In this document: piece after piece, positions 1 to 64,000 of the stretch
Layout of the letters: every line of letters starts with the position of its first letter
How positions within the stretch are numbered: position 1 is the stretch's first letter
DNA from: Alphaproteobacteria bacterium
Lineage (GTDB): Bacteria > Myxococcota_A > UBA796 > GCA-2862545
Length of the DNA: 64,000 bases
Reading direction: 5' to 3'
Assembly (NCBI GenBank): GCA_020632925.1
Contig: JACKER010000007.1
Coordinates: 308,910-372,909, forward strand
Program-made: the position numbers and the translations under genes
Notes under the pieces: generated by a model
Told to the model about the DNA's origin: nothing
The model's input: only the letters and a program-made list of their open reading frames with translations
Databases searched by the model: none

Positions 1-301
1 AGGGAGTGCGCCCATCCTCGATGGGTGCGTCGAGGAGCCCCGTCTGGACGACGAGGTCGAGGAACGTCCCACATGGTCCTCCGAATGCGTGCCCACAGAC
101 CTCGGCCGGATCGCCGTCGGCATAGCAGATCGGAGAGTCGTACGCGGCGTGGAGGAGACCTGTGCATCCATCAGCGTGACGGAGCTTGTCGTTTGACCCG
201 CACGTGGGCAGTTCGAGCGCTTCGCAGGTGGGCCCGCCCGGCCGCGTAGGCTCGGGCAAAGACGGCTTCGGGTCGCAAGCCAGCATCGAAATGAGCAACA
301 T
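1..301 (-). CDS. Lipoprotein, partial. The start codon is at 299-301 and the 3' end runs off the window. It is a diverged paralog of the lipoprotein at 2931-3623
   Basis: Reverse-complement translation gives MLLISMLACDPKPSLPEPTRPGGPTCEALELPTCGSNDKLRHADGCTGL. This has a lipobox (LAC) and conserved Cys positions matching the 2931-3623 product. The start lies 3 nt downstream of the stop of the upstream metallopeptidase-like gene. Confidence 0.6.
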   Translation of the reverse strand, partial: MLLISMLACDPKPSLPEPTRPGGPTCEALELPTCGSNDKLRHADGCTGLLHAAYDSPICYADGDPAEVCGHAFGGPCGTFLDLVVQTGLLDAPIEDGRTP

Positions 302-304
302 TCG

Positions 305-1696
305 TCATCCCGCCGCGAACATGAAGCGCCTGATGGCGCCATCGAGTCGGTGGCTCCCGCCACAATGGTAGCGAGAGTACATCGCATACGCGAGATTGTT
401 GGTCGTCTGCGCCTGCAGGCGCCAGCAATGGGAGCCTGCCACGTCGTCCTCGTTGCTGTCTGGCGAGAACCCTGGCGGACACTGATGGCTCACCGGGTAC
501 ACAGAAGCCAGATGCAGCAGCTCGTGGAGTAGCCCATTCGCCAGCACGAGCGTTGGGTGAAATGCTGCCTCGACACTCGCTGCTCGGAGCCAGTCGCCCA
601 GAAGCTCCCTCCTCCCCTCCACGTCGCCAGAGACCACGACGCCATCCCCTTCCGGTGGGACCTCCGACCTGCAGGCTACTTGAGCGTTCGGGATCGACGT
701 GAAACAGGAAACCGGATCGTGGAGACAGTTCACGGGTTTCTGCCAGGATTCCGTGGCGGACCCCGTCGCGTTCTCGCCATCGTACGCCAGATCGTCACAG
801 TCGATTCCGGGTGATCCACCGCCCAGACAGCCGACCAGGTAGACGTTGAAGCCCCGGTCCAGTCGCTCCTCCAGCCACGCCCAGATTCGGCGAGTGTCAG
901 CGGGCGTCATGCGTGGGTTGTAGGCGGAGGCAACGCACAAGCTCCACTCTACGAGGTCGCTATTCGCCCGCAACATCGCCACCGCGGCCCGGACGAATTC
1001 GACCCAATCCGCCTCGGCGGTGGCGATAAGCGGTCGGATATCACCGTGGGTGAGGTCGTTCCTGCGGCGCAGCTCGTCGTCGGTCACCTTTCGAATCACC
1101 ATCTCGGGCAGAGCGACAACCTGATCGACCTGGGCCTGAGTCGGGACGGTGCACACCTGGCGTTGCAGACATGGCGCTCTGCAGTCGGTTGGTGGCCAGT
1201 CAGTGATGCCATAGGCGTTTCCGATGCACCATCGAATCGGATAGACGCGTTTGTCACGGCCGGGATCGTCGGAGGGATTGAAGGTAGCTGTCGCCTCATC
1301 GAACGGGGGTAGTTCGATGTGGGTACAATTGGGCTGACCGCGTGGTCCGTCGAAGCCATCGAAGGGGTCACGCGGAGGCCAGTCCACCGGAGTGGCGTCC
1401 AGGTACTGGTCGAGCTTGCCGGCCAGGCTGGTGCCCGTCAGACCGGCGGGTGGGCGGTGGGGGCGACCGCTGGGCTCGTGGAGGTCCAAGGTGGCGCCGG
1501 CGGCGTGGACGAGCTGGTCGCGGATGCCCCAGTCGTGCCAGATGGGTCCGAGCCAGGTCAGGCCGTCGTCTCCTCCTCCGCGCGCGTTGTCTGGAGGAGC
1601 GTCCCACCACTCGCCGCGCTGCTGGTCCCAGCGGGTGGCGATGCCGGAGGCGTCATGGATGCCGAACGCGCGCAGGTCGAGAGGGGGCCTGGTCAC
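305..1696 (-). CDS. Putative zinc metallopeptidase-like protein with a C-terminal HExxH domain, copy 1 (GTG start)
   Basis: 463-aa ORF. HELLH motif near the C-terminus (…NGLLHELLHLASVYP…AMYSRY…FMFAAG). GTGA stop/start overlap with the upstream 248-aa gene. Paralog of 3627-4898. No signal peptide detected. Confidence 0.7.
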   Translation of the reverse strand: MTRPPLDLRAFGIHDASGIATRWDQQRGEWWDAPPDNARGGGDDGLTWLGPIWHDWGIRDQLVHAAGATLDLHEPSGRPHRPPAGLTGTSLAGKLDQYLDATPVDWPPRDPFDGFDGPRGQPNCTHIELPPFDEATATFNPSDDPGRDKRVYPIRWCIGNAYGITDWPPTDCRAPCLQRQVCTVPTQAQVDQVVALPEMVIRKVTDDELRRRNDLTHGDIRPLIATAEADWVEFVRAAVAMLRANSDLVEWSLCVASAYNPRMTPADTRRIWAWLEERLDRGFNVYLVGCLGGGSPGIDCDDLAYDGENATGSATESWQKPVNCLHDPVSCFTSIPNAQVACRSEVPPEGDGVVVSGDVEGRRELLGDWLRAASVEAAFHPTLVLANGLLHELLHLASVYPVSHQCPPGFSPDSNEDDVAGSHCWRLQAQTTNNLAYAMYSRYHCGGSHRLDGAIRRFMFAAG

Positions 1697-2439
1697 GAGG
1701 TCTTCGCGGCGATGATGACGTCGGCGACGCCGTTGGGGGTGGACCCCGAGGTGGAGTACTGGAGGCCGGCCTGACCCATCAGTGCGCTGCCGGTGCTGAT
1801 GGCACCCGAGGTGTTGAGGAGGCCGTCACCGGTGATGTTGGAGCCGGTGGTGATGGTGGACCAGGAGCCGGGGAAGCGGTTGTCGCCGATGGTGTAGGAC
1901 CGCCAGGCGAAGGTGGGCGCGACGATGGTTCCCTGGACACCGTAGAAGACGATGGCGGCCATGAGCCCCGTGACCCCGACGGCAGAGAACGGAGCGCCGA
2001 TGGGGATGGAGACGGTGGTGCTGGACGGCAGGAGCTCGACGCGCTGTCGAGCGATGACCATGCCAGCGTCCTTCTGCGAGGCCCAGAGGCGGGCGAAGGC
2101 TCCCTTGGGGGTGGTGCCGGTGGTGAGACCTGCGAAGACGGCGGCCTGGACGAGCAGCGACGAGGTCTCGGCGGAGACGTCGAAGGCCTCGAGGTACTCC
2201 CCGTTCGCGGTGCGCTGGGTGCCGAGCGTCTGCCAGGCGTTCGGTCGTTCGCCGAGGATGTCGGCGGTGCGCCACCCGACGCGGAGGCCGGCGTTGGCCT
2301 CGGCCGCGCGGACGTCCAGTCCCGTGACCAGCGACGAGCCACCGTACAACAGCATCCAGGGTGTGGCGAACTGCATCACGTCCCCGTTGGCGCGGGCCAG
2401 CACCTGCCCCTCAGCGTACACGATCTTCGACATGCACAT
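1693..2439 (-). CDS. Hypothetical 248-aa protein (Thr/Ser/Gly-rich C-terminus, one long hydrophobic segment), copy 1
   Basis: ATG start with AGGGAGG 10 nt upstream. Near-identical paralog at 4895-5641. Translationally coupled (GTGA) to the HExxH protein. Confidence 0.7.
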   Translation of the reverse strand: MCMSKIVYAEGQVLARANGDVMQFATPWMLLYGGSSLVTGLDVRAAEANAGLRVGWRTADILGERPNAWQTLGTQRTANGEYLEAFDVSAETSSLLVQAAVFAGLTTGTTPKGAFARLWASQKDAGMVIARQRVELLPSSTTVSIPIGAPFSAVGVTGLMAAIVFYGVQGTIVAPTFAWRSYTIGDNRFPGSWSTITTGSNITGDGLLNTSGAISTGSALMGQAGLQYSTSGSTPNGVADVIIAAKTS

Positions 2440-2469
2440 CTCGGCAACCTCCCTGGCATACCGCTTGCG

Positions 2470-2493
2470 TAGCAGCAGCAGCAGCAGCAGCAG
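2470..2493. repeat. (CAG)7 trinucleotide repeat ((CTG)n on the coding strand) in the 5' leader of the 1693-2439 gene
   Basis: tag followed by 7 tandem cag. The paralogous leader at 5672-5689 has only 5 units. Confidence 0.9.
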
Positions 2494-2575
2494 AACGCAA
2501 GGATGTGGCAGAGGATCGCCCGGCTCGATCGGCTTGCGGTGCGGGTCCGTGGTTGTTCAGTTGGCGAACGGATGA

Positions 2576-2917
2576 ACCATCGAGGCGGCGAAGCGCGCGT
2601 TCGCAGACGGACCGGCGGTGACCTTCCGGTTCGACGAGTTCTACAGCGAGGCGCTCGACCTGCGTCGCGACGTGGATCTGGGGACCTACGAGGAGGGCTG
2701 CGCGGCCGTGCTCGATGCGTATCGGGCCGCCATCGACGAGGTGTTGGTGAGGGCGGGGCTGACGGCGGACGACGTGGACGACGTGTCCCTCACGGGCGGG
2801 ACCTCGCAGCTGCCGTTCGTGCGGGGGCTGTTCGCGGAGCGCTTCGGCCCGGGACGGCTGCGCAGCGCGGACGCGTTCACCAGCGTGTGCGAGGGGCTGG
2901 CGGTGGCGGCGGCCTGA
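2576..2917 (+). pseudogene. Truncated Hsp70 (DnaK/HscA-like) C-terminal fragment
   Basis: In-frame peptide …VSLTGGTSQLPFVRGLFAERFG…DAFTSVCEGLAVAAA matches the Hsp70 GG(S/T)xxxPxV and C-terminal DEAVAxGAA region. Reading frame opens immediately at the duplication boundary (~2570) with no N-terminal ATPase part. Confidence 0.55.
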
Positions 2918-2930
2918 GACTCGGCTCGGG

Positions 2931-3623
2931 TCAGGGTGTGCGGCGGCGCGCGGCTTCGGCCATCTGCAGGAGCTCTTCCTGTTGGTACGTGAACCACTCG
3001 ACACAGCAGTGGTCGCCGACGCACCCAGGTTCCGTCGCTTGGTTCGGCTCGCCCCACCACGCTCGGTCGGCGACCTCTCCATCACAGCAGACCTGGCCGA
3101 ACCGACTGGTCCCGACCAGCATGCCGGACTCGTCGAACACATCGATTCGACCACGCTCCCAAACCTCTTCGAATTCTCCGTCAACGCCCATCGGGTGCAT
3201 CGTTACCCTGGTAACGTCCGTGAACTTGTCGAACCGCCGGTCGTCACCGGTCTTGCACCAGAATGCCCAGATTTCGTTGGCCCACACCTGATCGAAGGAG
3301 CCCGTGTCCGGCGTTCCGGGCGGCCAGCGATCCCACGTGCCGTTCTCGAAGTCTGGCTCGAGCATTCCGCTCTCGGCGACCCGCTCGAGGAAGGTGGGGC
3401 AAGGATCGGCTCCGCACTCGACGGTGGGATCCGGGCCGGCGTAGCAGGTCACCCGCGACACGAACTCGTTGGCATAGAGCCCCGTGCAGCCCCCGACGTG
3501 GGGGATCTTGTCCCCTGGACCGCACGTCGGCAGGTCGAGGGGCTGGCACGAGGGTGGAGACTCGGATGGGGGGGGCGGTGTTTCGGGCTCGGTCCTGCAC
3601 GCCCACAGGGATAGGAGCAGCAT
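2931..3623 (-). CDS. Cys-rich secreted lipoprotein (hypothetical)
   Basis: MLLLSLWAC lipobox signal. 230 aa. Overlaps the stop of the upstream HExxH gene. Diverged paralog partially present at 1-301. Confidence 0.65.
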   Translation of the reverse strand: MLLLSLWACRTEPETPPPPSESPPSCQPLDLPTCGPGDKIPHVGGCTGLYANEFVSRVTCYAGPDPTVECGADPCPTFLERVAESGMLEPDFENGTWDRWPPGTPDTGSFDQVWANEIWAFWCKTGDDRRFDKFTDVTRVTMHPMGVDGEFEEVWERGRIDVFDESGMLVGTSRFGQVCCDGEVADRAWWGEPNQATEPGCVGDHCCVEWFTYQQEELLQMAEAARRRTP

Positions 3624-3626
3624 CGG

Positions 3627-4898
3627 TCAACCCGCGAACATGAAGAGGTCGATGGCGTCGTCGAGCCTGTGACCGCTGCAGTTGTACCGGGAATACATCG
3701 CGTACACGAAGTTGTGCGTGGTCTGGGCCTGCAGCCGCCAGCACTTCGAGCCGGGCGTGTGGTCTTCGTTGCTGTCTGGGGCGAAGCCGGGCGGGCACAT
3801 GGGCGTCACGGGGTAGACCGCTGCCAGGTGGATCAGTTCGTGGACGAGGTCGCCGGCCAGATTGAGGATGCCGATGAAGGTGTCCACGGTGTTGCCCGCG
3901 CTGAGCCAATGATCGTTCATCAGCTCGACCCTGCTCTGCACGTCCCCAGGTAGCACGACCCCGTCGCCTTCCGGGGGAACGGCACTTTCACATGCGACGT
4001 GGACCTCGTGCAGCACGAGGACGGCTTCCGGAACGAAGCACGACACTGGACTGTGCAGACAGTTGACGGGGTGCTGCCAGCTCTCTGTCGCACCCGTCGT
4101 GGCATCCTCTCCGTCATAGTCGGGATCTCGACAACCGAGTCTCGAGTTCCCGCCGAAACAGCCGACGAGGTAGACGTTGAAGCCGCGATCCAGCCGCTCT
4201 TCGAGCCACGCCCAGATCCGTCGGGAGTCGGCCGGCGTCATCCGCGGGTTGTAGGCCGCCGCCAGGCACAGGCTCCACTCGAGCAGGTCGCGGTTGGCGC
4301 GAAGCATCGCGACGGCGGCACGGACGAAGTCGACCCAGTCGGCCTCCGAGGTGTACGCAAGGGGCTTGAGGTCCGCGTCGTCGAGTTCGTTCCTGCGCCG
4401 CAGCTCGTCGTCGGTCACCTTCCGGATCACCATGTCGGGTAGCGCGATCACCTGGGCGATCTCGGCCTGGGTGGGGAGGCTGCACACCTGGGGTTGCAGG
4501 CAGGGCGCCCGGCAGTCGGTGGGTGGCCAGTCGGTCGCCCCCCAGTCGCGATTCATGCAGAAGCGGATGGGGTAGGCGAACTTGTCGCGACCGGGGTCGT
4601 TGCCGTTGAAGCTCGCGCCCACGTGGACGATCGGTGGAGGTTCGATCTGCTGGCAGTTGGGGCGACCGAAGGGGCCATCGAACGGTGGCTCGTGGACCCC
4701 GCCAGAGCCGAAGGTCTCCTTCCATCGATCGAGGAGGTGGCTGGCCTCCAGGTCGAAGGGTCCGATCCCCGAGCCCGCCGCCCGGGCGTTGTCGGGAGGA
4801 GCGTCCCACCACTCGCCGCGCTGCTGGTCCCAGCGGGTGGCGATGCCGGAGGCGTCGTGGATGCCGAACGCGCGCAGGTCGAGAGGGGGCCTGGTCAC
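3627..4898 (-). CDS. Putative zinc metallopeptidase-like protein with a C-terminal HExxH domain, copy 2 (GTG start)
   Basis: HELIH motif. N- and C-terminal regions are near-identical to copy 1 and the middle is diverged with indels. GTGA overlap with the 4895-5641 gene. The track ORF 3627-5477 over-extends into the upstream gene. Confidence 0.65.
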   Translation of the reverse strand: MTRPPLDLRAFGIHDASGIATRWDQQRGEWWDAPPDNARAAGSGIGPFDLEASHLLDRWKETFGSGGVHEPPFDGPFGRPNCQQIEPPPIVHVGASFNGNDPGRDKFAYPIRFCMNRDWGATDWPPTDCRAPCLQPQVCSLPTQAEIAQVIALPDMVIRKVTDDELRRRNELDDADLKPLAYTSEADWVDFVRAAVAMLRANRDLLEWSLCLAAAYNPRMTPADSRRIWAWLEERLDRGFNVYLVGCFGGNSRLGCRDPDYDGEDATTGATESWQHPVNCLHSPVSCFVPEAVLVLHEVHVACESAVPPEGDGVVLPGDVQSRVELMNDHWLSAGNTVDTFIGILNLAGDLVHELIHLAAVYPVTPMCPPGFAPDSNEDHTPGSKCWRLQAQTTHNFVYAMYSRYNCSGHRLDDAIDLFMFAG

Positions 4899-5641
4899 GA
4901 GGTCTTCGCGGCGATGATGACGTCGGCGACGCCGTTGGGGGTGGACCCGGAGGTGGAGTACTGGAAGCCGGCCTGCGCCATCAGGGCGCTGGTGGTGGTG
5001 ATGGCGCCCGAGGTGTTGAGGAGGCCGTCTCCCGTGATGTTGGAGCCGGTGGTGATGGTGGACCAGGTGCCAGGGAAGCGGTTGTCGCCGATGGTGTAGG
5101 GCCGCCAGACGAAGGAGGGGGAGACGATGGTTCCCTGCACCCCGTAGAAGACGATGGCGGCCATGAGCCCGGTGACGCCGACGGCGGAGAACGGAGCGCC
5201 GATGGGGATGGAGACGGTGGTGCTGGACGGCAGGAGCTCGACGCGCTGCCGGGCGACGACCATGCCGCCGTCCTTCTGCGCGGCCCAGAGGCGGGCGAAG
5301 GCTCCCTTGGGGGTGGTGCCGGTGGTGAGACCGGCGAAGACGGCGGCCTGGACGAGCAGCGAGGAGGTCTCGGCGGAGACGTCGAAGGACTCGAGGTACT
5401 CGTTGTTGGCGGTGCGCTGGGTGCCGAGTGTCTGCCAGGCGTTCGGTCGTTCCCCGAGGATGTCGGCGGTGCGCCACCCGACGCGGAGGCCGGCGTTGGC
5501 CTCGGCCGCGCGGACGTCGAGGCCCGTGACCAGCGACGAGCCACCGTACAACAACATCCAGGGTGTGGCGAACTGCATCACGTCCCCGTTGGCGCGGGCC
5601 AGCACCTGACCCTCAGCGTACACGATCTTCGACATGCACAT
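4895..5641 (-). CDS. Hypothetical 248-aa protein, copy 2
   Basis: ~95% identical to 1693-2439. Same RBS and leader. The track ORF 4895-6487 is an over-extension. Confidence 0.7.
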   Translation of the reverse strand: MCMSKIVYAEGQVLARANGDVMQFATPWMLLYGGSSLVTGLDVRAAEANAGLRVGWRTADILGERPNAWQTLGTQRTANNEYLESFDVSAETSSLLVQAAVFAGLTTGTTPKGAFARLWAAQKDGGMVVARQRVELLPSSTTVSIPIGAPFSAVGVTGLMAAIVFYGVQGTIVSPSFVWRPYTIGDNRFPGTWSTITTGSNITGDGLLNTSGAITTTSALMAQAGFQYSTSGSTPNGVADVIIAAKTS

Positions 5642-5671
5642 CTCGGCAACCTCCCTGGCATACCGCTTGCG

Positions 5672-5689
5672 TAGCAGCAGCAGCAGCAG
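5672..5689. repeat. (CAG)5 trinucleotide repeat in the 5' leader of the 4895-5641 gene
   Basis: tag followed by 5 cag, then aac. Copy 1 has 7 units. Confidence 0.9.
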
Positions 5690-5766
5690 AACGCAAGGAT
5701 GTGGCAGAGGATGGCCCGGCGCGATCAGGGCACCGTGCGGGTCAGTGGTTGTTCGCGTGGGGAAGA

Positions 5767-7005
5767 TCAGGTGGGTCGGGTGTCCCAAGGCAGCACGGCG
5801 TCGGTCTCGGTGAGCCAGCGCGCCTCCTCGACGGGGGCGAGCACGAGCCCGGGAGCGACGCGGTCGCCGTAGGTCTCGCGGAAGGCGCGCAGACCGCTCG
5901 TGGACCGCCGGTCGGGGTGAGTGGTGAGCTTGACCTCCACCGGGAACAGCCTGCCGGCGTACTCGAGCACGAGGTCGACCTCGGCGCCGCCGTGGGTGCG
6001 CCAGTGCCAGAGGTTGGGGCGGGGCGACATCCGCGCGCACTGACGCCGAACCTCGCCCACCGCCGCGGTCTCGAAGAGCGCGCCGACGAGCGGGTGCCCA
6101 CCGAGGGCGGCCGGAGACGGGACGGCCTGCGACGCAGCCGCCAACCCGGTGTCCGCGAAGTAGCCCTTGGGCCGCGCGCTGAGCCGTTTGATCGCGTTGC
6201 CGGACCACGCGGGCACCTCGTGCCACTGGAACGTCGCCGTGAGCAGGTCGAGCCAGGACCGTGCGGTCGTGCGCGCGATGCCCAGCTCCCGCCCGAGGTG
6301 GGCGTGGTTCACCTCCTGGGCGCTCAGCGCGGCGGCGAGCCCGAGGAAGCGCCCGAAGGCCTGCTGGTCGGACACCTCGGACAGCAGGCGGACGTCGCGC
6401 TCGATGTACGTCCTTCTGTACGCGAGGTGGAGGTCGGGCACGAGATCGAGCGGCAGCGCCCAGGCCTCGGGGAGCGAGCCGCGCCACAGGACCTCGTAGA
6501 GCGTGCGTCCGAGCGGGAGACGCCCCGGATGATGGGTGACGAGATCGCGCGGGTCGGTGAGCCAGCGCGCGAGCCAGGGCTCACCGTCGACGCCGCCCGC
6601 GCGCTCCGCCAGGGAGAAGCCCTCGAGGTCCAGGAAGACGGCGCGGCCGGCGAGGCTCTCGGCCAGGCCGCGCAACGCGCTCCACTGCTGCGAACCCGTC
6701 AGCACGTAGGTCCCCGGACGACGATCGCGATCCACCCGCCGCTTGATGGCCGCGGCGAGCTCGGGGGCGTTCTGGACCTCGTCGACCACCAGGGGAGGGG
6801 GGCGGTTGGCCAGGAACAGGTCGGGATCGGCGCGAGCGCCCGCCACGTCCACCACGGGATCGAGGACGACCGTGTCCCAGCCGGGGAGTGCGTGTCGCAG
6901 CAGCGTGCTCTTCCCGACCTGCCGTGCCCCCGTCACCACCACGACCGGAAAGTGCGCGATCAGGCGCTGTAACCGGTCGGTCAGGTCGCGGTGGACATAG
7001 GTCAT
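5767..7005 (-). CDS. AAA+ ATPase, DUF4143-type (COG1373-like)
   Basis: Walker A (GARQVGKST), Walker B (LVVDEVQ) and a C-terminal DUF4143-like region. ATG start confirmed at 7003-7005. Confidence 0.75.
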   Translation of the reverse strand: MTYVHRDLTDRLQRLIAHFPVVVVTGARQVGKSTLLRHALPGWDTVVLDPVVDVAGARADPDLFLANRPPPLVVDEVQNAPELAAAIKRRVDRDRRPGTYVLTGSQQWSALRGLAESLAGRAVFLDLEGFSLAERAGGVDGEPWLARWLTDPRDLVTHHPGRLPLGRTLYEVLWRGSLPEAWALPLDLVPDLHLAYRRTYIERDVRLLSEVSDQQAFGRFLGLAAALSAQEVNHAHLGRELGIARTTARSWLDLLTATFQWHEVPAWSGNAIKRLSARPKGYFADTGLAAASQAVPSPAALGGHPLVGALFETAAVGEVRRQCARMSPRPNLWHWRTHGGAEVDLVLEYAGRLFPVEVKLTTHPDRRSTSGLRAFRETYGDRVAPGLVLAPVEEARWLTETDAVLPWDTRPT

Positions 7006-7130
7006 CTGGATCTCCGAGCGTGGGACACTCGAAGATCAGGGTAACGCGAGGAGGCCCCGCCCGTGCCCGACGATGTCGGACAAGCGGAGATGATGGTAGA
7101 CTCGGTCTCGATGGTGGGGCAGGCTGGTCC

Positions 7131-8648
7131 GTGATCACCTTCCTGCTGGCTGGATGTGTCTCCTCGACCCCACTGTCGAGTGTCCCGACCCTGTCACTGG
7201 TCCAGCTGGGGGAGCCGAACGTCGCGCCGAGCTGGGTGCTGTCCGTGTCCGGGTCGGCCGGCCCGGCCAGGGTCGAGCTGGAGGGCGGTGGGGAGCGGTG
7301 GAACGTCCTCCTGCAGGGCTCGCGCGTGATGCAGATCCGCGGCCTGCTGCCGGACACGACCTACACCGTCTCGGTCACGATCGGCACCAACACCACACGA
7401 ACCACGATCGAGAGCCCACCCGCCCCCGACTGGCTGCCGAGGATGGACGTCCTCGTCGACGAGCCGGACCGTGTGGAGCCGGGGCTGCTCCTGTTCGCCG
7501 CCACCCCGCTCGACCGACCCGGATCGCTGGTGCTCGCCCTCGACGAGCAGCTCCGCGTCCGCTGGTGGCTCGTGGCCGACGCGACGTGGAGCTTCGCCAC
7601 GGTCTCCCCTACCCACACGCTGGTGGGACTGGTCGGCGGGCGGATCGAGGAGCGCGGCTGGGATGGCACGCTGCTAAGGCACTTCACGGACCGTCCCGGA
7701 GCGCCCGAGGACCTGCCGCTCGCCCGCTCGCTCAACCACGAGGCGTTCCCGATGGAGGACGGCACGGTCTGGTCCATCGCCTCCGACACGGTCGTGTTCG
7801 ACACCTACCCCGCGAGCTACCAATCGCTCGACCCGGTCGGACCGCCCGTCGACGTGGAGGACACGCCGGTGGTGCGGATCGGGGCCGACGGCTCCGAGAT
7901 CTCGACGTGGTCGTTGGCGGATCGCCTCGACCAGGGGCGGGTGACGTTCAACGGCATCCACCTGACCCCGGACGGGATGGACTGGGTCCACGCGAACGCG
8001 GTGGTCCCCGACGGCCTGGGCGGGGTCGTGGTGAGTGCGCGCAACCAGGACGCCCTGTTTCGGCTGGACCCGGAGGGCGACCTCGACTGGATCCTGGCCG
8101 ATCCGGGTGGCTGGGCGGAGCCGTGGGCGAGCCACCTCCTCCGGCCCGTCGGCGAGCTGCGCTGGCCGTACCACCAGCACGGGCCTCAGTGGTCGGCGGA
8201 CCGCTCCATGCTGGTCGTGTTCGACAACGTGGACGCGGGGTGCAATCCCTACGTCGAGTGTCCAGCCGAGCCGGGCGGCAGCCGCGCCGTCGCCTACGAG
8301 ATCGACCCGGTCGAGCGGACCGTGCGCCAGCTCTGGGAGCTCGACCAGACGGCGACCGGACCCGTGATGTCCCACATCTTCGGCAACGCACGGGAGCTGC
8401 CGCTGACGGGCAACGTCCTGGCCACCTTTGGAGCGGTCCTCGAGGAGGATGGCGTGCCCAACCCCAATTCGGGGCGCGGCAGGGCGTCGGTGCGCCTCGT
8501 GGAGTGGGATCCGTCGGATCCCGGCCACCCCGTCCGAGACCTCCGCCTGTACAGCGCGGCCGACGAAGGCGCGGAGGGGTGGCAGGTGTATCGGTCGGAG
8601 CGGTTCCTCCCCGATTGGGCGGGATGGCCACCCCGACCGACGCAGTGA
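7131..8648 (+). CDS. Beta-propeller lipoprotein, possibly arylsulfotransferase (ASST)-like
   Basis: GTG start gives MITFLLAGC (lipobox). 505 aa. Family assignment is weak. The track ORF 6888-8648 over-extends at the N-terminus. Confidence 0.55.
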   Translation: MITFLLAGCVSSTPLSSVPTLSLVQLGEPNVAPSWVLSVSGSAGPARVELEGGGERWNVLLQGSRVMQIRGLLPDTTYTVSVTIGTNTTRTTIESPPAPDWLPRMDVLVDEPDRVEPGLLLFAATPLDRPGSLVLALDEQLRVRWWLVADATWSFATVSPTHTLVGLVGGRIEERGWDGTLLRHFTDRPGAPEDLPLARSLNHEAFPMEDGTVWSIASDTVVFDTYPASYQSLDPVGPPVDVEDTPVVRIGADGSEISTWSLADRLDQGRVTFNGIHLTPDGMDWVHANAVVPDGLGGVVVSARNQDALFRLDPEGDLDWILADPGGWAEPWASHLLRPVGELRWPYHQHGPQWSADRSMLVVFDNVDAGCNPYVECPAEPGGSRAVAYEIDPVERTVRQLWELDQTATGPVMSHIFGNARELPLTGNVLATFGAVLEEDGVPNPNSGRGRASVRLVEWDPSDPGHPVRDLRLYSAADEGAEGWQVYRSERFLPDWAGWPPRPTQ

Positions 8649-8684
8649 CGTACCCCGTGCCACGCGGAAGCGCGGGGCGGATGA

Positions 8685-10178
8685 CTACAGCGAGGAGAAC
8701 TCCTCGCGCCGATCGGAGCCCACGTCGTCGCCGCGGCGCACGCGGACCACCGCGGACTCCTCGGCCGTCGGGTAGATGGCCTCCCAGCCCTGCGGCAGGC
8801 CGATCCCGAGGTTCTCGAACAGGTACCGGGCGTCCTTGACCGCGAGGTTGACGCAGCCGTGGCTCGCGACGCGGCCGAAGCCCCAGTGCCAGTAGGCCGC
8901 GTGCAGGGCGTAGGCTGGGCGGAAGACCATGGTCCAGGGCACGTCCTCGACGTAGTACACGTCGTCGGCGCCCGGGCGGCTCGCCATGTCCTTGTACGCG
9001 TACTTCCCGAGGATGCGGTACGTGCCGCGCGGGGTGCCCTTGGGGGGCGCGCCGGAGGCGATGACCGTCCAGTAGACGAGCTCGTCCCCGCGGAACAGCT
9101 GGAGCGTCTGCTGGTTGAGCTCCACGTCGACCCAGAGCTCGTCGTCGCCCACGCCGTCGGGGCGCACGGGGCTCGCGGAGGGGTGGCGCACGTCCTGCAG
9201 GTCGTTGATGTACCCGGGGATGCCGGGGCCCCCGGCGTCGGGCACCTTCCACCAGTGACCGTCCTCGCTGGCCGGCGTCTTCTCCACCCACAAGGACGTG
9301 TGCCAGGGGTGCGTCGCGAGGGGCTCGGACTCGAGGTCCGGCGTCGGGTGGACCATGGCGCCGTCGTAGTTGACGGTGATGGCGGGCCACAGGCCGGCGG
9401 GGGGCGGGTCGCTCTCGAAGACACGGCCCTGCCAGCGAGTGATCGGGTACAGATACACGTCGTCGAGGCGGGCCACCTTGCCGTCGTCGCGCGTGAGCAC
9501 GGGGCCCTTCTCCGTCTCGACGATCTCCTCGAAGCGGTACTTCATGCCCGCCCCGCCGGTCAGCGCGCCCACCGGGGCCTTGCCCGCCACGTAGTCGTCG
9601 ATCGAGCCGTAGAGCTGGCCCTTGAACCGCCGCCAGCGCTTCGCGTAGACCGCGGGCGTGAGCTGGTCGGGCTGGCCGTGGTCGTACTCGCCCGTCTCCA
9701 TGTAGTGATCGAACTCGGTCGGCTCGGGCGGGTCGAAGGTCACCATCGCCGGCAACGCCGTCGGCTTCTCCTCGGCCACCTCGGTCCCCGTGAGGCAGAG
9801 CCAGCCGTTCGCCTCGAGCTGCCCCCAGTCGTCGGCGCACCCGGGGCCGGGCTGCCTCGCGATCACCCGGAAGGAGCCCCCCTCCGAGGTCAGGCCGCGC
9901 GCCTTCGCCCCGGCCTTCGGCTCGAACAGGATGGTCTTCTTGGTCTTCGACCTCCGCAGCTCGAGGTACTCCGGCTCCGGCGGTGCCGGGGCCGGCGACG
10001 GGGTCGCGGCGACCACGGCCACCGGCTCGGGCTCGGCCACCGCCTGGGCGGACGGGGTCTCGGCCGGCTCTTCCTGCACCCCGGGCGAGGTCGCGGGCTT
10101 GCGGGAGCTGGCGTCGGCGTCGGGCATGCAGGCGGCCAACAGGAGGAGGCCACCCTGGAGCAGGGTCGTTCGGTTCAT
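8685..10178 (-). CDS. L,D-transpeptidase (YkuD domain) lipoprotein
   Basis: MNRTTLLQGGLLLLAAC lipobox. HGCVNL catalytic motif near the C-terminus. The upstream 420 codons of track ORF 8685-11441 are spurious because they are antisense to the ligase gene. Confidence 0.75.
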   Translation of the reverse strand: MNRTTLLQGGLLLLAACMPDADASSRKPATSPGVQEEPAETPSAQAVAEPEPVAVVAATPSPAPAPPEPEYLELRRSKTKKTILFEPKAGAKARGLTSEGGSFRVIARQPGPGCADDWGQLEANGWLCLTGTEVAEEKPTALPAMVTFDPPEPTEFDHYMETGEYDHGQPDQLTPAVYAKRWRRFKGQLYGSIDDYVAGKAPVGALTGGAGMKYRFEEIVETEKGPVLTRDDGKVARLDDVYLYPITRWQGRVFESDPPPAGLWPAITVNYDGAMVHPTPDLESEPLATHPWHTSLWVEKTPASEDGHWWKVPDAGGPGIPGYINDLQDVRHPSASPVRPDGVGDDELWVDVELNQQTLQLFRGDELVYWTVIASGAPPKGTPRGTYRILGKYAYKDMASRPGADDVYYVEDVPWTMVFRPAYALHAAYWHWGFGRVASHGCVNLAVKDARYLFENLGIGLPQGWEAIYPTAEESAVVRVRRGDDVGSDRREEFSSL

Positions 10179-10292
10179 GGGGGACTCTGGGGCAGGATGA
10201 ACCGGCGGAGCTGAAACCGCCAGCGGAAGGAGGACTTCGATCTTCGCGCGTCGGGCTGGCCGCGTCAAGGCGCCCCGTGCCATGCTGCGCGC

Positions 10293-11339
10293 GTGCTGCC
10301 CTTCCCGCCCCCGCTGGCGCCCATGCTCGGGACCCTCGCCGACGAGCTCCCCGAAGGACCCGAGTGGTGCTACGAGCCCAAGTGGGACGGGTTCCGCGCG
10401 CTCGTGTTCCGCGACGGGGACACCGTCGAGCTGAGGTCCCGCGACGACCGCCCGCTGCTGCGCTACTTCCCCGAGCTCGAGCAGCCGCTCAAGGACGCGC
10501 TGCCCGAGGTGGCGGTGGCGGACGGCGAGATCGTCGTCGCGCGGGACGGCGCGCTGGACTTCGAGGCGCTCCAGCTCCGGCTCCACCCGGCGGCCTCGCG
10601 CATCCGCAAGCTGTCGGGCGAGATCCCGGCGGCGGTGGTGCTGTGGGACCTCCTGGGTCGGGCGGAGGAGGACCTGCGCGAGCGGGCGCTCTCCGAGCGG
10701 CTGGCGGCGCTGGACGCAGCGCTGGTCCCCAACGAGACCGTCCTCCGCAGCCCGTGCACGACCGATCGCGCCGTCGCGTCCGACTGGTACCACCGGTTCC
10801 AGGGGGCGGGCTTCGACGGGGTGATGGCCAAGCGCCTGTCGGACCCCTACCAGCCGGGGAAGCGCGCGCTGGTCAAGGTCAAGCACGTCCGCACGCTCGA
10901 CGCCGCCGTGCTCGGCTTCCGCTGGCACAAGACCGGTTGGGGCACCGAGGTGGGCTCGCTCGTGCTCGGGCTGTACGACGACGAGGGCCAGGTCCACCCG
11001 ATCGGCGTCGCGAGCTCGTTCACGAAGAAGGAGCGCCTGCGCCTCGCGGGTGAGCTCGCACCCCTGTGCGACGGCGCCGAGCACCCGTGGGCGAAGTGGG
11101 AGGGTCACGAGCGTCGGCCGGACGTGCACTCCCGCTGGAACGCGGGGCGCGACCTGTCCTGGGAGCCGATCCGGTCGGGGCTGGTGGTCGAGGTCACGAC
11201 GACGCAGCACAACCGCGCGCGCCTGCGCCACCCGGCCCACGTGGTGCGCTGGCGGCCCGATCGGGATCCCGCCGGCTGCGGCCTCGACCAGCTCGCGATC
11301 GGTGTACCGGCCGAGCTCTCGGCCCTGTTCGAGCGGTGA
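10293..11339 (+). CDS. ATP-dependent DNA ligase (LigD ligase-domain / LigC-like)
   Basis: Motif I EPKWDGFR (KxDGxR) and a downstream nucleotidyltransferase/OB region. 348 aa. Confidence 0.8.
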   Translation: MLPFPPPLAPMLGTLADELPEGPEWCYEPKWDGFRALVFRDGDTVELRSRDDRPLLRYFPELEQPLKDALPEVAVADGEIVVARDGALDFEALQLRLHPAASRIRKLSGEIPAAVVLWDLLGRAEEDLRERALSERLAALDAALVPNETVLRSPCTTDRAVASDWYHRFQGAGFDGVMAKRLSDPYQPGKRALVKVKHVRTLDAAVLGFRWHKTGWGTEVGSLVLGLYDDEGQVHPIGVASSFTKKERLRLAGELAPLCDGAEHPWAKWEGHERRPDVHSRWNAGRDLSWEPIRSGLVVEVTTTQHNRARLRHPAHVVRWRPDRDPAGCGLDQLAIGVPAELSALFER

Positions 11340-11367
11340 CGGGGATGGGTCGCGCGGAGTACCACCT

Positions 11368-13095
11368 GTGCGTCGCGGTGCGCGACGAGGAGCGGCGATG
11401 ATCTGGGTGACGGCGGCATGGGCACAGGACGTGGTCTCCAACGGCGATCTGCCTTCGCTGAACGCCCAGAACTTCCGGCCGAGCGTCGATGCGCCGCGCG
11501 CGCTGTGGGTGGACGAGGCCGCCCGCGCGCCGGAGGGCCCCGTCGGCCGGCTGCTCTTCCACTACACCGACGACCCGCTGGTCTACCGGACCGAGGAGAG
11601 CACCGTCGGTCTCGTGCGCAACGTGGTGCAGGCCGACCTGCTCGGGGGCTGGGCCTTCGGACCGGCGCGGCTCGGGCTGGTGGTGCCGCTGTACCTGTAC
11701 GCGAACGGCGACACCGCGTCGGGGACCGGGCTCGGCGATCTGGCGATCGACGGGCGGGTCACGGTGATCGACGGGGACGCGACCCCCGTGGACGTGGCGC
11801 TGCAGGGGCGGATCTCCGTCCCCACCTCCACCGTCGACCTGCCGCTCGGCAACCCGGGCGTCGGCTGGGAGATCGCGGCGGTCGCCAGCAAGCAGGTGGA
11901 CCGGCTGCTGCTGGCCGCCAACCTCGGGACCACTGGCGGTCCCGCCGTGGACCTCGAGAACGTCAGCGTCGACGACGCGTTCACCGCGCGCGGCGCCGTG
12001 GGTGTCGACGTCGTCCCGGACGTGGCGGGCGTGACCGCGGAGGTCGCGACGCACCTGTCGTACGCGTCGCTGACGAACAGCGCGAGCAACCCGACGGAGG
12101 CGCTGCTCTCGGGTTGGGGTCACCCGACGGGCGAGGTGGTGATCCGCGGGGGCCTCGGCGCGGGGCTCACGCCCGGCATCGGGAGCCCCGACTTCCGCGT
12201 GATCCTGGGGGTGGGCTATGCCCCGCGGTCCGAACCACCCGCGCCCAAGGTGGTGGACACCGATCTCGACGGGTTGCTCGATCCCGACGACGCCTGTCCG
12301 ACCGAGCCCGAGGACGTGGACCAGTGGCAGGACGAGGACGGCTGCCCCGATCCCGACAACGACGGGGACGGGCTGCTCGACCCGGCGGACGGCTGCCGCG
12401 ACGAGCCCGAGGACTTCGATGGGTGGAAGGACGAGGACGGCTGTCCCGATCCGTTCACGCTGCTGACGGTCGCCATCGTCGACGAGCAGCAGCAGCCCAT
12501 CGAGCTCGCGAAGGGCGTGATCACCGCGCCCGACGGCCGCACCTGGCCCGTGGCCAACGGTCGCGTCTCGGTCGAGGTGCCCGCGGGGACGTACGAGGTG
12601 GCCGCGCGCGCGGGGACGTACGACCCCGCCCAGACCACGGTCGAGGTCCCCGACGGTCCGCCGGTCGGCACGTACGTGGTGCTGAAGAAGCAGAAGAACG
12701 CGAAGGTCGTCGTGACCCGCGACCGCATCGATCTGCAGGACAAGGTCTACTTCGAGACCGCGTCGGCGAAGATCAAGAAGGAGTCCTACGGGTTGCTCGA
12801 CCAGGCGGTCCAGATCCTCGTGGACTACCCCGAGATCGGCCTGATGCGGATCGAGGGCCACACCGACAGCCGCGGCTCCGACAGCTACAACCTGAAGCTC
12901 TCGAAGGAGCGCGCCGCCTCGGTCCGCGAGTACTTCATCGAGCACGGCATCGCGCCCGAGCGCCTCACGTCCGAGGGGTACGGCGAGACCCGCCCGCTCG
13001 ACCCTGCCAACAACGAGGCTGCGTGGTCGAAGAACCGCCGCGTGGACTTCTTCATCGAGCGCTGGGACGACCAGCCGATCGCCCCCGCTCCCTGA
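11368..13095 (+). CDS. OmpA-family outer membrane protein with thrombospondin type 3 (DxDxDGxxD) repeats
   Basis: C-terminal OmpA-like domain (…IEGHTDSRGSDSYNLKLSKERAASVREYF…). TSP3 Ca-binding repeats. Signal peptide MRRGARRGAAMIWVTAAWA if the GTG at 11368 is used. Alternative ATG at 11398. Confidence 0.7.
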   Translation: MRRGARRGAAMIWVTAAWAQDVVSNGDLPSLNAQNFRPSVDAPRALWVDEAARAPEGPVGRLLFHYTDDPLVYRTEESTVGLVRNVVQADLLGGWAFGPARLGLVVPLYLYANGDTASGTGLGDLAIDGRVTVIDGDATPVDVALQGRISVPTSTVDLPLGNPGVGWEIAAVASKQVDRLLLAANLGTTGGPAVDLENVSVDDAFTARGAVGVDVVPDVAGVTAEVATHLSYASLTNSASNPTEALLSGWGHPTGEVVIRGGLGAGLTPGIGSPDFRVILGVGYAPRSEPPAPKVVDTDLDGLLDPDDACPTEPEDVDQWQDEDGCPDPDNDGDGLLDPADGCRDEPEDFDGWKDEDGCPDPFTLLTVAIVDEQQQPIELAKGVITAPDGRTWPVANGRVSVEVPAGTYEVAARAGTYDPAQTTVEVPDGPPVGTYVVLKKQKNAKVVVTRDRIDLQDKVYFETASAKIKKESYGLLDQAVQILVDYPEIGLMRIEGHTDSRGSDSYNLKLSKERAASVREYFIEHGIAPERLTSEGYGETRPLDPANNEAAWSKNRRVDFFIERWDDQPIAPAP

Positions 13096-13101
13096 GCGAG
13101 C

Positions 13102-13293
13102 TCAGCGCTTGTCGGACGGAGCGCCGTCGCGCATGTCCTGCTGCACCATGGCGAGCAGGTCGTTCGCGAGGTCCACGATCTGGTGGTGCGTGAAGCCCTC
13201 GTTGGTCAGCATGCCGAAGAAGCTGCGCGCGACCTGGCGGGTCTGGACGGGGGCACGGTGGTTCAGGGAGTCGGACGTCGACTGGGGGCTCAT
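13102..13293 (-). CDS. Small hypothetical protein (63 aa)
   Basis: Very high GC3 codon usage consistent with a genuine gene. No recognisable family. Confidence 0.45.
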   Translation of the reverse strand: MSPQSTSDSLNHRAPVQTRQVARSFFGMLTNEGFTHHQIVDLANDLLAMVQQDMRDGAPSDKR

Positions 13294-13412
13294 GGTGGGC
13301 TCCAGGGAGGGGATGGGTGGGGAAGGGGAGGGGAGGCGCGCCGTGCGCGGCCTCGGATAGCGTGTCCCATCCTCGATCCGCCGTCAAGCGGCGAGTCGGG
13401 GTAGAGTGGGCC

Positions 13413-14576
13413 ATGCTCTGGTGGCTGATGTCCTGCGCGGGCGGCGAGCGCCCCTGCGATGACTGCATCGACGAGGATCAGGTCGACCACGATGGGGACG
13501 GCGCGCTGGCCGGCGTGGACTGCGACGATCTCCACGCCGAGCTCAACGTCGACGACGTCGACGGCGACGGCTTCTCGACCTGCCAGGGCGACTGCGACGA
13601 CGACGACCCGCTCCGGGGACCTCGCGGCGTGGTGGCGGAGACCTGCGACAACATCGACAACGACTGCAACGACGTGGTCGACGTGGACGACCTGGGCTGG
13701 TCGCCCTGCCAGGTGGAGGACACCTACGCGCTCCCCTGGAACCGCAAGCTGGACGTGCTCATCGTGGTCGAGTCCACGAGCACCTTCCAGACCTTCGGCG
13801 ACCTGCTGGTCCAGGCGGGCAGGCCCTTCCTCGAGCCGCTGGTGGGGCGCGACGTCCACCTCGGTGTCATCTCGACCCGCCCCGGGACGGGCGAGCTGCA
13901 GGGCCCCTCGGGTCGTCCCTGGCTCGATCTGCGCGAGGTCGACATCGACACCGCGGTCGGGTGGTACGAGGTCGCCGTAGACCGCACGGCGCCCCAGCAG
14001 GGCACGTCGGTCCCGCTCCTCAACGCCACCAAGGTGATCGACGGGGTCGATCTGTTGAGCAACGCGGGCTTCCGACGGGACGACGCCGCGCTGACCTTCC
14101 TCTTCGCCAGCGATCAGGACGACGAGAGCCCGGGGAGCGCCGAGGACTTCGTGGAGTGGCTGGCCTTCTCGCTGCACGCCCGCTTCGACGCGCACGTGTA
14201 CGGCATCTTGCCGACCCCGGACGGGACCTGTGGCTCGGTGACCACGAGCGCTCCCCGACTGGAGGACGTGCTCGCCCGGACCGAGCCCGTGATCGACGAC
14301 CTGCTCCCGGTGTGTACGGTCGGGTACGGCGCAGGGCTGAACGCGCTCGCGCTGACGGAGCAGCCGCCGTTCGAGCTGCGCTTCGCGCTCGACCAGCTCC
14401 CGATCCCGACGACGATCGAGGTGGAGCTCACGCACGGCGGGCGGACCGAGGTGCGGCCCTACGCCGCCATCACCTACCTCCCCGACGACAACGAGATCGT
14501 AGTGGCCGACCTCGGGTGGCCGGATCTCGAGGAGGCGCCACACATCCGGTACCAGGTCCTCCCCGACGCGAGGTGA
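13413..14576 (+). CDS. Lipoprotein with myxobacterial cysteine-rich (DCDD…DNDCN) repeats
   Basis: MLWWLMSCAG lipobox. Repeated CxDxDxxxxxxDCDD motifs. Confidence 0.7.
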   Translation: MLWWLMSCAGGERPCDDCIDEDQVDHDGDGALAGVDCDDLHAELNVDDVDGDGFSTCQGDCDDDDPLRGPRGVVAETCDNIDNDCNDVVDVDDLGWSPCQVEDTYALPWNRKLDVLIVVESTSTFQTFGDLLVQAGRPFLEPLVGRDVHLGVISTRPGTGELQGPSGRPWLDLREVDIDTAVGWYEVAVDRTAPQQGTSVPLLNATKVIDGVDLLSNAGFRRDDAALTFLFASDQDDESPGSAEDFVEWLAFSLHARFDAHVYGILPTPDGTCGSVTTSAPRLEDVLARTEPVIDDLLPVCTVGYGAGLNALALTEQPPFELRFALDQLPIPTTIEVELTHGGRTEVRPYAAITYLPDDNEIVVADLGWPDLEEAPHIRYQVLPDAR

Positions 14577-14607
14577 ATTCTACTTGGCGTCCTCCGCTCC
14601 GGGCGGA

Positions 14608-14690
14608 CAACCGTTCGCGTTCCGCCCTTGCTTCGTGCTCTTTGGCCGATTCGAACGGGGGGGCGGCCCGCGAACGCCGTCCCTCCGCTG
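14608..14690. terminator. Candidate bidirectional terminator (imperfect hairpin) between convergent genes
   Basis: cgttcgcgttccgccc … gggcggcccgcgaacg form ~14/16 complementary arms, but the loop is long. Confidence 0.25.
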
Positions 14691-14798
14691 CGGCCGACTC
14701 GGCGCCCGGTCCGCCGATGAACGGCGTACCGGCCCCCTCGAATCCTTCACCTCCGGCTGCGCTTCGCTCCACCTCCGCGGGCAGCGGAGTCTCCTCGC

Positions 14799-16820
14799 TC
14801 ACGGTGTGCAGCCGCTGGCGTCGCAGGTGTGGGCGCGCTGCGGCGGCAGGGAGTAGTCGCCGACGCCGGGGATCTGGACGTCGACGCCGTTGGGCGTGGG
14901 CGCTGGCGGGAAGGCGCAGCCCTGCTCGGCCACGAAGGTCCCCGATCCGAGCACCACGCCCACCGCGTTGTCGTCGATGCGGCTCGGCGTGCCCCCGAGG
15001 CCCGGCGAGCAGGTCGCCGTGTGGCTGGCGCCCATCCCGAGCTGCAGTCCGGCGCCCAGGTGGCCGGAGATCGTGGTCTGCACGATGGTGTGGTCGACCG
15101 GTCCCGCCGCGATCCACCCGATCTGGTCGTTGTCGGCGATGGTGGACTCCATGATCGACACCGGCATACCGACGGAGCGCATGCCGTCGGCGAGGCGCGC
15201 GGCGTCGTTGCGTCGCACGGCCACCCGTGCGAGGCGCGCCGTCTCCGCGCCGTCCGGTGCCTCCGTCTCGAGGTACAGCCCGCCGCCGTCGTCGTCGGCG
15301 GTGTTGTCGACGAAGGTGCTGTCTTCGATCAGGATGTCGGGAGCGGAGACGTAGGCGCCTCCGCCACGAGAAGCGTGGTTGTCGTGGAACGCGCTGCGGC
15401 GGATCTCCACCATGCCCGCAGCCCGGATGCGGGCACCCCCACCGTCCGCGACCGTGGAGGCGGCTCCACCCGGGGCGGCGACGCAGTCCACGAACTCGCT
15501 GTCCTCGACGATGACGTTGCTGACGTAGACGTCGAGGCAGGAGCTCGCACCGCCGGTCAACGTCATGCCGCGGATGGTCGCGGTCCCGATCGACACCGCC
15601 GGGTTGATGAGGATGTTCGAGCCGTGGCCCTCCGCGTCGAGCACGGGGTCGCCCCAGCCCTCGATCCGCAGGTCGAACAGATCCCGCATCTGCACCCGTC
15701 CGTACCAGGGACCGGCGCCACAGAACCAGAGGCTCCCGCGTTGGGTGATGAGGACGTCGCCGCCGATGCTCAGGGTGTGCGACCAGTCGACCGCCTCGTC
15801 CTCCGTCGCGAACGGCTGGAACCACACGCCCGTGGCCTCGGCGTCCCGCGTCCAGCCCACGTCGCCGGTGGCGCAGTCGTTCCATCGTCCGTCGCAGATG
15901 TCCGGGGCGCCCGTGAACCGGTTCGGGTCGTGGTCGTCGCAGTCCGCGCCGTGGGGCGGGTGGAGGTCGCCGTCCCAGTCCTGGTCGTACATGTTGCCGT
16001 CGCAGTTCTGGTCGACGTCGTCGGTCCAGTCCTCGAGGGTGTCCGGATTCACCAGGGGATCGGTGTCGTCGCAGTCGCCGCCGAGCGGGGACTTGTACGC
16101 CGGCACCACGTCGGCGCAGATCGGGGGATCGGCCGCGTCCACGCCGTACCCGTCGCCGTCCAGATCGTCGTGGAACACGCGTCCGCCGACGAGGTCGGGG
16201 TCGCCGTCCTCGAGGTCGTCGCAGTCGTTGTCGCGCCCGTCGCAGATCTCCGTCGCGCCCGGGTTGCGGGCGGCGTCGACGTCGTCGCAGTCGTCCTCCT
16301 CGCCATCGGGAACCTTCACGACGTACCCGGAGGGGCGCAGGCACTGCGTCAGGCGGCGGGTCTCGATGCGCTTGCCCCAGCCGTCGCCGTCCCCGTCGAT
16401 GTCCCACTCCTGGCCCGGGTGCTGGGTCGCGTCGGTGTCGTCGCAGTCGGTGTCGTCGTGCACCCAGGCGGCGATCGCTCCGCCCGGCATCTCGACGAGC
16501 GTGGCCCCGAGGTCCTTGCAGCTCCGCTCGTGGACCGAGGCCCTACCGAAGCCGTCGTGGTCGGCGTCGAGGTACCAGTCCGCGCCTTCGAGACTCGGGT
16601 CCTCCTCGTTGAAGAGGTGGTCGCAGTCGTTGTCGATGCCGTCGCAGCGCTCGGGAGCGTCGGGGTTCACCGCGGGGTCGAGGTCGTTGCAGTCCGTCCC
16701 GCCGAGCTCGGCGTTCTCGAAGCCGTCGTTGTCCTGGTCGAGGCGGTGCGAGAGGGCTCCGGCGCCGAGGGCCGGGCAGCCCGTCAGCGCGAGGAGCAGC
16801 GTCGGGATCAGGGACCTCAT
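14799..16820 (-). CDS. Lipoprotein with Cys-rich repeats and a right-handed beta-helix (pectate-lyase-like) domain
   Basis: MRSLIPTLLLALTGC lipobox. DNDCD repeats. Beta-helix-like GGGAYVS…DNTADDDGGG repeats. Start overlaps the kinase stop by 2 nt. Confidence 0.7.
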   Translation of the reverse strand: MRSLIPTLLLALTGCPALGAGALSHRLDQDNDGFENAELGGTDCNDLDPAVNPDAPERCDGIDNDCDHLFNEEDPSLEGADWYLDADHDGFGRASVHERSCKDLGATLVEMPGGAIAAWVHDDTDCDDTDATQHPGQEWDIDGDGDGWGKRIETRRLTQCLRPSGYVVKVPDGEEDDCDDVDAARNPGATEICDGRDNDCDDLEDGDPDLVGGRVFHDDLDGDGYGVDAADPPICADVVPAYKSPLGGDCDDTDPLVNPDTLEDWTDDVDQNCDGNMYDQDWDGDLHPPHGADCDDHDPNRFTGAPDICDGRWNDCATGDVGWTRDAEATGVWFQPFATEDEAVDWSHTLSIGGDVLITQRGSLWFCGAGPWYGRVQMRDLFDLRIEGWGDPVLDAEGHGSNILINPAVSIGTATIRGMTLTGGASSCLDVYVSNVIVEDSEFVDCVAAPGGAASTVADGGGARIRAAGMVEIRRSAFHDNHASRGGGAYVSAPDILIEDSTFVDNTADDDGGGLYLETEAPDGAETARLARVAVRRNDAARLADGMRSVGMPVSIMESTIADNDQIGWIAAGPVDHTIVQTTISGHLGAGLQLGMGASHTATCSPGLGGTPSRIDDNAVGVVLGSGTFVAEQGCAFPPAPTPNGVDVQIPGVGDYSLPPQRAHTCDASGCTP

Positions 16821-18589
16821 CGACACACCCGGATGTCCTGCTTGCACTTGAGCGTCCGCGTGGCGCCGAGCTCCACCGTGATCTGGCCCACGGTCGTCGG
16901 CGTCCCTCCATCGAAGAAGGCCTCGATGGCGTACGTGCCGGGGAGGACCTCCGCCGGCAGCGGTGTGTTGCCGCTCGGGCCCTGGAGCCACACCCGGTCG
17001 ACGTCCCCGCGCAGCTCGACGCGCACCATCCCCGGCGTCACCTTCGGCTCGGGTGGGGGCAGGGGTGCGGCGACCACGGGCTCCGGCTGGGGCTCGGGCG
17101 GCGTCACCACGGGCTCGGGCGGCGGCTCGACCGGTGCGGGCGGCGGCGCGACCACCGGCGCGGGACGGGTGGGACCGGGCTTGCTCGGCGCAGGGTCGGC
17201 GGGCGCAGGCTTCGGCTCAACCCGCGTGGGCTCCGGCTCCACGGGCGCCGGCGGGAGGACCACCGCCGGGACCTCGGGGCGGTCGGGGGCGGCGATCACG
17301 TGGGCGGAGACCGGAGCGTCCGCCACGACGAGCGGCTTCACCGGCGCGGGCGGGCGCTGCTCTTCGGCCGTGGCCTCCTGCGGCCACGTGAGGAACGCGT
17401 ACACACCGATCCCGACGCCCACCGTGGCCAGCGCGACCAGGGCCACCATCGCGACCAGCGCGCCGCCGGCGAACGCGTACCCCTGCGGGGAGAGGCTCCC
17501 CATGCTGGGTGTCGAGCGGGTGGCCGCGGGGGGAGGCGTCAGCGCGTGCTCGGGCGGCTCCATCAGCGCGGAGATGGCGTCGGCGGTGAGCGTCTCGTCG
17601 GTCCGCGCCGAGCCCCCCGACCGGCCGATGGGCGTCCTCGCGGGGATACGCTCGGCGCTGCTGGAGCTCACCGCGTACTTCGCCAGGATCGACGGATCCC
17701 ACGGGCCGGTCTCGAGCGTGGCGGGGTCGATCTCCGTGGTCCAGTCGTCGCGGTCCCCGTTCCACACCTGCTGGAGCGTGGCGACGTCGCGGATGCGCTT
17801 GTCCCGGTCGGGCTCCAGGGCGCCGACGATGGCCCGCTCCATCCGCTCGGGGAGGTCGGGACGTCGGTCGCGCGGCGGGACGTAGTCGCCGTTGGCCACC
17901 GCCGTGAACAGCTCGAGCAGATCGTCGCCCTCGAACGCCTTGATGCCGCAGACCAGCTCGTACAGGATCGCCCCGACCGAGAAGATGTCGGCCCGCTGGT
18001 CGACGCGTCCCGCGTTCCGGATCTGCTCGGGCGCCATGTACGACGGGGTGCCCATCGTGGTCCCGCTGCGGGTCGCGCCCGGGCCGGCGGCCCCCGACTC
18101 GTCCCCGATGATCTTGGCCAGGCCGAAGTCGGCGATCTTCGGGATCAGCTGCCCACTGGCCACCGAGCACAGGATGTTGGCGGGCTTCAGATCGCGGTGG
18201 ATCAGACCCTGCGCGTGGGCGGCGCCGAGTCCCGACAGGATCCCGTGGGCCAGCAGATCGCACTGCTCGAGGGTCAGCCGGGTGTCGGTCAGCAGGGTGT
18301 CGAGGGCGGGCCCGCGAACGAGCTCCATCAAGAGCCCGGGGGAGCCACCCACGTCGACCACGTCGAACACCGACAGGATGTTCGGGTGCTGGAGCTGCGA
18401 CTGGACCTGTCCCTCGCGGTTGAGTCTCGCCTGGACGCTGCGGGCGGTGAGCGCCAGCACCTTCAGCGCGCAGGGCGTCCCGAGCTGGGCGTTGATCACC
18501 TCGTAGACCACGGCCATGCCGCCGCGTCCCACGACGCGCTGGATCGTGTACCGATCGGCGATGACGGTGCCCGGGCTCAGGTCGTCCAT
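16817..18589 (-). CDS. Ser/Thr protein kinase with a TM segment, Pro-rich linker and C-terminal PEGA domain
   Basis: GRGGMAVVYE…ALKVL…HRDLKPANIL…DFG…APE kinase motifs. ATGA overlap with the upstream gene. Confidence 0.8.
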   Translation of the reverse strand: MDDLSPGTVIADRYTIQRVVGRGGMAVVYEVINAQLGTPCALKVLALTARSVQARLNREGQVQSQLQHPNILSVFDVVDVGGSPGLLMELVRGPALDTLLTDTRLTLEQCDLLAHGILSGLGAAHAQGLIHRDLKPANILCSVASGQLIPKIADFGLAKIIGDESGAAGPGATRSGTTMGTPSYMAPEQIRNAGRVDQRADIFSVGAILYELVCGIKAFEGDDLLELFTAVANGDYVPPRDRRPDLPERMERAIVGALEPDRDKRIRDVATLQQVWNGDRDDWTTEIDPATLETGPWDPSILAKYAVSSSSAERIPARTPIGRSGGSARTDETLTADAISALMEPPEHALTPPPAATRSTPSMGSLSPQGYAFAGGALVAMVALVALATVGVGIGVYAFLTWPQEATAEEQRPPAPVKPLVVADAPVSAHVIAAPDRPEVPAVVLPPAPVEPEPTRVEPKPAPADPAPSKPGPTRPAPVVAPPPAPVEPPPEPVVTPPEPQPEPVVAAPLPPPEPKVTPGMVRVELRGDVDRVWLQGPSGNTPLPAEVLPGTYAIEAFFDGGTPTTVGQITVELGATRTLKCKQDIRVCR

Positions 18590-19401
18590 CACCACCTCGC
18601 CCCGGGAGGTGCCTTGCCGTCGTCGGCCCAGGTGAAGGCGAGGACCAACCCGCCGATCCCGAGCGCCCCGGTCCCGGCGGACACGGCCGTGAACGTGATC
18701 GACTCGGACTGCAGGCGCGCGAGATCGGCGCGACGGAGGTCCTGCGAGGTGTCCCAGAAGGGGCCGTGCGTGGACCACGCCAGCCCGTAGAAGGCGGCGG
18801 AGGTCGCGAGGAGCGCCCCCGAGGCCACCAACAGCCGGTTCCGGTCGCGCGGTCGCGCGTCGAAGGCGGGAAGGTCGTCGCCCGGACGGAGCAGGCGCGT
18901 GCCCAGGACCTCGCCGTCGTCCACCCACTGCACGATCGTCGCGCGATCGAGCGGCTGGCGCGGCGAGAGCACCCCGTCGAACGCGAGCGCGCCGCGCCGT
19001 GGCTGCGGAGGCCGGCGGTCGTCGCCGGGGTCGTCGCCGAGCGACTCGTACGTCCGGCGCAGCTCGTGATCGGCCGGCAGCAGCGCGTCGGTGAAGGCGA
19101 AGGCCGGATCGAGCATGCGCGCGGCCACCAGGCTCTCGATCGCCGCGTCCTCGTTCCCCGCGCCATAGAGCATCATCGCGTCGAGGCGGTGGTAGCGGGC
19201 GGCGTCGTTGGCGCTCGGCAGGTCACCCAGGCAGGGGAGCAGCAGCGTGGCGTCGTCCATGGCCCGCTGGAAGCCCTCCGAGTCGAGGTCGGCGTACGCC
19301 TTCTCCGCGTCCTGCAGCCGATCGGCGAGGGTGGACGACGCCGTCCGACCGAGGCACCCGGCCACCGCCACCCCGCTCCACACCCACGCCAGCATCCGCA
19401 C
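18589..19401 (-). CDS. Membrane protein (N-terminal signal/lipobox, C-terminal TM), kinase-associated
   Basis: 270-aa ORF translationally coupled (ATGA) to the Ser/Thr kinase. Architecture is similar to 32469-33263. Confidence 0.55.
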   Translation of the reverse strand: MRMLAWVWSGVAVAGCLGRTASSTLADRLQDAEKAYADLDSEGFQRAMDDATLLLPCLGDLPSANDAARYHRLDAMMLYGAGNEDAAIESLVAARMLDPAFAFTDALLPADHELRRTYESLGDDPGDDRRPPQPRRGALAFDGVLSPRQPLDRATIVQWVDDGEVLGTRLLRPGDDLPAFDARPRDRNRLLVASGALLATSAAFYGLAWSTHGPFWDTSQDLRRADLARLQSESITFTAVSAGTGALGIGGLVLAFTWADDGKAPPGARW

Positions 19402-19460
19402 TCCGACCGGTGAAGGGTAGCAGACGCCGCATCCAACCGCCCGTAAACTGCGTGTGGAGG

Positions 19461-20558
19461 ATGCCGTTGGACGACGTGCGAGCGGTGGCCGCGATGCTGA
19501 CGCGCCGGCAGGTCCCAGATCTGGCCGACGAGGACGGCAGGCCGGTGGGCGAGGTCGCGGCGACCTGGTACCGCGACGTGGTGACCGATACGGTCAGGTG
19601 TCCCTACCGCGATGCGCGCCATGGGGGCGTGATGAACCGCAGCGCGCTCCGGCAGATGGGCGGGGTGTGGCCGGCGCTGCTCGCGACCTTCCGCGCGCTC
19701 GGTGGGCCCGAACCGCGCGTGATCGATGCGTTCCGCGCGGCGCTCGTCGGGATCAGCGCCCCCGCGGCAGCGCACGTGGCGCACCCGGAACGACCGATCC
19801 CGAACGGGTTGGCGGCGCTCTACAAGACGAGCCTCGGCCTGTCGCAGGTGACGGCGGCGTTGCTGCTCGCGGACGACGGCGTCGCTGACGCGCCCCTCTC
19901 CGAGCTCGGCGACGGGGTGGCGTTCTTCCGCTTCCTGGACGACGGGCGCTGGCTCCTCGGTGAGGAGCAGGTCTGCGCCGGGTCCGAAGCCATGATCGTG
20001 GAGGCCTGGGAGGGGCTTCTAGGCCGTAGGGGGGCGCTGCCCCCCTCGCCACCCCCCGCCCTCGGCGCTCCGTCTGCGTCGCGCGACACCTCCGGTGGCG
20101 CGTCCGCTACGCGTCCGACCACCTCCGGGTCGTCTGGGCTTTCCCAGACCTCGGGATCTCCAGGCGGTGGGGGGGCGCTGCCCCCCTCGCCACCCCCCGC
20201 CTTTCAGGCGACCCTCGGCACTCCGTCCCCCTCCGACGCGGGGATCGTGCTCCCGGAGCTGGCCGAGCTGCGGCACGAGCGCTGGCTGCCCGTCGCTCAC
20301 ACGCTCGTGGGCGCGGTGGCGGTGGCCGGGCTCGCGGTCGGTGGCGCCGCCGCGGGCCTCGAGGGCTGGATCGGTCCGCGCGGGCCGGCGTGGACGCGGG
20401 CGCTGTTCTCCGCGCCGGGGCGGGGTCCGGAGCACGCGCGACGCCTGTTCGCACGCGGCGCGATCCCCCCTTCGGTCGAGGCGATGATCACGATGCCACC
20501 TGCGTCGGGGGTGGTCTGGGCCGCCCGGATCGAGGAAGCGGTGAACGCCTCGTATTGA
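19461..20558 (+). CDS. Hypothetical protein with a low-complexity Pro/Ser/Gly linker containing two in-frame hairpin repeats
   Basis: ATG with GGAGG immediately upstream. Long ORF divergent from the kinase operon. Start is uncertain (track ORF begins at 19410). Confidence 0.5.
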   Translation: MPLDDVRAVAAMLTRRQVPDLADEDGRPVGEVAATWYRDVVTDTVRCPYRDARHGGVMNRSALRQMGGVWPALLATFRALGGPEPRVIDAFRAALVGISAPAAAHVAHPERPIPNGLAALYKTSLGLSQVTAALLLADDGVADAPLSELGDGVAFFRFLDDGRWLLGEEQVCAGSEAMIVEAWEGLLGRRGALPPSPPPALGAPSASRDTSGGASATRPTTSGSSGLSQTSGSPGGGGALPPSPPPAFQATLGTPSPSDAGIVLPELAELRHERWLPVAHTLVGAVAVAGLAVGGAAAGLEGWIGPRGPAWTRALFSAPGRGPEHARRLFARGAIPPSVEAMITMPPASGVVWAARIEEAVNASY

Positions 20559-20594
20559 AATCGGTTATCATTTTCAGCACCGACGGGAGGGGGC

Positions 20595-20804
20595 GTGATC
20601 CTCTGTCTGTGCGAAGGCGTGAGCGACCGGGCCATCGACGACGCGATCCGCGCTGGCGCTCGCTCGGTGCGGCAGGTGACGCGAGCGACGGGCGCCGGCA
20701 CCGGCTGCGGATCGTGCGCCTGCGACGTCCGCTCTCGCCTCAAGGCCACCCGCCAGGCCGAGCCGGTGCGCTGCACGGCCGGTCGCGGGAACGTCGCCGG
20801 CTGA
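20595..20804 (+). CDS. bfd: Bacterioferritin-associated ferredoxin
   Basis: MILCLCEGVSD…AGTGCGSC [2Fe-2S] Bfd signature. GGGAGG RBS. Located immediately upstream of bfr. Confidence 0.85.
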   Translation: MILCLCEGVSDRAIDDAIRAGARSVRQVTRATGAGTGCGSCACDVRSRLKATRQAEPVRCTAGRGNVAG

Positions 20805-20873
20805 GGTCCGGCCGCGGACCGTGGGCGAACGTCCCTCCGGGAGGTTACCCCGGCCCCCTTCCGGGAGGTCCAG

Positions 20874-21350
20874 ATGGCGGTGAAGGCCGGCAAGCAGGTG
20901 ATCGACGCGCTCAACGAGGTGCTGACCGCGGAGCTCACCGCGATCAACCAGTACTTCCTGCACGCCAAGATGCTCGAGAACTGGGGCTTCCTGGGCCTGG
21001 CGGGGAAGGTCCGCGCCGAGTCCATCGACGAGATGAAGCACGCCGACCAGCTCATCGACCGCATCCTGTACCTCGAGGGCGTGCCCAACGTGCAGAAGCT
21101 CGGGCGGGTGCGGATCGGTGAGGACGTGGCCGAGATGTGGCGGTCGGATCTCACGCTCGAGCAGGAGGCCATCCCCCGGCTCAACACCGCCATCGCCCTG
21201 TGCCGGGATCAGGCGGACAACGGGACCCGTCAGCTGCTCGACGAGATCCTGGCGAGCGAGGAAGAGCACCTCGACTGGCTCGAGACGCAGCTCCACCTCA
21301 TCGACACGGTGGGCCTGCAGGCGTACCTCGCGCAGCACATCGACGCCTGA
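20874..21350 (+). CDS. bfr: Bacterioferritin
   Basis: …LTAELTAINQYFLHAKMLENWGF… ferritin-like diiron/heme protein. 158 aa. Confidence 0.9.
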   Translation: MAVKAGKQVIDALNEVLTAELTAINQYFLHAKMLENWGFLGLAGKVRAESIDEMKHADQLIDRILYLEGVPNVQKLGRVRIGEDVAEMWRSDLTLEQEAIPRLNTAIALCRDQADNGTRQLLDEILASEEEHLDWLETQLHLIDTVGLQAYLAQHIDA

Positions 21351-21404
21351 GCCCTTCCCAGCGACAGCCCCTGTTGTAAGCTGCGCGGGTCCAGGGGAGG
21401 GCTC

Positions 21405-22649
21405 ATGCGGCAGGTGGCCGCCTCACTGATCATCGTGACGGTCGCCGGTTGCGGCCAGCCGGCGGAGCCGCCGGCGCCTTCCGCCTCGCTCACGCTGGGT
21501 GGTCCGGAGGCGCTCGCGAAGCGCCTGCTGCCGGATCTCGCCGGGAGCTACGGACGGCAGAAGTCCACGACGCCGCCCCGGGTGCGCACCATCCGCTCCG
21601 AGAGCGGGGGGATCCGCGAGCTGCTGGACGCCGAGATCGACGCTGCCTTCAGCAGCCGCGACGCGACGCCGAGCGAGGAGGACCAGGCCAAGGTGCTGGG
21701 GTTCACCTTCGACTCGCCGGACTCGCGTCACATCGTGGCCGTCGACGTCGTCGCGGTCGGCGTCCACCCGCGCAACCCGCTCGACAGCCTGACGTACGAC
21801 CAGGTCATCGGCATCTTCTGCACGCACACGATCGAGAACTGGTCGGCGCTGGGCCACGACGATCACCCGATCCGGGCGCTGGTCCGCGAGCCGGGCTCGG
21901 GCACGCGCGACCTGTTCGAGGACTTCTTCTGCGGTCCCCAGGGGCTCAGCCCCAAGCTCGAGGTCGTCTCCGCGACCCAGATCGGGTCCGCGCTCACCGA
22001 CGATCCCTACGCGGTCGCGATGATGTCGCTCTCGGAGGGCGTGGGCAAGCCGCTGTCGCTGCGGGTCCAGCCCAACGCCTCGCCCGTCAAGCCGTCGCAG
22101 GACAACATCGTGCGCGGCCAGTACCCGCTCTTCGGCGACGTCTACGTCTACACCCGCGGCAAGCCCACGGGGGAGCTCTCGTCCTTCCTCGACTGGATCG
22201 CGTCGCCGGCCGGCCAGGAGGTCATCGACGAGCTGCGGTACGTCCCGCTCTCGCTGCGCCCCGACCGCGCCGACACCGATCGTCCGCTGCGGGAGACGCT
22301 GCAGTTCGAGGTGGACAGCTCCGTTCCCAACCAGCGGTCCAACGCACGGATGCAGGTGCTGATCTCCGAGCTCAAGGAGAAGCAGTACCGCCACGTGATC
22401 CTCGAGGGCTTCACCGACGACCGCGAGGCCGACCCGTACAAGCTCTCGCAGCAGCGCGCCGAGGCCGTGCGGACCCTGCTCTCGGACGCCATGCCCGAGC
22501 TGTACGTCGAGATCATCCCGCGTGGGCCGAAGAGCCCGATCGCGCCGAATGACACGCCGTACGGTCGGCAGGTCAACCGGCGGGTGCAGGTCTACCTCGC
22601 GGAGGAGGAGACCCGGCGCGAGGACGCGGCGGTGCCCGAGGGCGGCTGA
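21405..22649 (+). CDS. Lipoprotein fusing a PstS-like periplasmic binding domain to a C-terminal OmpA-like domain
   Basis: VAGC lipobox. PBP/PstS-like N-terminal region. C-terminal …ILEGFTDDREADPYKLSQQRAEAV… OmpA_C-like region. Confidence 0.6.
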   Translation: MRQVAASLIIVTVAGCGQPAEPPAPSASLTLGGPEALAKRLLPDLAGSYGRQKSTTPPRVRTIRSESGGIRELLDAEIDAAFSSRDATPSEEDQAKVLGFTFDSPDSRHIVAVDVVAVGVHPRNPLDSLTYDQVIGIFCTHTIENWSALGHDDHPIRALVREPGSGTRDLFEDFFCGPQGLSPKLEVVSATQIGSALTDDPYAVAMMSLSEGVGKPLSLRVQPNASPVKPSQDNIVRGQYPLFGDVYVYTRGKPTGELSSFLDWIASPAGQEVIDELRYVPLSLRPDRADTDRPLRETLQFEVDSSVPNQRSNARMQVLISELKEKQYRHVILEGFTDDREADPYKLSQQRAEAVRTLLSDAMPELYVEIIPRGPKSPIAPNDTPYGRQVNRRVQVYLAEEETRREDAAVPEGG

Positions 22650-22650
22650 C

Positions 22651-23511
22651 ATGTCGAACATCGCGCTGGTCCGGAAGACCGACCTGTCCTCGTTCCGCAT
22701 GATCGCCATCGGGACGTGGCGGACGACCAAGGATCCGTCGGTCTATGGCGCGATCGAGCTCGAGATGGACGAGACGCTGCGGTACCTCGAGGCGCTGCGG
22801 GCCGCGACGGGCAAGCGCGTGACGGTGACGCACCTGATGGCCAAGGCCATGGGGATCGTCCTGTCCGAGATGCCGGACGCGAACGCGATCCTGCGGTTCA
22901 ACCGGATCTACCTGCGGCAGTCCGTCGACGTCTTCTTCCAGGTCGCGATGAAGGATCCGGTCACCGGCCAGATCGACCTGTCGGGGCTCACGATCCGCGA
23001 GGCCGACCGCAAGTCGATGCCGGAGATCGTGGACGAGTTCGAGCGGGTCGCCGCCAAGGTGCGGGCGGGCAAGGACGAGGAGAAGGAGCGGACGCGCACC
23101 ACCTTCAAGTCGCTGCCGGGCTTCCTCGTGGGTCCGCTGCTCGACGCGATCAGCCTCCTGATCTACACGCTGAACCTGGACCTGTCCTTCCTCGGGCTCC
23201 CCAAGGACCCGTTCGGCAGCGCGATGGTGACGAACGTGGGGTCGCTCGGGCTCGAAGAGGCCTACGTCCCCCTGGTGCCGTACAGCAAGGTCCCGCTGCT
23301 CGTCGCCGTCGGCGCGCTCAAGCGCACGGTGGCCGTCCGCGAGGGCGACGTGATCGAGCCGGTGACGGTGATGCGGCTGTTCGCGACCTTCGACCACCGG
23401 ATCCTCGACGGTGCGCACGCCGCGAAGATGGCGGGCACGCTCCACCGGATCTTCGCCGACCCGTGGACGGCCTTCGGCGGGGTCGAGCGGCCGGTGGCCG
23501 TCACGGCGTGA
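22651..23511 (+). CDS. 2-oxoacid dehydrogenase E2-type acyltransferase catalytic domain protein (no lipoyl domain)
   Basis: FDHRILDGAHAA catalytic His motif. 287 aa. ATG lies 1 nt after the upstream stop. Confidence 0.7.
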   Translation: MSNIALVRKTDLSSFRMIAIGTWRTTKDPSVYGAIELEMDETLRYLEALRAATGKRVTVTHLMAKAMGIVLSEMPDANAILRFNRIYLRQSVDVFFQVAMKDPVTGQIDLSGLTIREADRKSMPEIVDEFERVAAKVRAGKDEEKERTRTTFKSLPGFLVGPLLDAISLLIYTLNLDLSFLGLPKDPFGSAMVTNVGSLGLEEAYVPLVPYSKVPLLVAVGALKRTVAVREGDVIEPVTVMRLFATFDHRILDGAHAAKMAGTLHRIFADPWTAFGGVERPVAVTA

Positions 23512-24292
23512 GCAGCGCCTTCGCCTCGCTCCCGTCCGCCGGGCGATCGGTGGGCTTGCGCGCGGTCAGCGTCAGGATCAGGTGGCGGAGGTCCGCGGGG
23601 ACACGCTCACCCGGGTCGAGCGAGGTGATGCCCATCTTGCTGCGCATGAGCTGCGTCATCGGCAGCTTCGCGTCGAAGGCACGCCGGCCGACCGCCAGCT
23701 CCCACAGCACCTGTCCCGCACCGTAGACATCCCAGCCGCGCGGGTCGCCCGACTCCTCCATGATCCACTCGGGTGGCGCGTAGGCGAAGGTGCCAACACG
23801 AACCCCGACGCCCGACAGCCGCTCGAGGGAGGCGTCGAGCGCGAGGTTGAAGTCCACGACCGTCAGCTTTCCGTCCGGGCCGACGATCAGGTTGCCGGGC
23901 TTGATGTCGCGGTGGGCGATGCCGTGGGTGTGCCAGTAGGCCATCGCGTCCAGCAGCTGGTCGGCGATCCGACGCAGGGTCCGGGGCGCGGCGGCGCCCG
24001 CGCGGATCAGGTGACCCGCGTGCTGCCCGCGGACGAACTCCATCTCCAGCCACGCGGGACGAGAGTTCAGGTCGATGCTGCGCACCTTCACGATGTTGGG
24101 GTGCGACAGCCGCAGCAGGATCTCGGCCTCCCGCTGCAACCTGCGGTGCTGCTGGTCCTCGGGATCGACGCTACGGAGCAGCTTGACGGCGGCCTCCTCG
24201 TCGCCGTCGGTGCAGCGGTAGACGTCGGCGGCGCCGCCCGTCCCCAGCCGCTCCTGGACCGTCCAGCGGCCGTAGGTGTCGCCCGGGTTCAC
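23501..24292 (-). CDS. Short Ser/Thr protein kinase (kinase domain only)
   Basis: LGTGGAADVY…AVKLL…HRDIKPGNL…DFN…APE. GTG start in GTGA overlap with the pcp stop. Confidence 0.65.
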   Translation of the reverse strand: MNPGDTYGRWTVQERLGTGGAADVYRCTDGDEEAAVKLLRSVDPEDQQHRRLQREAEILLRLSHPNIVKVRSIDLNSRPAWLEMEFVRGQHAGHLIRAGAAAPRTLRRIADQLLDAMAYWHTHGIAHRDIKPGNLIVGPDGKLTVVDFNLALDASLERLSGVGVRVGTFAYAPPEWIMEESGDPRGWDVYGAGQVLWELAVGRRAFDAKLPMTQLMRSKMGITSLDPGERVPADLRHLILTLTARKPTDRPADGSEAKALLTP

Positions 24293-24813
24293 GGGGCACC
24301 GCCGAGCATCGCGCGGAGGCCGGACAGCAGGCGGTGGCGGGCGAGGCCCTCCGCCGGCAGGTGGACGAAGCCCACGGGCACCTCGAGCGCGCTCGCCACG
24401 CGGTAGAGCCAGGCGTTGCACACGTAGCGCCCAGCGTCGTCGGAGAGCCTCGCACCCAGGGCGTGCGCCAGCCGGCGCGTGTCGAGGGTGGCGCGGACCT
24501 CCGGCGGTCCCGACAGACGGGCCACCACGTCGCCCCGGGCGTCCGGTCGTCCCACCTCCACTCGAACCGCCCGCCGCTCCACGTGCACCCCCGCGCGGCC
24601 CACCGCCACCCCGAGGCCGACGACCAGGGCGGCGTCGAGCTCCCGAGCGACGCGGACCGCGCCCTCGGGCCCCTCCGTCCAATGCACGGGGAGCTCGATC
24701 CCGGTCACCAGCGCACCCCCGAGCCGCGCCCCGTCCACGGAGCGGGCCAGACGTCCGCTCGGGTTGTCGGGGACGCCGGGGAAGGGTCCGAAGCCGGTGA
24801 CCAGCACCCTCAT
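24289..24813 (-). CDS. pcp: Pyroglutamyl-peptidase I (pyrrolidone-carboxylate peptidase)
   Basis: MRVLVTGFGPF…NPS… and a YVCN catalytic Cys context. ATGA overlap with the rlmD stop. Confidence 0.75.
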   Translation of the reverse strand: MRVLVTGFGPFPGVPDNPSGRLARSVDGARLGGALVTGIELPVHWTEGPEGAVRVARELDAALVVGLGVAVGRAGVHVERRAVRVEVGRPDARGDVVARLSGPPEVRATLDTRRLAHALGARLSDDAGRYVCNAWLYRVASALEVPVGFVHLPAEGLARHRLLSGLRAMLGGAP

Positions 24814-26177
24814 CGGGTGAACCTGGCGACGACCTCGACGTGTCCCGTCTGCGGAAAGAGGTCGACCGTGTGCAGGTCGGTCGCCCGCCAACCACCCTCC
24901 GTGAGGATCCGACCGTCCCGGCCGAGGGAGGCGGGGTTGCAGGCCACGTAGATCAGCTCGCGGGCCGACACACGGGCGAGCGCGGCGGCCACCTTGGGAT
25001 GGAGCCCGGCGCGGGGGGGATCGACCACGATCGTGCAGGTGCCTGCGCCGATCGCCGCGAGGATCTCGTCCAGCCGCTGCTCCACCTTCGCGCCGATCAG
25101 CTCCATCGGCACGCCGTTGTGCCGCGCGTTGCGACGGGCGTCCTCGATGGCCTCCAGGTTCTCCTCCACGCCCACCACGCGGTCGAAGCCGCTGGCCAGC
25201 GTCTGTCCGATCGTTCCCGAGCCGCAGTACAGGTCGAGCAGCGTGCCGCCGGTGCCGCAGAGCTCGGCGATCGTGGCGTACAGCACCTCGGTGCCGCGGG
25301 TGTTCGTCTGGAAGAAGCTCGTGGTGGAGACCTCGAAGCGCTTCCCGAGCAGCTCTTCCACGAGGTGATCGGCGCCCCGCGCCCACACGAGATCCCCGCG
25401 CGCCACGTCGGCGACCCCGCGGTTGACGTACCACCGGAAGCCCACGACCTCGGGGGGCAGCTCGGCGTCCAGCGCCTCCACGAGATCCCGCTGCGCGTCG
25501 TCGCCGGTGAACAGCGCGACCAACATCCGCCCCTGGTGCTCCCGGATCAGCAGGTGTCGCCAGAAGCCGGCGTGGGTCCTCGGATCCCAGGCGGGCGCTC
25601 GCGCCATGTGCCGCCTCACCACGTCCACTACGCTGTTGGCGTGCTCCGACACCAGCTCGCACCGCCGCAGGTCCACCACGCGGTCGAAGCGGCCTGGCGC
25701 GTGGAAGCCCAGGAAGGTGCCGTCGGCGTCGAGCGCGCCGACCTCGTGGTCCTCGAGCCAGCGGATCGGGCCGAAGCCGAGCTCCACCTTGTTGCGGTAC
25801 CCGTAGGCCTCGTCGGCCCCGCGGACCGGGTGGATCACGGGCTCGGCGGGGAGCAGCCCGTCGCCGATCTCGGCGAGCGCGAACCCGTGCTTGAGCTCGC
25901 GCTGACGATCGAGCGGCAGGCGTTGCAGCGTGCAGCCGCCGCACGACCCGAACACCGCGCACCGCGGCGCCACCGCGCCAGGAGGCGGGCTCACCAGCGC
26001 CGTGGCGCGTCCCAGCAGCACGCCGTTCTTCCGGCCGGTGACGCGGACGGTGACCCGGGACCCCGGGATCCCACCCCGCACGCGGACGGGGCGGCCGCTC
26101 GGATCGGTACCCAGGCCCTGCCCCTTGGGGCCGAGGGCGACGATGTCGCAGTCGAACGGGGGGACGTGGCGCGCCAT
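24810..26177 (-). CDS. rlmD: 23S rRNA (uracil-C5)-methyltransferase RlmD/RumA family
   Basis: TRAM-like N-terminus, a CGGCTLQ Fe-S Cys cluster, a SAM-MTase region and a C-terminal NP/Cys motif. The track ORF over-extends to 26417. Confidence 0.75.
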   Translation of the reverse strand: MARHVPPFDCDIVALGPKGQGLGTDPSGRPVRVRGGIPGSRVTVRVTGRKNGVLLGRATALVSPPPGAVAPRCAVFGSCGGCTLQRLPLDRQRELKHGFALAEIGDGLLPAEPVIHPVRGADEAYGYRNKVELGFGPIRWLEDHEVGALDADGTFLGFHAPGRFDRVVDLRRCELVSEHANSVVDVVRRHMARAPAWDPRTHAGFWRHLLIREHQGRMLVALFTGDDAQRDLVEALDAELPPEVVGFRWYVNRGVADVARGDLVWARGADHLVEELLGKRFEVSTTSFFQTNTRGTEVLYATIAELCGTGGTLLDLYCGSGTIGQTLASGFDRVVGVEENLEAIEDARRNARHNGVPMELIGAKVEQRLDEILAAIGAGTCTIVVDPPRAGLHPKVAAALARVSARELIYVACNPASLGRDGRILTEGGWRATDLHTVDLFPQTGHVEVVARFTR

Positions 26178-26227
26178 CCCCACGAGTATGATGCCGGGCT
26201 CCCTCCGGCACCTCCGACAGGAGTAGA

Positions 26228-27097
26228 ATGGCGCCCATGTCGGATCACGCGCACGACCTGCTGGTTCAGGTCCGAAAGGCCACGGAGCTCCGCCGCAAGC
26301 TCGCGGAGGAGGGGAAGGACACGAGCGAGGTGGACGAGGCCCTCGACGGGCTGTACCGCGACCTCGGCCGGGCGGTCGCCGAGACCGACGGCAGCTCCTT
26401 GCTGGTGCCGGATCCACCCACGGTCACGAAGGAGGCCTTCACCTCGGAGGTGCCCGACGAGGAGGACTCCGGCGGGTGGTACACCGACGAGCGGGTCGCC
26501 TCGACCTCGGGGCCCCTGTTCGACCCGGCGGACCTCGGTGAGCCGCTGATGACCGACGTCCCGGTGCCGGACGACCTGAACCTCCCGCCGGACCCCGACG
26601 ACACGGACGCCTCCGATGCCCAGGAGCGCGGGTACGCGGTCGAGACCGTGCACTCGATGGGCTCGCGGGCGTCCGACCCGACGACGAGCCTCGGCATCTT
26701 CCGGTACGGCGTGGCGACCTGGAAGGGCCAGCTCGACGAGCTGCTCGATCTCCTCCGCTCGCCCTTCGACCTCGACGATCCGACCGAGCTCGGCGTGGAG
26801 GCGAGCCGGGTCCAGTGGGCCACGACGGATCTGCCCCACCGGCTCGAGCCGTACCCCGACGAGATCAAGATCGCGCTCATCGGCCTGCTCGCCGCGCGCG
26901 CCCAGTTCCTGCGCACGCGCCTCGACGTGGACGTGGGAGCGAGGCTCTCGCTCGATCGGCTCCAGCGCTACCGGATCGAGCGGTCGCTCGCGTCCGTCCC
27001 CGGCCTGCTGCCCACGCCGCTGCCGGAGCTCGGCTCGTGGCTCATCGACTCCGAGGCCTGGTGGGCCGTGTTCCGACCCCGGTCGGGGACGCCGTGA
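26228..27097 (+). CDS. Hypothetical acidic protein
   Basis: 289-aa ORF with high GC3. No family recognised. Confidence 0.5.
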   Translation: MAPMSDHAHDLLVQVRKATELRRKLAEEGKDTSEVDEALDGLYRDLGRAVAETDGSSLLVPDPPTVTKEAFTSEVPDEEDSGGWYTDERVASTSGPLFDPADLGEPLMTDVPVPDDLNLPPDPDDTDASDAQERGYAVETVHSMGSRASDPTTSLGIFRYGVATWKGQLDELLDLLRSPFDLDDPTELGVEASRVQWATTDLPHRLEPYPDEIKIALIGLLAARAQFLRTRLDVDVGARLSLDRLQRYRIERSLASVPGLLPTPLPELGSWLIDSEAWWAVFRPRSGTP

Positions 27098-27273
27098 ACC
27101 GTCGGCTCCAGGTCGTCGTCGGCACGATCGCGGTCGTGATGTTCGTGGGGCTGGGCGTGCTCATGTTGTCCGAGGAGCGAACGGGCCTGGGCGCCGTGTT
27201 CCTGGCGGTCGGCGTGTTCCGCGGCGGCTGGCTGGCGCGCCAGCTGATCGGCGGAGAGGAACAGCCTGGTTAG
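27094..27273 (+). CDS. Small membrane protein (59 aa, 2 predicted TM segments)
   Basis: GTG start in GTGA overlap with the upstream stop. Hydrophobic VVVGTIAVVMFVGLGVLML and GAVFLAVGVF segments. Confidence 0.4.
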   Translation: MNRRLQVVVGTIAVVMFVGLGVLMLSEERTGLGAVFLAVGVFRGGWLARQLIGGEEQPG

Positions 27274-27299
27274 GAGCTCTGATTCGCACGGGGGCCAAG

Positions 27300-28883
27300 G
27301 TGTGGACGATCCTCGCGACACTCGCGGCATGCACCGACCCGCAGGCCGTGCCGCCCGACGAGGTGCCCCGCGGTGAAGAGCCGGTGGTGCTCCCCGCCCC
27401 GGCGACGCTGCGTCGCCTGACGCGCGCCCAGTACGAGGCGACGCTGGAGGATCTGCTCGGGCCCGGGCTCGTCCTGCCGCCCTACCTCGAGCCCGATCTG
27501 GCCGTGGAGGGGCTGTTCTCCGTCGGCGCCGGCCAGGCCTCGCTGTCGCCCTATGGCGTCGAGCAGTACGAGACGGCGGCTCAGCTCGTGGCGAGCCAGG
27601 TGATGGGCGACCCCGACCGGCGCGCGGCCGTCGTGCCGTGCACCCCCTCGGCCCCTGACGACCGTGGCTGCGCCGAGGACTTCGTGCGGTCCTTCGGCCG
27701 CCTCGCGTGGCGCCGCACGCTGACCGAGCCGGAGGTCACGCGCCTGGCGGACGTGGCCGTGCTCGCAGGGACCACGCTGGACTCGGGCGACACGGGCCTC
27801 GAGTACGCGATGTCGGCGTTGCTGCAGTCCCCGAACTTCCTGTACCGGGTGGAGATCGGCCAGGGTGGGCACTTCGACGATCTGGAGCTCGCCTCCCGCC
27901 TGTCGTACCTGCTGTGGGGCGGGCCACCGGACGCCGAGCTGCTCGACGCCGCCGAGGCGGGTGAGCTCGCCGATCCCGCGGTCCGGCGCGCGCAGGCCGA
28001 GCGCCTGCTGGACGACCCGCGGGCGAAGCGCGGCGTGCGGGCGATGTTCGCGGAGATCCTGGGCCTGTACGGGCTGGACACGCTGAACAAGGACCCGAAC
28101 GTGTTCCTCCACTTCTCGGACTCGCTCGGGGACTCGGCCCGCGAGGAGACGCTGTGGACGGTCGAGCAGGCGACGCTCGGCGACGTGGACTTCCGTGAGC
28201 TGATGCTCTCGCGTCGGACCTGGCTCGATCGCACCCTGGCCGCGGTCTATGACGTGCCCGCCCCCTCGCGCGACGGGTTCGGCGAGGCGGAGCTCCCGCT
28301 CGGCGGCAACCGGCAGGGCCTGCTCGGGCAGGTCAGCTTCCTCGCGCTGCGGGCGCACCCGGTGTCGACGTCCGTGACCCGACGCGGCGTCTTCGTCCGC
28401 GAGACGCTGCTGTGCCAGGGCATCCCGTCGCCGCCCGCCAACGTCGACACCTCGATCCCCGAGTCGACACCGGAGACGCCGACCATGCGGGACCGCGTGG
28501 CCGTGCACCTCGAGGATCCGACCTGCGCCACGTGCCACAAGATCACCGACCCCGTCGGTCTGTCGCTCGAGCACCTCGACGGCATCGGGCGCTACCGGCC
28601 CGACGACCAGGGGTACGCGATCGACGCCAGCGGCGAGCTGGACGGCGAGACCTTCGACGGCCTCGCGGGGCTCGCGTGGACGGTCCACGTCCACCCCGCC
28701 TTCCCCGTGTGCATGACGCAGCACGCGCTCGCGTTCGCGCAGGGACACGTCCTGTCCGACGGAGAGGAGGAGCTCGTGGACTGGCACGCCGAGGGCTTCG
28801 TGGGCGCCGGCTGGCGCTGGCGCGAGCTGATGCTCGATCTCGTCGCCTCGGACACCTTCACCGTGGCGGAGGTGCAGCCATGA
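27300..28883 (+). CDS. DUF1592/DUF1587/DUF1585-family lipoprotein (PSD-type, partner of DUF1552)
   Basis: GTG start gives MWTILATLAAC lipobox. A conserved C-terminal CxTCH… region. Directly followed by a TAT-signal DUF1552-like gene. Family call is from memory of the domain architecture. Confidence 0.55.
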   Translation: MWTILATLAACTDPQAVPPDEVPRGEEPVVLPAPATLRRLTRAQYEATLEDLLGPGLVLPPYLEPDLAVEGLFSVGAGQASLSPYGVEQYETAAQLVASQVMGDPDRRAAVVPCTPSAPDDRGCAEDFVRSFGRLAWRRTLTEPEVTRLADVAVLAGTTLDSGDTGLEYAMSALLQSPNFLYRVEIGQGGHFDDLELASRLSYLLWGGPPDAELLDAAEAGELADPAVRRAQAERLLDDPRAKRGVRAMFAEILGLYGLDTLNKDPNVFLHFSDSLGDSAREETLWTVEQATLGDVDFRELMLSRRTWLDRTLAAVYDVPAPSRDGFGEAELPLGGNRQGLLGQVSFLALRAHPVSTSVTRRGVFVRETLLCQGIPSPPANVDTSIPESTPETPTMRDRVAVHLEDPTCATCHKITDPVGLSLEHLDGIGRYRPDDQGYAIDASGELDGETFDGLAGLAWTVHVHPAFPVCMTQHALAFAQGHVLSDGEEELVDWHAEGFVGAGWRWRELMLDLVASDTFTVAEVQP

Positions 28884-30196
28884 GGGCGCCGCTCTCTCGT
28901 CGGACCGTGCTCCGCGGTCTGTTCCAGGGCTCGGCGGTGGCCGTCGGGCTGCCGTTGCTCGACGCGATGCTCACGTCGAAGGCGTGGGCGTGCGGCGGGC
29001 TGCCCAAGCGCTTCGGCGTCTTCCTGTGGGGCAACGGAACCCTCCCGGACCGCTGGACGCCCACGGGCAGCGGCTCCGGGGACGCCTGGTCGCTGTCGGA
29101 GTCGCTCGCACCGCTCGCGGCGGTGAAGGACGCGATCTGCGTGGTCAGCGGCACCTCGGTGAAGCTCCCGAACCTCGTCCCGCACGGCTCCGGGCTCTCC
29201 GGGCTGCTGTCGGGGGCGCCGTTGTCGACGGACGCGCTCGAGAGCTTCACGGCGCCGACCGTCGACCAGCTCGTGGCGGACGCGATCGGACGCGACACGC
29301 TCTACAAGTCGCTGCAGACCGCGGCGAGCGGGACCAACGGCTTCTCGTTCAGCGGCGCCAACGCACGGCACCCCGCCGAGCAGGATCCGTACGCGTTCTT
29401 CCAGAAGCTGTTCGGTCCGACCTTCGTGGAGCCCGGCAGCGGCGGCATCGTCGACCCGAAGCTCGGGCTGCGCCGCAGCGTGCTCGACGCAGTCATGGCG
29501 GACATCGATGCGCTGAACGGCGTGGTCGGTGCGGAGGATCGGACCCGTCTGGACCAGCACCTGACCGGCGTTCGCGAGCTGGAGACCCGGCTGGCGCGGC
29601 TGCAGGAGGATCCGCCGGACCTCGAGGCCTGCCACCGGCCGGGTGAGCCGCTCGAGGCGTACCCCGACGAGGAGGGTCGCGCGCAGACGGCGGCGCGGAA
29701 CAGGGCGATGGCGGGCGTGCTCGCGATGGCGCTGGCCTGCGACCAGACCCGCGTCTTCTCGCACACGCTGACCGAGCCCGTGAACAACCTGCTGTTCCCC
29801 GGCGCACCCGACGGGCACCACAACCTCACGCACGACGAGCCGGGCACGCAGCCCCAGGTGCACGAGATCATCCTCCAGATCGTAGCGATGTACGCCGAGT
29901 TCATCGAGGCGTTGCGCGCCATCCCCGAGGGCGGCGGGACGCTGCTCGAGTCCTGCCTGGTGCTCGGCTGCTCGGACGTGAGCCTCGGCCGCACGCACAG
30001 CCTGGACGAGATGCCGATCGTGCTCGCTGGCGGGGCCTGCGGCGCGATCCGCATGGACCACCACTACCGCTCGACCACCCTCGAGAGCAGCAGCAAGGTC
30101 GTGCTGAGCTGCCTGCGCGCGATGGACGTGGTGGTCGGGGAGTTCGGGACCGGCGAGGCCCGGGCGACCGACGGCATCACGGAGATCGAGACATGA
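28880..30196 (+). CDS. DUF1552-family protein with a twin-arginine signal
   Basis: MRAPLSRRTVLRGL TAT motif. ATGA overlap with the upstream gene. 438 aa. Confidence 0.6.
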   Translation: MRAPLSRRTVLRGLFQGSAVAVGLPLLDAMLTSKAWACGGLPKRFGVFLWGNGTLPDRWTPTGSGSGDAWSLSESLAPLAAVKDAICVVSGTSVKLPNLVPHGSGLSGLLSGAPLSTDALESFTAPTVDQLVADAIGRDTLYKSLQTAASGTNGFSFSGANARHPAEQDPYAFFQKLFGPTFVEPGSGGIVDPKLGLRRSVLDAVMADIDALNGVVGAEDRTRLDQHLTGVRELETRLARLQEDPPDLEACHRPGEPLEAYPDEEGRAQTAARNRAMAGVLAMALACDQTRVFSHTLTEPVNNLLFPGAPDGHHNLTHDEPGTQPQVHEIILQIVAMYAEFIEALRAIPEGGGTLLESCLVLGCSDVSLGRTHSLDEMPIVLAGGACGAIRMDHHYRSTTLESSSKVVLSCLRAMDVVVGEFGTGEARATDGITEIET

Positions 30197-31032
30197 GCCC
30201 GCTCCTGCTGACGTTCCTGGCCTGCGGCAAGGGTGAGCCCGAGCCGCTCGACCTGTCGGTGTGCGACCAGGTGGGCGCCGAGGACCACACGGTCGTGCTC
30301 GACTCCCTCGTGTTCGGACGGATCGAGGAGGGCACGTCGCCCGGGTTCGACCTCGACGACGCGACCTCCATCCTCAACGGGCTGGACGGCTGCGGCGTGC
30401 CCGATCTGACCGATCCGGACGGCGCTGTCGGCATCGACAACGGGTTCGGTGGGCTGCTCCCCGCGCTGGAGCTGACCGAGGCCGCGGCGGTCGAGGACCT
30501 GATCGCGCAGACGATCACGGATGGCGAGCTGCTGATCACGTTCGACCTCGCGGATCTCGACGACGCGACGGGCGACGGCTGCATCGACGTGACCGTGGGC
30601 CGCGCAGCAGGCACCCCGATGCTGGGCACCGACGGCCAGCTGCTCGACGGCCAGACGCTCGACCGCGATCCCGCCATCGACCCCGTCCGCATCGAGCACG
30701 TCGCCGTGGTCGACGGGACCTTCGAGGCGCCCTTCGAGATCACGATCCCGGTCCAGATCTTCGACGTGGACATGGACTTCACGCTGAAGAACGGGCGCAT
30801 CCGCGGGACCATCGCCCCCGACGGCACGGTGTCCGGCATCTTCGCGGGCGGGGTGGACGTGGCGACCATGCTCGCGATCACCGAGGAGAACAACGTCGAT
30901 CCGGCGCTGCACGACGTGCTGGCGGCGTTGCTCTCGATCTGGGCCGACCTCGAGCCCGACGGGCTCGGCGGCTGCGAGCAGGTCTCGATCGTCTTCGAGT
31001 ACAGCTCGGTGAAGATGTTCTGGTTCGAGTAG
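30193..31032 (+). CDS. Acidic lipoprotein (hypothetical)
   Basis: MSPLLLTFLACG lipobox. ATGA overlap with the DUF1552 gene. Confidence 0.6.
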   Translation: MSPLLLTFLACGKGEPEPLDLSVCDQVGAEDHTVVLDSLVFGRIEEGTSPGFDLDDATSILNGLDGCGVPDLTDPDGAVGIDNGFGGLLPALELTEAAAVEDLIAQTITDGELLITFDLADLDDATGDGCIDVTVGRAAGTPMLGTDGQLLDGQTLDRDPAIDPVRIEHVAVVDGTFEAPFEITIPVQIFDVDMDFTLKNGRIRGTIAPDGTVSGIFAGGVDVATMLAITEENNVDPALHDVLAALLSIWADLEPDGLGGCEQVSIVFEYSSVKMFWFE

Positions 31033-31294
31033 CCGGCTGGGACTGTAGGCTTCGGACTACAGGCTACGGGCTACAGGCCACAGGCTGGTACCATCTCGAG
31101 CAGCCGGCGACCCGGGCGGGTGCTGCACGCCCGCGAGAACAGGCCCGCGACATCCCGGTCGAAGCTGGAATCCGAAAAAGGTCTGGGCGCCCGCGCTCGG
31201 TGATGTCGACATCGCCTGCCACGAAGGTGGTCGACGACATCGAGGTCACTGGCACCGTAGCCTGTAGCCTGAAGCCCGAAGCCCGAAGCCGGCC
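31031..31294. repeat. Imperfect inverted-repeat element (~260 bp). Terminal arms are built from ggctacNgg / gcttcgg short motifs. MITE/REP-like intergenic element
   Basis: Left arm is 31031-31092 (gccggctgggactgtaggcttcggactacaggctacgggctacaggcc…). Right arm is 31251-31294 (ggcaccgtagcctgtagcctgaagcccgaagcccgaagccggcc). Sits exactly between two convergent stop codons. A related gggctacgggctaccggcc motif occurs at 63899-63918. Confidence 0.6.
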
Positions 31295-31296
31295 AG

Positions 31297-31455
31297 TCAC
31301 TCGTCGTCGTCCTCCTCCTCCCACTCGAAGGCCCACTTGAGCCGCGTCGTGGGCTCGGGCGCGGGGAGCTGGAGCTGGGTCTGGAGCCACGCCTGCTCCT
31401 GGACGCTCAGCGCGTCGAGCAGGCCGTCGAGGGTCGCGGAGTCGTCGTCGTTCAT
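31297..31455 (-). CDS. Small acidic protein (52 aa, C-terminal EEEDDDE)
   Basis: ATG with AGGAGG 7 nt upstream. Very high GC3. Confidence 0.55.
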   Translation of the reverse strand: MNDDDSATLDGLLDALSVQEQAWLQTQLQLPAPEPTTRLKWAFEWEEEDDDE

Positions 31456-31751
31456 GGGACCTCCTGCCACCCTCGGATGCAAACGGAGATCCGCCTGATG
31501 ATCGGCGTTCGTCCGTCGAACGACGACGGTCGGCGACGGACGTCCGTCAGTCGTCGAATCCCCCGACGAGCAAGTCCCCGTCGACCAGGACGCTCCCTCG
31601 GGCCACGGCGTTGACAGTATGTCCATGATTTCGTGGATTGATAGGTTGATACGCCGCGAAGCCATGGATCTCGAAGGGTTGGTGCAGGGTCGGATCGCTG
31701 GTACGGTGGTCGCTGTCGTCCCGGCGACCCCGCGACCCACGAGGAGGACCC
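31456..31751. promoter_or_regulatory. Divergent regulatory region with a TTGACA-containing lower-GC block and two palindromes
   Basis: Palindrome cgttcg-tccgt-cgaacg at 31506-31522. Perfect 14-bp palindrome gacggacgtccgtc at 31535-31548. Lower-GC block gttgacagtatgtccatgatttcgtggattgataggttg. Confidence 0.4.
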
Positions 31752-32462
31752 ATGCTCATCTCGAGAACGCTCACCGTCGGCCTGTTGGCGGCGGTCCCGT
31801 CGGTGGCGCTCGCCATCCCCACCGTCACGGCCAGTGGGACCTGTCCGGGCCAGACCATCTTCTCCATCCAGGGGCTGACGCCGAACACCGCGTATGGGGT
31901 GCTGACGTCGACCGACGTGGGGACGTTCCAGGTGCCGCTGGCGGCGGGTGCCTGTCCGGGGCAGGACACGGACCTGTCGGCGGTGGGCATCGCGTTGCAG
32001 ACCAGCGGCCTCGCCAACGCCTTCGGGGAGGCCTCGCTCTCGGTGAACCTGCCCGCCGCCGCTTGCGGCCTCGCGTTCCAGGTGATCGACACGGGCACCT
32101 GCCAGCTGAGCGCGCTCGGCGTCGTCGACGCGTGCGTGAACGACGGCCGGTGCGTTCCCGCGGAGTGGAGCGACAGCGCCTATCTCTACGGCTACTCGTG
32201 CCCGACCGACGTGGGCGAGCAGTTCATGGTCGCGTGCCTGCCCTTCGGGTCCGTGAGCCCCGCCATCTGGGGTACGGGGACATACACCCACGACTCCGCG
32301 ATCTGCGGCGCGGCCCAGCACGATGGCCGCATCACGAACGTGGCGGGCGGCGTCGTCACGGTCGAGGTGGCGCCGGGCCAGGCCGGGTACACCGGCTCCT
32401 CGCAGAATGGCGTGCTGTCGTTGAGCTACGGCCAGTGGTCCTGCAGCTACTTCTTCCGCTGA
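31752..32462 (+). CDS. Secreted LCCL-domain protein
   Basis: Signal peptide MLISRTLTVGLLAAVPSVALA. C-terminal …CPxxxG…AICGAAQHDGRI…GGVVTVE…GYTGSSQNGVLS…SCSYFF matches the LCCL domain pattern. Confidence 0.65.
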   Translation: MLISRTLTVGLLAAVPSVALAIPTVTASGTCPGQTIFSIQGLTPNTAYGVLTSTDVGTFQVPLAAGACPGQDTDLSAVGIALQTSGLANAFGEASLSVNLPAAACGLAFQVIDTGTCQLSALGVVDACVNDGRCVPAEWSDSAYLYGYSCPTDVGEQFMVACLPFGSVSPAIWGTGTYTHDSAICGAAQHDGRITNVAGGVVTVEVAPGQAGYTGSSQNGVLSLSYGQWSCSYFFR

Positions 32463-32468
32463 GCGGGT

Positions 32469-33263
32469 TCAGAAGAACGACACGCCCGCGACGATGACGG
32501 CGCCACCCCACAGCCCGTAGGCGCCGTACCCGAACACCCGCTGGCGGGTCCACGCCGCGTCCACCGCTTCGACCGAGGTGGCGGACGGAATGCTCGCGTT
32601 CTGCTCGTGCAGCGCGAGCCCCGCGGACACGCCGCCGAGCGCGGCCATCGCCCCCGACGTGATCAGCAGCGGCACGCTCGGGCGCCGCCGGCGAGCGGGC
32701 GGTGGCGCCGTCGTCGGAGCGGGAGTGACGGCCGACAGGGGCTCGGGCGCCACCAGCGGCGGCGTCTCGACGAGGTGGGTGGAGAGGACGAGGTCCGCGC
32801 CAGGCTCGAGCAGCACCAGCTCGCCGAACGCGACCTGTCCGGCGGGACCGACCTGGACCAGGTGCAGGCCCGAGGTGACGGGCAGCGGCACCGTGACGCG
32901 CTCGGTGTCGACCAGCACCTCGTGCAGGTCGGGGCGAGGAGTCAGGTCCAGGCTGGCGTCCAGCGGCGCGCGGGGCAGATCGGCCGACACCGACGCGATC
33001 TTCTTCCCGTACATCGGGTCTGGCCCGGTCGAGACCAGGTCGCGCGCTGCCCGGAAGCGGATCCTCGCCCCCTCGAGGTCGCCGCCGTGGACCGACAGCG
33101 CACCCTCGACGTCGAAGAAACGGGAGAGCGTCACGTCGTCGACCAGCGCGCACCCGAACGCCTCCTCGGCGCGATCCAGCGCGGCGCGGGCGTCGTCCAG
33201 GCGCAGCTCGAAGGCCGCCTGCTCCGCCTCGGTGACGAGGGCTCCAGGATCGCCGCAGGTCAC
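32469..33263 (-). CDS. Membrane protein (TPR-like N-terminal part, C-terminal TM), kinase-associated
   Basis: GTG start in GTGA overlap with the kinase stop. 264 aa. Analogous to 18589-19401. Confidence 0.5.
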   Translation of the reverse strand: MTCGDPGALVTEAEQAAFELRLDDARAALDRAEEAFGCALVDDVTLSRFFDVEGALSVHGGDLEGARIRFRAARDLVSTGPDPMYGKKIASVSADLPRAPLDASLDLTPRPDLHEVLVDTERVTVPLPVTSGLHLVQVGPAGQVAFGELVLLEPGADLVLSTHLVETPPLVAPEPLSAVTPAPTTAPPPARRRRPSVPLLITSGAMAALGGVSAGLALHEQNASIPSATSVEAVDAAWTRQRVFGYGAYGLWGGAVIVAGVSFF

Positions 33264-34735
33264 CTCGAGCCCTCCCAGGCGTCCGTCTGGACCCGCCAGA
33301 GGTACCGGGTCGAGGCCCGCCGGTCCACCCGGAACGTGCGCTCGAGGACGGCGTCGCCCGAGACCATGCGGACCTTGTGCGTGCCCTCGGTGAGCTCCAG
33401 GCCCACGATGGGCGTGGCGCCGACGGGTCGGCCGTCGACCTCGACGCTGGCGTCGGGGGGCAGGGAGGCGAAGCTGATGGGGATGCGCGCGCTGGCCGGG
33501 GTCTGCACCGGCTCGGGCGCAGCGGTCGGGCGGGGCGTGACCGGAGCAGGTGCGGGTGTGGGTGCGGGCTCCGGATCGGGCACGGGCACGGGCACGGGCA
33601 CGGGCACGGGCACGGGGGCAGGTGGTGGAGGGGCCGGGGCGGCGATCGGCGGTTGGGGTCGCGGGGGCTCGGGGGCCGGGCGCGTCGAGAGCCAGAGGGT
33701 GCCGAGCACGATCAGCCCGACGAGCACCACCGCGGCGGCGGCGGACACGGCGAGCAGCGTGGTGCCGCCTGCGAACAGGGCCATCCGCACGGGGACCTGG
33801 CCGGTGATCGAGCCGGTCACCACCGGGTGCGACAGGGTCATGGCCTCCGTGAGCACCTCGCCTACGAGGTCGTCGTGCGGCAGCGTGCTGGCGGCGGGGA
33901 CCACCGACTCCGCCCAGTCGCGCAGGCGCGCGTGGTGCCCCGCCTCGCGCAGCAGCTCCGTGCACTGGCGCTCGACATCCCGGGGCTCGGGCCGACCGAC
34001 CGCGTCCAGGGCGCACATCCGGAGCGCCATCCGCAGCGCCGCGTGCTCGAGCTCGGTCCCGGTCGGCGCGGGTGCGGCGGGATCGGGCCGCTTGCCCGTC
34101 AGCATCTCGTGCAGCACGACGCCGAGCGAGAAGACGTCGGTCGTGGGCCCCTCGTTGCCGTAGAACCGCTCGGGGGCGATGTATCCCTCGCTCCCCATGA
34201 TCCCGGTGGAGGTCCGCGCCTCGCGCGCGTCGAACGTCGCCTTCGCGATCCCGAAGTCCAGGAGGACCACCGAGCCGTCGGGCGTGAGCTGCACGTTGCT
34301 GGGCTTCAGGTCGCGGTGCCGCAGGTGCAGCGCCGTGTCGCCGGGACCCGGCTGGTGCCACAGGCGGTGCAGGGCGCGCGCGATCTCGGCCGTGATCTCG
34401 AGCGCGATCTCGGGCGGCAGCGGGCCGTGGCTGCGCAGGACGCGCCCGAGCGAGGTGCCGTCCACGTACTCCATCACCACGGCCCACCGGTCGGCGAGCT
34501 TGACCGGCGGCTCGACGTGGACGACCGCGCGGTCGCGCACCAGCCCGAGGATGCGGGCCTCGTCCCGGAAGCGCTCGAGCACGTCGGCGGGCGGGTTCGC
34601 GTCCTTGAGCAGCTTGATCGCGACGTCCTTGGTGAAGCCGCCCGCGCCGGTCAAGGTCGCCCGATACACCGTCCCGAAGCCCCCCTGACCGAGGACGGAC
34701 GTGATCTGGTACCGGCGGGCGACGTCGGTGGACAC
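33260..34735 (-). CDS. Ser/Thr protein kinase with TM, Pro/Ala-rich linker and C-terminal PEGA domain
   Basis: LGQGGFGTVYRA…VAIKLL…HRDLKPSNV…DFG…APE. GTG start. The track ORF over-extends to 35146. Confidence 0.75.
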   Translation of the reverse strand: MSTDVARRYQITSVLGQGGFGTVYRATLTGAGGFTKDVAIKLLKDANPPADVLERFRDEARILGLVRDRAVVHVEPPVKLADRWAVVMEYVDGTSLGRVLRSHGPLPPEIALEITAEIARALHRLWHQPGPGDTALHLRHRDLKPSNVQLTPDGSVVLLDFGIAKATFDAREARTSTGIMGSEGYIAPERFYGNEGPTTDVFSLGVVLHEMLTGKRPDPAAPAPTGTELEHAALRMALRMCALDAVGRPEPRDVERQCTELLREAGHHARLRDWAESVVPAASTLPHDDLVGEVLTEAMTLSHPVVTGSITGQVPVRMALFAGGTTLLAVSAAAAVVLVGLIVLGTLWLSTRPAPEPPRPQPPIAAPAPPPPAPVPVPVPVPVPVPDPEPAPTPAPAPVTPRPTAAPEPVQTPASARIPISFASLPPDASVEVDGRPVGATPIVGLELTEGTHKVRMVSGDAVLERTFRVDRRASTRYLWRVQTDAWEGSR

Positions 34736-34793
34736 GCGCCCAGGGTAGCGCAACGCTTCCACGTCGGTGTGCGCTCGGCTAAGCTCGATCTCG

Positions 34794-36248
34794 ATGCGCC
34801 GCCTGTTTCCGCTCCTGTTGCTGCCCGCATGCCTCGTGGACCCGACGGCCTGGAGCGACCGCCGCGCAGCGCTGGATTGCGCGGGCGACTGGTTCGTGGA
34901 CTCGGACGGCGACGGGTGGGGCGACGCGCCGGCGACCTGCGGGGCGGCCGGAGCCGTCGAGACGGCGGGCGACTGCGACGACGCCGCGCCGACGGTACAC
35001 CCCGAGGCCGAGGAGATCCCCGCCGACGGGGTGGACGAGGACTGCGACGGCGGCGAGCTGTGCTTCGAGGACGGCGACGGCGACGGGTACGGGCTCAACC
35101 GCACGGTCGAGGGTGGACTCGCCTGCGACGCGCCCGGCCAGTCCACGCGGTCGGACGACTGCGACGACCGCAGTCAGGCGGTGTCCCCCGGCGCCGACGA
35201 GATCCCGTGCAACAGCGTGGACGACGACTGCGACCCGCTGACGCTCGACGTGCAGGAGGAGGTCCCGGGCGACGGCGTGGACCAGGACTGCGACAACCTG
35301 GAGGCCTGCTACGAGGACATCGACGGCGACGGGTATGGCTCGGCGACCGTGCAGAGCCTCGACCTGTTCTGTGCGATCGACGGTCTGGCGGCGCTCGGTG
35401 GAGACTGCGACGAGGGCTCGGGCGACGTGAACCCTGGTGCTTCCGAGGTCTGCAACCGGATCGACGACGACTGCGACCATCTCGTCGACGACGCCGACCC
35501 CGACGTGGATCCGGCGGGCTTCCAGTACGTCGTCGCGGACTACGACCACGACGGCTTCGGCAACGCCACCGAGTCCACCATGGCGTGCTACCCGCCGCCC
35601 GGGAACAACCGCCTCGACTGCGACGACGACGACCCGCTCGCGACGATCGAGCAGGGGTGGTCGCTGGACGAGGACGGCGATCTCGCAGGCGACGGTGAGA
35701 ACGTGGTCACCCAGTGCGAGAACCCTGGTGGAGGGCTGGCTCCGGAGCGCAACGGCGTCGACTGCGAGCCACGCGACCCGGACATCTATCCACTCCAGAT
35801 CGAGGACTGCGGCGACGAGGTGGATCAGGACTGCGACGGGTTGGTCGACTGCGCCGACGAGGACTGCCACTCCGACCCGCGCTGCCTCCCACCCTGCGCC
35901 GACCGGGGCTGGGCACCCGCGTCACTGCCCGCCTCGATCAACGGGACGACCGCGGGTGCCGGGAAGGACGAGACCGGCATCTGCGGTGGCGCCCAGGCGC
36001 CCGACGTCGCGGTGTGGTTCACCTCGCCGGTGTCGGGCCGCGTGAACTTCGTCCTGACCAGCACCGCGTACGACACCATCCTCCACGCCAAGACGGCGTG
36101 TGGCGGTGCTCCTCTGGGCTGCAACGACGACGCCGTGGCCCTGCAGTCCGCGATCTCCATCGACAACGTGGTGGCCGGTGTGCCCTTCCTGGTCATCGCG
36201 GACGGATGGGGCGCCCAGGCGGGCCCGTTCACCTTGCGCGCCCAGTAG
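34794..36248 (+). CDS. Lipoprotein with multiple myxobacterial Cys-rich (DxDCDD…DNDCD) repeats
   Basis: MRRLFPLLLLPAC lipobox. At least 7 repeat units. Confidence 0.7.
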   Translation: MRRLFPLLLLPACLVDPTAWSDRRAALDCAGDWFVDSDGDGWGDAPATCGAAGAVETAGDCDDAAPTVHPEAEEIPADGVDEDCDGGELCFEDGDGDGYGLNRTVEGGLACDAPGQSTRSDDCDDRSQAVSPGADEIPCNSVDDDCDPLTLDVQEEVPGDGVDQDCDNLEACYEDIDGDGYGSATVQSLDLFCAIDGLAALGGDCDEGSGDVNPGASEVCNRIDDDCDHLVDDADPDVDPAGFQYVVADYDHDGFGNATESTMACYPPPGNNRLDCDDDDPLATIEQGWSLDEDGDLAGDGENVVTQCENPGGGLAPERNGVDCEPRDPDIYPLQIEDCGDEVDQDCDGLVDCADEDCHSDPRCLPPCADRGWAPASLPASINGTTAGAGKDETGICGGAQAPDVAVWFTSPVSGRVNFVLTSTAYDTILHAKTACGGAPLGCNDDAVALQSAISIDNVVAGVPFLVIADGWGAQAGPFTLRAQ

Positions 36249-37082
36249 GTGGCGGACGCCGCGTCCCTGACCGCGGAGCTGCGCGCTGCGCTGCCGCCCG
36301 GCGGGGTGTGGATCGTCCACAGCTCCTGTCGCTCGCTGGGCGCGGTGGAGGGCGGCGCGGACGCCGTGGTGGAGGCGCTGATCGCGGCGCTCGGGCCCGA
36401 GGGCACGCTGATGGTGCCCACCTTCACGACGAACCTTACCGATCCCGCGCGCTGGGCGGCGCCACTGGCGGGGCACGAGCGGCTGGCGACGATGGCGCGG
36501 ATCCCGGCCTTCCGCGCGGACCGGAGCCCGTCGTTCGAGATGGGGGCGATCCCCGAGGCCGTCCGCCGGCACCCGCGCGCGCTGCGCAGCGACCACCCGG
36601 TCACGTCCTGGACGTCGATCGGACGACGCGCCCGGGAGCTGCTCGCCGACCACCCGCTCGACGACCCCGAGGGCGAAGGTGGACCGCTGGGCCGCGCCTG
36701 GCGCCTGAACGCGACGATCCTGCTGATCGGCGTGGGTCAGGACCGGAACACGACGATCCACCTGGCGGAGTCGATGCTCGACCTGCCGCACCTGCACGCG
36801 ATGCGCGACCGGTATCCGGTGGACGGGCCGGACGGGCGCTCCTGGCGCGAGGTCGAGAAGACGACGCACTGCAGCGACGGGTTCGTGGCGCTCGAGCCGC
36901 TGCTGGTCGAGGTCGGGGTCATGAGCACGTTCAGGCTCGGCGACGCGCTCGTGCGGCGGATGTCCTCCCCCGACGTCGTCCGGGTCGCGACCGAGCTGCT
37001 CCGCCGTGACCCGACGGCGCTGCTCTGCCACGACCCGGTGTGCCCGAACTGCGTCACCTCACGGACGCTGCTTCAGAACTGA
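36249..37082 (+). CDS. Aminoglycoside N(3)-acetyltransferase family protein (AAC(3)/Antibiotic_NAT-like)
   Basis: 277 aa. …[10 protein letters not shown]… and overall length/profile resemble AAC(3). GTG start immediately after the upstream stop. Confidence 0.55.
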
Positions 37083-38338
37083 GCGGCTTCGGTGGACTCG
37101 GCGAGGGCCAGCGTGCTCGCGAGCCCGCCGGACAGCACCTGGGCGACCTCGTCGAAGTAGCCGGTGCCGACCTCGCGCTGGTGGCGGATGGCGGTGTAGC
37201 CGTCGGACTCGCTGTCGAACTCGGCGGCCTGCAGCTCGGCGTAGGCGGCCATGCCGCGGTCCTTGTAGCCGCGGGCGAGCTCGAACATGGAGTGGTTCAG
37301 TGCGTGGAAGCCCGCCAGCGTCACGAACTGGAACGCGTAGCCCATCGCGCCCAGCTCCTGCTGGAAGCGTGCGATCTCGTCCTCGGACAGGTGGCGGCGC
37401 CAGTTGAAGCTCGGCGAGCAGTTGTAGGCCAGCTTCTTGCCGGGGAACTTCTCGTGCACCGCCTCTGCGAAGCGGCGCGCCTCGTCCAGATCGGGGTGGC
37501 TCGTCTCGCACCAGATCAGGTCGGCATGGGGCGCGTAGGCGAGCGCGCGGGCGATGGCCATGTCGATGCCGCCGGTGATGCGGAAGAAGCCCTCGGGCGT
37601 GCGCTCGCCGGTCAGGAAGGGCCGGTCGCGCTCGTCGATGTCGGAGGTCAGCAGCTGGGCGCTGTCGGCGTCGGTGCGCGCGATGAGCACCGTGGACACG
37701 CCGCTCACGTCGGCCGCGAGGCGCGCGGAGACCAGCGTGCGCACGAACTGCGAGGTCGGGACGAGCACCTTGCCGCCGAGGTGGCCGCACTTCTTCTCGG
37801 ACGCGAGCTGGTCCTCGAAGTGCACGCCCGCAGCGCCCGCCTCGATCATCGACTTCATGAGCTCGAAGGCGTTCAGCGGCCCACCGAAGCCCGCCTCGGC
37901 GTCGGCCACGATCGGCGCCAGCCAATAGCGCTTCGCGCCGCCCTCGGAGTGCTCGATCTGGTCGGCGCGCAGGAGCGCCTGGTTGATGCGCGAGACCACG
38001 CTGGGCACGCTGTTCGCGGGGTAGAGGCTCTGGTCGGGGTACATGGCGCCCGCGAGGTTCGCGTCGGCCGCGACCTGCCAGCCGGACAGGTAGATGGCCT
38101 CGAGGCCCGCACGGACCTGCTGCACGGCCTGGTTGCCGGTCAGGGCGCCGAGCGCGTTGACGTAGGGGCGCTCGTGCAGGAGCTGCCACAGGCGCTTCGC
38201 CCCCAGCTCGGCGAGGGTGTGGCGGACCTGGTAGCTGCCGCGCAGGCGGGCGACGTCCTCGTCGGTGTAGGGACGCACGATGCCGTCCCAGCGGTGTTCC
38301 TCCGGGGAGGGCAGGGTGATCTGTTCGGCGACGGACAT
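37073..38338 (-). CDS. aceA: Isocitrate lyase
   Basis: KKCGHLGGK signature. 421 aa. Located 2 nt downstream of malate synthase. Confidence 0.9.
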
Positions 38339-38340
38339 GG

Positions 38341-39960
38341 TCACTCCTCGTTCAGGACGGCGGACGCCGCCAGGGTCAGGAACTCCTCGAGCTCGGGCTG
38401 CAGGCACAGCCGCTCCACCAGCGAGCGCGCCTGCTCCAGGCGGTCCTGCGGGAGCCGACCGGCGAGCCCGGCGACCTCCTCGTCGAGGACCGCGCGGACC
38501 AGCGCCGCGTCGACCACCCGGCCGTCGTCCAGCCGGGCACCGTGGTGGACCCACTGCCAGATCTGCGTGCGGCTGATCTCGGCGGTGGCGGCGTCCTCCA
38601 TGCGGTGGTCGATGGGTACGCAGCCGTTGCCCATCAGCCAGGCGGCGACGTACTCGACGGCCACCCGCGCGTTGGTCCGCAGGCCGGCCTCCGTGCGCGG
38701 CCCCTTCGGTACCTCGAGCAGGCGCGAGGGGTCTCCGAGGTCGCCGAGCCGCACGTGCAGCTGGTTCGGCCCGGGCATCCCGCGGTCGAAGACCTCCTTC
38801 GCGACCGCCACCAGACCGGGGTGCGCGACCCAGGTCCCGTCGTGGCCCTGCGCGACCTCGCGCTCCTTGTCGGCGCGGACCGCGGCCAGCGCGGCCTCGT
38901 TGGCCACCGGGTCGTTCTTGATGGGGATCTGGGCCGCCATCCCGCCGATCGCGTGCGCCCCCCGGCGGTGGCAGGTCTCCACCACGCGGCGGGTGTAGGC
39001 CGCGAGGAAGGGCCGGGTCATGCCGACCTCGCCGCGATCGGGCAGCACGAAGGCGGGATCGGCGCGATGGCGCTTGATGAAGCTGAAGATGTAGTCCCAA
39101 CGACCGCAGTTCAGGCCGACGATGCGGACGCGGAGCTCGTACAGGATCTCGTCCATCTCGAAGGCGGCGGGCAGCGTCTCGATGAGCACGGTGACGCGCA
39201 CGCTGCCCGGGGGGAGGCCCAGCTTCCGCTCGGCGTGGGCCAGGACCTGCTCCCACAGCCGGGCCTCGAGGTGGGACTCGAGCTTGGGCAGGTAGAGGTA
39301 GGGTCCGGAGCCGCGCTCCAGCAGCGTCCTCGCGTCGTGGAACAGGAACAGGCCGGCGTCGACGAGCGCGGCCGTGGCGGGCTCACCGTCGATCAGCACG
39401 TGGGGCTCGAGCATGTGCCAGCCGCGCGGGCGGACCATCAGCACCGCAGGTCGCTCGACCAGGCGGTAGGCCCGCCCGTCGGGGCTGTCCCAGGCGATCG
39501 TGCCGCGCGCGGCGTCGCGGAGGTTCACCTGCCCCTCGACGACGTTGTCCCAGGTGGGCGCGGTCGCGTCCTCGAGGTCGGCCATGAACACGGACGCGCC
39601 GGAGTTCAGCGCGTTGATCATCATCTTGCGGTCGGTCGGACCGGTGATCTCCACGCGGCGGTCGAGCAGATCGGCGGGTGCGGAGCGCACGGTCCAGTCG
39701 CCCTCGCGGACGCTCCGGGTCTCGGGCAGGAGCGCCAGCCGCTCGCCCGCGTCGAGCCGCGCCTGGCGTTCGCCCCGGCCGGCGAGCCGCGCGCGCACCT
39801 CGGGGCGGAAGGCCTGGACGAGCTCGGCGACGAAGCCGAGCGCTTCGGGGGAGAGGATCTCCTCCCAGCCAGGCTTCACCTCGCCCCGCAGCACCACGTC
39901 GGTCGTCCCTCGCTCGGTCGTCACCACCACTCCCTCCCGGCGTGGTGTAAATGTGGTCAC
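38341..39960 (-). CDS. aceB: Malate synthase A
   Basis: 539 aa. Conserved malate synthase regions (…[10 protein letters not shown]…DLEDA…, …[11 protein letters not shown]…). GTG start. Confidence 0.85.
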
Positions 39961-40054
39961 GATCGTTCGATCGAGCCAGAAATCGCTCGTCAGGCTCGTA
40001 CAGGCGTGTCAATGTGAGATCTGTAAATCCGTAAAGGCTGTCAAGGAGGCTTGC
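39961..40054. promoter_or_regulatory. Divergent promoter/operator region between aceB and the RamB-like regulator
   Basis: Lower-GC intergenic spacer. AAGGAGG RBS 4 nt before the regulator GTG. Confidence 0.5.
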
Positions 40055-41473
40055 GTGTCGGACACGGCGCTCGGCACCCGCATCCGCGCCCTGCGCCGAC
40101 GGGACGGGCTCACGCAGGCCCAGCTCGCCGATCGCCTCGGGATCTCCGCGAGCTACCTGAACCTCATCGAGCACGGGAAGCGCCCGCTGCCCGCCGCCCT
40201 GCTCATCAAGCTCGCGCAGCAGCTCGAGGTGGACCTCGCCGCCTTCGCGCCGGACGCCGAGCTCGCCCTCGAGGCCAGCGTGCGCGAGGTGCTGGCGGAC
40301 CCGCTGTTCGACGAGCACCACCTGATCGGCACCGACGTGGGCGAGCTCGTGCGCGCGAGCCCCCAGGGTGCCCGGGCGCTGGTCGCGCTCTATGGCGCGT
40401 TCCGTGACACCCAGCGGACCGCCGACGGGCTCGCGGAGCGGCTGTCGGAGGACGTGGGCGCCGACCGCTCGGGCGTGTCGACGGAGGAGGTGAGCGATCT
40501 CATCCAGCGGCGGATGAACTGGTTCCCCGAGCTCGAGCAGGCGGCGGCGGACCTGTGGCGCGACGCGCGGCTCGAGACGCAGGACATGGGCCCCGGGCTC
40601 AAGCGGTACCTCACGGACGCGCTCGGGGTGCGCCTGCGCTTCGAGCCCGCCGGCGTGGGCCACACCACCCGCCGCTACGACCCCGAGCGCAAGGAGCTCG
40701 TGCTCTCCGAGGTCCTGCCCCCGCGCAGCCGCCACTTCCACCTCGCGCACGTGATCGCGCAGCTGCTGCACGCCGACCTGATCGAGCCCATCGCGCGCGA
40801 CGAGCGGCTCACGACCGAGGAGTCGCGGGTGCTGGCGCGAGTGGCGATGGCGAACTGGTTCGCGGGTGCGGTGCTCATGCCGTACGACAAGCTGCTGACC
40901 GCCGCCCGCGAGGTGCGCTGGGACGTGGAGCTGCTGGGCCACCGGTTCCGGACGAGCTGGGAGCAGGTGTGCCACCGGATCACGGCGCTGCGCAGGCCGG
41001 GCGCGGAGGGGCTGCCCTTCCACCTGATCCGCGTGGACGTGGCGGGGAACATCAGCAAGCGCTTCAGCGCGTCGGGCATCCACTTCCCGCGGTTCTCGGG
41101 CGTGTGCGCGCGGTGGAACGTGTTCAGCGCCTTCCAGACGCCGGGGCTCGTGCGCACGCAGGTGAGCCGGATGCCCGACGGCACGGCGTTCTTCTGCTTC
41201 GCGCGGACGGTGCGGCGCGAGGCGGGCGGGTACCACGCGGCCCAGGCGATGCACGCGATCGGCATGGGCGTGCCGCTCTCGTTCGCCCGCGAGCTGGTCT
41301 ACGCGGACGGCATCGAGGTCGGGGAGGCCGCGGCGGCCGTACCCATCGGCGTGACCTGCCGCACCTGCGAGCGCCTCGACTGCGCGCAGCGGGTGTGCCC
41401 GCCGCTCCAGCGTCCGCTGCGCATCGATCCGAACGTGCGGGGGACCAGCTTCTTCGCGCCTCCGGAGGAGTAG
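40055..41473 (+). CDS. RamB/ScfR-like transcriptional regulator (XRE HTH + DUF955/IrrE-like metallopeptidase-like + DUF2083)
   Basis: N-terminal HTH LTQAQLADRLGISASYLNLIEHGKR. Central HExxH-like region. Divergently transcribed from aceB-aceA, as for RamB in Actinobacteria. Confidence 0.7.
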   Translation: MSDTALGTRIRALRRRDGLTQAQLADRLGISASYLNLIEHGKRPLPAALLIKLAQQLEVDLAAFAPDAELALEASVREVLADPLFDEHHLIGTDVGELVRASPQGARALVALYGAFRDTQRTADGLAERLSEDVGADRSGVSTEEVSDLIQRRMNWFPELEQAAADLWRDARLETQDMGPGLKRYLTDALGVRLRFEPAGVGHTTRRYDPERKELVLSEVLPPRSRHFHLAHVIAQLLHADLIEPIARDERLTTEESRVLARVAMANWFAGAVLMPYDKLLTAAREVRWDVELLGHRFRTSWEQVCHRITALRRPGAEGLPFHLIRVDVAGNISKRFSASGIHFPRFSGVCARWNVFSAFQTPGLVRTQVSRMPDGTAFFCFARTVRREAGGYHAAQAMHAIGMGVPLSFARELVYADGIEVGEAAAAVPIGVTCRTCERLDCAQRVCPPLQRPLRIDPNVRGTSFFAPPEE

Positions 41474-41494
41474 GCTCGGGATCGGAGGAGACGG

Positions 41495-41884
41495 ATGACC
41501 AGCTTCTGCTTGGCATTCCCTGGTGTGGTGCTGCGCTTGCTGGCGGAGGCGATCCTGCTCGGCCTCGCCACGCGCTTGATCCGCATCGATCGCACGGCGG
41601 GGCTCGTCCTCGGCAGCGGTGTGCTGCTGGCCATCGTGGGCGAGGTGGGCGTGCCGCTGGTCGGGTGGGGCGGCATCTTCGCGATGTCGAGCATGAACCC
41701 GTCGGCGCCACCGTTCCCCGAGGACGGGCCCCTGGTGCTGGTGTTCGTGGCCGGCTGGTTCGTGCTCGAGAACCTCGGTCCCATCGGCAACGCGCTGGCC
41801 TCGATGGGGTGCGCCATGGCCATCCACCGGCTGATGGGCCGCATCCCCGAAGAGGCCTGGGACCGGAACATCGAGCGGAGCTGA
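41495..41884 (+). CDS. Small integral membrane protein (129 aa)
   Basis: GGAGGAG RBS. 3-4 hydrophobic helices. Confidence 0.5.
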   Translation: MTSFCLAFPGVVLRLLAEAILLGLATRLIRIDRTAGLVLGSGVLLAIVGEVGVPLVGWGGIFAMSSMNPSAPPFPEDGPLVLVFVAGWFVLENLGPIGNALASMGCAMAIHRLMGRIPEEAWDRNIERS

Positions 41885-41887
41885 CCA

Positions 41888-43168
41888 CTACAGTCGGTCG
41901 AGCAGCCACCCGCCCGCGACCTCCGCGGTGTCGCCGGGGAAGGCGTGGACCCCGAGCGGACGCACGTCCGCCGCCACCTCGACGCCCTCGGCCGCCAGCC
42001 GGTCGTGGTACGGCCGCATCGTCGCCACGGGGACCACGGGATCGAGCGCGCCGTGCAGGAAGACGGTGGGCGGGTGGTCCGCGGGGAGCTCGTCGGGGAC
42101 CTGACAGAGCACGCCGGAGCAGCTGGCGTAGGACGCGGCCACGATCGCGATGGCGTCGAAGCGATCGGGCTGCCACACCGCGAGCCGGCTCGCCATGTAC
42201 CCCCCGGAGCTGATGCCCACCGCCCCCCAGCGCTCGCTCGACAGCGGGCCGAGCTCGCCGGCGTCGACGGACGCCTCGATCGCGAGGAAGAAGGCGGCGT
42301 CGGGCGATCCGTCCCAGTCGCCCGCCCACGGAGGCACGTTCGTGTCCCAGAACCCGAAGCCGTCGCCGTGCGCCTCGGGGGCCAGGACCGCGACCCCGCC
42401 GTCGAGGAGCGCGGCGGTCGTCTCGACGCCGTGGACGCCGCCCGCGGGGGTGAGCGAGGACGCGGAGACGTAGAGCGAGGCGGGCGCGAACGAGCCCTGG
42501 AGCATCCAGGCCACCGGCCACCCGCCGTCCGGCGGCTCGCCCTCGGGGAGCGCGACGTGGACCTGCCGTCCGTCGACGTCGATGGTGTCGTGCGGGCAGC
42601 GGAGCACGGTGCCGTCCTGCTCGCAGGTGCTGCCGGTCACGCCCTTGCACCCGGCGGCGGCGACGAGCACGCCCACGCGGAGGTGGCGCGCGAGCGCGGG
42701 GCGTCGGACCGCGAGCGCCGAGAGGACCCGGGCCACCAGCGACAGGCGACGTCGGCCGGCGCTGCCGGCGGGCTCGAGCGTGACCCGCCCGTCGGGGTGC
42801 AGCGCCGCCGCCCGTAGCGTCAGCGAGGGGCCGAGGCCCACGAGCACCATGCCCTCCCCGTCGATGGACACGCGGAGCGGCGTGCGCAGGACGTGCGCGC
42901 CGGGCCCTCCCTCCGCCGAGGCCTCCACGACGAGCCGCGACCCCGCGGGCAGCTCGGCGTGGACCAGGCGCGGGACCAGCTTGGCGACGACACCCCCGCT
43001 CGTGCCCACCCAGCCCGAGAGCGCCGGATCGACCGCGGACGCCACCCGTGCCTCGAAGACCTCGAGCCGGACGGGGTCCAGGTCGGCGCGCTGCTCGCCG
43101 CGGGCGTCGCGGAGCACGAGCTCGCCGCTGTCGAAGCGTCGCGTCCACCGCCGCAACGGCAGCGTCAC
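41888..43168 (-). CDS. Alpha/beta-hydrolase (esterase / PHB-depolymerase-like) with an N-terminal extension
   Basis: GISSGGYMA nucleophile elbow. GTG start in GTGA overlap with the upstream small gene. An internal lipobox-like VLVAAAGC means the true start and domain boundaries are uncertain. Confidence 0.5.
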   Translation of the reverse strand: MTLPLRRWTRRFDSGELVLRDARGEQRADLDPVRLEVFEARVASAVDPALSGWVGTSGGVVAKLVPRLVHAELPAGSRLVVEASAEGGPGAHVLRTPLRVSIDGEGMVLVGLGPSLTLRAAALHPDGRVTLEPAGSAGRRRLSLVARVLSALAVRRPALARHLRVGVLVAAAGCKGVTGSTCEQDGTVLRCPHDTIDVDGRQVHVALPEGEPPDGGWPVAWMLQGSFAPASLYVSASSLTPAGGVHGVETTAALLDGGVAVLAPEAHGDGFGFWDTNVPPWAGDWDGSPDAAFFLAIEASVDAGELGPLSSERWGAVGISSGGYMASRLAVWQPDRFDAIAIVAASYASCSGVLCQVPDELPADHPPTVFLHGALDPVVPVATMRPYHDRLAAEGVEVAADVRPLGVHAFPGDTAEVAGGWLLDRL

Positions 43169-43416
43169 CGGCGGAGGTCCTCCACCAGACCCTTGAGCGT
43201 GTCGAGGTCGCCGTACCACTCGGTCACCTCGGGACAGGCGAGCAGCGCCTTCTCGACGTTGGACAACAGGCTGCCGCCGCGCGCGACCGACCCGAGCCAG
43301 TTGGCCACGAACAGCACGACCCGGGCCTCGGCGCCCTCCTCGACCTCGAGCAGCCCGGCGTCGAGCATGCGTGCGACGACGGACTCCGAGAACCCGACGA
43401 GGAAGGGTGTGGACAT
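43165..43416 (-). CDS. Small hypothetical protein (83 aa)
   Basis: ATG start. Coupled via GTGA to the downstream hydrolase. Confidence 0.4.
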   Translation of the reverse strand: MSTPFLVGFSESVVARMLDAGLLEVEEGAEARVVLFVANWLGSVARGGSLLSNVEKALLACPEVTEWYGDLDTLKGLVEDLRR

Positions 43417-43464
43417 CGATCCCGCATATCGTTTAGAGGCATGGACCCCAACCCGGAGGAGACG

Positions 43465-43965
43465 ATGACGGTGTGGATCGCGCTGGCGGTCGGCTGCACG
43501 ACGACCAGCTCCGTGACGGACACGACACCGGCGGACACGGACACCGACACCGACATCGACGCGGACACCGACGCCGACGCCGACGCCGACTCGGACGCCG
43601 ACACCGACAGCGACACCGACACCGACGCGGACACCGACACGGCGGACACCGGCGCCACGACGCCTCCGCCGCTGTGGGCCGACGTGCAGCCCATCTTCTA
43701 CGCCCACTGCCAGGTCTGTCACGACGGACCCCCCGGCTTCGCGATGAACAGCCCGTCCGATCTGGTGGGCGTGGCCTCGGTCCAGGTGCCGACGATGTCG
43801 CTGGTGACGGCGTTCGACAGCGCCAACAGCTACCTGTACCTCAAGACCGAGGGGACCCAGGCGAGCGTGGGTGGCATCGGGCAGCAGATGCCGCGTGGCG
43901 AGCCGGCGCTGTCCCAGGCGGACATCGACCTCGTCCGCGACTGGATCGACGGCGGCGCGCTGTAG
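43465..43965 (+). CDS. Lipoprotein with an Asp/Thr hexanucleotide-repeat linker and a PSCyt1-like (CxxCH) domain
   Basis: MTVWIALAVGC lipobox. (DT/DA)n tract. …FYAHCQVCHDG…QQMPRGEPALSQADIDLVRDWIDGGA resembles the planctomycete cytochrome C (PSCyt1) domain. Alternative ATG at 43441. Confidence 0.6.
   Translation: MTVWIALAVGCTTTSSVTDTTPADTDTDTDIDADTDADADADSDADTDSDTDTDADTDTADTGATTPPPLWADVQPIFYAHCQVCHDGPPGFAMNSPSDLVGVASVQVPTMSLVTAFDSANSYLYLKTEGTQASVGGIGQQMPRGEPALSQADIDLVRDWIDGGAL
43505..43650. repeat. Hexanucleotide (gacacc/gacgcc)n coding tandem repeat
   Basis: About 24 imperfect units encoding a (D-T/D-A)n linker. Confidence 0.85.
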
Positions 43966-44000
43966 CCCGGTGGCATATCCTGGGGGGACGGAGGTACCCG

Positions 44001-45746
44001 TTGGATTCCGCCGCCGCCCGCCTCGTCGAGACCATCCGCAACCACATCGTCGGCGACGACTACGCGCTGGAGGGCCCCTACGGCCTGCGGCGGGTGACCT
44101 ACGCGGACTACACCGCGTCCGGCCGCTCGCTGTCGTTCATCGAGGATTTCCTCCGGAACAACGTCCAGCCGCTGTACGCGAACACGCACACGGAGACCAG
44201 CGGGACGGGCCTGCAGACCACGCGGTTCCGGGAGGACGCGCGGCGCATCGTGAAGCAGGCCTGCGGTGGCACCGACGAGGACTGCGTCATCTTCTGCGGG
44301 TCGGGGGCGACCGCGGCGATCGACAAGCTCATCGCCATCCTCAACCTGCGCATCCCGAAGGATCTGGACCGCAAGTACCGCCTGTCGGACCACATCCCCA
44401 AGGAGGAGCGGCCCGTCGTGTTCATCGGGCCGTTCGAGCACCACAGCAACGAGCTGCCCTGGCGCGAGTCCATCGCCGAGGTGGTGGTCATCGACGAGGA
44501 CACCGACGGGCTCATCGACCAGGAGATGCTCGAGCGCAAGCTGATCGAGTACGCCGACCGGCCGCTGCGCATCGGCTCGTTCTCGGCCGCGAGCAACGTG
44601 ACCGGCATCGGGTCCAAGGTCGGCGCCGTCAGCCGGCTGATGCACAAGCACGGCGGGCTCGTGTTCTGGGACTTCGCGGCGGCCGGGCCGTACGTGAAGA
44701 TCGAGATGAACCTGTGGACCGACGGACCCGACGGCCACCTGGCGTACAAGGACGCCATCTTCCTGTCGCCGCACAAGTTCATCGGCGGCCCCGGGACCCC
44801 GGGCGTGCTGGTGGTGAAGAAGAAGCTGCTCCAGAACAGCGTCCCCGCCGTGCCGGGCGGCGGCACCGTTCGCTTCGTGAGCAACACCCACCACAAGTAC
44901 ATCGAGGACCCCGAGCACCGCGAGGAGGGCGGGACGCCCGCGATCCTCGAGTCCATCCGCTGCGGGCTCGTCTTCCAGCTCAAGGAGGCCGTCGGTCCCG
45001 AGAACATCCGGGCGCTCGAGCACGCGTTCATCCGTCGCGCCATCGAGACCTGGTCGCAGAACGAGAACCTGCGCATCCTGGGCAACCTCGAGGCCTGGCG
45101 CCTGTCCATCGTGTCCTTCATGGTGCGTCACCAGAACGGCTTCCTGCACTACAACTACGTCGTCGCCCTCCTCAACGACCTGTTCGGCATCCAGGCGCGC
45201 GGCGGCTGTTCGTGCGCGGGACCCTACGGTCACCGCCTGCTCGGCATCGACGAGACCACGAGCTGCGCCTTCGAGGACGCCATCCTCCATGGCTGCGAGG
45301 TCACGAAGCCTGGCTGGGTGCGGGTGAACTTCAACTACTTCATCAGCGAGACCCAGTTCCAGTTCGTGCTCGACGCGGTCGGCTGGGTGGCGGAGCACGG
45401 CTGGAAGCTGCTGCCGCACTACACCTTCGACGAGAAGACGGGCAACTTCCGCCACCGCCAGGCGCGCACCGAGCCCTCGATGCGCCTGTCCGACATCTCG
45501 TACGCGACCGGTCGGATGTCGGTGCGCTCCCGCCACGCGACCGAGCCCGAGTCGGCGCTCCCGACGTACATCGCGGAGGCCGACCGCATCCTCGCCGAGG
45601 CGATTCGCGGGTTCGAGCAGGAGCAGCCCGTCGAGCAGCACACGACCTTCGACCGGCTCCGCTGGTTCCCGCTCCCCGGCGAGGTGCTGCGCGAGCTCTC
45701 CAGCGGGGACTTCACGCAGCCGGCGTTCGTCCTGGCCGACCGGTGA
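44001..45746 (+). CDS. Aminotransferase class V-fold PLP-dependent enzyme (cysteine desulfurase-like)
   Basis: 581 aa. PLP-fold motifs (…SFSAASNVTG…, SPHKFIGGPG). TTG start with GGAGG 7 nt upstream. Confidence 0.65.
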   Translation: MDSAAARLVETIRNHIVGDDYALEGPYGLRRVTYADYTASGRSLSFIEDFLRNNVQPLYANTHTETSGTGLQTTRFREDARRIVKQACGGTDEDCVIFCGSGATAAIDKLIAILNLRIPKDLDRKYRLSDHIPKEERPVVFIGPFEHHSNELPWRESIAEVVVIDEDTDGLIDQEMLERKLIEYADRPLRIGSFSAASNVTGIGSKVGAVSRLMHKHGGLVFWDFAAAGPYVKIEMNLWTDGPDGHLAYKDAIFLSPHKFIGGPGTPGVLVVKKKLLQNSVPAVPGGGTVRFVSNTHHKYIEDPEHREEGGTPAILESIRCGLVFQLKEAVGPENIRALEHAFIRRAIETWSQNENLRILGNLEAWRLSIVSFMVRHQNGFLHYNYVVALLNDLFGIQARGGCSCAGPYGHRLLGIDETTSCAFEDAILHGCEVTKPGWVRVNFNYFISETQFQFVLDAVGWVAEHGWKLLPHYTFDEKTGNFRHRQARTEPSMRLSDISYATGRMSVRSRHATEPESALPTYIAEADRILAEAIRGFEQEQPVEQHTTFDRLRWFPLPGEVLRELSSGDFTQPAFVLADR

Positions 45747-45901
45747 CCGAGCCCGAGGTCTCCCCGGTTCCCTGGCCGCTGGTGCTCGTCATGGGCACGA
45801 GCGTGTTCTCCGCCCTCCTGTGGGGTTTCTCGACCTTGTTCAACGGTCGCAGGACCTTCCGCGGGCCGCGCGAGGCCGATGGCGAGGACGGTCAGGAGTA
45901 G
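45743..45901 (+). CDS. Micro membrane protein (52 aa, 1 TM)
   Basis: GTG in GTGA overlap with the aminotransferase stop. Hydrophobic WPLVLVMGTSVFSALLWGF. Confidence 0.35.
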   Translation: MTEPEVSPVPWPLVLVMGTSVFSALLWGFSTLFNGRRTFRGPREADGEDGQE

Positions 45902-45990
45902 GTTGGGGGTGGCCGAACCCGGTGCGTACCGGATACGCATGGTGGTCCCTTCGTCCGGGGGGGCGTGACGCGCGGTCCGAGCAGGAGAGC

Positions 45991-46911
45991 ATGGTCCAGT
46001 CCGTCATCGTCATCGGCGGCCTCGCACTGTTCGAGGTGATCAGCTCGATCGACAACGCGATCGTCAACGCGACCGTGTTGAAGACGCTCCCGGAGAAGTA
46101 CCGCCGCCTGTTCCTGGTGTGGGGGCTCCTCGTCGCCGTCGTCATCGTCCGCGGCGTGCTCCCGTTCCTCATCGTGTGGCTGGCGAGCCCGGAGATGTCC
46201 CTCATGGACACGCTCCACCTCGTGTTCTCGCAGCCCAAGAAGATGGAGGAGGCGCTGCACACCAGCAAGCCGCTGCTGCTGCTGGGCGGCGGGGTGTACC
46301 TGCTCTACGTCTTCCTCGGCTGGCTCTTCCTCGAGGAGAAGAAGTACGCGTTCCTGGTGGAGCACTTCGTCCATCGGCAGGCGGTCTGGTTCAACGCCGT
46401 CGCCGCCATCGTGATGTGCACGATCATCTACTTCGGGGTGCGAGGCGACAACCCGATGTTGGCGTTGTCCGCCGCTATCGGCTCCATGGCCTTCTTCGTG
46501 ACGGACGGGTTCCGGAAGAACGCGGAGGAGGCGGAGGAGCGGCTGCAGACCCAGGCGCTGTCGGCCTGGAGCAAGCTGCTCTACCTCGAGGTGCTGGACG
46601 CGAGCTTCTCGATCGACGGGGTCATCGGGGCCTTCGCGTTCACGCTGTCGGTGCCCCTGATCCTCATCGGCAACGGGCTCGGCGCGCTGGTCGTCCGCGA
46701 GGTCACCATCCGGGGCGTCGATCTGGTGTCCAAGTTCGCGTACCTGAAGAACGGCGCGATGTACTCGATCGGCATGTTGGGCGCGCTCATGATCGCGGAG
46801 TCCTTCGGCCACCACTTCCCCTTCTGGGTGGCGCCGATGAACACGCTGGTGCTGTTGTTCGTGTTCCTCGGGCTGTCCGTCCGCGAGCTCCGCATGGCGA
46901 AGGCGCTCTGA
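45991..46911 (+). CDS. TerC/DUF475-family integral membrane protein
   Basis: SIDNAIVNA motif. Multi-pass membrane protein. AGGAG RBS. Confidence 0.6.
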   Translation: MVQSVIVIGGLALFEVISSIDNAIVNATVLKTLPEKYRRLFLVWGLLVAVVIVRGVLPFLIVWLASPEMSLMDTLHLVFSQPKKMEEALHTSKPLLLLGGGVYLLYVFLGWLFLEEKKYAFLVEHFVHRQAVWFNAVAAIVMCTIIYFGVRGDNPMLALSAAIGSMAFFVTDGFRKNAEEAEERLQTQALSAWSKLLYLEVLDASFSIDGVIGAFAFTLSVPLILIGNGLGALVVREVTIRGVDLVSKFAYLKNGAMYSIGMLGALMIAESFGHHFPFWVAPMNTLVLLFVFLGLSVRELRMAKAL

Positions 46912-47510
46912 TGGACTCGTGCGAGCGGTGTCGCAAGCCCACGAACGTCTGCGTGTGCGATCGCTGTGAGCGCGTCCCGTGCGGGGTGACCGTCCTGGTG
47001 CTGCAGCACCCGCAGGAGGAGGACCGGGTGCTGGGGACGGTGCCGCTGCTGGAGGCGGTGGTGGGTGCCGACCGGCGCGTGGGGCTGTCCTGGGCGAACC
47101 TGGCCGCGGCGCGCGGAGGCCCGACGGAGGGTCGCTGGGCGGTCGTGTGGCCCCAGCAGCTCCCCGAGGGCGCACCGGTGCCGGAGGCCGGGCAGGTGCT
47201 GCACCTCGACCGCGCCGGGAAGCCGACGGACGAGAAGCTCGAGGGCATCGTGCTGCTCGACGGCTCCTGGAGCCAGGCGAAGGCGCTGTGGTGGCGGAAC
47301 GCCTGGCTGCTCAAGCTCGACCGCATCGTGCTCTCCCCGAAGGAGGCCTCGATCTACGGGCGGCTGCGCCGCGAGCCGCGCCCCACCTATGTCTCCACGC
47401 TGGAAGCCGCCGCCGACGCGCTCGTCGCGCTGGGTGAGCCCGAGGAGACGCGCGGGGCGCTCCGGCGGGCGATGCGGACGATGGTGCAGCGGGCACGCGA
47501 CGCCGGGTGA
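46911..47510 (+). CDS. DTW-domain protein (tRNA acp3U transferase TapT/TuaA family)
   Basis: Cys-rich N-terminus (CERCRKP…CVCDRC). DGSWSQAK (D-S-W) motif. 1-nt overlap TGATG with the upstream gene. Confidence 0.65.
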   Translation: MDSCERCRKPTNVCVCDRCERVPCGVTVLVLQHPQEEDRVLGTVPLLEAVVGADRRVGLSWANLAAARGGPTEGRWAVVWPQQLPEGAPVPEAGQVLHLDRAGKPTDEKLEGIVLLDGSWSQAKALWWRNAWLLKLDRIVLSPKEASIYGRLRREPRPTYVSTLEAAADALVALGEPEETRGALRRAMRTMVQRARDAG

Positions 47511-48244
47511 GCGGGGTCCGGGCCACGCTCGGCGTCGGTCTGGTCGTCTGGGCGGCGCTGCTCGGGGTGTTCGGGGCGCCGGTGACCGCGCTGATCGCGC
47601 TCGGCGCCGCTGCCTCCACACGCATTCCGGGCCGCTGGCGCACGGCGGCGGTGCTCGTCCTCGCGCTCGCGCTGGGGACGCCGACGGCGCTGCTCGAGTA
47701 CCCGCGGCGGATCGACGCGATGCGCGCGAAGGTCGATGCCGGCGGCGACGGGGCGCTCTCGGTCCGCGACTGCGCCTCGATCTGGCTGCTCGACGTGGGT
47801 GTGGCGGTGGGTGGGTTGTTCGTGGGCTTCCCCGAGGCCGCCCTCGAGACGACGCTGATCCTGATCCCCGACGCCGACGGCCAGCGCACCTTCGCGTCGT
47901 CCTTCCCCGCGCGCGACCCCCGGGTCCGGGCGGTGGTGGACCGGTGGAAGCAGGGCTCGGGCAGCCGCTTCGGCCCGAAGCGGGTGGCCTTCGGGTACGA
48001 GGGTGGCCACGCGCGCTGGCGGGCGGCGCTGGCGCTCGATCCAATCACGCTCACGGGAGAGCGCCTGCCCGACGGCCGGCTCCGGATCGAGGGGACGGTC
48101 CCTTGCGACTACCACCCGGGCGCCCGCGTCCCGCTGCTGGAGCTGCCCGGCTACCACCTCGTGATCGACGAGACCCTGTTCGACGCGCTCGAGCATCGCG
48201 GTTGGATGTTCCCGTACACCGCCAGCTGGGTCTGGATCGAATAG
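47507..48244 (+). CDS. Membrane/hypothetical protein
   Basis: GTGA overlap with the DTW stop. N-terminal TM segments. Confidence 0.45.
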
Positions 48245-48264
48245 AGGGCGCGGGGAGGTTCGGA

Positions 48265-49995
48265 ATGGACGGAGGTTCGCGCGTCGCGGAGGTCCTGCGG
48301 GCACACGGGGTGCCGTTCCTGTTCACGCTCGTGGGTGGGCACATCTCGCCGATCCTGGTGGGCGCGAAGCAGCGCGGCATCCGCGTCGTCGACGTGCGGC
48401 ACGAGGTGAACGCGGTGTTCGCCGCCGACGCCGTCGCGCGCCTGACCGGGATCCCGGGCGTGGCCGCGGTGACCGCCGGTCCGGGCGTGACCAACGCGCT
48501 GACCGCCATCAAGAACGCGCAGCTGGCGCAGTCGCCCATCGTGCTGCTCGGCGGCGCCACCGCGACCATCCTGCGCGGGCGCGGATCGCTCCAGGACATC
48601 GATCAGACCGCGCTCATGAAGCCCCACGTGAAGTGGATGGCGCGCCCCAACCGCCTGGTCGAGGTCGTGCCGGCGCTCGAGGAGGCCTTCCACCACGCGA
48701 TGGAGGGTGTCCCCGGCCCGGTGTTCGTCGAGCTCGCGGTCGACCTCCTGTACGACCGGAAGATCGTGCGCGAGTGGTCCGCGAAGCAGCTCGACAAGCC
48801 CAACAAGACCATCGGCGAGCGCGCGATCTCCGCCTATGTCCGCGGCCACCTCCGCTGGACCTTCTCGGGCAGCAAGGACCCGCGCTTCCACGCGCCCAAG
48901 CCGGTCCCCGTGCCGACGCCCGCCGAGCGCGAGCTGGGCAAGGCGGTGGAGCTTCTGTCGAACGCGGAGCGGCCGCTGCTCGTGCTCGGGTCGCAGACCA
49001 TGCTGCACCCGAACCGCGTGAACGAGCTGGTCGAGGCCGTCGAGCGGCTCAACGTCCCGGTCTACCTCTCGGGGATGGCGCGGGGGCTGCTGCCCGCCGG
49101 CCACCGGCTGCTCTTCCGCCACAAGCGGCGCGATGCGCTCAAGCAGGCCGACGTCGTGCTGCTCTCCGGCGTCCCCAACGACTTCCGCCTCGACTACGGC
49201 AGCCACGTGAGCCGCTGCTCGGTGATCGGCGTGAACCTCTCGAAGGAGGACCTCACGAAGAACCGGCGCCCGCAGGTGGGCATCCTCGCGGACCCGCACC
49301 ACACCATCGTCTCCCTGTCGCACAAGGTCGCGAGCAAGGACCGCGCGGGCTGGCTCGAGACGCTCGCGGGTCGCGACGCCGGGCGTGAGTCGGAGATCGA
49401 CGCGATGGCGGGTGCCGCGACGGACGAGGACCGCCTGAACCCGGTGCGCTTCTGCCGCCAGATGAACACCGCGCTGGCCGACGACAGCGTGCTGGTCGGG
49501 GACGGCGGCGACTTCGTCGCGACCGCGGCGTACACGGTCTCTCCTCGCCGTCCTCTCTCCTGGCTGGACCCTGGCGTGTTCGGGACGCTCGGGGTCGGCG
49601 CGGGCTTCGCGCTCGGCGCCAAGCTCGTGCGCCCGGACGCCGACGTGTGGCTGCTGTGGGGCGACGGCGCCGCAGGCTTCTCGCTCGTCGAGATGGACAC
49701 CTTCGTCCGCCACGGGCTGCCGGTGATCGCGGTCGTGGGCAACGACGCCGGCTGGACCCAGATCCTGCGCGACCAGGAGCCCATGCTCGGCGACGACGTG
49801 GCCTGCCGCCTGGCGTACACCGACTACCACGAGGTCGCGAAGGGCTTCGGCGCCGCCGGCCTGCGGGTCTCGGACCACGACAAGGTCGACGGCACGCTCG
49901 AGGAGGCCATCTCCACCAGTCGCGCGGGTCAGCCCGTGCTGGTCAACGCCATCCTCGGCTCGACGGACTTCCGGAAGGGCTCGATCTCGATGTAG
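48265..49995 (+). CDS. Thiamine-pyrophosphate enzyme, acetolactate synthase large subunit-like (ILVBL/HACL-like)
   Basis: 576 aa. TPP-binding GDGAAGF… motif. N-terminal Pyr domain. GGGGAGG RBS. Confidence 0.75.
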
Positions 49996-49996
49996 C

Positions 49997-52894
49997 TCAG
50001 AACTCGAAGCCGACGTTCGCGAGGAAGGACCGGCCCTGCTGGGGCATCGTGCGGCTCGCGAACGTGTCGGTGACGGGGATGGCGTAGGCCTGGTCGAACA
50101 CGTTGTAGGCGCCGACGGAGTAGGTCAGGCCGCTGTTCGGCGGGGAGCCCGACAGCACGAGGTCGGCGACCACCGCGGTGTCCGTCTCCCGCTCGCTCAG
50201 CGTGTTGATGCGGCGCGGGGCCTCGAGGGTCGCCCGGAACGCGATGCGGGCGTACGGCTCGGAGATGGGCGCGATCACCTTCGCGGAGGCGAAGTGGTAG
50301 GGGGCGTTCGGGATCCGCACGTTCGTCCCATCCTCCTCGATCGCGTCCGCGAACAGGAACCCGTACATCCCCGTGAACATCCACCCGCCGCGGTAGTCCC
50401 GGGCCAGCTCGAAGTCCATGCCTCGCGTGAACAGCGGATCCTCGCCGTTCTGGTACACGATGGCGTCCGGGAAGTCCTCGCCCGCGGGCACGGTGGTCAT
50501 GATGCCGTCGGCGCGGGCGAAGTGCCCGGAGATCAGCGCGCGCACACCACCCTCGAAGGAGTGGGTGGCCTCGAGCTCCGCCGAGAGCACCGACTCCGGG
50601 CGCAGCTCGATGCCCAGGTCGTCCGGCGGCACCTGGAAGAAGCCGCCGTCGTTGTACGTGAGCTCGTAGGCGCTGGGGGCGCGGAAGGCGCGGCCGCCCA
50701 TGAGCTTCACGACGTCGCGCTCGGTGGGCTTCACGATGACCGCGAGCCGTGGGTTCACGCTGGCGCCGAAGGTCGACCAGTAGTCGACGCGCGCGCCCGT
50801 CGAGGTCCGCAGCCAGTCCGTGGGCCGCCAGTCGAGCACCGTGTACGCCGCGAGGATGCTGTAGGGGAGTGACTCGTCGAGGTAGACGTCGACGTTGCCG
50901 CCCGGGAACTCGGTCTGGCCGTCCAGGGTGAGGACGAAGGAGCCGTCCACCTCGGCGCCCGTGGTCCAGCGGACCTGGTCGGTGTCGAGCACACCGCGGA
51001 CCTCGCCACCTGCCCAGCGCCCGCGGTACACCTCGGGGTTGACGACGACGGCGTCGATGTCGCGCGACGGGTCGTAGATGTAGGTCCCGTCGAAGTCGTA
51101 CATGTTCGCGAAGCCGCGCGTGAAGAGCTGGAAGCTGTCGGAGAGCTTCGGCTCGTAGCGCAGCTCGAACAGCCCGCGACGGTCCGTCCACACCGTGTCC
51201 GGGTTTCCGAACTGCGTGCCGTAGGCGCCGGTCGGGATGGACTGGCTGCGCACGGTGTAGAACCACTGCGCCGTGACGGGGCCCGCCCAGCCGTTGCCGG
51301 CGAGGGTGTACGCCGTGAAGGCATCGAAGCCGTCGACCACGGTCGGGACGGTCTCGCCTCCCTGGCGGAGCTCGAGCGTCTCCTGCCGTCCATCGCTGCG
51401 GGCGCCCGCCAGGCTGGCCCAGAAGCCCTTGTCGCCGCCGTTCACCGTGACGCTGCCGCGCGCTCGCATGACGCCGTTGTCGTACCCGCCGACGGCGACC
51501 TGCCCGGAGGTGGGCCGGTCGTGGGAGCGCGTCACGAGGTTGACGACGCCGCTGACCGCGCCCGTGCCGTAGAGCACGGACCCCGGGCCGCGGACGACCT
51601 CGATCCGCTCGACGTCGCCGAGGTCGGTGCGACCGTCGTAGCCGATGAAGGACTGGTACAGGATGTTGTCGTTGAGGACCGCGCCGTCCGACAGGATCAG
51701 CAGGCGGTTGCCGAAGTCGTTGGCCTGCCCGAGCCCGCGGACCGCCACCGAGCTGTACGTCGAGTCGAAGCCGAGCGCGGTGCCGCGCACGCCTCGCAGC
51801 GCCTCGTAGATCGTCGGGTAGGCGAAGGCGCGCAGCTCGGCGCCCGTGATGACGGAGACCGAGGAGGGCGCGTCGACGATGGCCTCCTCGGCGCGGGAGG
51901 CGGCGCTGACGAGCGAGGCGGGGACGAGCACGATGCCCGACAGGTCGACCTCGCGCTCCTCGCTCACGGTCACGGTGGTCTCGAAGGACTCGTAGCCGCG
52001 GAGCGACACCTTCACGACGCGCTCGCCGACGGGGACCCCCGTGAGCACGCTCGGGGTGAAGCCCATGGGCCGGCCGTCGACCTCGATGACCGCGTCGCGC
52101 TCGTCCGCGCTGACCACGAGGGTGCCCGTGATCGGCAACAGCTCGGGCGAGATCGTGATCTGCTGGTCGCGCTCCACGTCGACGATGCGGGGCACGCCGC
52201 GGAAGCCTTCGCGCACGAAGTACAGCAGCTGCTGACCGGGTGGCAGATCGGTCGTGCAGGGGGTCGTGCACAGCTCGGGTCCGCTGTCGCTCCCGAGGTG
52301 GACGACCGTGCCCGGATCCCCCTCGATCCGGACCTGACCGACGATGGGGACGAGCTCGAAGGACAGCTCCTGCGTCCGTCCTCGGGTCAGCGCGAACTCG
52401 TCGGTGGCGACCGACTCGTGGCCGTCGAGCCGGAGCAGGAATCGGTGCTTGCCGGGGGTGTACGCCAGGACCGTCGGCGTGGTCGCGACGGAGCCCAGGT
52501 CCTCGCGGTCGACGAACACGGTCGCGCCGGGCGGGTCGGTCGTGATCTCGACCAGCGCCACGCGGGGGGCGATGCGACGCAACGACTCGTCGATCGCCGC
52601 CAGCGCGTCGGGGCGCTCCTCGCCGACCCGGGCGTCCTGGAACCAGCGGTAGGCCTCCGGGTACTGCTCGAGCGCCTCGTACGTCCGACCGATGTTGAAC
52701 ATGACTGAGCGATTCGGGGCGAGCCGGTTCGACTGCAGGTAGAAGACCAGGGCCTCGGAGAACCGTCCCTCCTGGTACGCCTCGGTCGCCAGACGGAAGG
52801 CGGCGTCGGCCTCGTCGGCTGAGCCGCCCGCGAGGGCGGGGATGGACAGGGCGAGGAGGGCGACGCAGGTCGCGAGGCGGAGGTGAGCGAGCAC
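49997..52894 (-). CDS. TonB-dependent outer-membrane receptor with N-terminal TPR + PEGA extension
   Basis: Signal peptide. TonB-box/plug region. C-terminal …NVGFEF terminal Phe. 965 aa. Confidence 0.75.
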   Translation of the reverse strand: MLAHLRLATCVALLALSIPALAGGSADEADAAFRLATEAYQEGRFSEALVFYLQSNRLAPNRSVMFNIGRTYEALEQYPEAYRWFQDARVGEERPDALAAIDESLRRIAPRVALVEITTDPPGATVFVDREDLGSVATTPTVLAYTPGKHRFLLRLDGHESVATDEFALTRGRTQELSFELVPIVGQVRIEGDPGTVVHLGSDSGPELCTTPCTTDLPPGQQLLYFVREGFRGVPRIVDVERDQQITISPELLPITGTLVVSADERDAVIEVDGRPMGFTPSVLTGVPVGERVVKVSLRGYESFETTVTVSEEREVDLSGIVLVPASLVSAASRAEEAIVDAPSSVSVITGAELRAFAYPTIYEALRGVRGTALGFDSTYSSVAVRGLGQANDFGNRLLILSDGAVLNDNILYQSFIGYDGRTDLGDVERIEVVRGPGSVLYGTGAVSGVVNLVTRSHDRPTSGQVAVGGYDNGVMRARGSVTVNGGDKGFWASLAGARSDGRQETLELRQGGETVPTVVDGFDAFTAYTLAGNGWAGPVTAQWFYTVRSQSIPTGAYGTQFGNPDTVWTDRRGLFELRYEPKLSDSFQLFTRGFANMYDFDGTYIYDPSRDIDAVVVNPEVYRGRWAGGEVRGVLDTDQVRWTTGAEVDGSFVLTLDGQTEFPGGNVDVYLDESLPYSILAAYTVLDWRPTDWLRTSTGARVDYWSTFGASVNPRLAVIVKPTERDVVKLMGGRAFRAPSAYELTYNDGGFFQVPPDDLGIELRPESVLSAELEATHSFEGGVRALISGHFARADGIMTTVPAGEDFPDAIVYQNGEDPLFTRGMDFELARDYRGGWMFTGMYGFLFADAIEEDGTNVRIPNAPYHFASAKVIAPISEPYARIAFRATLEAPRRINTLSERETDTAVVADLVLSGSPPNSGLTYSVGAYNVFDQAYAIPVTDTFASRTMPQQGRSFLANVGFEF

Positions 52895-52906
52895 GTGGGC
52901 TCCGGA

Positions 52907-54415
52907 TCAGCGGGTGAGGTTGATCTCGCGTCCCTTGGGGGCGGCCTGCTCGGGGGCGGGCTCGGGACGCACGGGGCGGGGAGTGGTGGGTGCGACCGGA
53001 CGTGGGCGCTGCGCGGGTCGGACCGGCACGAGGTCGGCGGACACCCGGCGGTCGCCTCCACCGAAGCCGAGGACGACCTGAAAGGGCTCGTGTCCGTCGA
53101 GCGCCAGGACGAGGGTGCGCTCGGGGTCCTGCTCGCGGACCTCGAGCACCAGCGGCGTCGTGCCGAGCGTCCGATCCCCGTCGCGGACCTCGGCGCCAGG
53201 AGGCACCGACACGATCGTGACCTGCTCGGGGGTGGTGGCGACGGGTGCCGGCTCGGGCGACGGAGGCAGCGCTGGCGCGGACACGGGCGCGGGCTCGGGT
53301 GTGGCCGGCGGCCCGCCGGCGGTGCGAGCGACACCCGACACCAGGAACCCCAGGCCGACGATCGCGATCGCCAGCAGGCCGATCGCGACCAGCACGAGCG
53401 CGCCCACCAGCGGGAGGTTCGAGCCGCGGCGCTGCTCGACCGGGAGCATCGGGGGCGGCGTCGTCGGGGCCGAGATCGGCGTCACCGGCGGCGGCGGCTC
53501 CTGCTCGCGTTGGGGGCGCGGCGGGGTGACGCGGTTGGGCAGCGGCGCAGGGGTGGGCGCCATCATCAACGGGGAGGCCTCGGCCTCCTGCCGAGAGCCC
53601 ACGACCGCTTCGACGACGTCGAGCAGCTCTGGCGGCACGACCGTGTGCCCCTGCTCCAGGCGTGGCACGTGCTGCCAGCGCGTCGGATCGTCCAGGACGG
53701 CGACGACCACGGTGAGGGCGCGCCCCAGCTGGTCGACGGTGGCGAAGCGCTCGTTCGCGTCGCGGCGGAGCGCCGTGCGCAGCGCCCACTCCAGGCTCGC
53801 GGGGGCGGAGGCGAGCGCGGGGCCATCGTCGGGCTCCGTCCAGGTGCCGCCGCTGCACGCGAAGGCCACGATCGCGGCGATGGCGTACACGTCCTCGGTC
53901 GGGCCCGGGATTCGCCCAGGGACGTGCTCGGGCGCGGACGCGGGGTTGTGGGGGCGCTGGTACACCCTCGCGAACCCCCCGAGCTTCACGTGGTTCCAGG
54001 CGGCGCCGTGGCGGGTGATCCAGATGTCGTCCGCGCGGAGGTCACCGTGGACCAGCCCGGCGCGGTGGGCCGCGGAGAGCGCCTCGCAGAGCTGCTGGCC
54101 GACGTGCAGCGCTCGCGACAGGTCCATCGCGCCGCTCTCGACGGCCTCCGCGAGCGTCGTCCCGAACACGTGCTCGGTCGCGAGCCAGCTGCCCGTCTCC
54201 GAGGCGCCGTGGTCGAGGAGACGGACGAGGTGCGGGTCGGCGAGGCTCCTCCACAGCGCCAGACGGGACGCGTGGTGAGGGCTGCGCTCGACACGATCGG
54301 AGAGCTCGATGCCCACCGCTCGGCCATCGGGGCCTTCGGCTCGATGAACGCCGGGGAGGAGGTCCGAGTCCGCTGGTAGCCGGTACTTACCGGCGAGGCG
54401 GTCACTGGTCGACAT
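52907..54415 (-). CDS. Pseudokinase (degenerate Ser/Thr kinase fold) with TM and C-terminal PEGA domain
   Basis: HGDLRADDI in place of HRDLKxxN. No Gly-rich loop and no VAIK Lys. GGF in place of DFG. Pro-rich linker. PEGA-like C-terminus. Confidence 0.55.
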   Translation of the reverse strand: MSTSDRLAGKYRLPADSDLLPGVHRAEGPDGRAVGIELSDRVERSPHHASRLALWRSLADPHLVRLLDHGASETGSWLATEHVFGTTLAEAVESGAMDLSRALHVGQQLCEALSAAHRAGLVHGDLRADDIWITRHGAAWNHVKLGGFARVYQRPHNPASAPEHVPGRIPGPTEDVYAIAAIVAFACSGGTWTEPDDGPALASAPASLEWALRTALRRDANERFATVDQLGRALTVVVAVLDDPTRWQHVPRLEQGHTVVPPELLDVVEAVVGSRQEAEASPLMMAPTPAPLPNRVTPPRPQREQEPPPPVTPISAPTTPPPMLPVEQRRGSNLPLVGALVLVAIGLLAIAIVGLGFLVSGVARTAGGPPATPEPAPVSAPALPPSPEPAPVATTPEQVTIVSVPPGAEVRDGDRTLGTTPLVLEVREQDPERTLVLALDGHEPFQVVLGFGGGDRRVSADLVPVRPAQRPRPVAPTTPRPVRPEPAPEQAAPKGREINLTR

Positions 54416-54567
54416 CCGAAACGTGTAGCGCAGCTCGTGTGACGAATGTTACCCTTCTATGGCAGTACCCATATTGTCAGCATTCATGCCTGGTGATGGG
54501 CGGGTGTGTTTTCGTTGACATTGCGTCATGGTGGCGCGGGAGCCCTCGATGGGCCCCCAGTGGGCGT
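54416..54567. promoter_or_regulatory. Lower-GC intergenic block, putative internal promoter
   Basis: gaatgttacccttctatggcagtacccatattgtcagcattcatgcc is distinctly AT-richer than its surroundings. Confidence 0.3.
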
Positions 54568-56586
54568 TCAGCGGCAGGGGACGCCGTTCTCGTCGACCCA
54601 GATCGGCCGCCTGACCCCCGTCATGAGCAGCGTGACCTCACGGCAGCGTGAGCCCGACAACGTCGCGGCCCGGTGGATCAGCTCGGAGAGCTGCCGATCC
54701 TCGGGGTGACCCGGGCGTGCGGCGTCGTCGGCCAACCCGGCGATCCGGTCGAAGCTCGTCCCCATGACGTAGGGGCTGTGGCGGAGGCGCTCCGCGAACA
54801 GCGCAGTCGTCACGGCCATCCGGTGGTCCCGCGAGGCCTCCTCGAACGAGGGCTGCATCGCCGCCGTCGGCATGGCGTAGCTCCACTCCGTGGACGCGGT
54901 GTCGGCGCCCGGGGGCTTCCCGCGCAGGCGGACGGTGGCGAGCTCGCCGGTGCTCCCGCGCACCCGCTCCACCTCGTAGAGCGCGGTCACGGTGTGCCCG
55001 GCCCCGACCTCGCCGGCGTCGATCGCGTCGTCGGCGAAGTCCCGGTCGCGCAGGGCGCGGTTCTCGTACCCGACCTGGCGATAGCGGACGACCGTCTCGG
55101 GGTTCCACGCCACCTGGATCTTCACGTCGCGGGCGACGACCTCGAGGGTGGAGGTGAGCTCGTCGACGAAGATGCGCTTCGCCTCCTCCTCGCCGTCCAC
55201 GTAGTAATAGTTGCCGTCGCCGTCGTTCGCGAGCTGCTCCATCCGGGCGTCCTGGTAGTTGCCCTGCCCGAAGCCGAGCGTGGTGAGCGTGATGCCCTCC
55301 TTCGCGTACCGGCGGATGCCGTCGGTCAGCGTGCCCGTCGTCGTGACCCCGACGTTGGCGTCGCCGTCGCTGGCGATGATCACGCGGTTCGTGTGGCCCG
55401 GGCGCAGCGTCTGGTGTGCCAGATCGTAGGCGAGCTGGATGCCCTGGCCCATCGCGGTGGAGCCGCCGGCCCTGAGCCGGTCGAGCGAGCGCAGGATGGT
55501 GGCCTGGTCGGTCGCCGGCGTCACGGGCAACACCACCCCCGCCGAGCCCGAGTAGGTCACGATGGCGACGGTGTCGCCGTCCTGCAGCTGCTCCACGAGC
55601 ATGCCGAGCGAGGTCTTCACGAGCTCGAGGCGGTCCCGGCCCTGCATCGAGCCGCTGGTGTCCACCAGGAACACCAGGTGCACGGGCTGGCGCTGGGTCG
55701 CGTCTCGCGCGGCGACCGTGATGCGCACGAGCTCGTTGTCGGACACGGGCGACGGGCTCCCCTCGAACTGGACCGCGAACGGCCCGCTCTCGGGCTGCGG
55801 CACGTCGTAGTCGAGCGCGTTGACGAACTCCTCGGTGCGGACGCTGGCCGGGTCAGGGAGGAAGCCCTGGCGCAGCTGGCGGCGCGCCCAGGTGAACGAG
55901 CCGCGGTCCACGTCGATGGAGAAGGTGGAGAGGGGCTGCTCGCGGGTGTCGCGGAACGGGGAGACGCCGTGGTCCTCGAAGCCGTCGTGGCCGGTCGGGT
56001 CGGCCATGGGCGGGATCTCGATCGTGCCGTCGATGTCGCCGTCGGCCGGGCCGGCGTACCCCAGAGACCTCAGGACCTCGTCCAGCCCATCGCCTTCGGC
56101 GTGCGGCTTCCTGACCGGCGCCTTGACGACGAGCCTGCTGCGGAGTGCCTCCGGCGGCACGTCCGTCGCGTACCTCTCGGCGCCGGGCCGCGCGGGACGC
56201 TCGCTCACGATCGTCGTCGTGTCCGTCGCGACCACGACCTCCGCGGGCGTGGGCTCGCCGCGCGTCGTGAACAGGAGCGCACCGCCGCCGCCGAGGACGA
56301 CCGCCGACAGTGACGCGGCCATCAGCGCGGAGACGCCGCCGAGCCACATCCAGCGGCGGTTCGCCGGCTTCGGCATCACGCGGGCCTCGAGCCCTTCGGG
56401 CACCAGCGTCGGCTCGGGCACGGCGCGGGCGAAGCGCTGGTCGAAGCGCTCCCGCAGGGCGGGCACGGCGTCCAGCGCCAGCGCCACCTCGTCGGCGAGG
56501 TCCTCGCCCGAGGCCGGGTCCCAGGCGTCGATCAGCGCGCCCAGTCGCTCGATCTCCTTCTCGGTCCAGGTGTGCTCGGCGCTCAT
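54568..56586 (-). CDS. Anti-sigma factor-like membrane protein with a periplasmic vWA domain (YfbK/DUF3520-like)
   Basis: ATGA overlap with the ECF sigma stop. TM segment. vWA MIDAS motif DTSGSM…. DUF3520-like C-terminus. The track ORF over-extends to 56928. Confidence 0.65.
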   Translation of the reverse strand: MSAEHTWTEKEIERLGALIDAWDPASGEDLADEVALALDAVPALRERFDQRFARAVPEPTLVPEGLEARVMPKPANRRWMWLGGVSALMAASLSAVVLGGGGALLFTTRGEPTPAEVVVATDTTTIVSERPARPGAERYATDVPPEALRSRLVVKAPVRKPHAEGDGLDEVLRSLGYAGPADGDIDGTIEIPPMADPTGHDGFEDHGVSPFRDTREQPLSTFSIDVDRGSFTWARRQLRQGFLPDPASVRTEEFVNALDYDVPQPESGPFAVQFEGSPSPVSDNELVRITVAARDATQRQPVHLVFLVDTSGSMQGRDRLELVKTSLGMLVEQLQDGDTVAIVTYSGSAGVVLPVTPATDQATILRSLDRLRAGGSTAMGQGIQLAYDLAHQTLRPGHTNRVIIASDGDANVGVTTTGTLTDGIRRYAKEGITLTTLGFGQGNYQDARMEQLANDGDGNYYYVDGEEEAKRIFVDELTSTLEVVARDVKIQVAWNPETVVRYRQVGYENRALRDRDFADDAIDAGEVGAGHTVTALYEVERVRGSTGELATVRLRGKPPGADTASTEWSYAMPTAAMQPSFEEASRDHRMAVTTALFAERLRHSPYVMGTSFDRIAGLADDAARPGHPEDRQLSELIHRAATLSGSRCREVTLLMTGVRRPIWVDENGVPCR

Positions 56587-57110
56587 CGTCCCACCCCCTC
56601 GTCGGCGGCCACCGCCGCCAGCGTGCCCCGCAACGTGAGCCGCCCCCGAGCGACCCTGCTGGCGACCGTGCCGGGGGGCACCCCGAGCACGCCCGCGGCC
56701 TCCGCGAACGAGAAGCCCTGCCCGTCGATCAACCACACGGCCTCCCGCTGATCCGCGGGCAGCCCGTCCATCGCGTCCGACAGCCGCTGACCGAGCTGTC
56801 TGCGCTCCGCCTGCCGATCGGGTCGCGCCCGATCCAGAGGGATCACCTGTCCCTCCGTTCCTTCGTCGAGCTGCACCTCGTCCCTCCGCGGCCGGCTGTT
56901 CAGGAAGGTCGTGTAGAGGACGCGGCACTGCCAGACCTCGAAGGCGCCGTCGTCCTGGAGCTGGGAGAGGCGTGCGAGCCCACGGAGCAGGGACTGTTGG
57001 ACGAGGTCCTCGGCGGTCACCGGATCCCGGGTCAGCCGCACCGCGAACCGGTACAGGGTCCCCAGGACGGGTCGTACCAGCCGCTCGAACCTCGCGTGGT
57101 CTCTGCCCAT
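56583..57110 (-). CDS. ECF-type RNA polymerase sigma factor
   Basis: Sigma-70 region 2 and region 4 (…DLVQQSLLRGLARLSQ…, …FSFAEAAGVLGVPPGTVASRVARGR). Alternative start at 57131. Confidence 0.75.
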   Translation of the reverse strand: MGRDHARFERLVRPVLGTLYRFAVRLTRDPVTAEDLVQQSLLRGLARLSQLQDDGAFEVWQCRVLYTTFLNSRPRRDEVQLDEGTEGQVIPLDRARPDRQAERRQLGQRLSDAMDGLPADQREAVWLIDGQGFSFAEAAGVLGVPPGTVASRVARGRLTLRGTLAAVAADEGVGR

Positions 57111-57164
57111 CGTGCTCGTCGTCGCTCCCACCGGACGGACAGGGTCAGCCGCGGATCTCGTCCA

Positions 57165-58088
57165 TCATTCCCGAAAAAAGATCCGAGAGGGGCGAGAGTC
57201 GGCGATGAACGGTCCATACGTGGAGCCGTCCTCCCGCTCGAGGAGCCAGGCGTGGGTGGACCAGGTGGGTTGTGCGCGCAGCTCACCGGGGGCGACGACC
57301 CCGTAATCGCGCCGCTCGCCCCGGTGATCGAGCCACCACAGGCGCCAGGTGGCGTCGGTGGTGTTGTGGACGACGATGTCGGTGGGGAGCCTGCCGCGGC
57401 CGGAGCGCCTGCGGTCGACCGGGCGAAGCGTGGTCCAGCGGACCCTGCCCGGCGCGCGACGTCCGCCGAGGACGGCGTCGATCAGCTCGAAGGAGACGGG
57501 GTCGTAGGCCCGGAGCCCGTCGGGACCGTCCGCTGGCGGGGAGGGGAGACGCCCGTGGTCGCCGCGGCTGCCGACCCACCACATCGCGAGCTCGGCGAAG
57601 AACTCCTCGGCGTTGGTGCCGGCGTAGGCCTGGTTCCAGCGGCCCTCGGCGAGCGCCTCGGCGTGCCGGCGGCGGACCGCGTCGCGCAGCGGGCGGTCGA
57701 GGCCGAACGAGAGCACCGCGTGCGCGAGCTCGTGGGCGCAGATGTCGCGGTGGTCGCGGTGCCGCGCGGTGGGCAGGCGGAGGAGCGAGTCCTCGTCGAC
57801 GCAGGCGTGCAGCCCGCCGTAGCCACGGCCCCGCTCGTCCACGGTCTGGCCGTCGAAGCGGGGGAGGCTCTTGAGGTGGCGCAGCCCGGGCAGGTCGGAG
57901 GGCACCTGGTCGCGTCCGATCAGGTGGAGCTCGACGCCGGCCTCTTCCAGGTTCGCGACCACCCCGGGACACCGTCCCAGCAGCCGCTCGATGCGCCGCT
58001 CCGCCTCGTCCAGCGCCTCGTCCGGCACGGCGGCGTGTGCTCGGACGGTCACCCCGCGCCGCACGCGCTCCTTCGAGAAGAAGCTCAC
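57165..58088 (-). CDS. Zinc-dependent peptidase, MtfA/M90-like (HExxH … EEFFAE)
   Basis: CAHELAHAV + …NAEEFFAELAMWW glutamate-zincin pattern. GTG start in GTGA overlap with the Kir stop. Confidence 0.55.
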   Translation of the reverse strand: MSFFSKERVRRGVTVRAHAAVPDEALDEAERRIERLLGRCPGVVANLEEAGVELHLIGRDQVPSDLPGLRHLKSLPRFDGQTVDERGRGYGGLHACVDEDSLLRLPTARHRDHRDICAHELAHAVLSFGLDRPLRDAVRRRHAEALAEGRWNQAYAGTNAEEFFAELAMWWVGSRGDHGRLPSPPADGPDGLRAYDPVSFELIDAVLGGRRAPGRVRWTTLRPVDRRRSGRGRLPTDIVVHNTTDATWRLWWLDHRGERRDYGVVAPGELRAQPTWSTHAWLLEREDGSTYGPFIADSRPSRIFFRE

Positions 58089-58978
58089 GCGGAGTGTCCA
58101 GGGAGGGTGAGCGCCGCGGGCTTCACCTCGTGGATCCTCGAGAAGTCCACGAATCGCTCGCCGTTGGCATCGGTACCGAACAGGTCGACGAACTTGTACC
58201 CGAAGCGGATCTCGTCGGCCTGCCAGAGGTGGCGCGCGTGGACGGAGGACGCGAGCGAGTCGTCGATGCCCGTCAGCGTGACGATGAGCATGGTCCGCTC
58301 CCGAGCGAAGTCCGCTGGACCCTTGCCCCACATGGGGCTGCTCTCGTCGATCGGGTGGTAGACCACCCAGGACACGCCGAACATCGGGCTCGTCCGGCGA
58401 CGAACGGGCAGGTCGTAGATCCGGCGCACCGTCTCGCCGTCCGCCAGCACCTCCTCGCGGGTCAGGCTGAACGTGACCGTGGCCTCGACGATGGCGGTGG
58501 ACCGCGCGTTCGCGCAGCGGAACATCAGGGTCGGCACCCCCTCGATGTCCGCGACCACGCAGGTCTCGCTGAAGGCCACGCGGGCGGACGGCGTGCTGAA
58601 CTTCCCGTAGAAGACGCCGGTGACGACGGCGGTGTACACCACGCCGACGAAGCTCTCGAGCGTCACGATGGCGTGGGACAGCCAGTCGTCGGGCGACAGG
58701 CCGCCGTACCCGATGGTCGCCATGGTCTGGACCGAGAAGTAGAACCGCGGCCAGAAGCCCGGCTCCGCGCCGGTGATCGCCGCCCCCGTCACCCAGAGCA
58801 GCAGACCGAAGAAGCCGTTCAGCGCGAGGTAGATCAGGAGGAAGACCAGCGTCAGCTGACCCCAGGAGAGCGTGCGCAGGGCGTGGTACCCGTCGGTCCC
58901 GAGCCGCGTCCACAGCCGATCGTCGACGCCGGCACGGCGGATGGCGAACACGTTCTTGGGGCCGGTCGTGGCCTGCAT
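58085..58978 (-). CDS. Inward-rectifier-type potassium channel (Kir-like)
   Basis: TIGYG selectivity filter. 2 TM plus a cytoplasmic Ig-like domain. 297 aa. Confidence 0.75.
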   Translation of the reverse strand: MQATTGPKNVFAIRRAGVDDRLWTRLGTDGYHALRTLSWGQLTLVFLLIYLALNGFFGLLLWVTGAAITGAEPGFWPRFYFSVQTMATIGYGGLSPDDWLSHAIVTLESFVGVVYTAVVTGVFYGKFSTPSARVAFSETCVVADIEGVPTLMFRCANARSTAIVEATVTFSLTREEVLADGETVRRIYDLPVRRRTSPMFGVSWVVYHPIDESSPMWGKGPADFARERTMLIVTLTGIDDSLASSVHARHLWQADEIRFGYKFVDLFGTDANGERFVDFSRIHEVKPAALTLPGHSA

Positions 58979-58995
58979 CGGTCGGCGGCGCTCGC

Positions 58996-59592
58996 TCACG
59001 TCGGACCTCGCTTCAGCCCCACGCCACGGCCGTCGATGCGATGCAGCAGGTCGTCCACCATGCGCAGCGTCAGACCCCAGAGCCGCGGGTGCGACAGCCC
59101 CCGGAGCTCGACCGCGGGAAGCGTCAGGCGCTGGTCTCCGCGCTCCCAGGTCATCGTCGTGCGGCCCTCGCCCGAGAGCAGGTCGGACAGCGCGACGGTG
59201 TGCGTCCCCGCCACCTCCGAGGGGTTGGGGCGCAGCGGGGGCAGCTGGCCGGGGAGGAGGAAGACGTAGGGCCGGATGACCATCCCGGGGCGTCCCCCGA
59301 CCGCGGCCAGGTCGTCGAGTCGGCCGAGCAGCTGCGCGTCGTGCAGATCGAGCCCGACCTCCTCCACCGTCTCGCGCCTCGCCGCGTCGAGGGGTTCCTC
59401 TTCGGGCTCCACGCGACCACCCGGGAACGACAGGTGGCCGGACCACGGGTCGTTCGGATGCTCGGTTCGCTTCAGCAGCAACAAGTCCAGGTCCGCCGTG
59501 AAGATGGCCGATACGGCTGCCCAACCGGCGGTCGGTCGGAGCGACGTCACCGGGCGGGACAGAGCTTCACGAAGGGTCTCGGACGTGGTCAT
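58996..59592 (-). CDS. NUDIX hydrolase (CoA pyrophosphatase-like)
   Basis: Nudix box GHLSFPGGRVEPEEEPLDAARRETVEEVG. LLLKR upstream motif typical of NudL. Confidence 0.7.
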   Translation of the reverse strand: MTTSETLREALSRPVTSLRPTAGWAAVSAIFTADLDLLLLKRTEHPNDPWSGHLSFPGGRVEPEEEPLDAARRETVEEVGLDLHDAQLLGRLDDLAAVGGRPGMVIRPYVFLLPGQLPPLRPNPSEVAGTHTVALSDLLSGEGRTTMTWERGDQRLTLPAVELRGLSHPRLWGLTLRMVDDLLHRIDGRGVGLKRGPT

Positions 59593-59640
59593 GGTGCGGG
59601 GAGTATGGGTTAAGGTTCGCCGGCGCGCCCGGAGCGGTTC

Positions 59641-60426
59641 TTGAGCAGCACCGATCTCATCGACGAAGAGAAGCCCGCGACCGGGATGGGCGCCTGGTTC
59701 GTGGAGGTGCTGCGCACCTGGATGCCCGCCATCCTCGCCGTGCTCCTCATCCGGACGTTCATCTTCGAGCCGTTCCGTATCCCGTCGGGGTCGATGATCC
59801 CCACGCTCCTGATCGGCGACCACGTGGTGGTGAACAAGGCGAGCTACGGGCTGTGGGTGCCGTACACGCTGGTCGAGGTGCCCTTCATGGAGAGCGCCTG
59901 GATCGTGCCCCGGTTCGAGCTGCTGGACCTCGGCGACCCCGCGCGCGGCGACATCATCGTGTTCCGCTTCCCCGAGAACGAGGCCCTGAACTACATCAAG
60001 CGCGTCGTCGCGATCCCGGGCGACAAGATCCAGGTCAAGAACAACCAGATCTTCCTCAACGGTGTGGCGCAGGAGCGGAAGTACCTCGACCGGTACGAGT
60101 CGATCGACGACAGCTGCAACGTCACCTCGACCAAGCGGTACCTCGAGAACCTCGACGGCCTCGAGCACTACAACCTGACCAACGCGGGCGGAGGCGGGCC
60201 GCTGGCCAACTGGCCCCGCGACGGCAGCGAGTTCACGGTGCCCGAGGGCAACGTCTTCGTGATGGGCGACAACCGCGACAACAGCGAGGACGGCCGCCGC
60301 TGGGGCACCGTGCGGTACGACCAGATCAAGGGCAAGGCGCACTTCGTGTGGTTCTCCTGGGACAGCTGCGAGCAGAAGGTCCGCGCGAACCGGTTCTTCA
60401 AGTCGCTGTACAAGCTGACGGAGTAG
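59641..60426 (+). CDS. lepB: Signal peptidase I
   Basis: SGSMIPTLLIGD (Ser box) and VMGDNRDNSEDGRRWG motifs. TTG start per the ORF track. Confidence 0.8.
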   Translation: MSSTDLIDEEKPATGMGAWFVEVLRTWMPAILAVLLIRTFIFEPFRIPSGSMIPTLLIGDHVVVNKASYGLWVPYTLVEVPFMESAWIVPRFELLDLGDPARGDIIVFRFPENEALNYIKRVVAIPGDKIQVKNNQIFLNGVAQERKYLDRYESIDDSCNVTSTKRYLENLDGLEHYNLTNAGGGGPLANWPRDGSEFTVPEGNVFVMGDNRDNSEDGRRWGTVRYDQIKGKAHFVWFSWDSCEQKVRANRFFKSLYKLTE

Positions 60427-60457
60427 GGGGTTAGGCGGGTGGGCCCGGAGGTCCCGC

Positions 60458-63400
60458 TTGCTCTTGTTCGCTCCCGCGCTCGCCCTCGCCGAGCCCGCCT
60501 ACGTCCAGACCCCCGATCTGCACGGCGACACCGCGGTCTTCGCCGTCGCTGGTGACCTGTGGCTGGCCGACGTGAAGACGGGCGAGACCCGCCCGCTCAC
60601 CACTCACCCCGGGATCGAGTCCTGGCCGCAGTTCTCGCCCGACGGGGCCTGGGTGGCGTACAGCGCGATGTACGACGGCAACGTCGACGTCTTCGCGATC
60701 CGCGTCGAGGGCGGCGAGCCGGTCCGGCTGACCTGGCACCCGGCCTACGAGCAGGTCGTCGGCTTCACGCCCCAGGGCGACGTGCTCTTCCGGTCCTCGG
60801 CGCTGCAGGAGAACGGGAGCGCCGAGATCTGGAAGGTGCCCGTCACCGGCGGCGAGCCCGAGCGGCTGCCCATCGGCTTCGCGGCGCAGCTCGCCATCGA
60901 TCCGACCTCGGGGATGTGGGCCTTCGAGCGGCTGGGGTACGACTACCGCACCTGGAAGCGGTACCGCGGGGGACGCGCGGGCGACCTGTGGATCGGCGAT
61001 CCGGGGAAGGGGGACTACCGCCAGCTCACCACGACGGAGCATGGCGAGGGCTTCCCCATGTGGCACGACGGGAAGGTGTACTTCCTGTCGGACCAGGGAG
61101 GCACGGCCGACCTGTGGTCGATGAAGCCCGACGGGACCGCGCTCGCGCGCCACACCGACAGCGGCGACTGGGACGCGCGCACGCCGTCCATGAGCGACGA
61201 CGGCCGCATCGTCTACGTCCGCGCCGGCGACCTGATGGTGTGGGACCCGAAGACCGACAAGGCGGCCGCCGTGCCGCTGGACCTGAAGGCCGAGCGGTCG
61301 CTCACCCGCCCGCGGCACCCCTGGGCGATGCGCGACACGAGCTGGTGGACGCTGTCTCCGGAGGGTGACCGCCTCATGGTGGTCGCGCGCGGCGAGGCGT
61401 TCTCCCTGCCCGTCGAGGAGGGTCCGACGCTCCCGGTGACGCGGACCTCCGGCGCGCGGGAGAGCTGGGTGACCTACTCGCCCGACGGCAAGCGCGTGGT
61501 CTACGTGACCGACGCGAGCGGCGAGGAGGCCATCGTCACCGCGGACGCCTGGGGCCGCGGGAACGAGAAGACGGTGGTGCCGGCGGGCACGTCGGGGTGG
61601 CACTTCTGGCCGTCGTGGTCCCCGGACGGCAAGCGCATCGCGTACGCCGATCAGACGCAGACGCTCTACGTCGTGCCCGCGGACGGCGGCACTCCGGTGA
61701 CCGTGGACCGCGGGCAGCAGCAGGAGATCCGCGACTACGTGTGGAGTCCCGACGGTCGCTTCCTGGCGTACACCCGCGATCAGCGCGCGGGGTACCAGGC
61801 GGTCTTCGTGTGGGACAGCAGGGACGGCAAGACCCACCAGGTCACCGCGCCGACCACCTCCGACCACTCGCCGGCCTGGGATCCGCAGGGGCGGTACCTG
61901 TACTTCGTCAGTGATCGGGCCACGAACCCGCACATCGGTGAGCGCGACTTCCAGGTGACCGAGTCCGGCACCAGCGTGCTCGTCATGACCCTGCTCCGCC
62001 CCGACGTGGAGGACCCGTTCGCCCAGGACGCCGGTCTGCCCGGTGCCGAGCCGCCGATCGTGATCGAGAAGCGGAAGAAGAAGAAGAAGCGGCAGAAGGA
62101 GGAGGGGGACGCCGACGACGACGGCTCGCGCTTCGAGATCGCGTGGGACGGGCTGGTGGACCGCCAGATCACGCTGGACGTGCCGAACGGCACCTACTTC
62201 TCGCTGGCGGCCACCGACGACGCGCTGTTCTACGTGTCGTACACCGGCGGGGGCTTCCGGGACGACGGCGCGATGTCGCTGAAGGCCTTCGACCTCGAGG
62301 ACGAGGAGGTCGCGGAGGTCGCCTCGGGCATCAGCGGGTACGAGCTGGCCGCCAACCGCGAGAAGATGGTCATCGCCAAGTGGCAGAGCTGGTACGTCGT
62401 GGACGCGCGGCCGGGGCCCGCGGACTTCTCGGACAGCGTGGTCGACACCTCGGGCATCGACATCCAGCTCGACCCCCGCGAGGAGTGGCGCCAGATCTAC
62501 TTCGAGGCCTGGCGCCACATGCGCGACTTCTTCTGGGACCGCGACATGGGCGGGCTGGACTGGGTGAAGGTGCGTGATCAGTACGCGACGCTGCTGCCAC
62601 GCCTGTCCTCGCGGTCCGAGCTGTCGGACCTCCTCGGCGAGCTGATCGGGGAGCTCGGGACCTCGCACACCTACGTGGGTGGCGGCGATGCCTCGCTGCG
62701 CATCGACTGGGAGCCGGCGGGGCTGCTGGGGGCGGAGCTCGTCCGCGAGGGCGACGCGTACCGCGTGGTGCGGATCTGGAAGGCGGACCCGGCGGACGAG
62801 CTCGACTCGCCGCTGCTCCGGCCCGGCCAGGAGGTGAAGGAGGGCGAGTACATCGTGGGGGTCGCGCACCGCCCGCTGCAGGCCGGTCGCCCGATCTGGG
62901 CGGAGCTCGAGGGCAAGGCCGACGTGCCCGTGGTCCTCCAGGTGAACAGCCGCCCGAGCTTCCAGGGCGCGCGCACGGTCGTCGTGACGCCGCTGCGCAA
63001 CGACTACGACCTGCGCCACGCCGACTGGGTGCGGCGCAACCGGGAGGCCGTCGCGGCGCGCACGGACGGCAAGATCGGGTACCTCCACATCCCCGACATG
63101 GGGGCTGCCGGCCTGATGGCCTTCGAGACCTGGTACTACGCCCAGCTCGACAAGGAGGGGCTGATCGTCGACTGCCGCTGGAACCGCGGCGGCTGGGCGA
63201 GCCAGCTCATGCTCCAGCGCCTCGCGCGTCGCCCGATCGGCTTCAACCGGGCGGCCGGCGGCGGGGTGGAGGTGTTCCCGGCGGGGACGCTCAATGGCCC
63301 GTTCGTGGTGCTCACGAACGAGTTCGCCGGCTCGGACGGTGACATCTTCCCGAAGTCCATCCAAGAGCTGAAGCTCGCGCCGGTGATCGGGATGCGGAGC

Positions 63401-63700
63401 TGGGGTGGGGTGGTCGGGATCCGCGCCGACAAGCCGCTCGTGGACGGCGGCTTCCTCAGCCAGCCGGAGTACGCGTTCTGGTTCCGCAAGGGCGGCTGGG
63501 GCGTGGAGAACCACGGGGTGGACCCGGACGTGCTGGTGCAGAACATGCCCCAGGACCTGGCGAAGAACCTCGATCCGCAGCTGCAGCGCGCGATCGACGA
63601 GGTCCTGCGCCTGCACGAGCAGAACCCGCCGCTGAAGCCCGACTTCGAGACCGAGCCGACCAAGACGCGCGACGCGTTCCAGAAGGAGCTGCCGCAGTGA
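60458..63700 (+). CDS. Tricorn protease homolog (S41B, beta-propeller + PDZ + peptidase)
   Basis: 1080 aa. WD40-like propeller repeats (…WSPDGKRIAY…). C-terminal S41 peptidase region. TTG start with a short signal-like N-terminus. Confidence 0.7.
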   Translation: MLLFAPALALAEPAYVQTPDLHGDTAVFAVAGDLWLADVKTGETRPLTTHPGIESWPQFSPDGAWVAYSAMYDGNVDVFAIRVEGGEPVRLTWHPAYEQVVGFTPQGDVLFRSSALQENGSAEIWKVPVTGGEPERLPIGFAAQLAIDPTSGMWAFERLGYDYRTWKRYRGGRAGDLWIGDPGKGDYRQLTTTEHGEGFPMWHDGKVYFLSDQGGTADLWSMKPDGTALARHTDSGDWDARTPSMSDDGRIVYVRAGDLMVWDPKTDKAAAVPLDLKAERSLTRPRHPWAMRDTSWWTLSPEGDRLMVVARGEAFSLPVEEGPTLPVTRTSGARESWVTYSPDGKRVVYVTDASGEEAIVTADAWGRGNEKTVVPAGTSGWHFWPSWSPDGKRIAYADQTQTLYVVPADGGTPVTVDRGQQQEIRDYVWSPDGRFLAYTRDQRAGYQAVFVWDSRDGKTHQVTAPTTSDHSPAWDPQGRYLYFVSDRATNPHIGERDFQVTESGTSVLVMTLLRPDVEDPFAQDAGLPGAEPPIVIEKRKKKKKRQKEEGDADDDGSRFEIAWDGLVDRQITLDVPNGTYFSLAATDDALFYVSYTGGGFRDDGAMSLKAFDLEDEEVAEVASGISGYELAANREKMVIAKWQSWYVVDARPGPADFSDSVVDTSGIDIQLDPREEWRQIYFEAWRHMRDFFWDRDMGGLDWVKVRDQYATLLPRLSSRSELSDLLGELIGELGTSHTYVGGGDASLRIDWEPAGLLGAELVREGDAYRVVRIWKADPADELDSPLLRPGQEVKEGEYIVGVAHRPLQAGRPIWAELEGKADVPVVLQVNSRPSFQGARTVVVTPLRNDYDLRHADWVRRNREAVAARTDGKIGYLHIPDMGAAGLMAFETWYYAQLDKEGLIVDCRWNRGGWASQLMLQRLARRPIGFNRAAGGGVEVFPAGTLNGPFVVLTNEFAGSDGDIFPKSIQELKLAPVIGMRSWGGVVGIRADKPLVDGGFLSQPEYAFWFRKGGWGVENHGVDPDVLVQNMPQDLAKNLDPQLQRAIDEVLRLHEQNPPLKPDFETEPTKTRDAFQKELPQ

Positions 63701-63891
63701 CCCCGGACGAGCGCATCATGGAGCTCGAGATCAAGGTCGCGTTCCAGGACAAGCTGCTGGCCGACCTCGACGAGGTGGTGCGCCACCTCCGCGACCAGAT
63801 CGACACGCTGCGCGAGGAGCTCGCCACGCTCACCGAGTCGCTCCAGCCGCAGCGCGGCGAGATCGTCGACGAGAAGCCCCCGCACTGGTGA
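63697..63891 (+). CDS. slyX: SlyX-family protein
   Basis: ERIMELEIKVAFQDKLLADLDEVV…LREEL… matches SlyX coiled-coil proteins. GTGA overlap with the tricorn stop. Confidence 0.65.
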   Translation: MTPDERIMELEIKVAFQDKLLADLDEVVRHLRDQIDTLREELATLTESLQPQRGEIVDEKPPHW

Positions 63892-63898
63892 TTTGGGC

Positions 63899-63918
63899 TA
63901 CGGGCTACCGGCCAGAGG
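63899..63918. repeat. gggctacgggctaccggcc motif related to the inverted-repeat element at 31031-31294
   Basis: Shares the ggctacNgg core. Located in the intergenic region after slyX. Confidence 0.4.
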
Positions 63919-64000
63919 GGGACACGTAGGTCGTTCGCAACTTGATTGCGTCGCTGACCGCTCGTGCCAAGCGTCGACGAACGGGGTCCAAGTCAACAGC

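What the first reader, a model, noticed from the sequence alone, without database searches (positions are those of the whole stretch)
49997..57131. Non-canonical cell-surface-signalling-like cluster: ECF sigma, vWA anti-sigma, PEGA pseudokinase and a TonB-dependent receptor with TPR/PEGA extension
Four co-directional genes. The sigma and anti-sigma genes overlap by ATGA. A 152-bp AT-richer spacer then precedes a pseudokinase, and the receptor follows 12 nt later. Classic FecI/FecR/FecA systems use an STN signalling domain on the receptor and a FecR anti-sigma. Here the anti-sigma carries a vWA/DUF3520 periplasmic domain. The receptor N-terminus carries TPR plus PEGA instead of STN. A membrane pseudokinase with the same PEGA domain sits between them. 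The shared PEGA domains suggest a periplasmic interaction module linking receptor, pseudokinase and possibly the anti-sigma. This would be a variant trans-envelope signalling architecture.
Basis: partly seen in the sequence, partly recalled or inferred. Interest (0 to 1): 0.7.

Follow-up and report, generated by a model that had tools for sequence, protein, structure and literature searches.

The report
Kinase-coupled TonB receptor beside ECF pair
The four genes are two independent two-gene units lying side by side: a catalogued type of sigma/anti-sigma pair, and a catalytically dead membrane kinase partnered with an outer-membrane TonB-dependent receptor; I found no published description of that second pairing, which recurs across many myxobacteria and may carry signals from the cell surface to the cytoplasm.

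Summary
Gene limits, the ATGA overlap, the 152-nt and 12-nt gaps and all domain calls were reproduced. There is no STN or FecR domain, and the kinase lacks every catalytic motif.

The interpretation as one four-gene signalling system is not supported.

(1) The ECF sigma and vWA/DUF3520 anti-sigma form a self-contained pair. It matches the context that defines group ECF289. In 5 orthologous and 46 more distant loci the pair never has a TonB receptor or kinase beside it. Its conserved promoter-like motif is absent from the 152-nt spacer.

(2) The kinase and receptor form a different conserved pair. Of 47 Polyangia loci with a full-length receptor homologue, 36 carry a single-pass Hanks kinase ending in [D/E]-I-[R/K]-x-x-R. 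In 30 of them it is directly adjacent, often translationally coupled. Those kinases are catalytically intact; the window's copy is a degenerate orthologue that keeps the membrane helix, PEGA-like domain and tail (EINLTR).

(3) The tail's acidic residue covaries with an arginine in the receptor's TPR groove helix. A prediction from this held in Chondromyces.

Best reading: the receptor's TPR docks the kinase tail. This would be a kinase-based variant of cell-surface signalling, silenced or reduced to a scaffold here.

The parts
56583..57131 (-). ECF sigma factor (module 1). ORF from GTG 57131; the likely true start is ATG 57110 (175 aa).
   Evidence: Pfam Sigma70_r2 and r4_2; NCBIfam sigma70-ECF 70.6 bits against a cut-off of 42.9. 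98% identical to the L085 orthologue annotated at 175 aa; 65-69% identical to L086, L087 and L089.
57135..57163 (-). Conserved bipartite motif GGAY-N19-GTCCGT upstream of the sigma gene; inferred autoregulatory ECF-type promoter.
   Evidence: Present at the same spacing upstream of all 5 sigma orthologues. It is the only perfect copy in the 64-kb window.
54568..56586 (-). Single-pass anti-sigma-like protein (module 1). Short cytoplasmic N-domain (res 1-78), membrane helix (about 79-106; 56269-56352), periplasmic vWF_A-VWA-YfbK_C/DUF3520 (res 201-660; 54607-55986) with the MIDAS motif DTSGS.
   Evidence: Pfam. ATGA overlap with sigma. Orthologues at 52-84% identity always follow an ECF sigma with a 4-nt overlap. 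Distant orthologues keep HxxxCxxC with weak zf-HC2 hits.
54416..54567 (-). 152-nt spacer, GC 0.58, marking the boundary between the two modules. It probably holds the promoter of the kinase-receptor pair (inferred).
   Evidence: Sequence; GC. No sigma-70-like or ECF-motif match and no terminator on the coding strand. The DNA after the anti-sigma gene in the 84% relative L085 is unrelated.
52907..54415 (-). Bitopic pseudokinase (module 2). Degenerate Hanks kinase domain (res 1-250; 53666-54415), Pro-rich linker, membrane helix (res 341-359; 53339-53395), PEGA-like domain (res 397-462; 53030-53227), Pro-rich arm.
   Evidence: Alignment with 19 receptor-linked active kinases. AF2 pLDDT 85.6, with PknB, PknA and Stk1 as best PDB matches. 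No close homologue in 5.8e9 proteins.
52910..52927 (-). C-terminal tail E-I-N-L-T-R-COOH of the pseudokinase, a member of the conserved [D/E]-[I/L]-[R/K/Q/N]-x-x-R tail; proposed docking peptide.
   Evidence: 22 of 23 same-strand adjacent kinases carry the tail, once the RLREHR variant of three Sorangium kinases is counted (19 match the strict pattern), against 6 of 18 other kinases in the same loci. 32 of the top 149 PEGA hits in 1.84e9 representatives end this way; nine are full-length kinases by motif and four inspected short ones are N-truncated kinase fragments.
49997..52894 (-). TonB-dependent receptor with a periplasmic N-terminal extension (module 2). Signal peptide (res 1-22), Plug (res 340-450; 51545-51877), beta-barrel (res about 460-965; 50000-51517).
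   Evidence: Pfam Plug 3e-18 and barrel 2e-16. More than 120 full-length homologues at 44-53% identity, mostly Polyangia.
52562..52825 (-). TPR module of the receptor extension (res 24-111): two TPR repeats plus a capping helix. Residues E28, F33, S55, R57, N61, N67 and R83 are invariant; R70 is the covarying arginine.
   Evidence: AF2 pLDDT 94.2, helices 24-41, 45-58, 62-74, 78-89 and 95-111. Foldseek: consensus TPR 1na3 (TM 0.86), also the peptide-binding TPRs 1elw, 2vyi and 3kd7. Invariant residues over 120 sequences.
51932..52558 (-). Three tandem PEGA / transthyretin-like beta-sandwich domains (res 113-321), with the invariant pair C209/C213 in the second.
   Evidence: Pfam PEGA, 3 stretches. 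AF2 strands. Foldseek matches to tandem Ig-like and carboxypeptidase-D regulatory domains. Invariant residues.

Best explanation
The region holds two independent two-gene modules that merely abut.

Module 1 (54568-57131) is an ECF sigma factor translationally coupled to a single-pass anti-sigma. The anti-sigma's periplasmic part is a vWF_A-VWA-DUF3520 unit with a MIDAS site. This is the context that defines ECF group ECF289. Inferred mechanism: an unknown periplasmic ligand or metal acts on the vWA domain, the sigma is released, and it drives its own GGAY-N19-GTCCGT promoter. The receptor is not its input.

Module 2 (49997-54415) belongs to a pair conserved in Polyangia: an inner-membrane Hanks Ser/Thr kinase and a TonB-dependent receptor. 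The kinase has a cytoplasmic kinase domain, one membrane helix, a Pro-rich arm, usually a PEGA domain, and the C-terminal tail [D/E]-I-[R/K]-x-x-R. The receptor carries a periplasmic extension of two TPR repeats and three PEGA-like sandwiches ahead of a TonB-box-like segment, plug and barrel.

Inferred mechanism for module 2: the kinase tail docks in the TPR groove, with tail position -6 (Asp/Glu) against TPR Arg70. Ligand- or TonB-driven movement of the receptor's N-terminus would then be reported to the kinase, which phosphorylates cytoplasmic targets. This would be a kinase-based analogue of FecA-FecR signalling.

In this genome the kinase has lost its Gly-loop, beta3 Lys, HRD Arg, DFG Asp and most of its activation segment. 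It keeps the fold, membrane helix, PEGA-like domain, tail (EINLTR) and the matching Arg70. It therefore most likely survives as a non-catalytic partner or scaffold of the receptor.

Shown: domain content, conservation and independence of the two pairs, loss of catalytic motifs, and tail-TPR covariation. Inferred: physical docking, direction of signalling, ligand and targets.
For: Independence of the modules:
- No sigma or anti-sigma homologue lies within 10 kb of the receptor in any of the 47 loci analysed for a full-length receptor homologue (tblastn; phmmer).
- Five orthologous sigma/anti-sigma pairs all have a 4-nt overlap, variable downstream genes, and no receptor or kinase.
- Of 46 metagenomic vWA relatives, 26 have an ECF sigma detectable nearby, in nearly all cases just upstream on the same strand, and none has a TonB receptor or kinase.
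- ECF289 is defined by a DUF3520+vWF anti-sigma at position +1 (PMC7826278).
- The promoter-like motif is conserved upstream of all 5 sigma genes and unique in the window; the spacer has no match beyond chance.

Kinase-receptor pair:
- The kinase cluster is the only widely conserved neighbour, present in 31 of 41 loci.
- 36 of 47 loci hold a tail-bearing kinase, and in 30 it is directly adjacent.
- Gaps of -4 to +15 nt occur in 14 of 19 upstream cases.
- Enrichment: 24 kinases among 79 adjacent genes against 17 among 425 other genes, Fisher p 3e-11; for tail-bearing kinases p 3e-15.
- All 19 aligned partners are catalytically intact.
- A second, more distant subfamily also pairs an active PEGA kinase with a TPR-bearing TonB receptor, with a different tail.

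Docking:
- The TPR holds the most conserved polar residues of the extension.
- The model is confident, and its TPR part resembles consensus TPR proteins and also peptide-binding TPRs.
- Arg70 is kept in all 26 adjacent pairs with an acidic residue at tail position -6. It is replaced (L, S, L) in the three lineages whose tails are non-acidic: Sorangium RLREHR, L002 PVFRGNR, Chondromyces TLWLQR. The Chondromyces case was predicted before it was looked up. Fisher p 6e-6, not corrected for phylogeny.
Against: - No experiment or complex model supports the contact.
- The covariation amounts to only three lineage events and has one exception: L048 has tail PAIKAER with Arg kept.
- Eleven of 47 receptor loci show no tail kinase; some of these are cut by contig ends.
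- One tail-bearing kinase (P0287) is not beside a receptor.
- The window's kinase has no close homologue, so purifying selection on it could not be tested. It may be a decaying relic.
- No terminator separates the two modules on the coding strand, so read-through from the sigma operon in this genome is possible.
- The sigma's membership of ECF289 was judged from context only, not with the group's HMM.
Confidence: 0.6

Rival explanations
1. One reading: all four genes form one non-canonical cell-surface signalling system. The receptor signals through the PEGA pseudokinase to the vWA anti-sigma, which releases the ECF sigma.
For: The genes are co-directional and adjacent, with no terminator predicted on the coding strand in the 152-nt spacer. 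All three envelope proteins have periplasmic domains.
Against: 0 of 51 loci with the sigma/anti-sigma pair or its relatives contain a TonB receptor or kinase. None of the 47 receptor loci analysed contains the sigma or anti-sigma. The sigma's promoter-like motif is not upstream of the kinase. The DNA after the anti-sigma gene differs in the 84% relative L085.
Confidence: 0.07
2. The kinase and receptor are co-expressed because they act in one pathway, for example the kinase controlling uptake genes, but they do not touch. The conserved tail serves another partner or a periplasmic protease.
For: Gene linkage alone does not prove contact. One tail-bearing kinase lies away from any receptor. Sorangium paralogue loci have the tail kinase 6-9 kb away.
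Against: The tail -6 / TPR Arg70 covariation, including a fulfilled prediction. The tail is essentially confined to receptor-linked kinases. The TPR is the common feature of both receptor subfamilies linked to kinases.
Confidence: 0.15
3. In this genome the pseudokinase is a decaying remnant without function, and the receptor works alone as an ordinary TonB-dependent transporter.
For: All catalytic motifs are lost and the activation segment is shortened. No close homologue exists in 5.8e9 proteins. Its third-codon-position GC is slightly lower (0.90-0.92) than its neighbours' (0.96). Some receptor homologues (L094, L095) have no adjacent kinase.
Against: The 502-codon frame is intact, with a GGAG-linked 12-nt junction to the receptor. 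The membrane helix, PEGA-like domain, tail and the matching Arg70 are all retained. The kinase fold is still predicted with confidence.
Confidence: 0.13
4. The kinase's Pro-rich periplasmic arm and tail act mechanically, as a TonB-like tether or energiser that positions the receptor, rather than as a signal receiver. The cytoplasmic kinase domain would then be an accessory.
For: The layout resembles TonB: a membrane helix, a Pro-rich rod (for example KPDKPDKPDPKPDKPDKPDKK in L033) and a C-terminal binding element. The periplasmic part survives here although catalysis is lost.
Against: No ExbB/ExbD-type partner or TonB C-terminal domain is present. The receptor keeps its own TonB-box-like segment before the plug (VSAASR...DAPSSVSVIT). 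Kinase catalytic motifs are strictly conserved in 19 of 19 partners, which argues that phosphorylation is the output.
Confidence: 0.05

Closest known systems
FecA-FecR-FecI cell-surface signalling (TonB-dependent transducers)
   Same: An outer-membrane TonB-dependent receptor carries a periplasmic N-terminal extension ahead of the TonB box. It is genetically paired with a single-pass inner-membrane protein that would carry the signal to the cytoplasm.
   Different: The extension is TPR plus three PEGA-like sandwiches, not STN. The partner is a Hanks Ser/Thr kinase (dead in this window), not a FecR anti-sigma. The output would be phosphorylation, not sigma release. The neighbouring ECF pair is not linked to the receptor in any other genome examined.
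ECF group ECF289 (Casas-Pastor et al. 2021, PMC7826278)
   Same: [quoted passage not shown] The window pair has exactly this context, with a 4-nt overlap.
   Different: The group HMM was not available, so sigma membership is by context only. The window anti-sigma has lost the HxxxCxxC zinc motif that distant orthologues keep. The group's signal and regulon are unknown.
TagQRST-PpkA threonine phosphorylation pathway of the Pseudomonas aeruginosa H1-T6SS (own knowledge; papers listed but not read)
   Same: From my own knowledge: envelope components outside the inner membrane (outer-membrane TagQ, periplasmic TagR) activate a single-pass Hanks kinase through its periplasmic domain.
   Different: From my own knowledge: the sensor there is a lipoprotein/periplasmic protein set and the kinase's periplasmic domain is vWA-like. 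Here the partner is a TonB-dependent receptor with a TPR, and the kinase has a PEGA domain and a C-terminal tail. No T6SS link is conserved.
Peptide-binding TPR domains such as Hop TPR1 with the Hsc70 tail (PDB 1elw), SGT TPR (2vyi) and the designed CTPR390 with an Hsp90 peptide (3kd7); the role of charged groove residues is from my own knowledge
   Same: A short TPR binds a partner's extreme C-terminal peptide through conserved Asn, Arg or Lys residues in the groove. The receptor's TPR matches these folds. Its invariant Asn67 and covarying Arg70 lie on helix A2.
   Different: There are only two repeats plus a cap. The setting is periplasmic, and the peptide is D-I-R-x-x-R rather than EEVD. 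Binding is inferred, not shown.

Membership tests
FecIRA-type cell-surface signalling | STN (secretin/TonB N-terminal) signalling domain on the receptor | tested here: not met
   Pfam at E<=0.1 finds TPR, PEGA, Plug and the barrel, but no STN. The AF2 model of res 1-332 is TPR plus three beta-sandwiches.
FecIRA-type cell-surface signalling | FecR-type anti-sigma (FecR domain / C-terminal signalling domain) | tested here: not met
   The anti-sigma has vWF_A, VWA and YfbK_C only.
FecIRA-type cell-surface signalling | Conserved genetic linkage of sigma, anti-sigma and receptor | tested here: not met
   0 of 47 receptor loci have the sigma or anti-sigma. 0 of 51 sigma/anti-sigma or vWA-relative loci have a receptor.
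ECF sigma factors, group ECF289 | Sigma with sigma2 and sigma4 domains only | tested here: met
   Sigma70_r2 and r4_2 in a protein of 175-182 aa; TIGR02937 70.6 bits against a cut-off of 42.9.
ECF sigma factors, group ECF289 | [quoted passage not shown] | tested here: met
   YfbK_C/DUF3520 3.6e-39, VWA 3e-24, vWF_A 2e-22; ATGA overlap. Definition from PMC7826278.
ECF sigma factors, group ECF289 | Sigma sequence assigned by the group-specific HMM | not testable with these tools
   The ECF Hub HMMs and the paper's supplements are not held.
TonB-dependent transporters | Plug domain inside a C-terminal 22-strand beta-barrel | tested here: met
   Plug 66.7 bits and TonB_dep_Rec_b-barrel 61.4 bits, both above their cut-offs. 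The strand count was not determined.
TonB-dependent transporters | TonB box preceding the plug | tested here: inconclusive
   A conserved segment (REV.AASR; window LVSAASR) lies about 12 residues before DAPSSVSVIT. It resembles VVTASR-type TonB boxes from my own knowledge. No model-based test was made.
Hanks-type (eukaryotic-like) Ser/Thr protein kinases | Bilobal protein-kinase fold | tested here: met
   AF2 pLDDT 85.6, pTM 0.84. Best PDB matches are PknB, PknA, Stk1, PknI and PknE, TM about 0.7. Pfam Pkinase scores 31.0 bits against a cut-off of 31.7.
Hanks-type (eukaryotic-like) Ser/Thr protein kinases | Catalytic residues: Gly-rich loop, beta3 Lys, HRD, catalytic-loop Asn, DFG Asp | tested here: not met
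   The window has DSDLLPG, VGIE, HGD, DD and GFA at the positions where 19 of 19 partner kinases have GxGGMG, VAxK, HRD, xN and DFG. It is therefore a pseudokinase.
Receptor-linked tail kinase / TPR-TonB receptor pair (defined in this work) | Single-pass kinase-fold protein adjacent to a TonB receptor with an N-terminal TPR | tested here: met
   12-nt gap to the receptor. Membrane helix at res 341-359. The same arrangement occurs in 30 of 47 loci.
Receptor-linked tail kinase / TPR-TonB receptor pair (defined in this work) | C-terminal tail [D/E]-[I/L]-x-x-x-R-COOH, matched by Arg at the N-[IV]-[AG]-R position of TPR helix A2 | tested here: met
   The window tail is EINLTR and the receptor has NIGR with R70.
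PEGA domain proteins | PEGA domain above the Pfam gathering score | tested here: inconclusive
   Receptor: met, 93.1 bits against 20.8. Pseudokinase: 15.7 bits, below the cut-off, but phmmer with its periplasmic part retrieves PEGA-repeat proteins at E down to 5e-19.

The most novel reading that the evidence does not exclude
Polyangia, and at least one more distant myxobacterial lineage, may use a class of TonB-dependent transducers for which I found no published description. In this class the receptor's periplasmic TPR captures the C-terminal tail of a single-pass Hanks Ser/Thr kinase, so that events at the outer membrane are converted into cytoplasmic phosphorylation instead of sigma-factor release. 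The window would carry a naturally kinase-dead version, which suggests a phosphorylation-independent scaffold role for the periplasmic contact.
Probability: 0.45. Interest if true: 0.8.

Novelty: new variant of a known kind. Interest (0 to 1): 0.62.

Why it matters
Signalling from TonB-dependent receptors across the envelope is known essentially in one form: an STN domain, a FecR-type anti-sigma and an ECF sigma. A conserved receptor-kinase pair would add a second output, Ser/Thr phosphorylation.

It would also give a first functional handle on some of the hundreds of orphan Hanks kinases in myxobacteria and on the PEGA domain. The proposed interface is simple to test: a six-residue tail, a two-repeat TPR and one predicted salt bridge.

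For annotation, the result is a caution. Two unrelated signalling modules lying in tandem can look like one novel operon.

Tried and rejected
- Context of the window's own receptor protein: not on record.
- Homologue search with the pseudokinase: nothing closer than 31% identity over 28% of the query, so no orthologue set and no dN/dS.
- ECF promoter-like motif in the spacer, searched as an exact 12-mer with up to 2 mismatches, as the bipartite motif with up to 1 mismatch, and with up to 3 mismatches and variable spacing: nothing beyond chance.
- The 1-mismatch copy of the motif at 46873-46884 lies inside the 3' end of the TerC-like gene and has no matching upstream half. I treat it as chance.
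- Sigma-70 promoter and terminator scan of 49800-57500: no promoter-like site, and only plus-strand hairpins.
- P0287, the closest periplasmic match, is a tail-bearing HLD kinase. Its neighbour is an Asp-rich repeat protein, not a receptor.
- Metagenome scan with the anti-sigma returned mostly distant vWA relatives rather than orthologues. It served only as a negative control for linkage.
- Literature searches for TonB-dependent with PEGA, threonine kinase, Hanks-type or the myxobacterial kinome found nothing describing the pair. The library lacks most subscription-journal papers, so this is not proof of novelty.
- Shared PEGA domains as the interaction module: rejected as the general explanation. 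Only 10 of 20 partner kinases score PEGA, and several have only a Pro/Ala-rich arm plus the tail.

Full report
**1. What is in the sequence**

The window is about 71% GC, so genes were defined by third-codon-position GC. Four co-directional minus-strand genes occupy 49997-57131.

- An ECF sigma ORF at 56583-57131.
- A 672-aa gene at 54568-56586 whose ATG overlaps the sigma stop (gacgATGAgc).
- A 152-nt spacer of GC 0.58.
- A 502-aa kinase-like gene at 52907-54415.
- A 12-nt gap containing GGAG, then a 965-aa receptor gene at 49997-52894.

Downstream there is a convergent TPP-enzyme gene. Upstream, 33 nt from the sigma ORF, lies a NUDIX / KirBac-like channel / VHL-beta-domain operon.

- Sigma: Sigma70_r2 and r4_2.
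- Anti-sigma: vWF_A, VWA and YfbK_C (DUF3520), with no FecR.
- Receptor: TPR, three PEGA stretches, Plug and barrel, with no STN.
- Kinase-like protein: a borderline Pkinase score (31.0 against 31.7 bits) and a sub-threshold PEGA (E 0.015).

The likely sigma start is ATG 57110 (175 aa), as in its 98%-identical orthologue.

**2. The sigma/anti-sigma pair is a unit of its own**

The anti-sigma has full-length orthologues at 84, 70, 62, 59, 55 and 52% identity. In the five contexts that could be read, a 175-180-aa ECF sigma precedes it with a 4-nt overlap. The next gene differs each time: a convergent PAS-GGDEF gene, VIT1, a hypothetical gene, or an arylsulfotransferase. In the fifth the contig ends.

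The 84% relative (L085) shares the upstream NUDIX-Kir-VHL synteny. Its DNA after the anti-sigma stop is an unrelated hairpin-like sequence, not the window's spacer.

A metagenome scan gave 46 more distant vWA/DUF3520 relatives. Of these, 26 have an ECF sigma detectable nearby, nearly always just upstream, and none has a TonB receptor or kinase within 8 kb.

A bipartite motif, GGAY-N19-GTCCGT, lies at fixed spacing upstream of all five sigma orthologues. The window has one perfect copy, at 57135-57163. The spacer has no match better than shuffled sequence gives.

The short cytoplasmic N-domain aligns with orthologues that keep HxxxCxxC and give weak zf-HC2 hits. The window protein has lost those ligands. 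The vWA domain keeps a MIDAS-type DTSGS motif.

**3. The kinase and receptor form a different, widely conserved pair**

The receptor has more than 120 full-length homologues at 44-53% identity, nearly all from Polyangia: Sorangium, Chondromyces, Minicystis, Byssovorax, Sandaracinaceae and Kofleriaceae.

A scan of one genome per species returned 45 loci with full-length homologues. Two protein look-ups added two more, giving 47. None has the sigma or anti-sigma nearby.

Clustering all called neighbours showed a single widely conserved neighbour family, protein kinases, present in 31 of 41 loci.

A six-frame rescan found a kinase with a characteristic C-terminal tail in 36 of 47 loci:
- In 30 it is directly adjacent to the receptor: mostly upstream on the same strand, 2 divergent, 4 downstream.
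- In 5 loci (a Sorangium-type paralogue group) it lies 6-9 kb away.
- Several of the 11 negative loci are cut by contig ends.

Junctions are tight, with gaps of -4 to +15 nt in 14 of 19 upstream cases.

Kinases make up 24 of 79 genes adjacent to the receptor but 17 of 425 other genes in the same loci (Fisher p 3e-11). For tail-bearing kinases the counts are 23 of 79 against 6 of 425 (p 3e-15). These tests are not corrected for shared ancestry.

**4. What the partner kinases look like, and what the window's copy has lost**

Nineteen partner kinases align as follows: Hanks kinase domain, linker, one membrane helix, a Pro-rich arm, a PEGA domain in about half, a second Pro-rich stretch, and an invariant C-terminal Arg within [D/E]-[I/L]-[R/K/Q]-x-x-R. 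All 19 keep GxGGMG, VAxK, the alphaC Glu, HRDxKPxN, DFG and SPE.

The window protein has none of these. It reads DSDLLPG, VGIE, HGDLRADD and GFA, and its activation segment is shortened. It does keep the membrane helix, the PEGA-like domain and the tail EINLTR.

Its N-terminal 260 residues are still modelled as a kinase fold (pLDDT 85.6, pTM 0.84). The best PDB matches are M. tuberculosis PknB and PknA and S. aureus Stk1. It has no close homologue among 5.8 billion proteins. It is a fast-diverged, catalytically dead member of the partner-kinase family.

The tail is specific to this family:
- 22 of 23 same-strand adjacent kinases have it, counting the RLREHR variant of three Sorangium kinases (19 match the strict pattern). 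Among other kinases in the same loci it is 6 of 18, and five of those six are the distantly linked Sorangium-type copies.
- None of 10 unrelated kinases retrieved by the pseudokinase has it.
- In a HMMER scan of 1.84 billion representatives with the window's periplasmic part, 32 of the top 149 hits end in the tail. Nine are full-length kinases by motif, and the four short ones inspected are N-truncated kinase fragments.

**5. The receptor extension and the docking hypothesis**

An AF2 model of receptor residues 1-332, built with 120 homologues, is confident (pLDDT 94.2). It shows a signal helix, five helices (24-111: two TPR repeats plus a cap) and three beta-sandwiches (113-321).

Foldseek matches the helices to consensus TPR (1na3, TM 0.86). 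It also matches peptide-binding TPRs: Hop TPR1 with the Hsc70 tail (1elw), SGT (2vyi), and a designed TPR with an Hsp90 peptide (3kd7). The sandwiches match tandem Ig-like and carboxypeptidase-D regulatory domains.

The most conserved polar residues of the whole extension are in the TPR: E28, S55, R57, N61, N67 and R83.

Pairing each receptor with its kinase shows a covariation:
- Every adjacent pair whose tail has Asp or Glu at position -6 keeps Arg at the N-[IV]-[AG]-R position of helix A2. This holds for 26 pairs, including the window (EINLTR with NIGR, R70).
- The four Sorangium pairs with tail RLREHR have NIAL.
- The L002 pair with tail PVFRGNR has NIAS.

I then predicted that other receptors without this Arg would have non-acidic tails. 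Chondromyces crocatus (NIAL) has an adjacent kinase ending TLWLQR, as predicted. Two receptors with NVGH or NVGT have no adjacent kinase at all.

There is one exception: L048 has PAIKAER with Arg retained. Fisher p is 6e-6, uncorrected for phylogeny and resting on three lineage events.

This is the main evidence that the tail contacts the TPR. It is suggestive, not proof. 

**6. A second subfamily**

In two Myxococcales MAG loci (L053, L063), an active kinase sits directly upstream of a more distant TonB receptor. PEGA scores only in the L063 kinase; in L053 the PEGA-like stretch is seen by eye. That receptor's extension is a TPR plus a Pro-rich linker without PEGA. These kinases end in a different shared tail: GYKGAY and FKDIPY.

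In L051 a similar kinase (YKENPY, PEGA scored) precedes a TonB receptor in which no TPR was detected.

In both receptor subfamilies the receptor-side constant is the TPR. This again points to the TPR, rather than the shared PEGA domains, as the coupling element.

**7. Mechanism, stated with its status**

Shown:
- There are two independent conserved gene pairs.
- The receptor has a periplasmic TPR-PEGA extension.
- The partner kinases are bitopic, with the kinase domain in the cytoplasm and the tail in the periplasm.
- The window's copy has lost its catalytic motifs.
- The tail covaries with the TPR.

Inferred:
- The tail docks in the TPR groove.
- Ligand- or TonB-induced movement of the receptor's N-terminus alters kinase activity.
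- The output is phosphorylation of unknown targets.
- In this genome the dead kinase acts as a scaffold or is on its way out.

The ligand of the receptor is unknown. Its barrel has only weak resemblance to siderophore receptors, and no TonB/ExbBD or uptake genes are adjacent.

**8. Comparison with known systems**

It would work like FecA-FecR signalling, with a Hanks kinase in the FecR position. It fails the membership tests for that family: no STN, no FecR and no conserved sigma linkage.

The sigma/anti-sigma pair matches the ECF289 context.

From my own knowledge, the nearest precedent for envelope components activating a bitopic Hanks kinase is TagQRST-PpkA of the P. aeruginosa H1-T6SS. Its parts are unrelated to these. 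The papers found on it were not read.

Five literature searches found no description of a TonB receptor-kinase pair or of PEGA in this role. The searchable library is incomplete, so this does not establish novelty.

**9. Verdict**

The four-gene interpretation is only partly supported.

The real feature of interest is the kinase-receptor pair. It appears to be an undescribed variant of cell-surface signalling, and this window carries a kinase-dead member of it. Interest 0.62; novelty: new variant of a known kind.

Noticed in passing
window 57165-59592 (- strand); L085 997-3316: A NUDIX hydrolase, a KirBac-like inward-rectifier K+ channel and a 307-aa protein with an HELAH metalloprotease-like motif and a VHL beta domain form a tight operon with 4-nt overlaps, directly upstream of the sigma gene. 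The same order is kept in the 84-98% relative L085.
   Followed up: partly
whole window; P0001, P0121, P0136: The source record is labelled 'Alphaproteobacteria bacterium' (MAG, locus tag H6735_...). Every close relative of the four proteins is from Myxococcota/Polyangia, and GC is 71%. The label looks wrong.
   Followed up: partly
L053 7573-11977; L063 7541-11986; L051 7355-11923: A second, more distant kinase / TonB receptor pairing. In L053 and L063 the receptor extension is TPR plus a Pro-rich linker without PEGA. The kinase tails end GYKGAY, FKDIPY and YKENPY instead of DIRxxR. No TPR was detected in the L051 receptor.
   Followed up: partly
P0129 (792 aa) and P0287 (466 aa; L090 4840-6240): Other genomes also hold PEGA-bearing kinases with degenerate motifs. 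P0129 has VALAQ, HGD and GFG and no tail. P0287 has HLD but DFG intact and the tail DDLILNR. Loss of catalytic residues may therefore recur in this kind of kinase.
   Followed up: partly
window 52256-52270 (receptor residues 209-213): A Cys-x-x-Pro-Cys motif (C209, P212, C213) in the second beta-sandwich of the receptor extension is invariant in 120 homologues. It may be a periplasmic disulfide.
   Followed up: no
window 54568-54660 (anti-sigma C-terminus): The anti-sigma ends with a roughly 25-residue extension bracketed by two cysteines (C-R-E-V...G-V-P-C-R). P0137, P0141, P0145 and P0146 share it; most other orthologues lack it.
   Followed up: no
alignment A6 (P0153, P0158, P0159, P0161, P0221): Distant orthologues of the anti-sigma keep an HxxxCxxC zinc-finger motif, with weak zf-HC2 hits. 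In the window protein and its closer relatives it is replaced by A...V..L, which suggests loss of a zinc or redox switch in this branch.
   Followed up: partly
L093 9121-13928 (Chondromyces crocatus CP012159.1): The Chondromyces kinase-receptor pair lies next to VgrG (Phage_GPD), DUF3540 and PAAR-like toxin genes, which are type VI secretion components. This was seen only in this locus.
   Followed up: no
window 46873-46884 (+): CTGTCCGTCCGC, one mismatch from the sigma-upstream motif, lies 27 nt before the DTW-domain gene start (46911), inside the end of the TerC-like gene. There is no matching upstream half, so it is probably chance.
   Followed up: partly
L085 5901-5960: Immediately after the anti-sigma stop, the close relative has an inverted repeat (ccctctcccagagggagaggg) that is absent from the window. 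The junction downstream of the anti-sigma therefore differs between these two close genomes.
   Followed up: no
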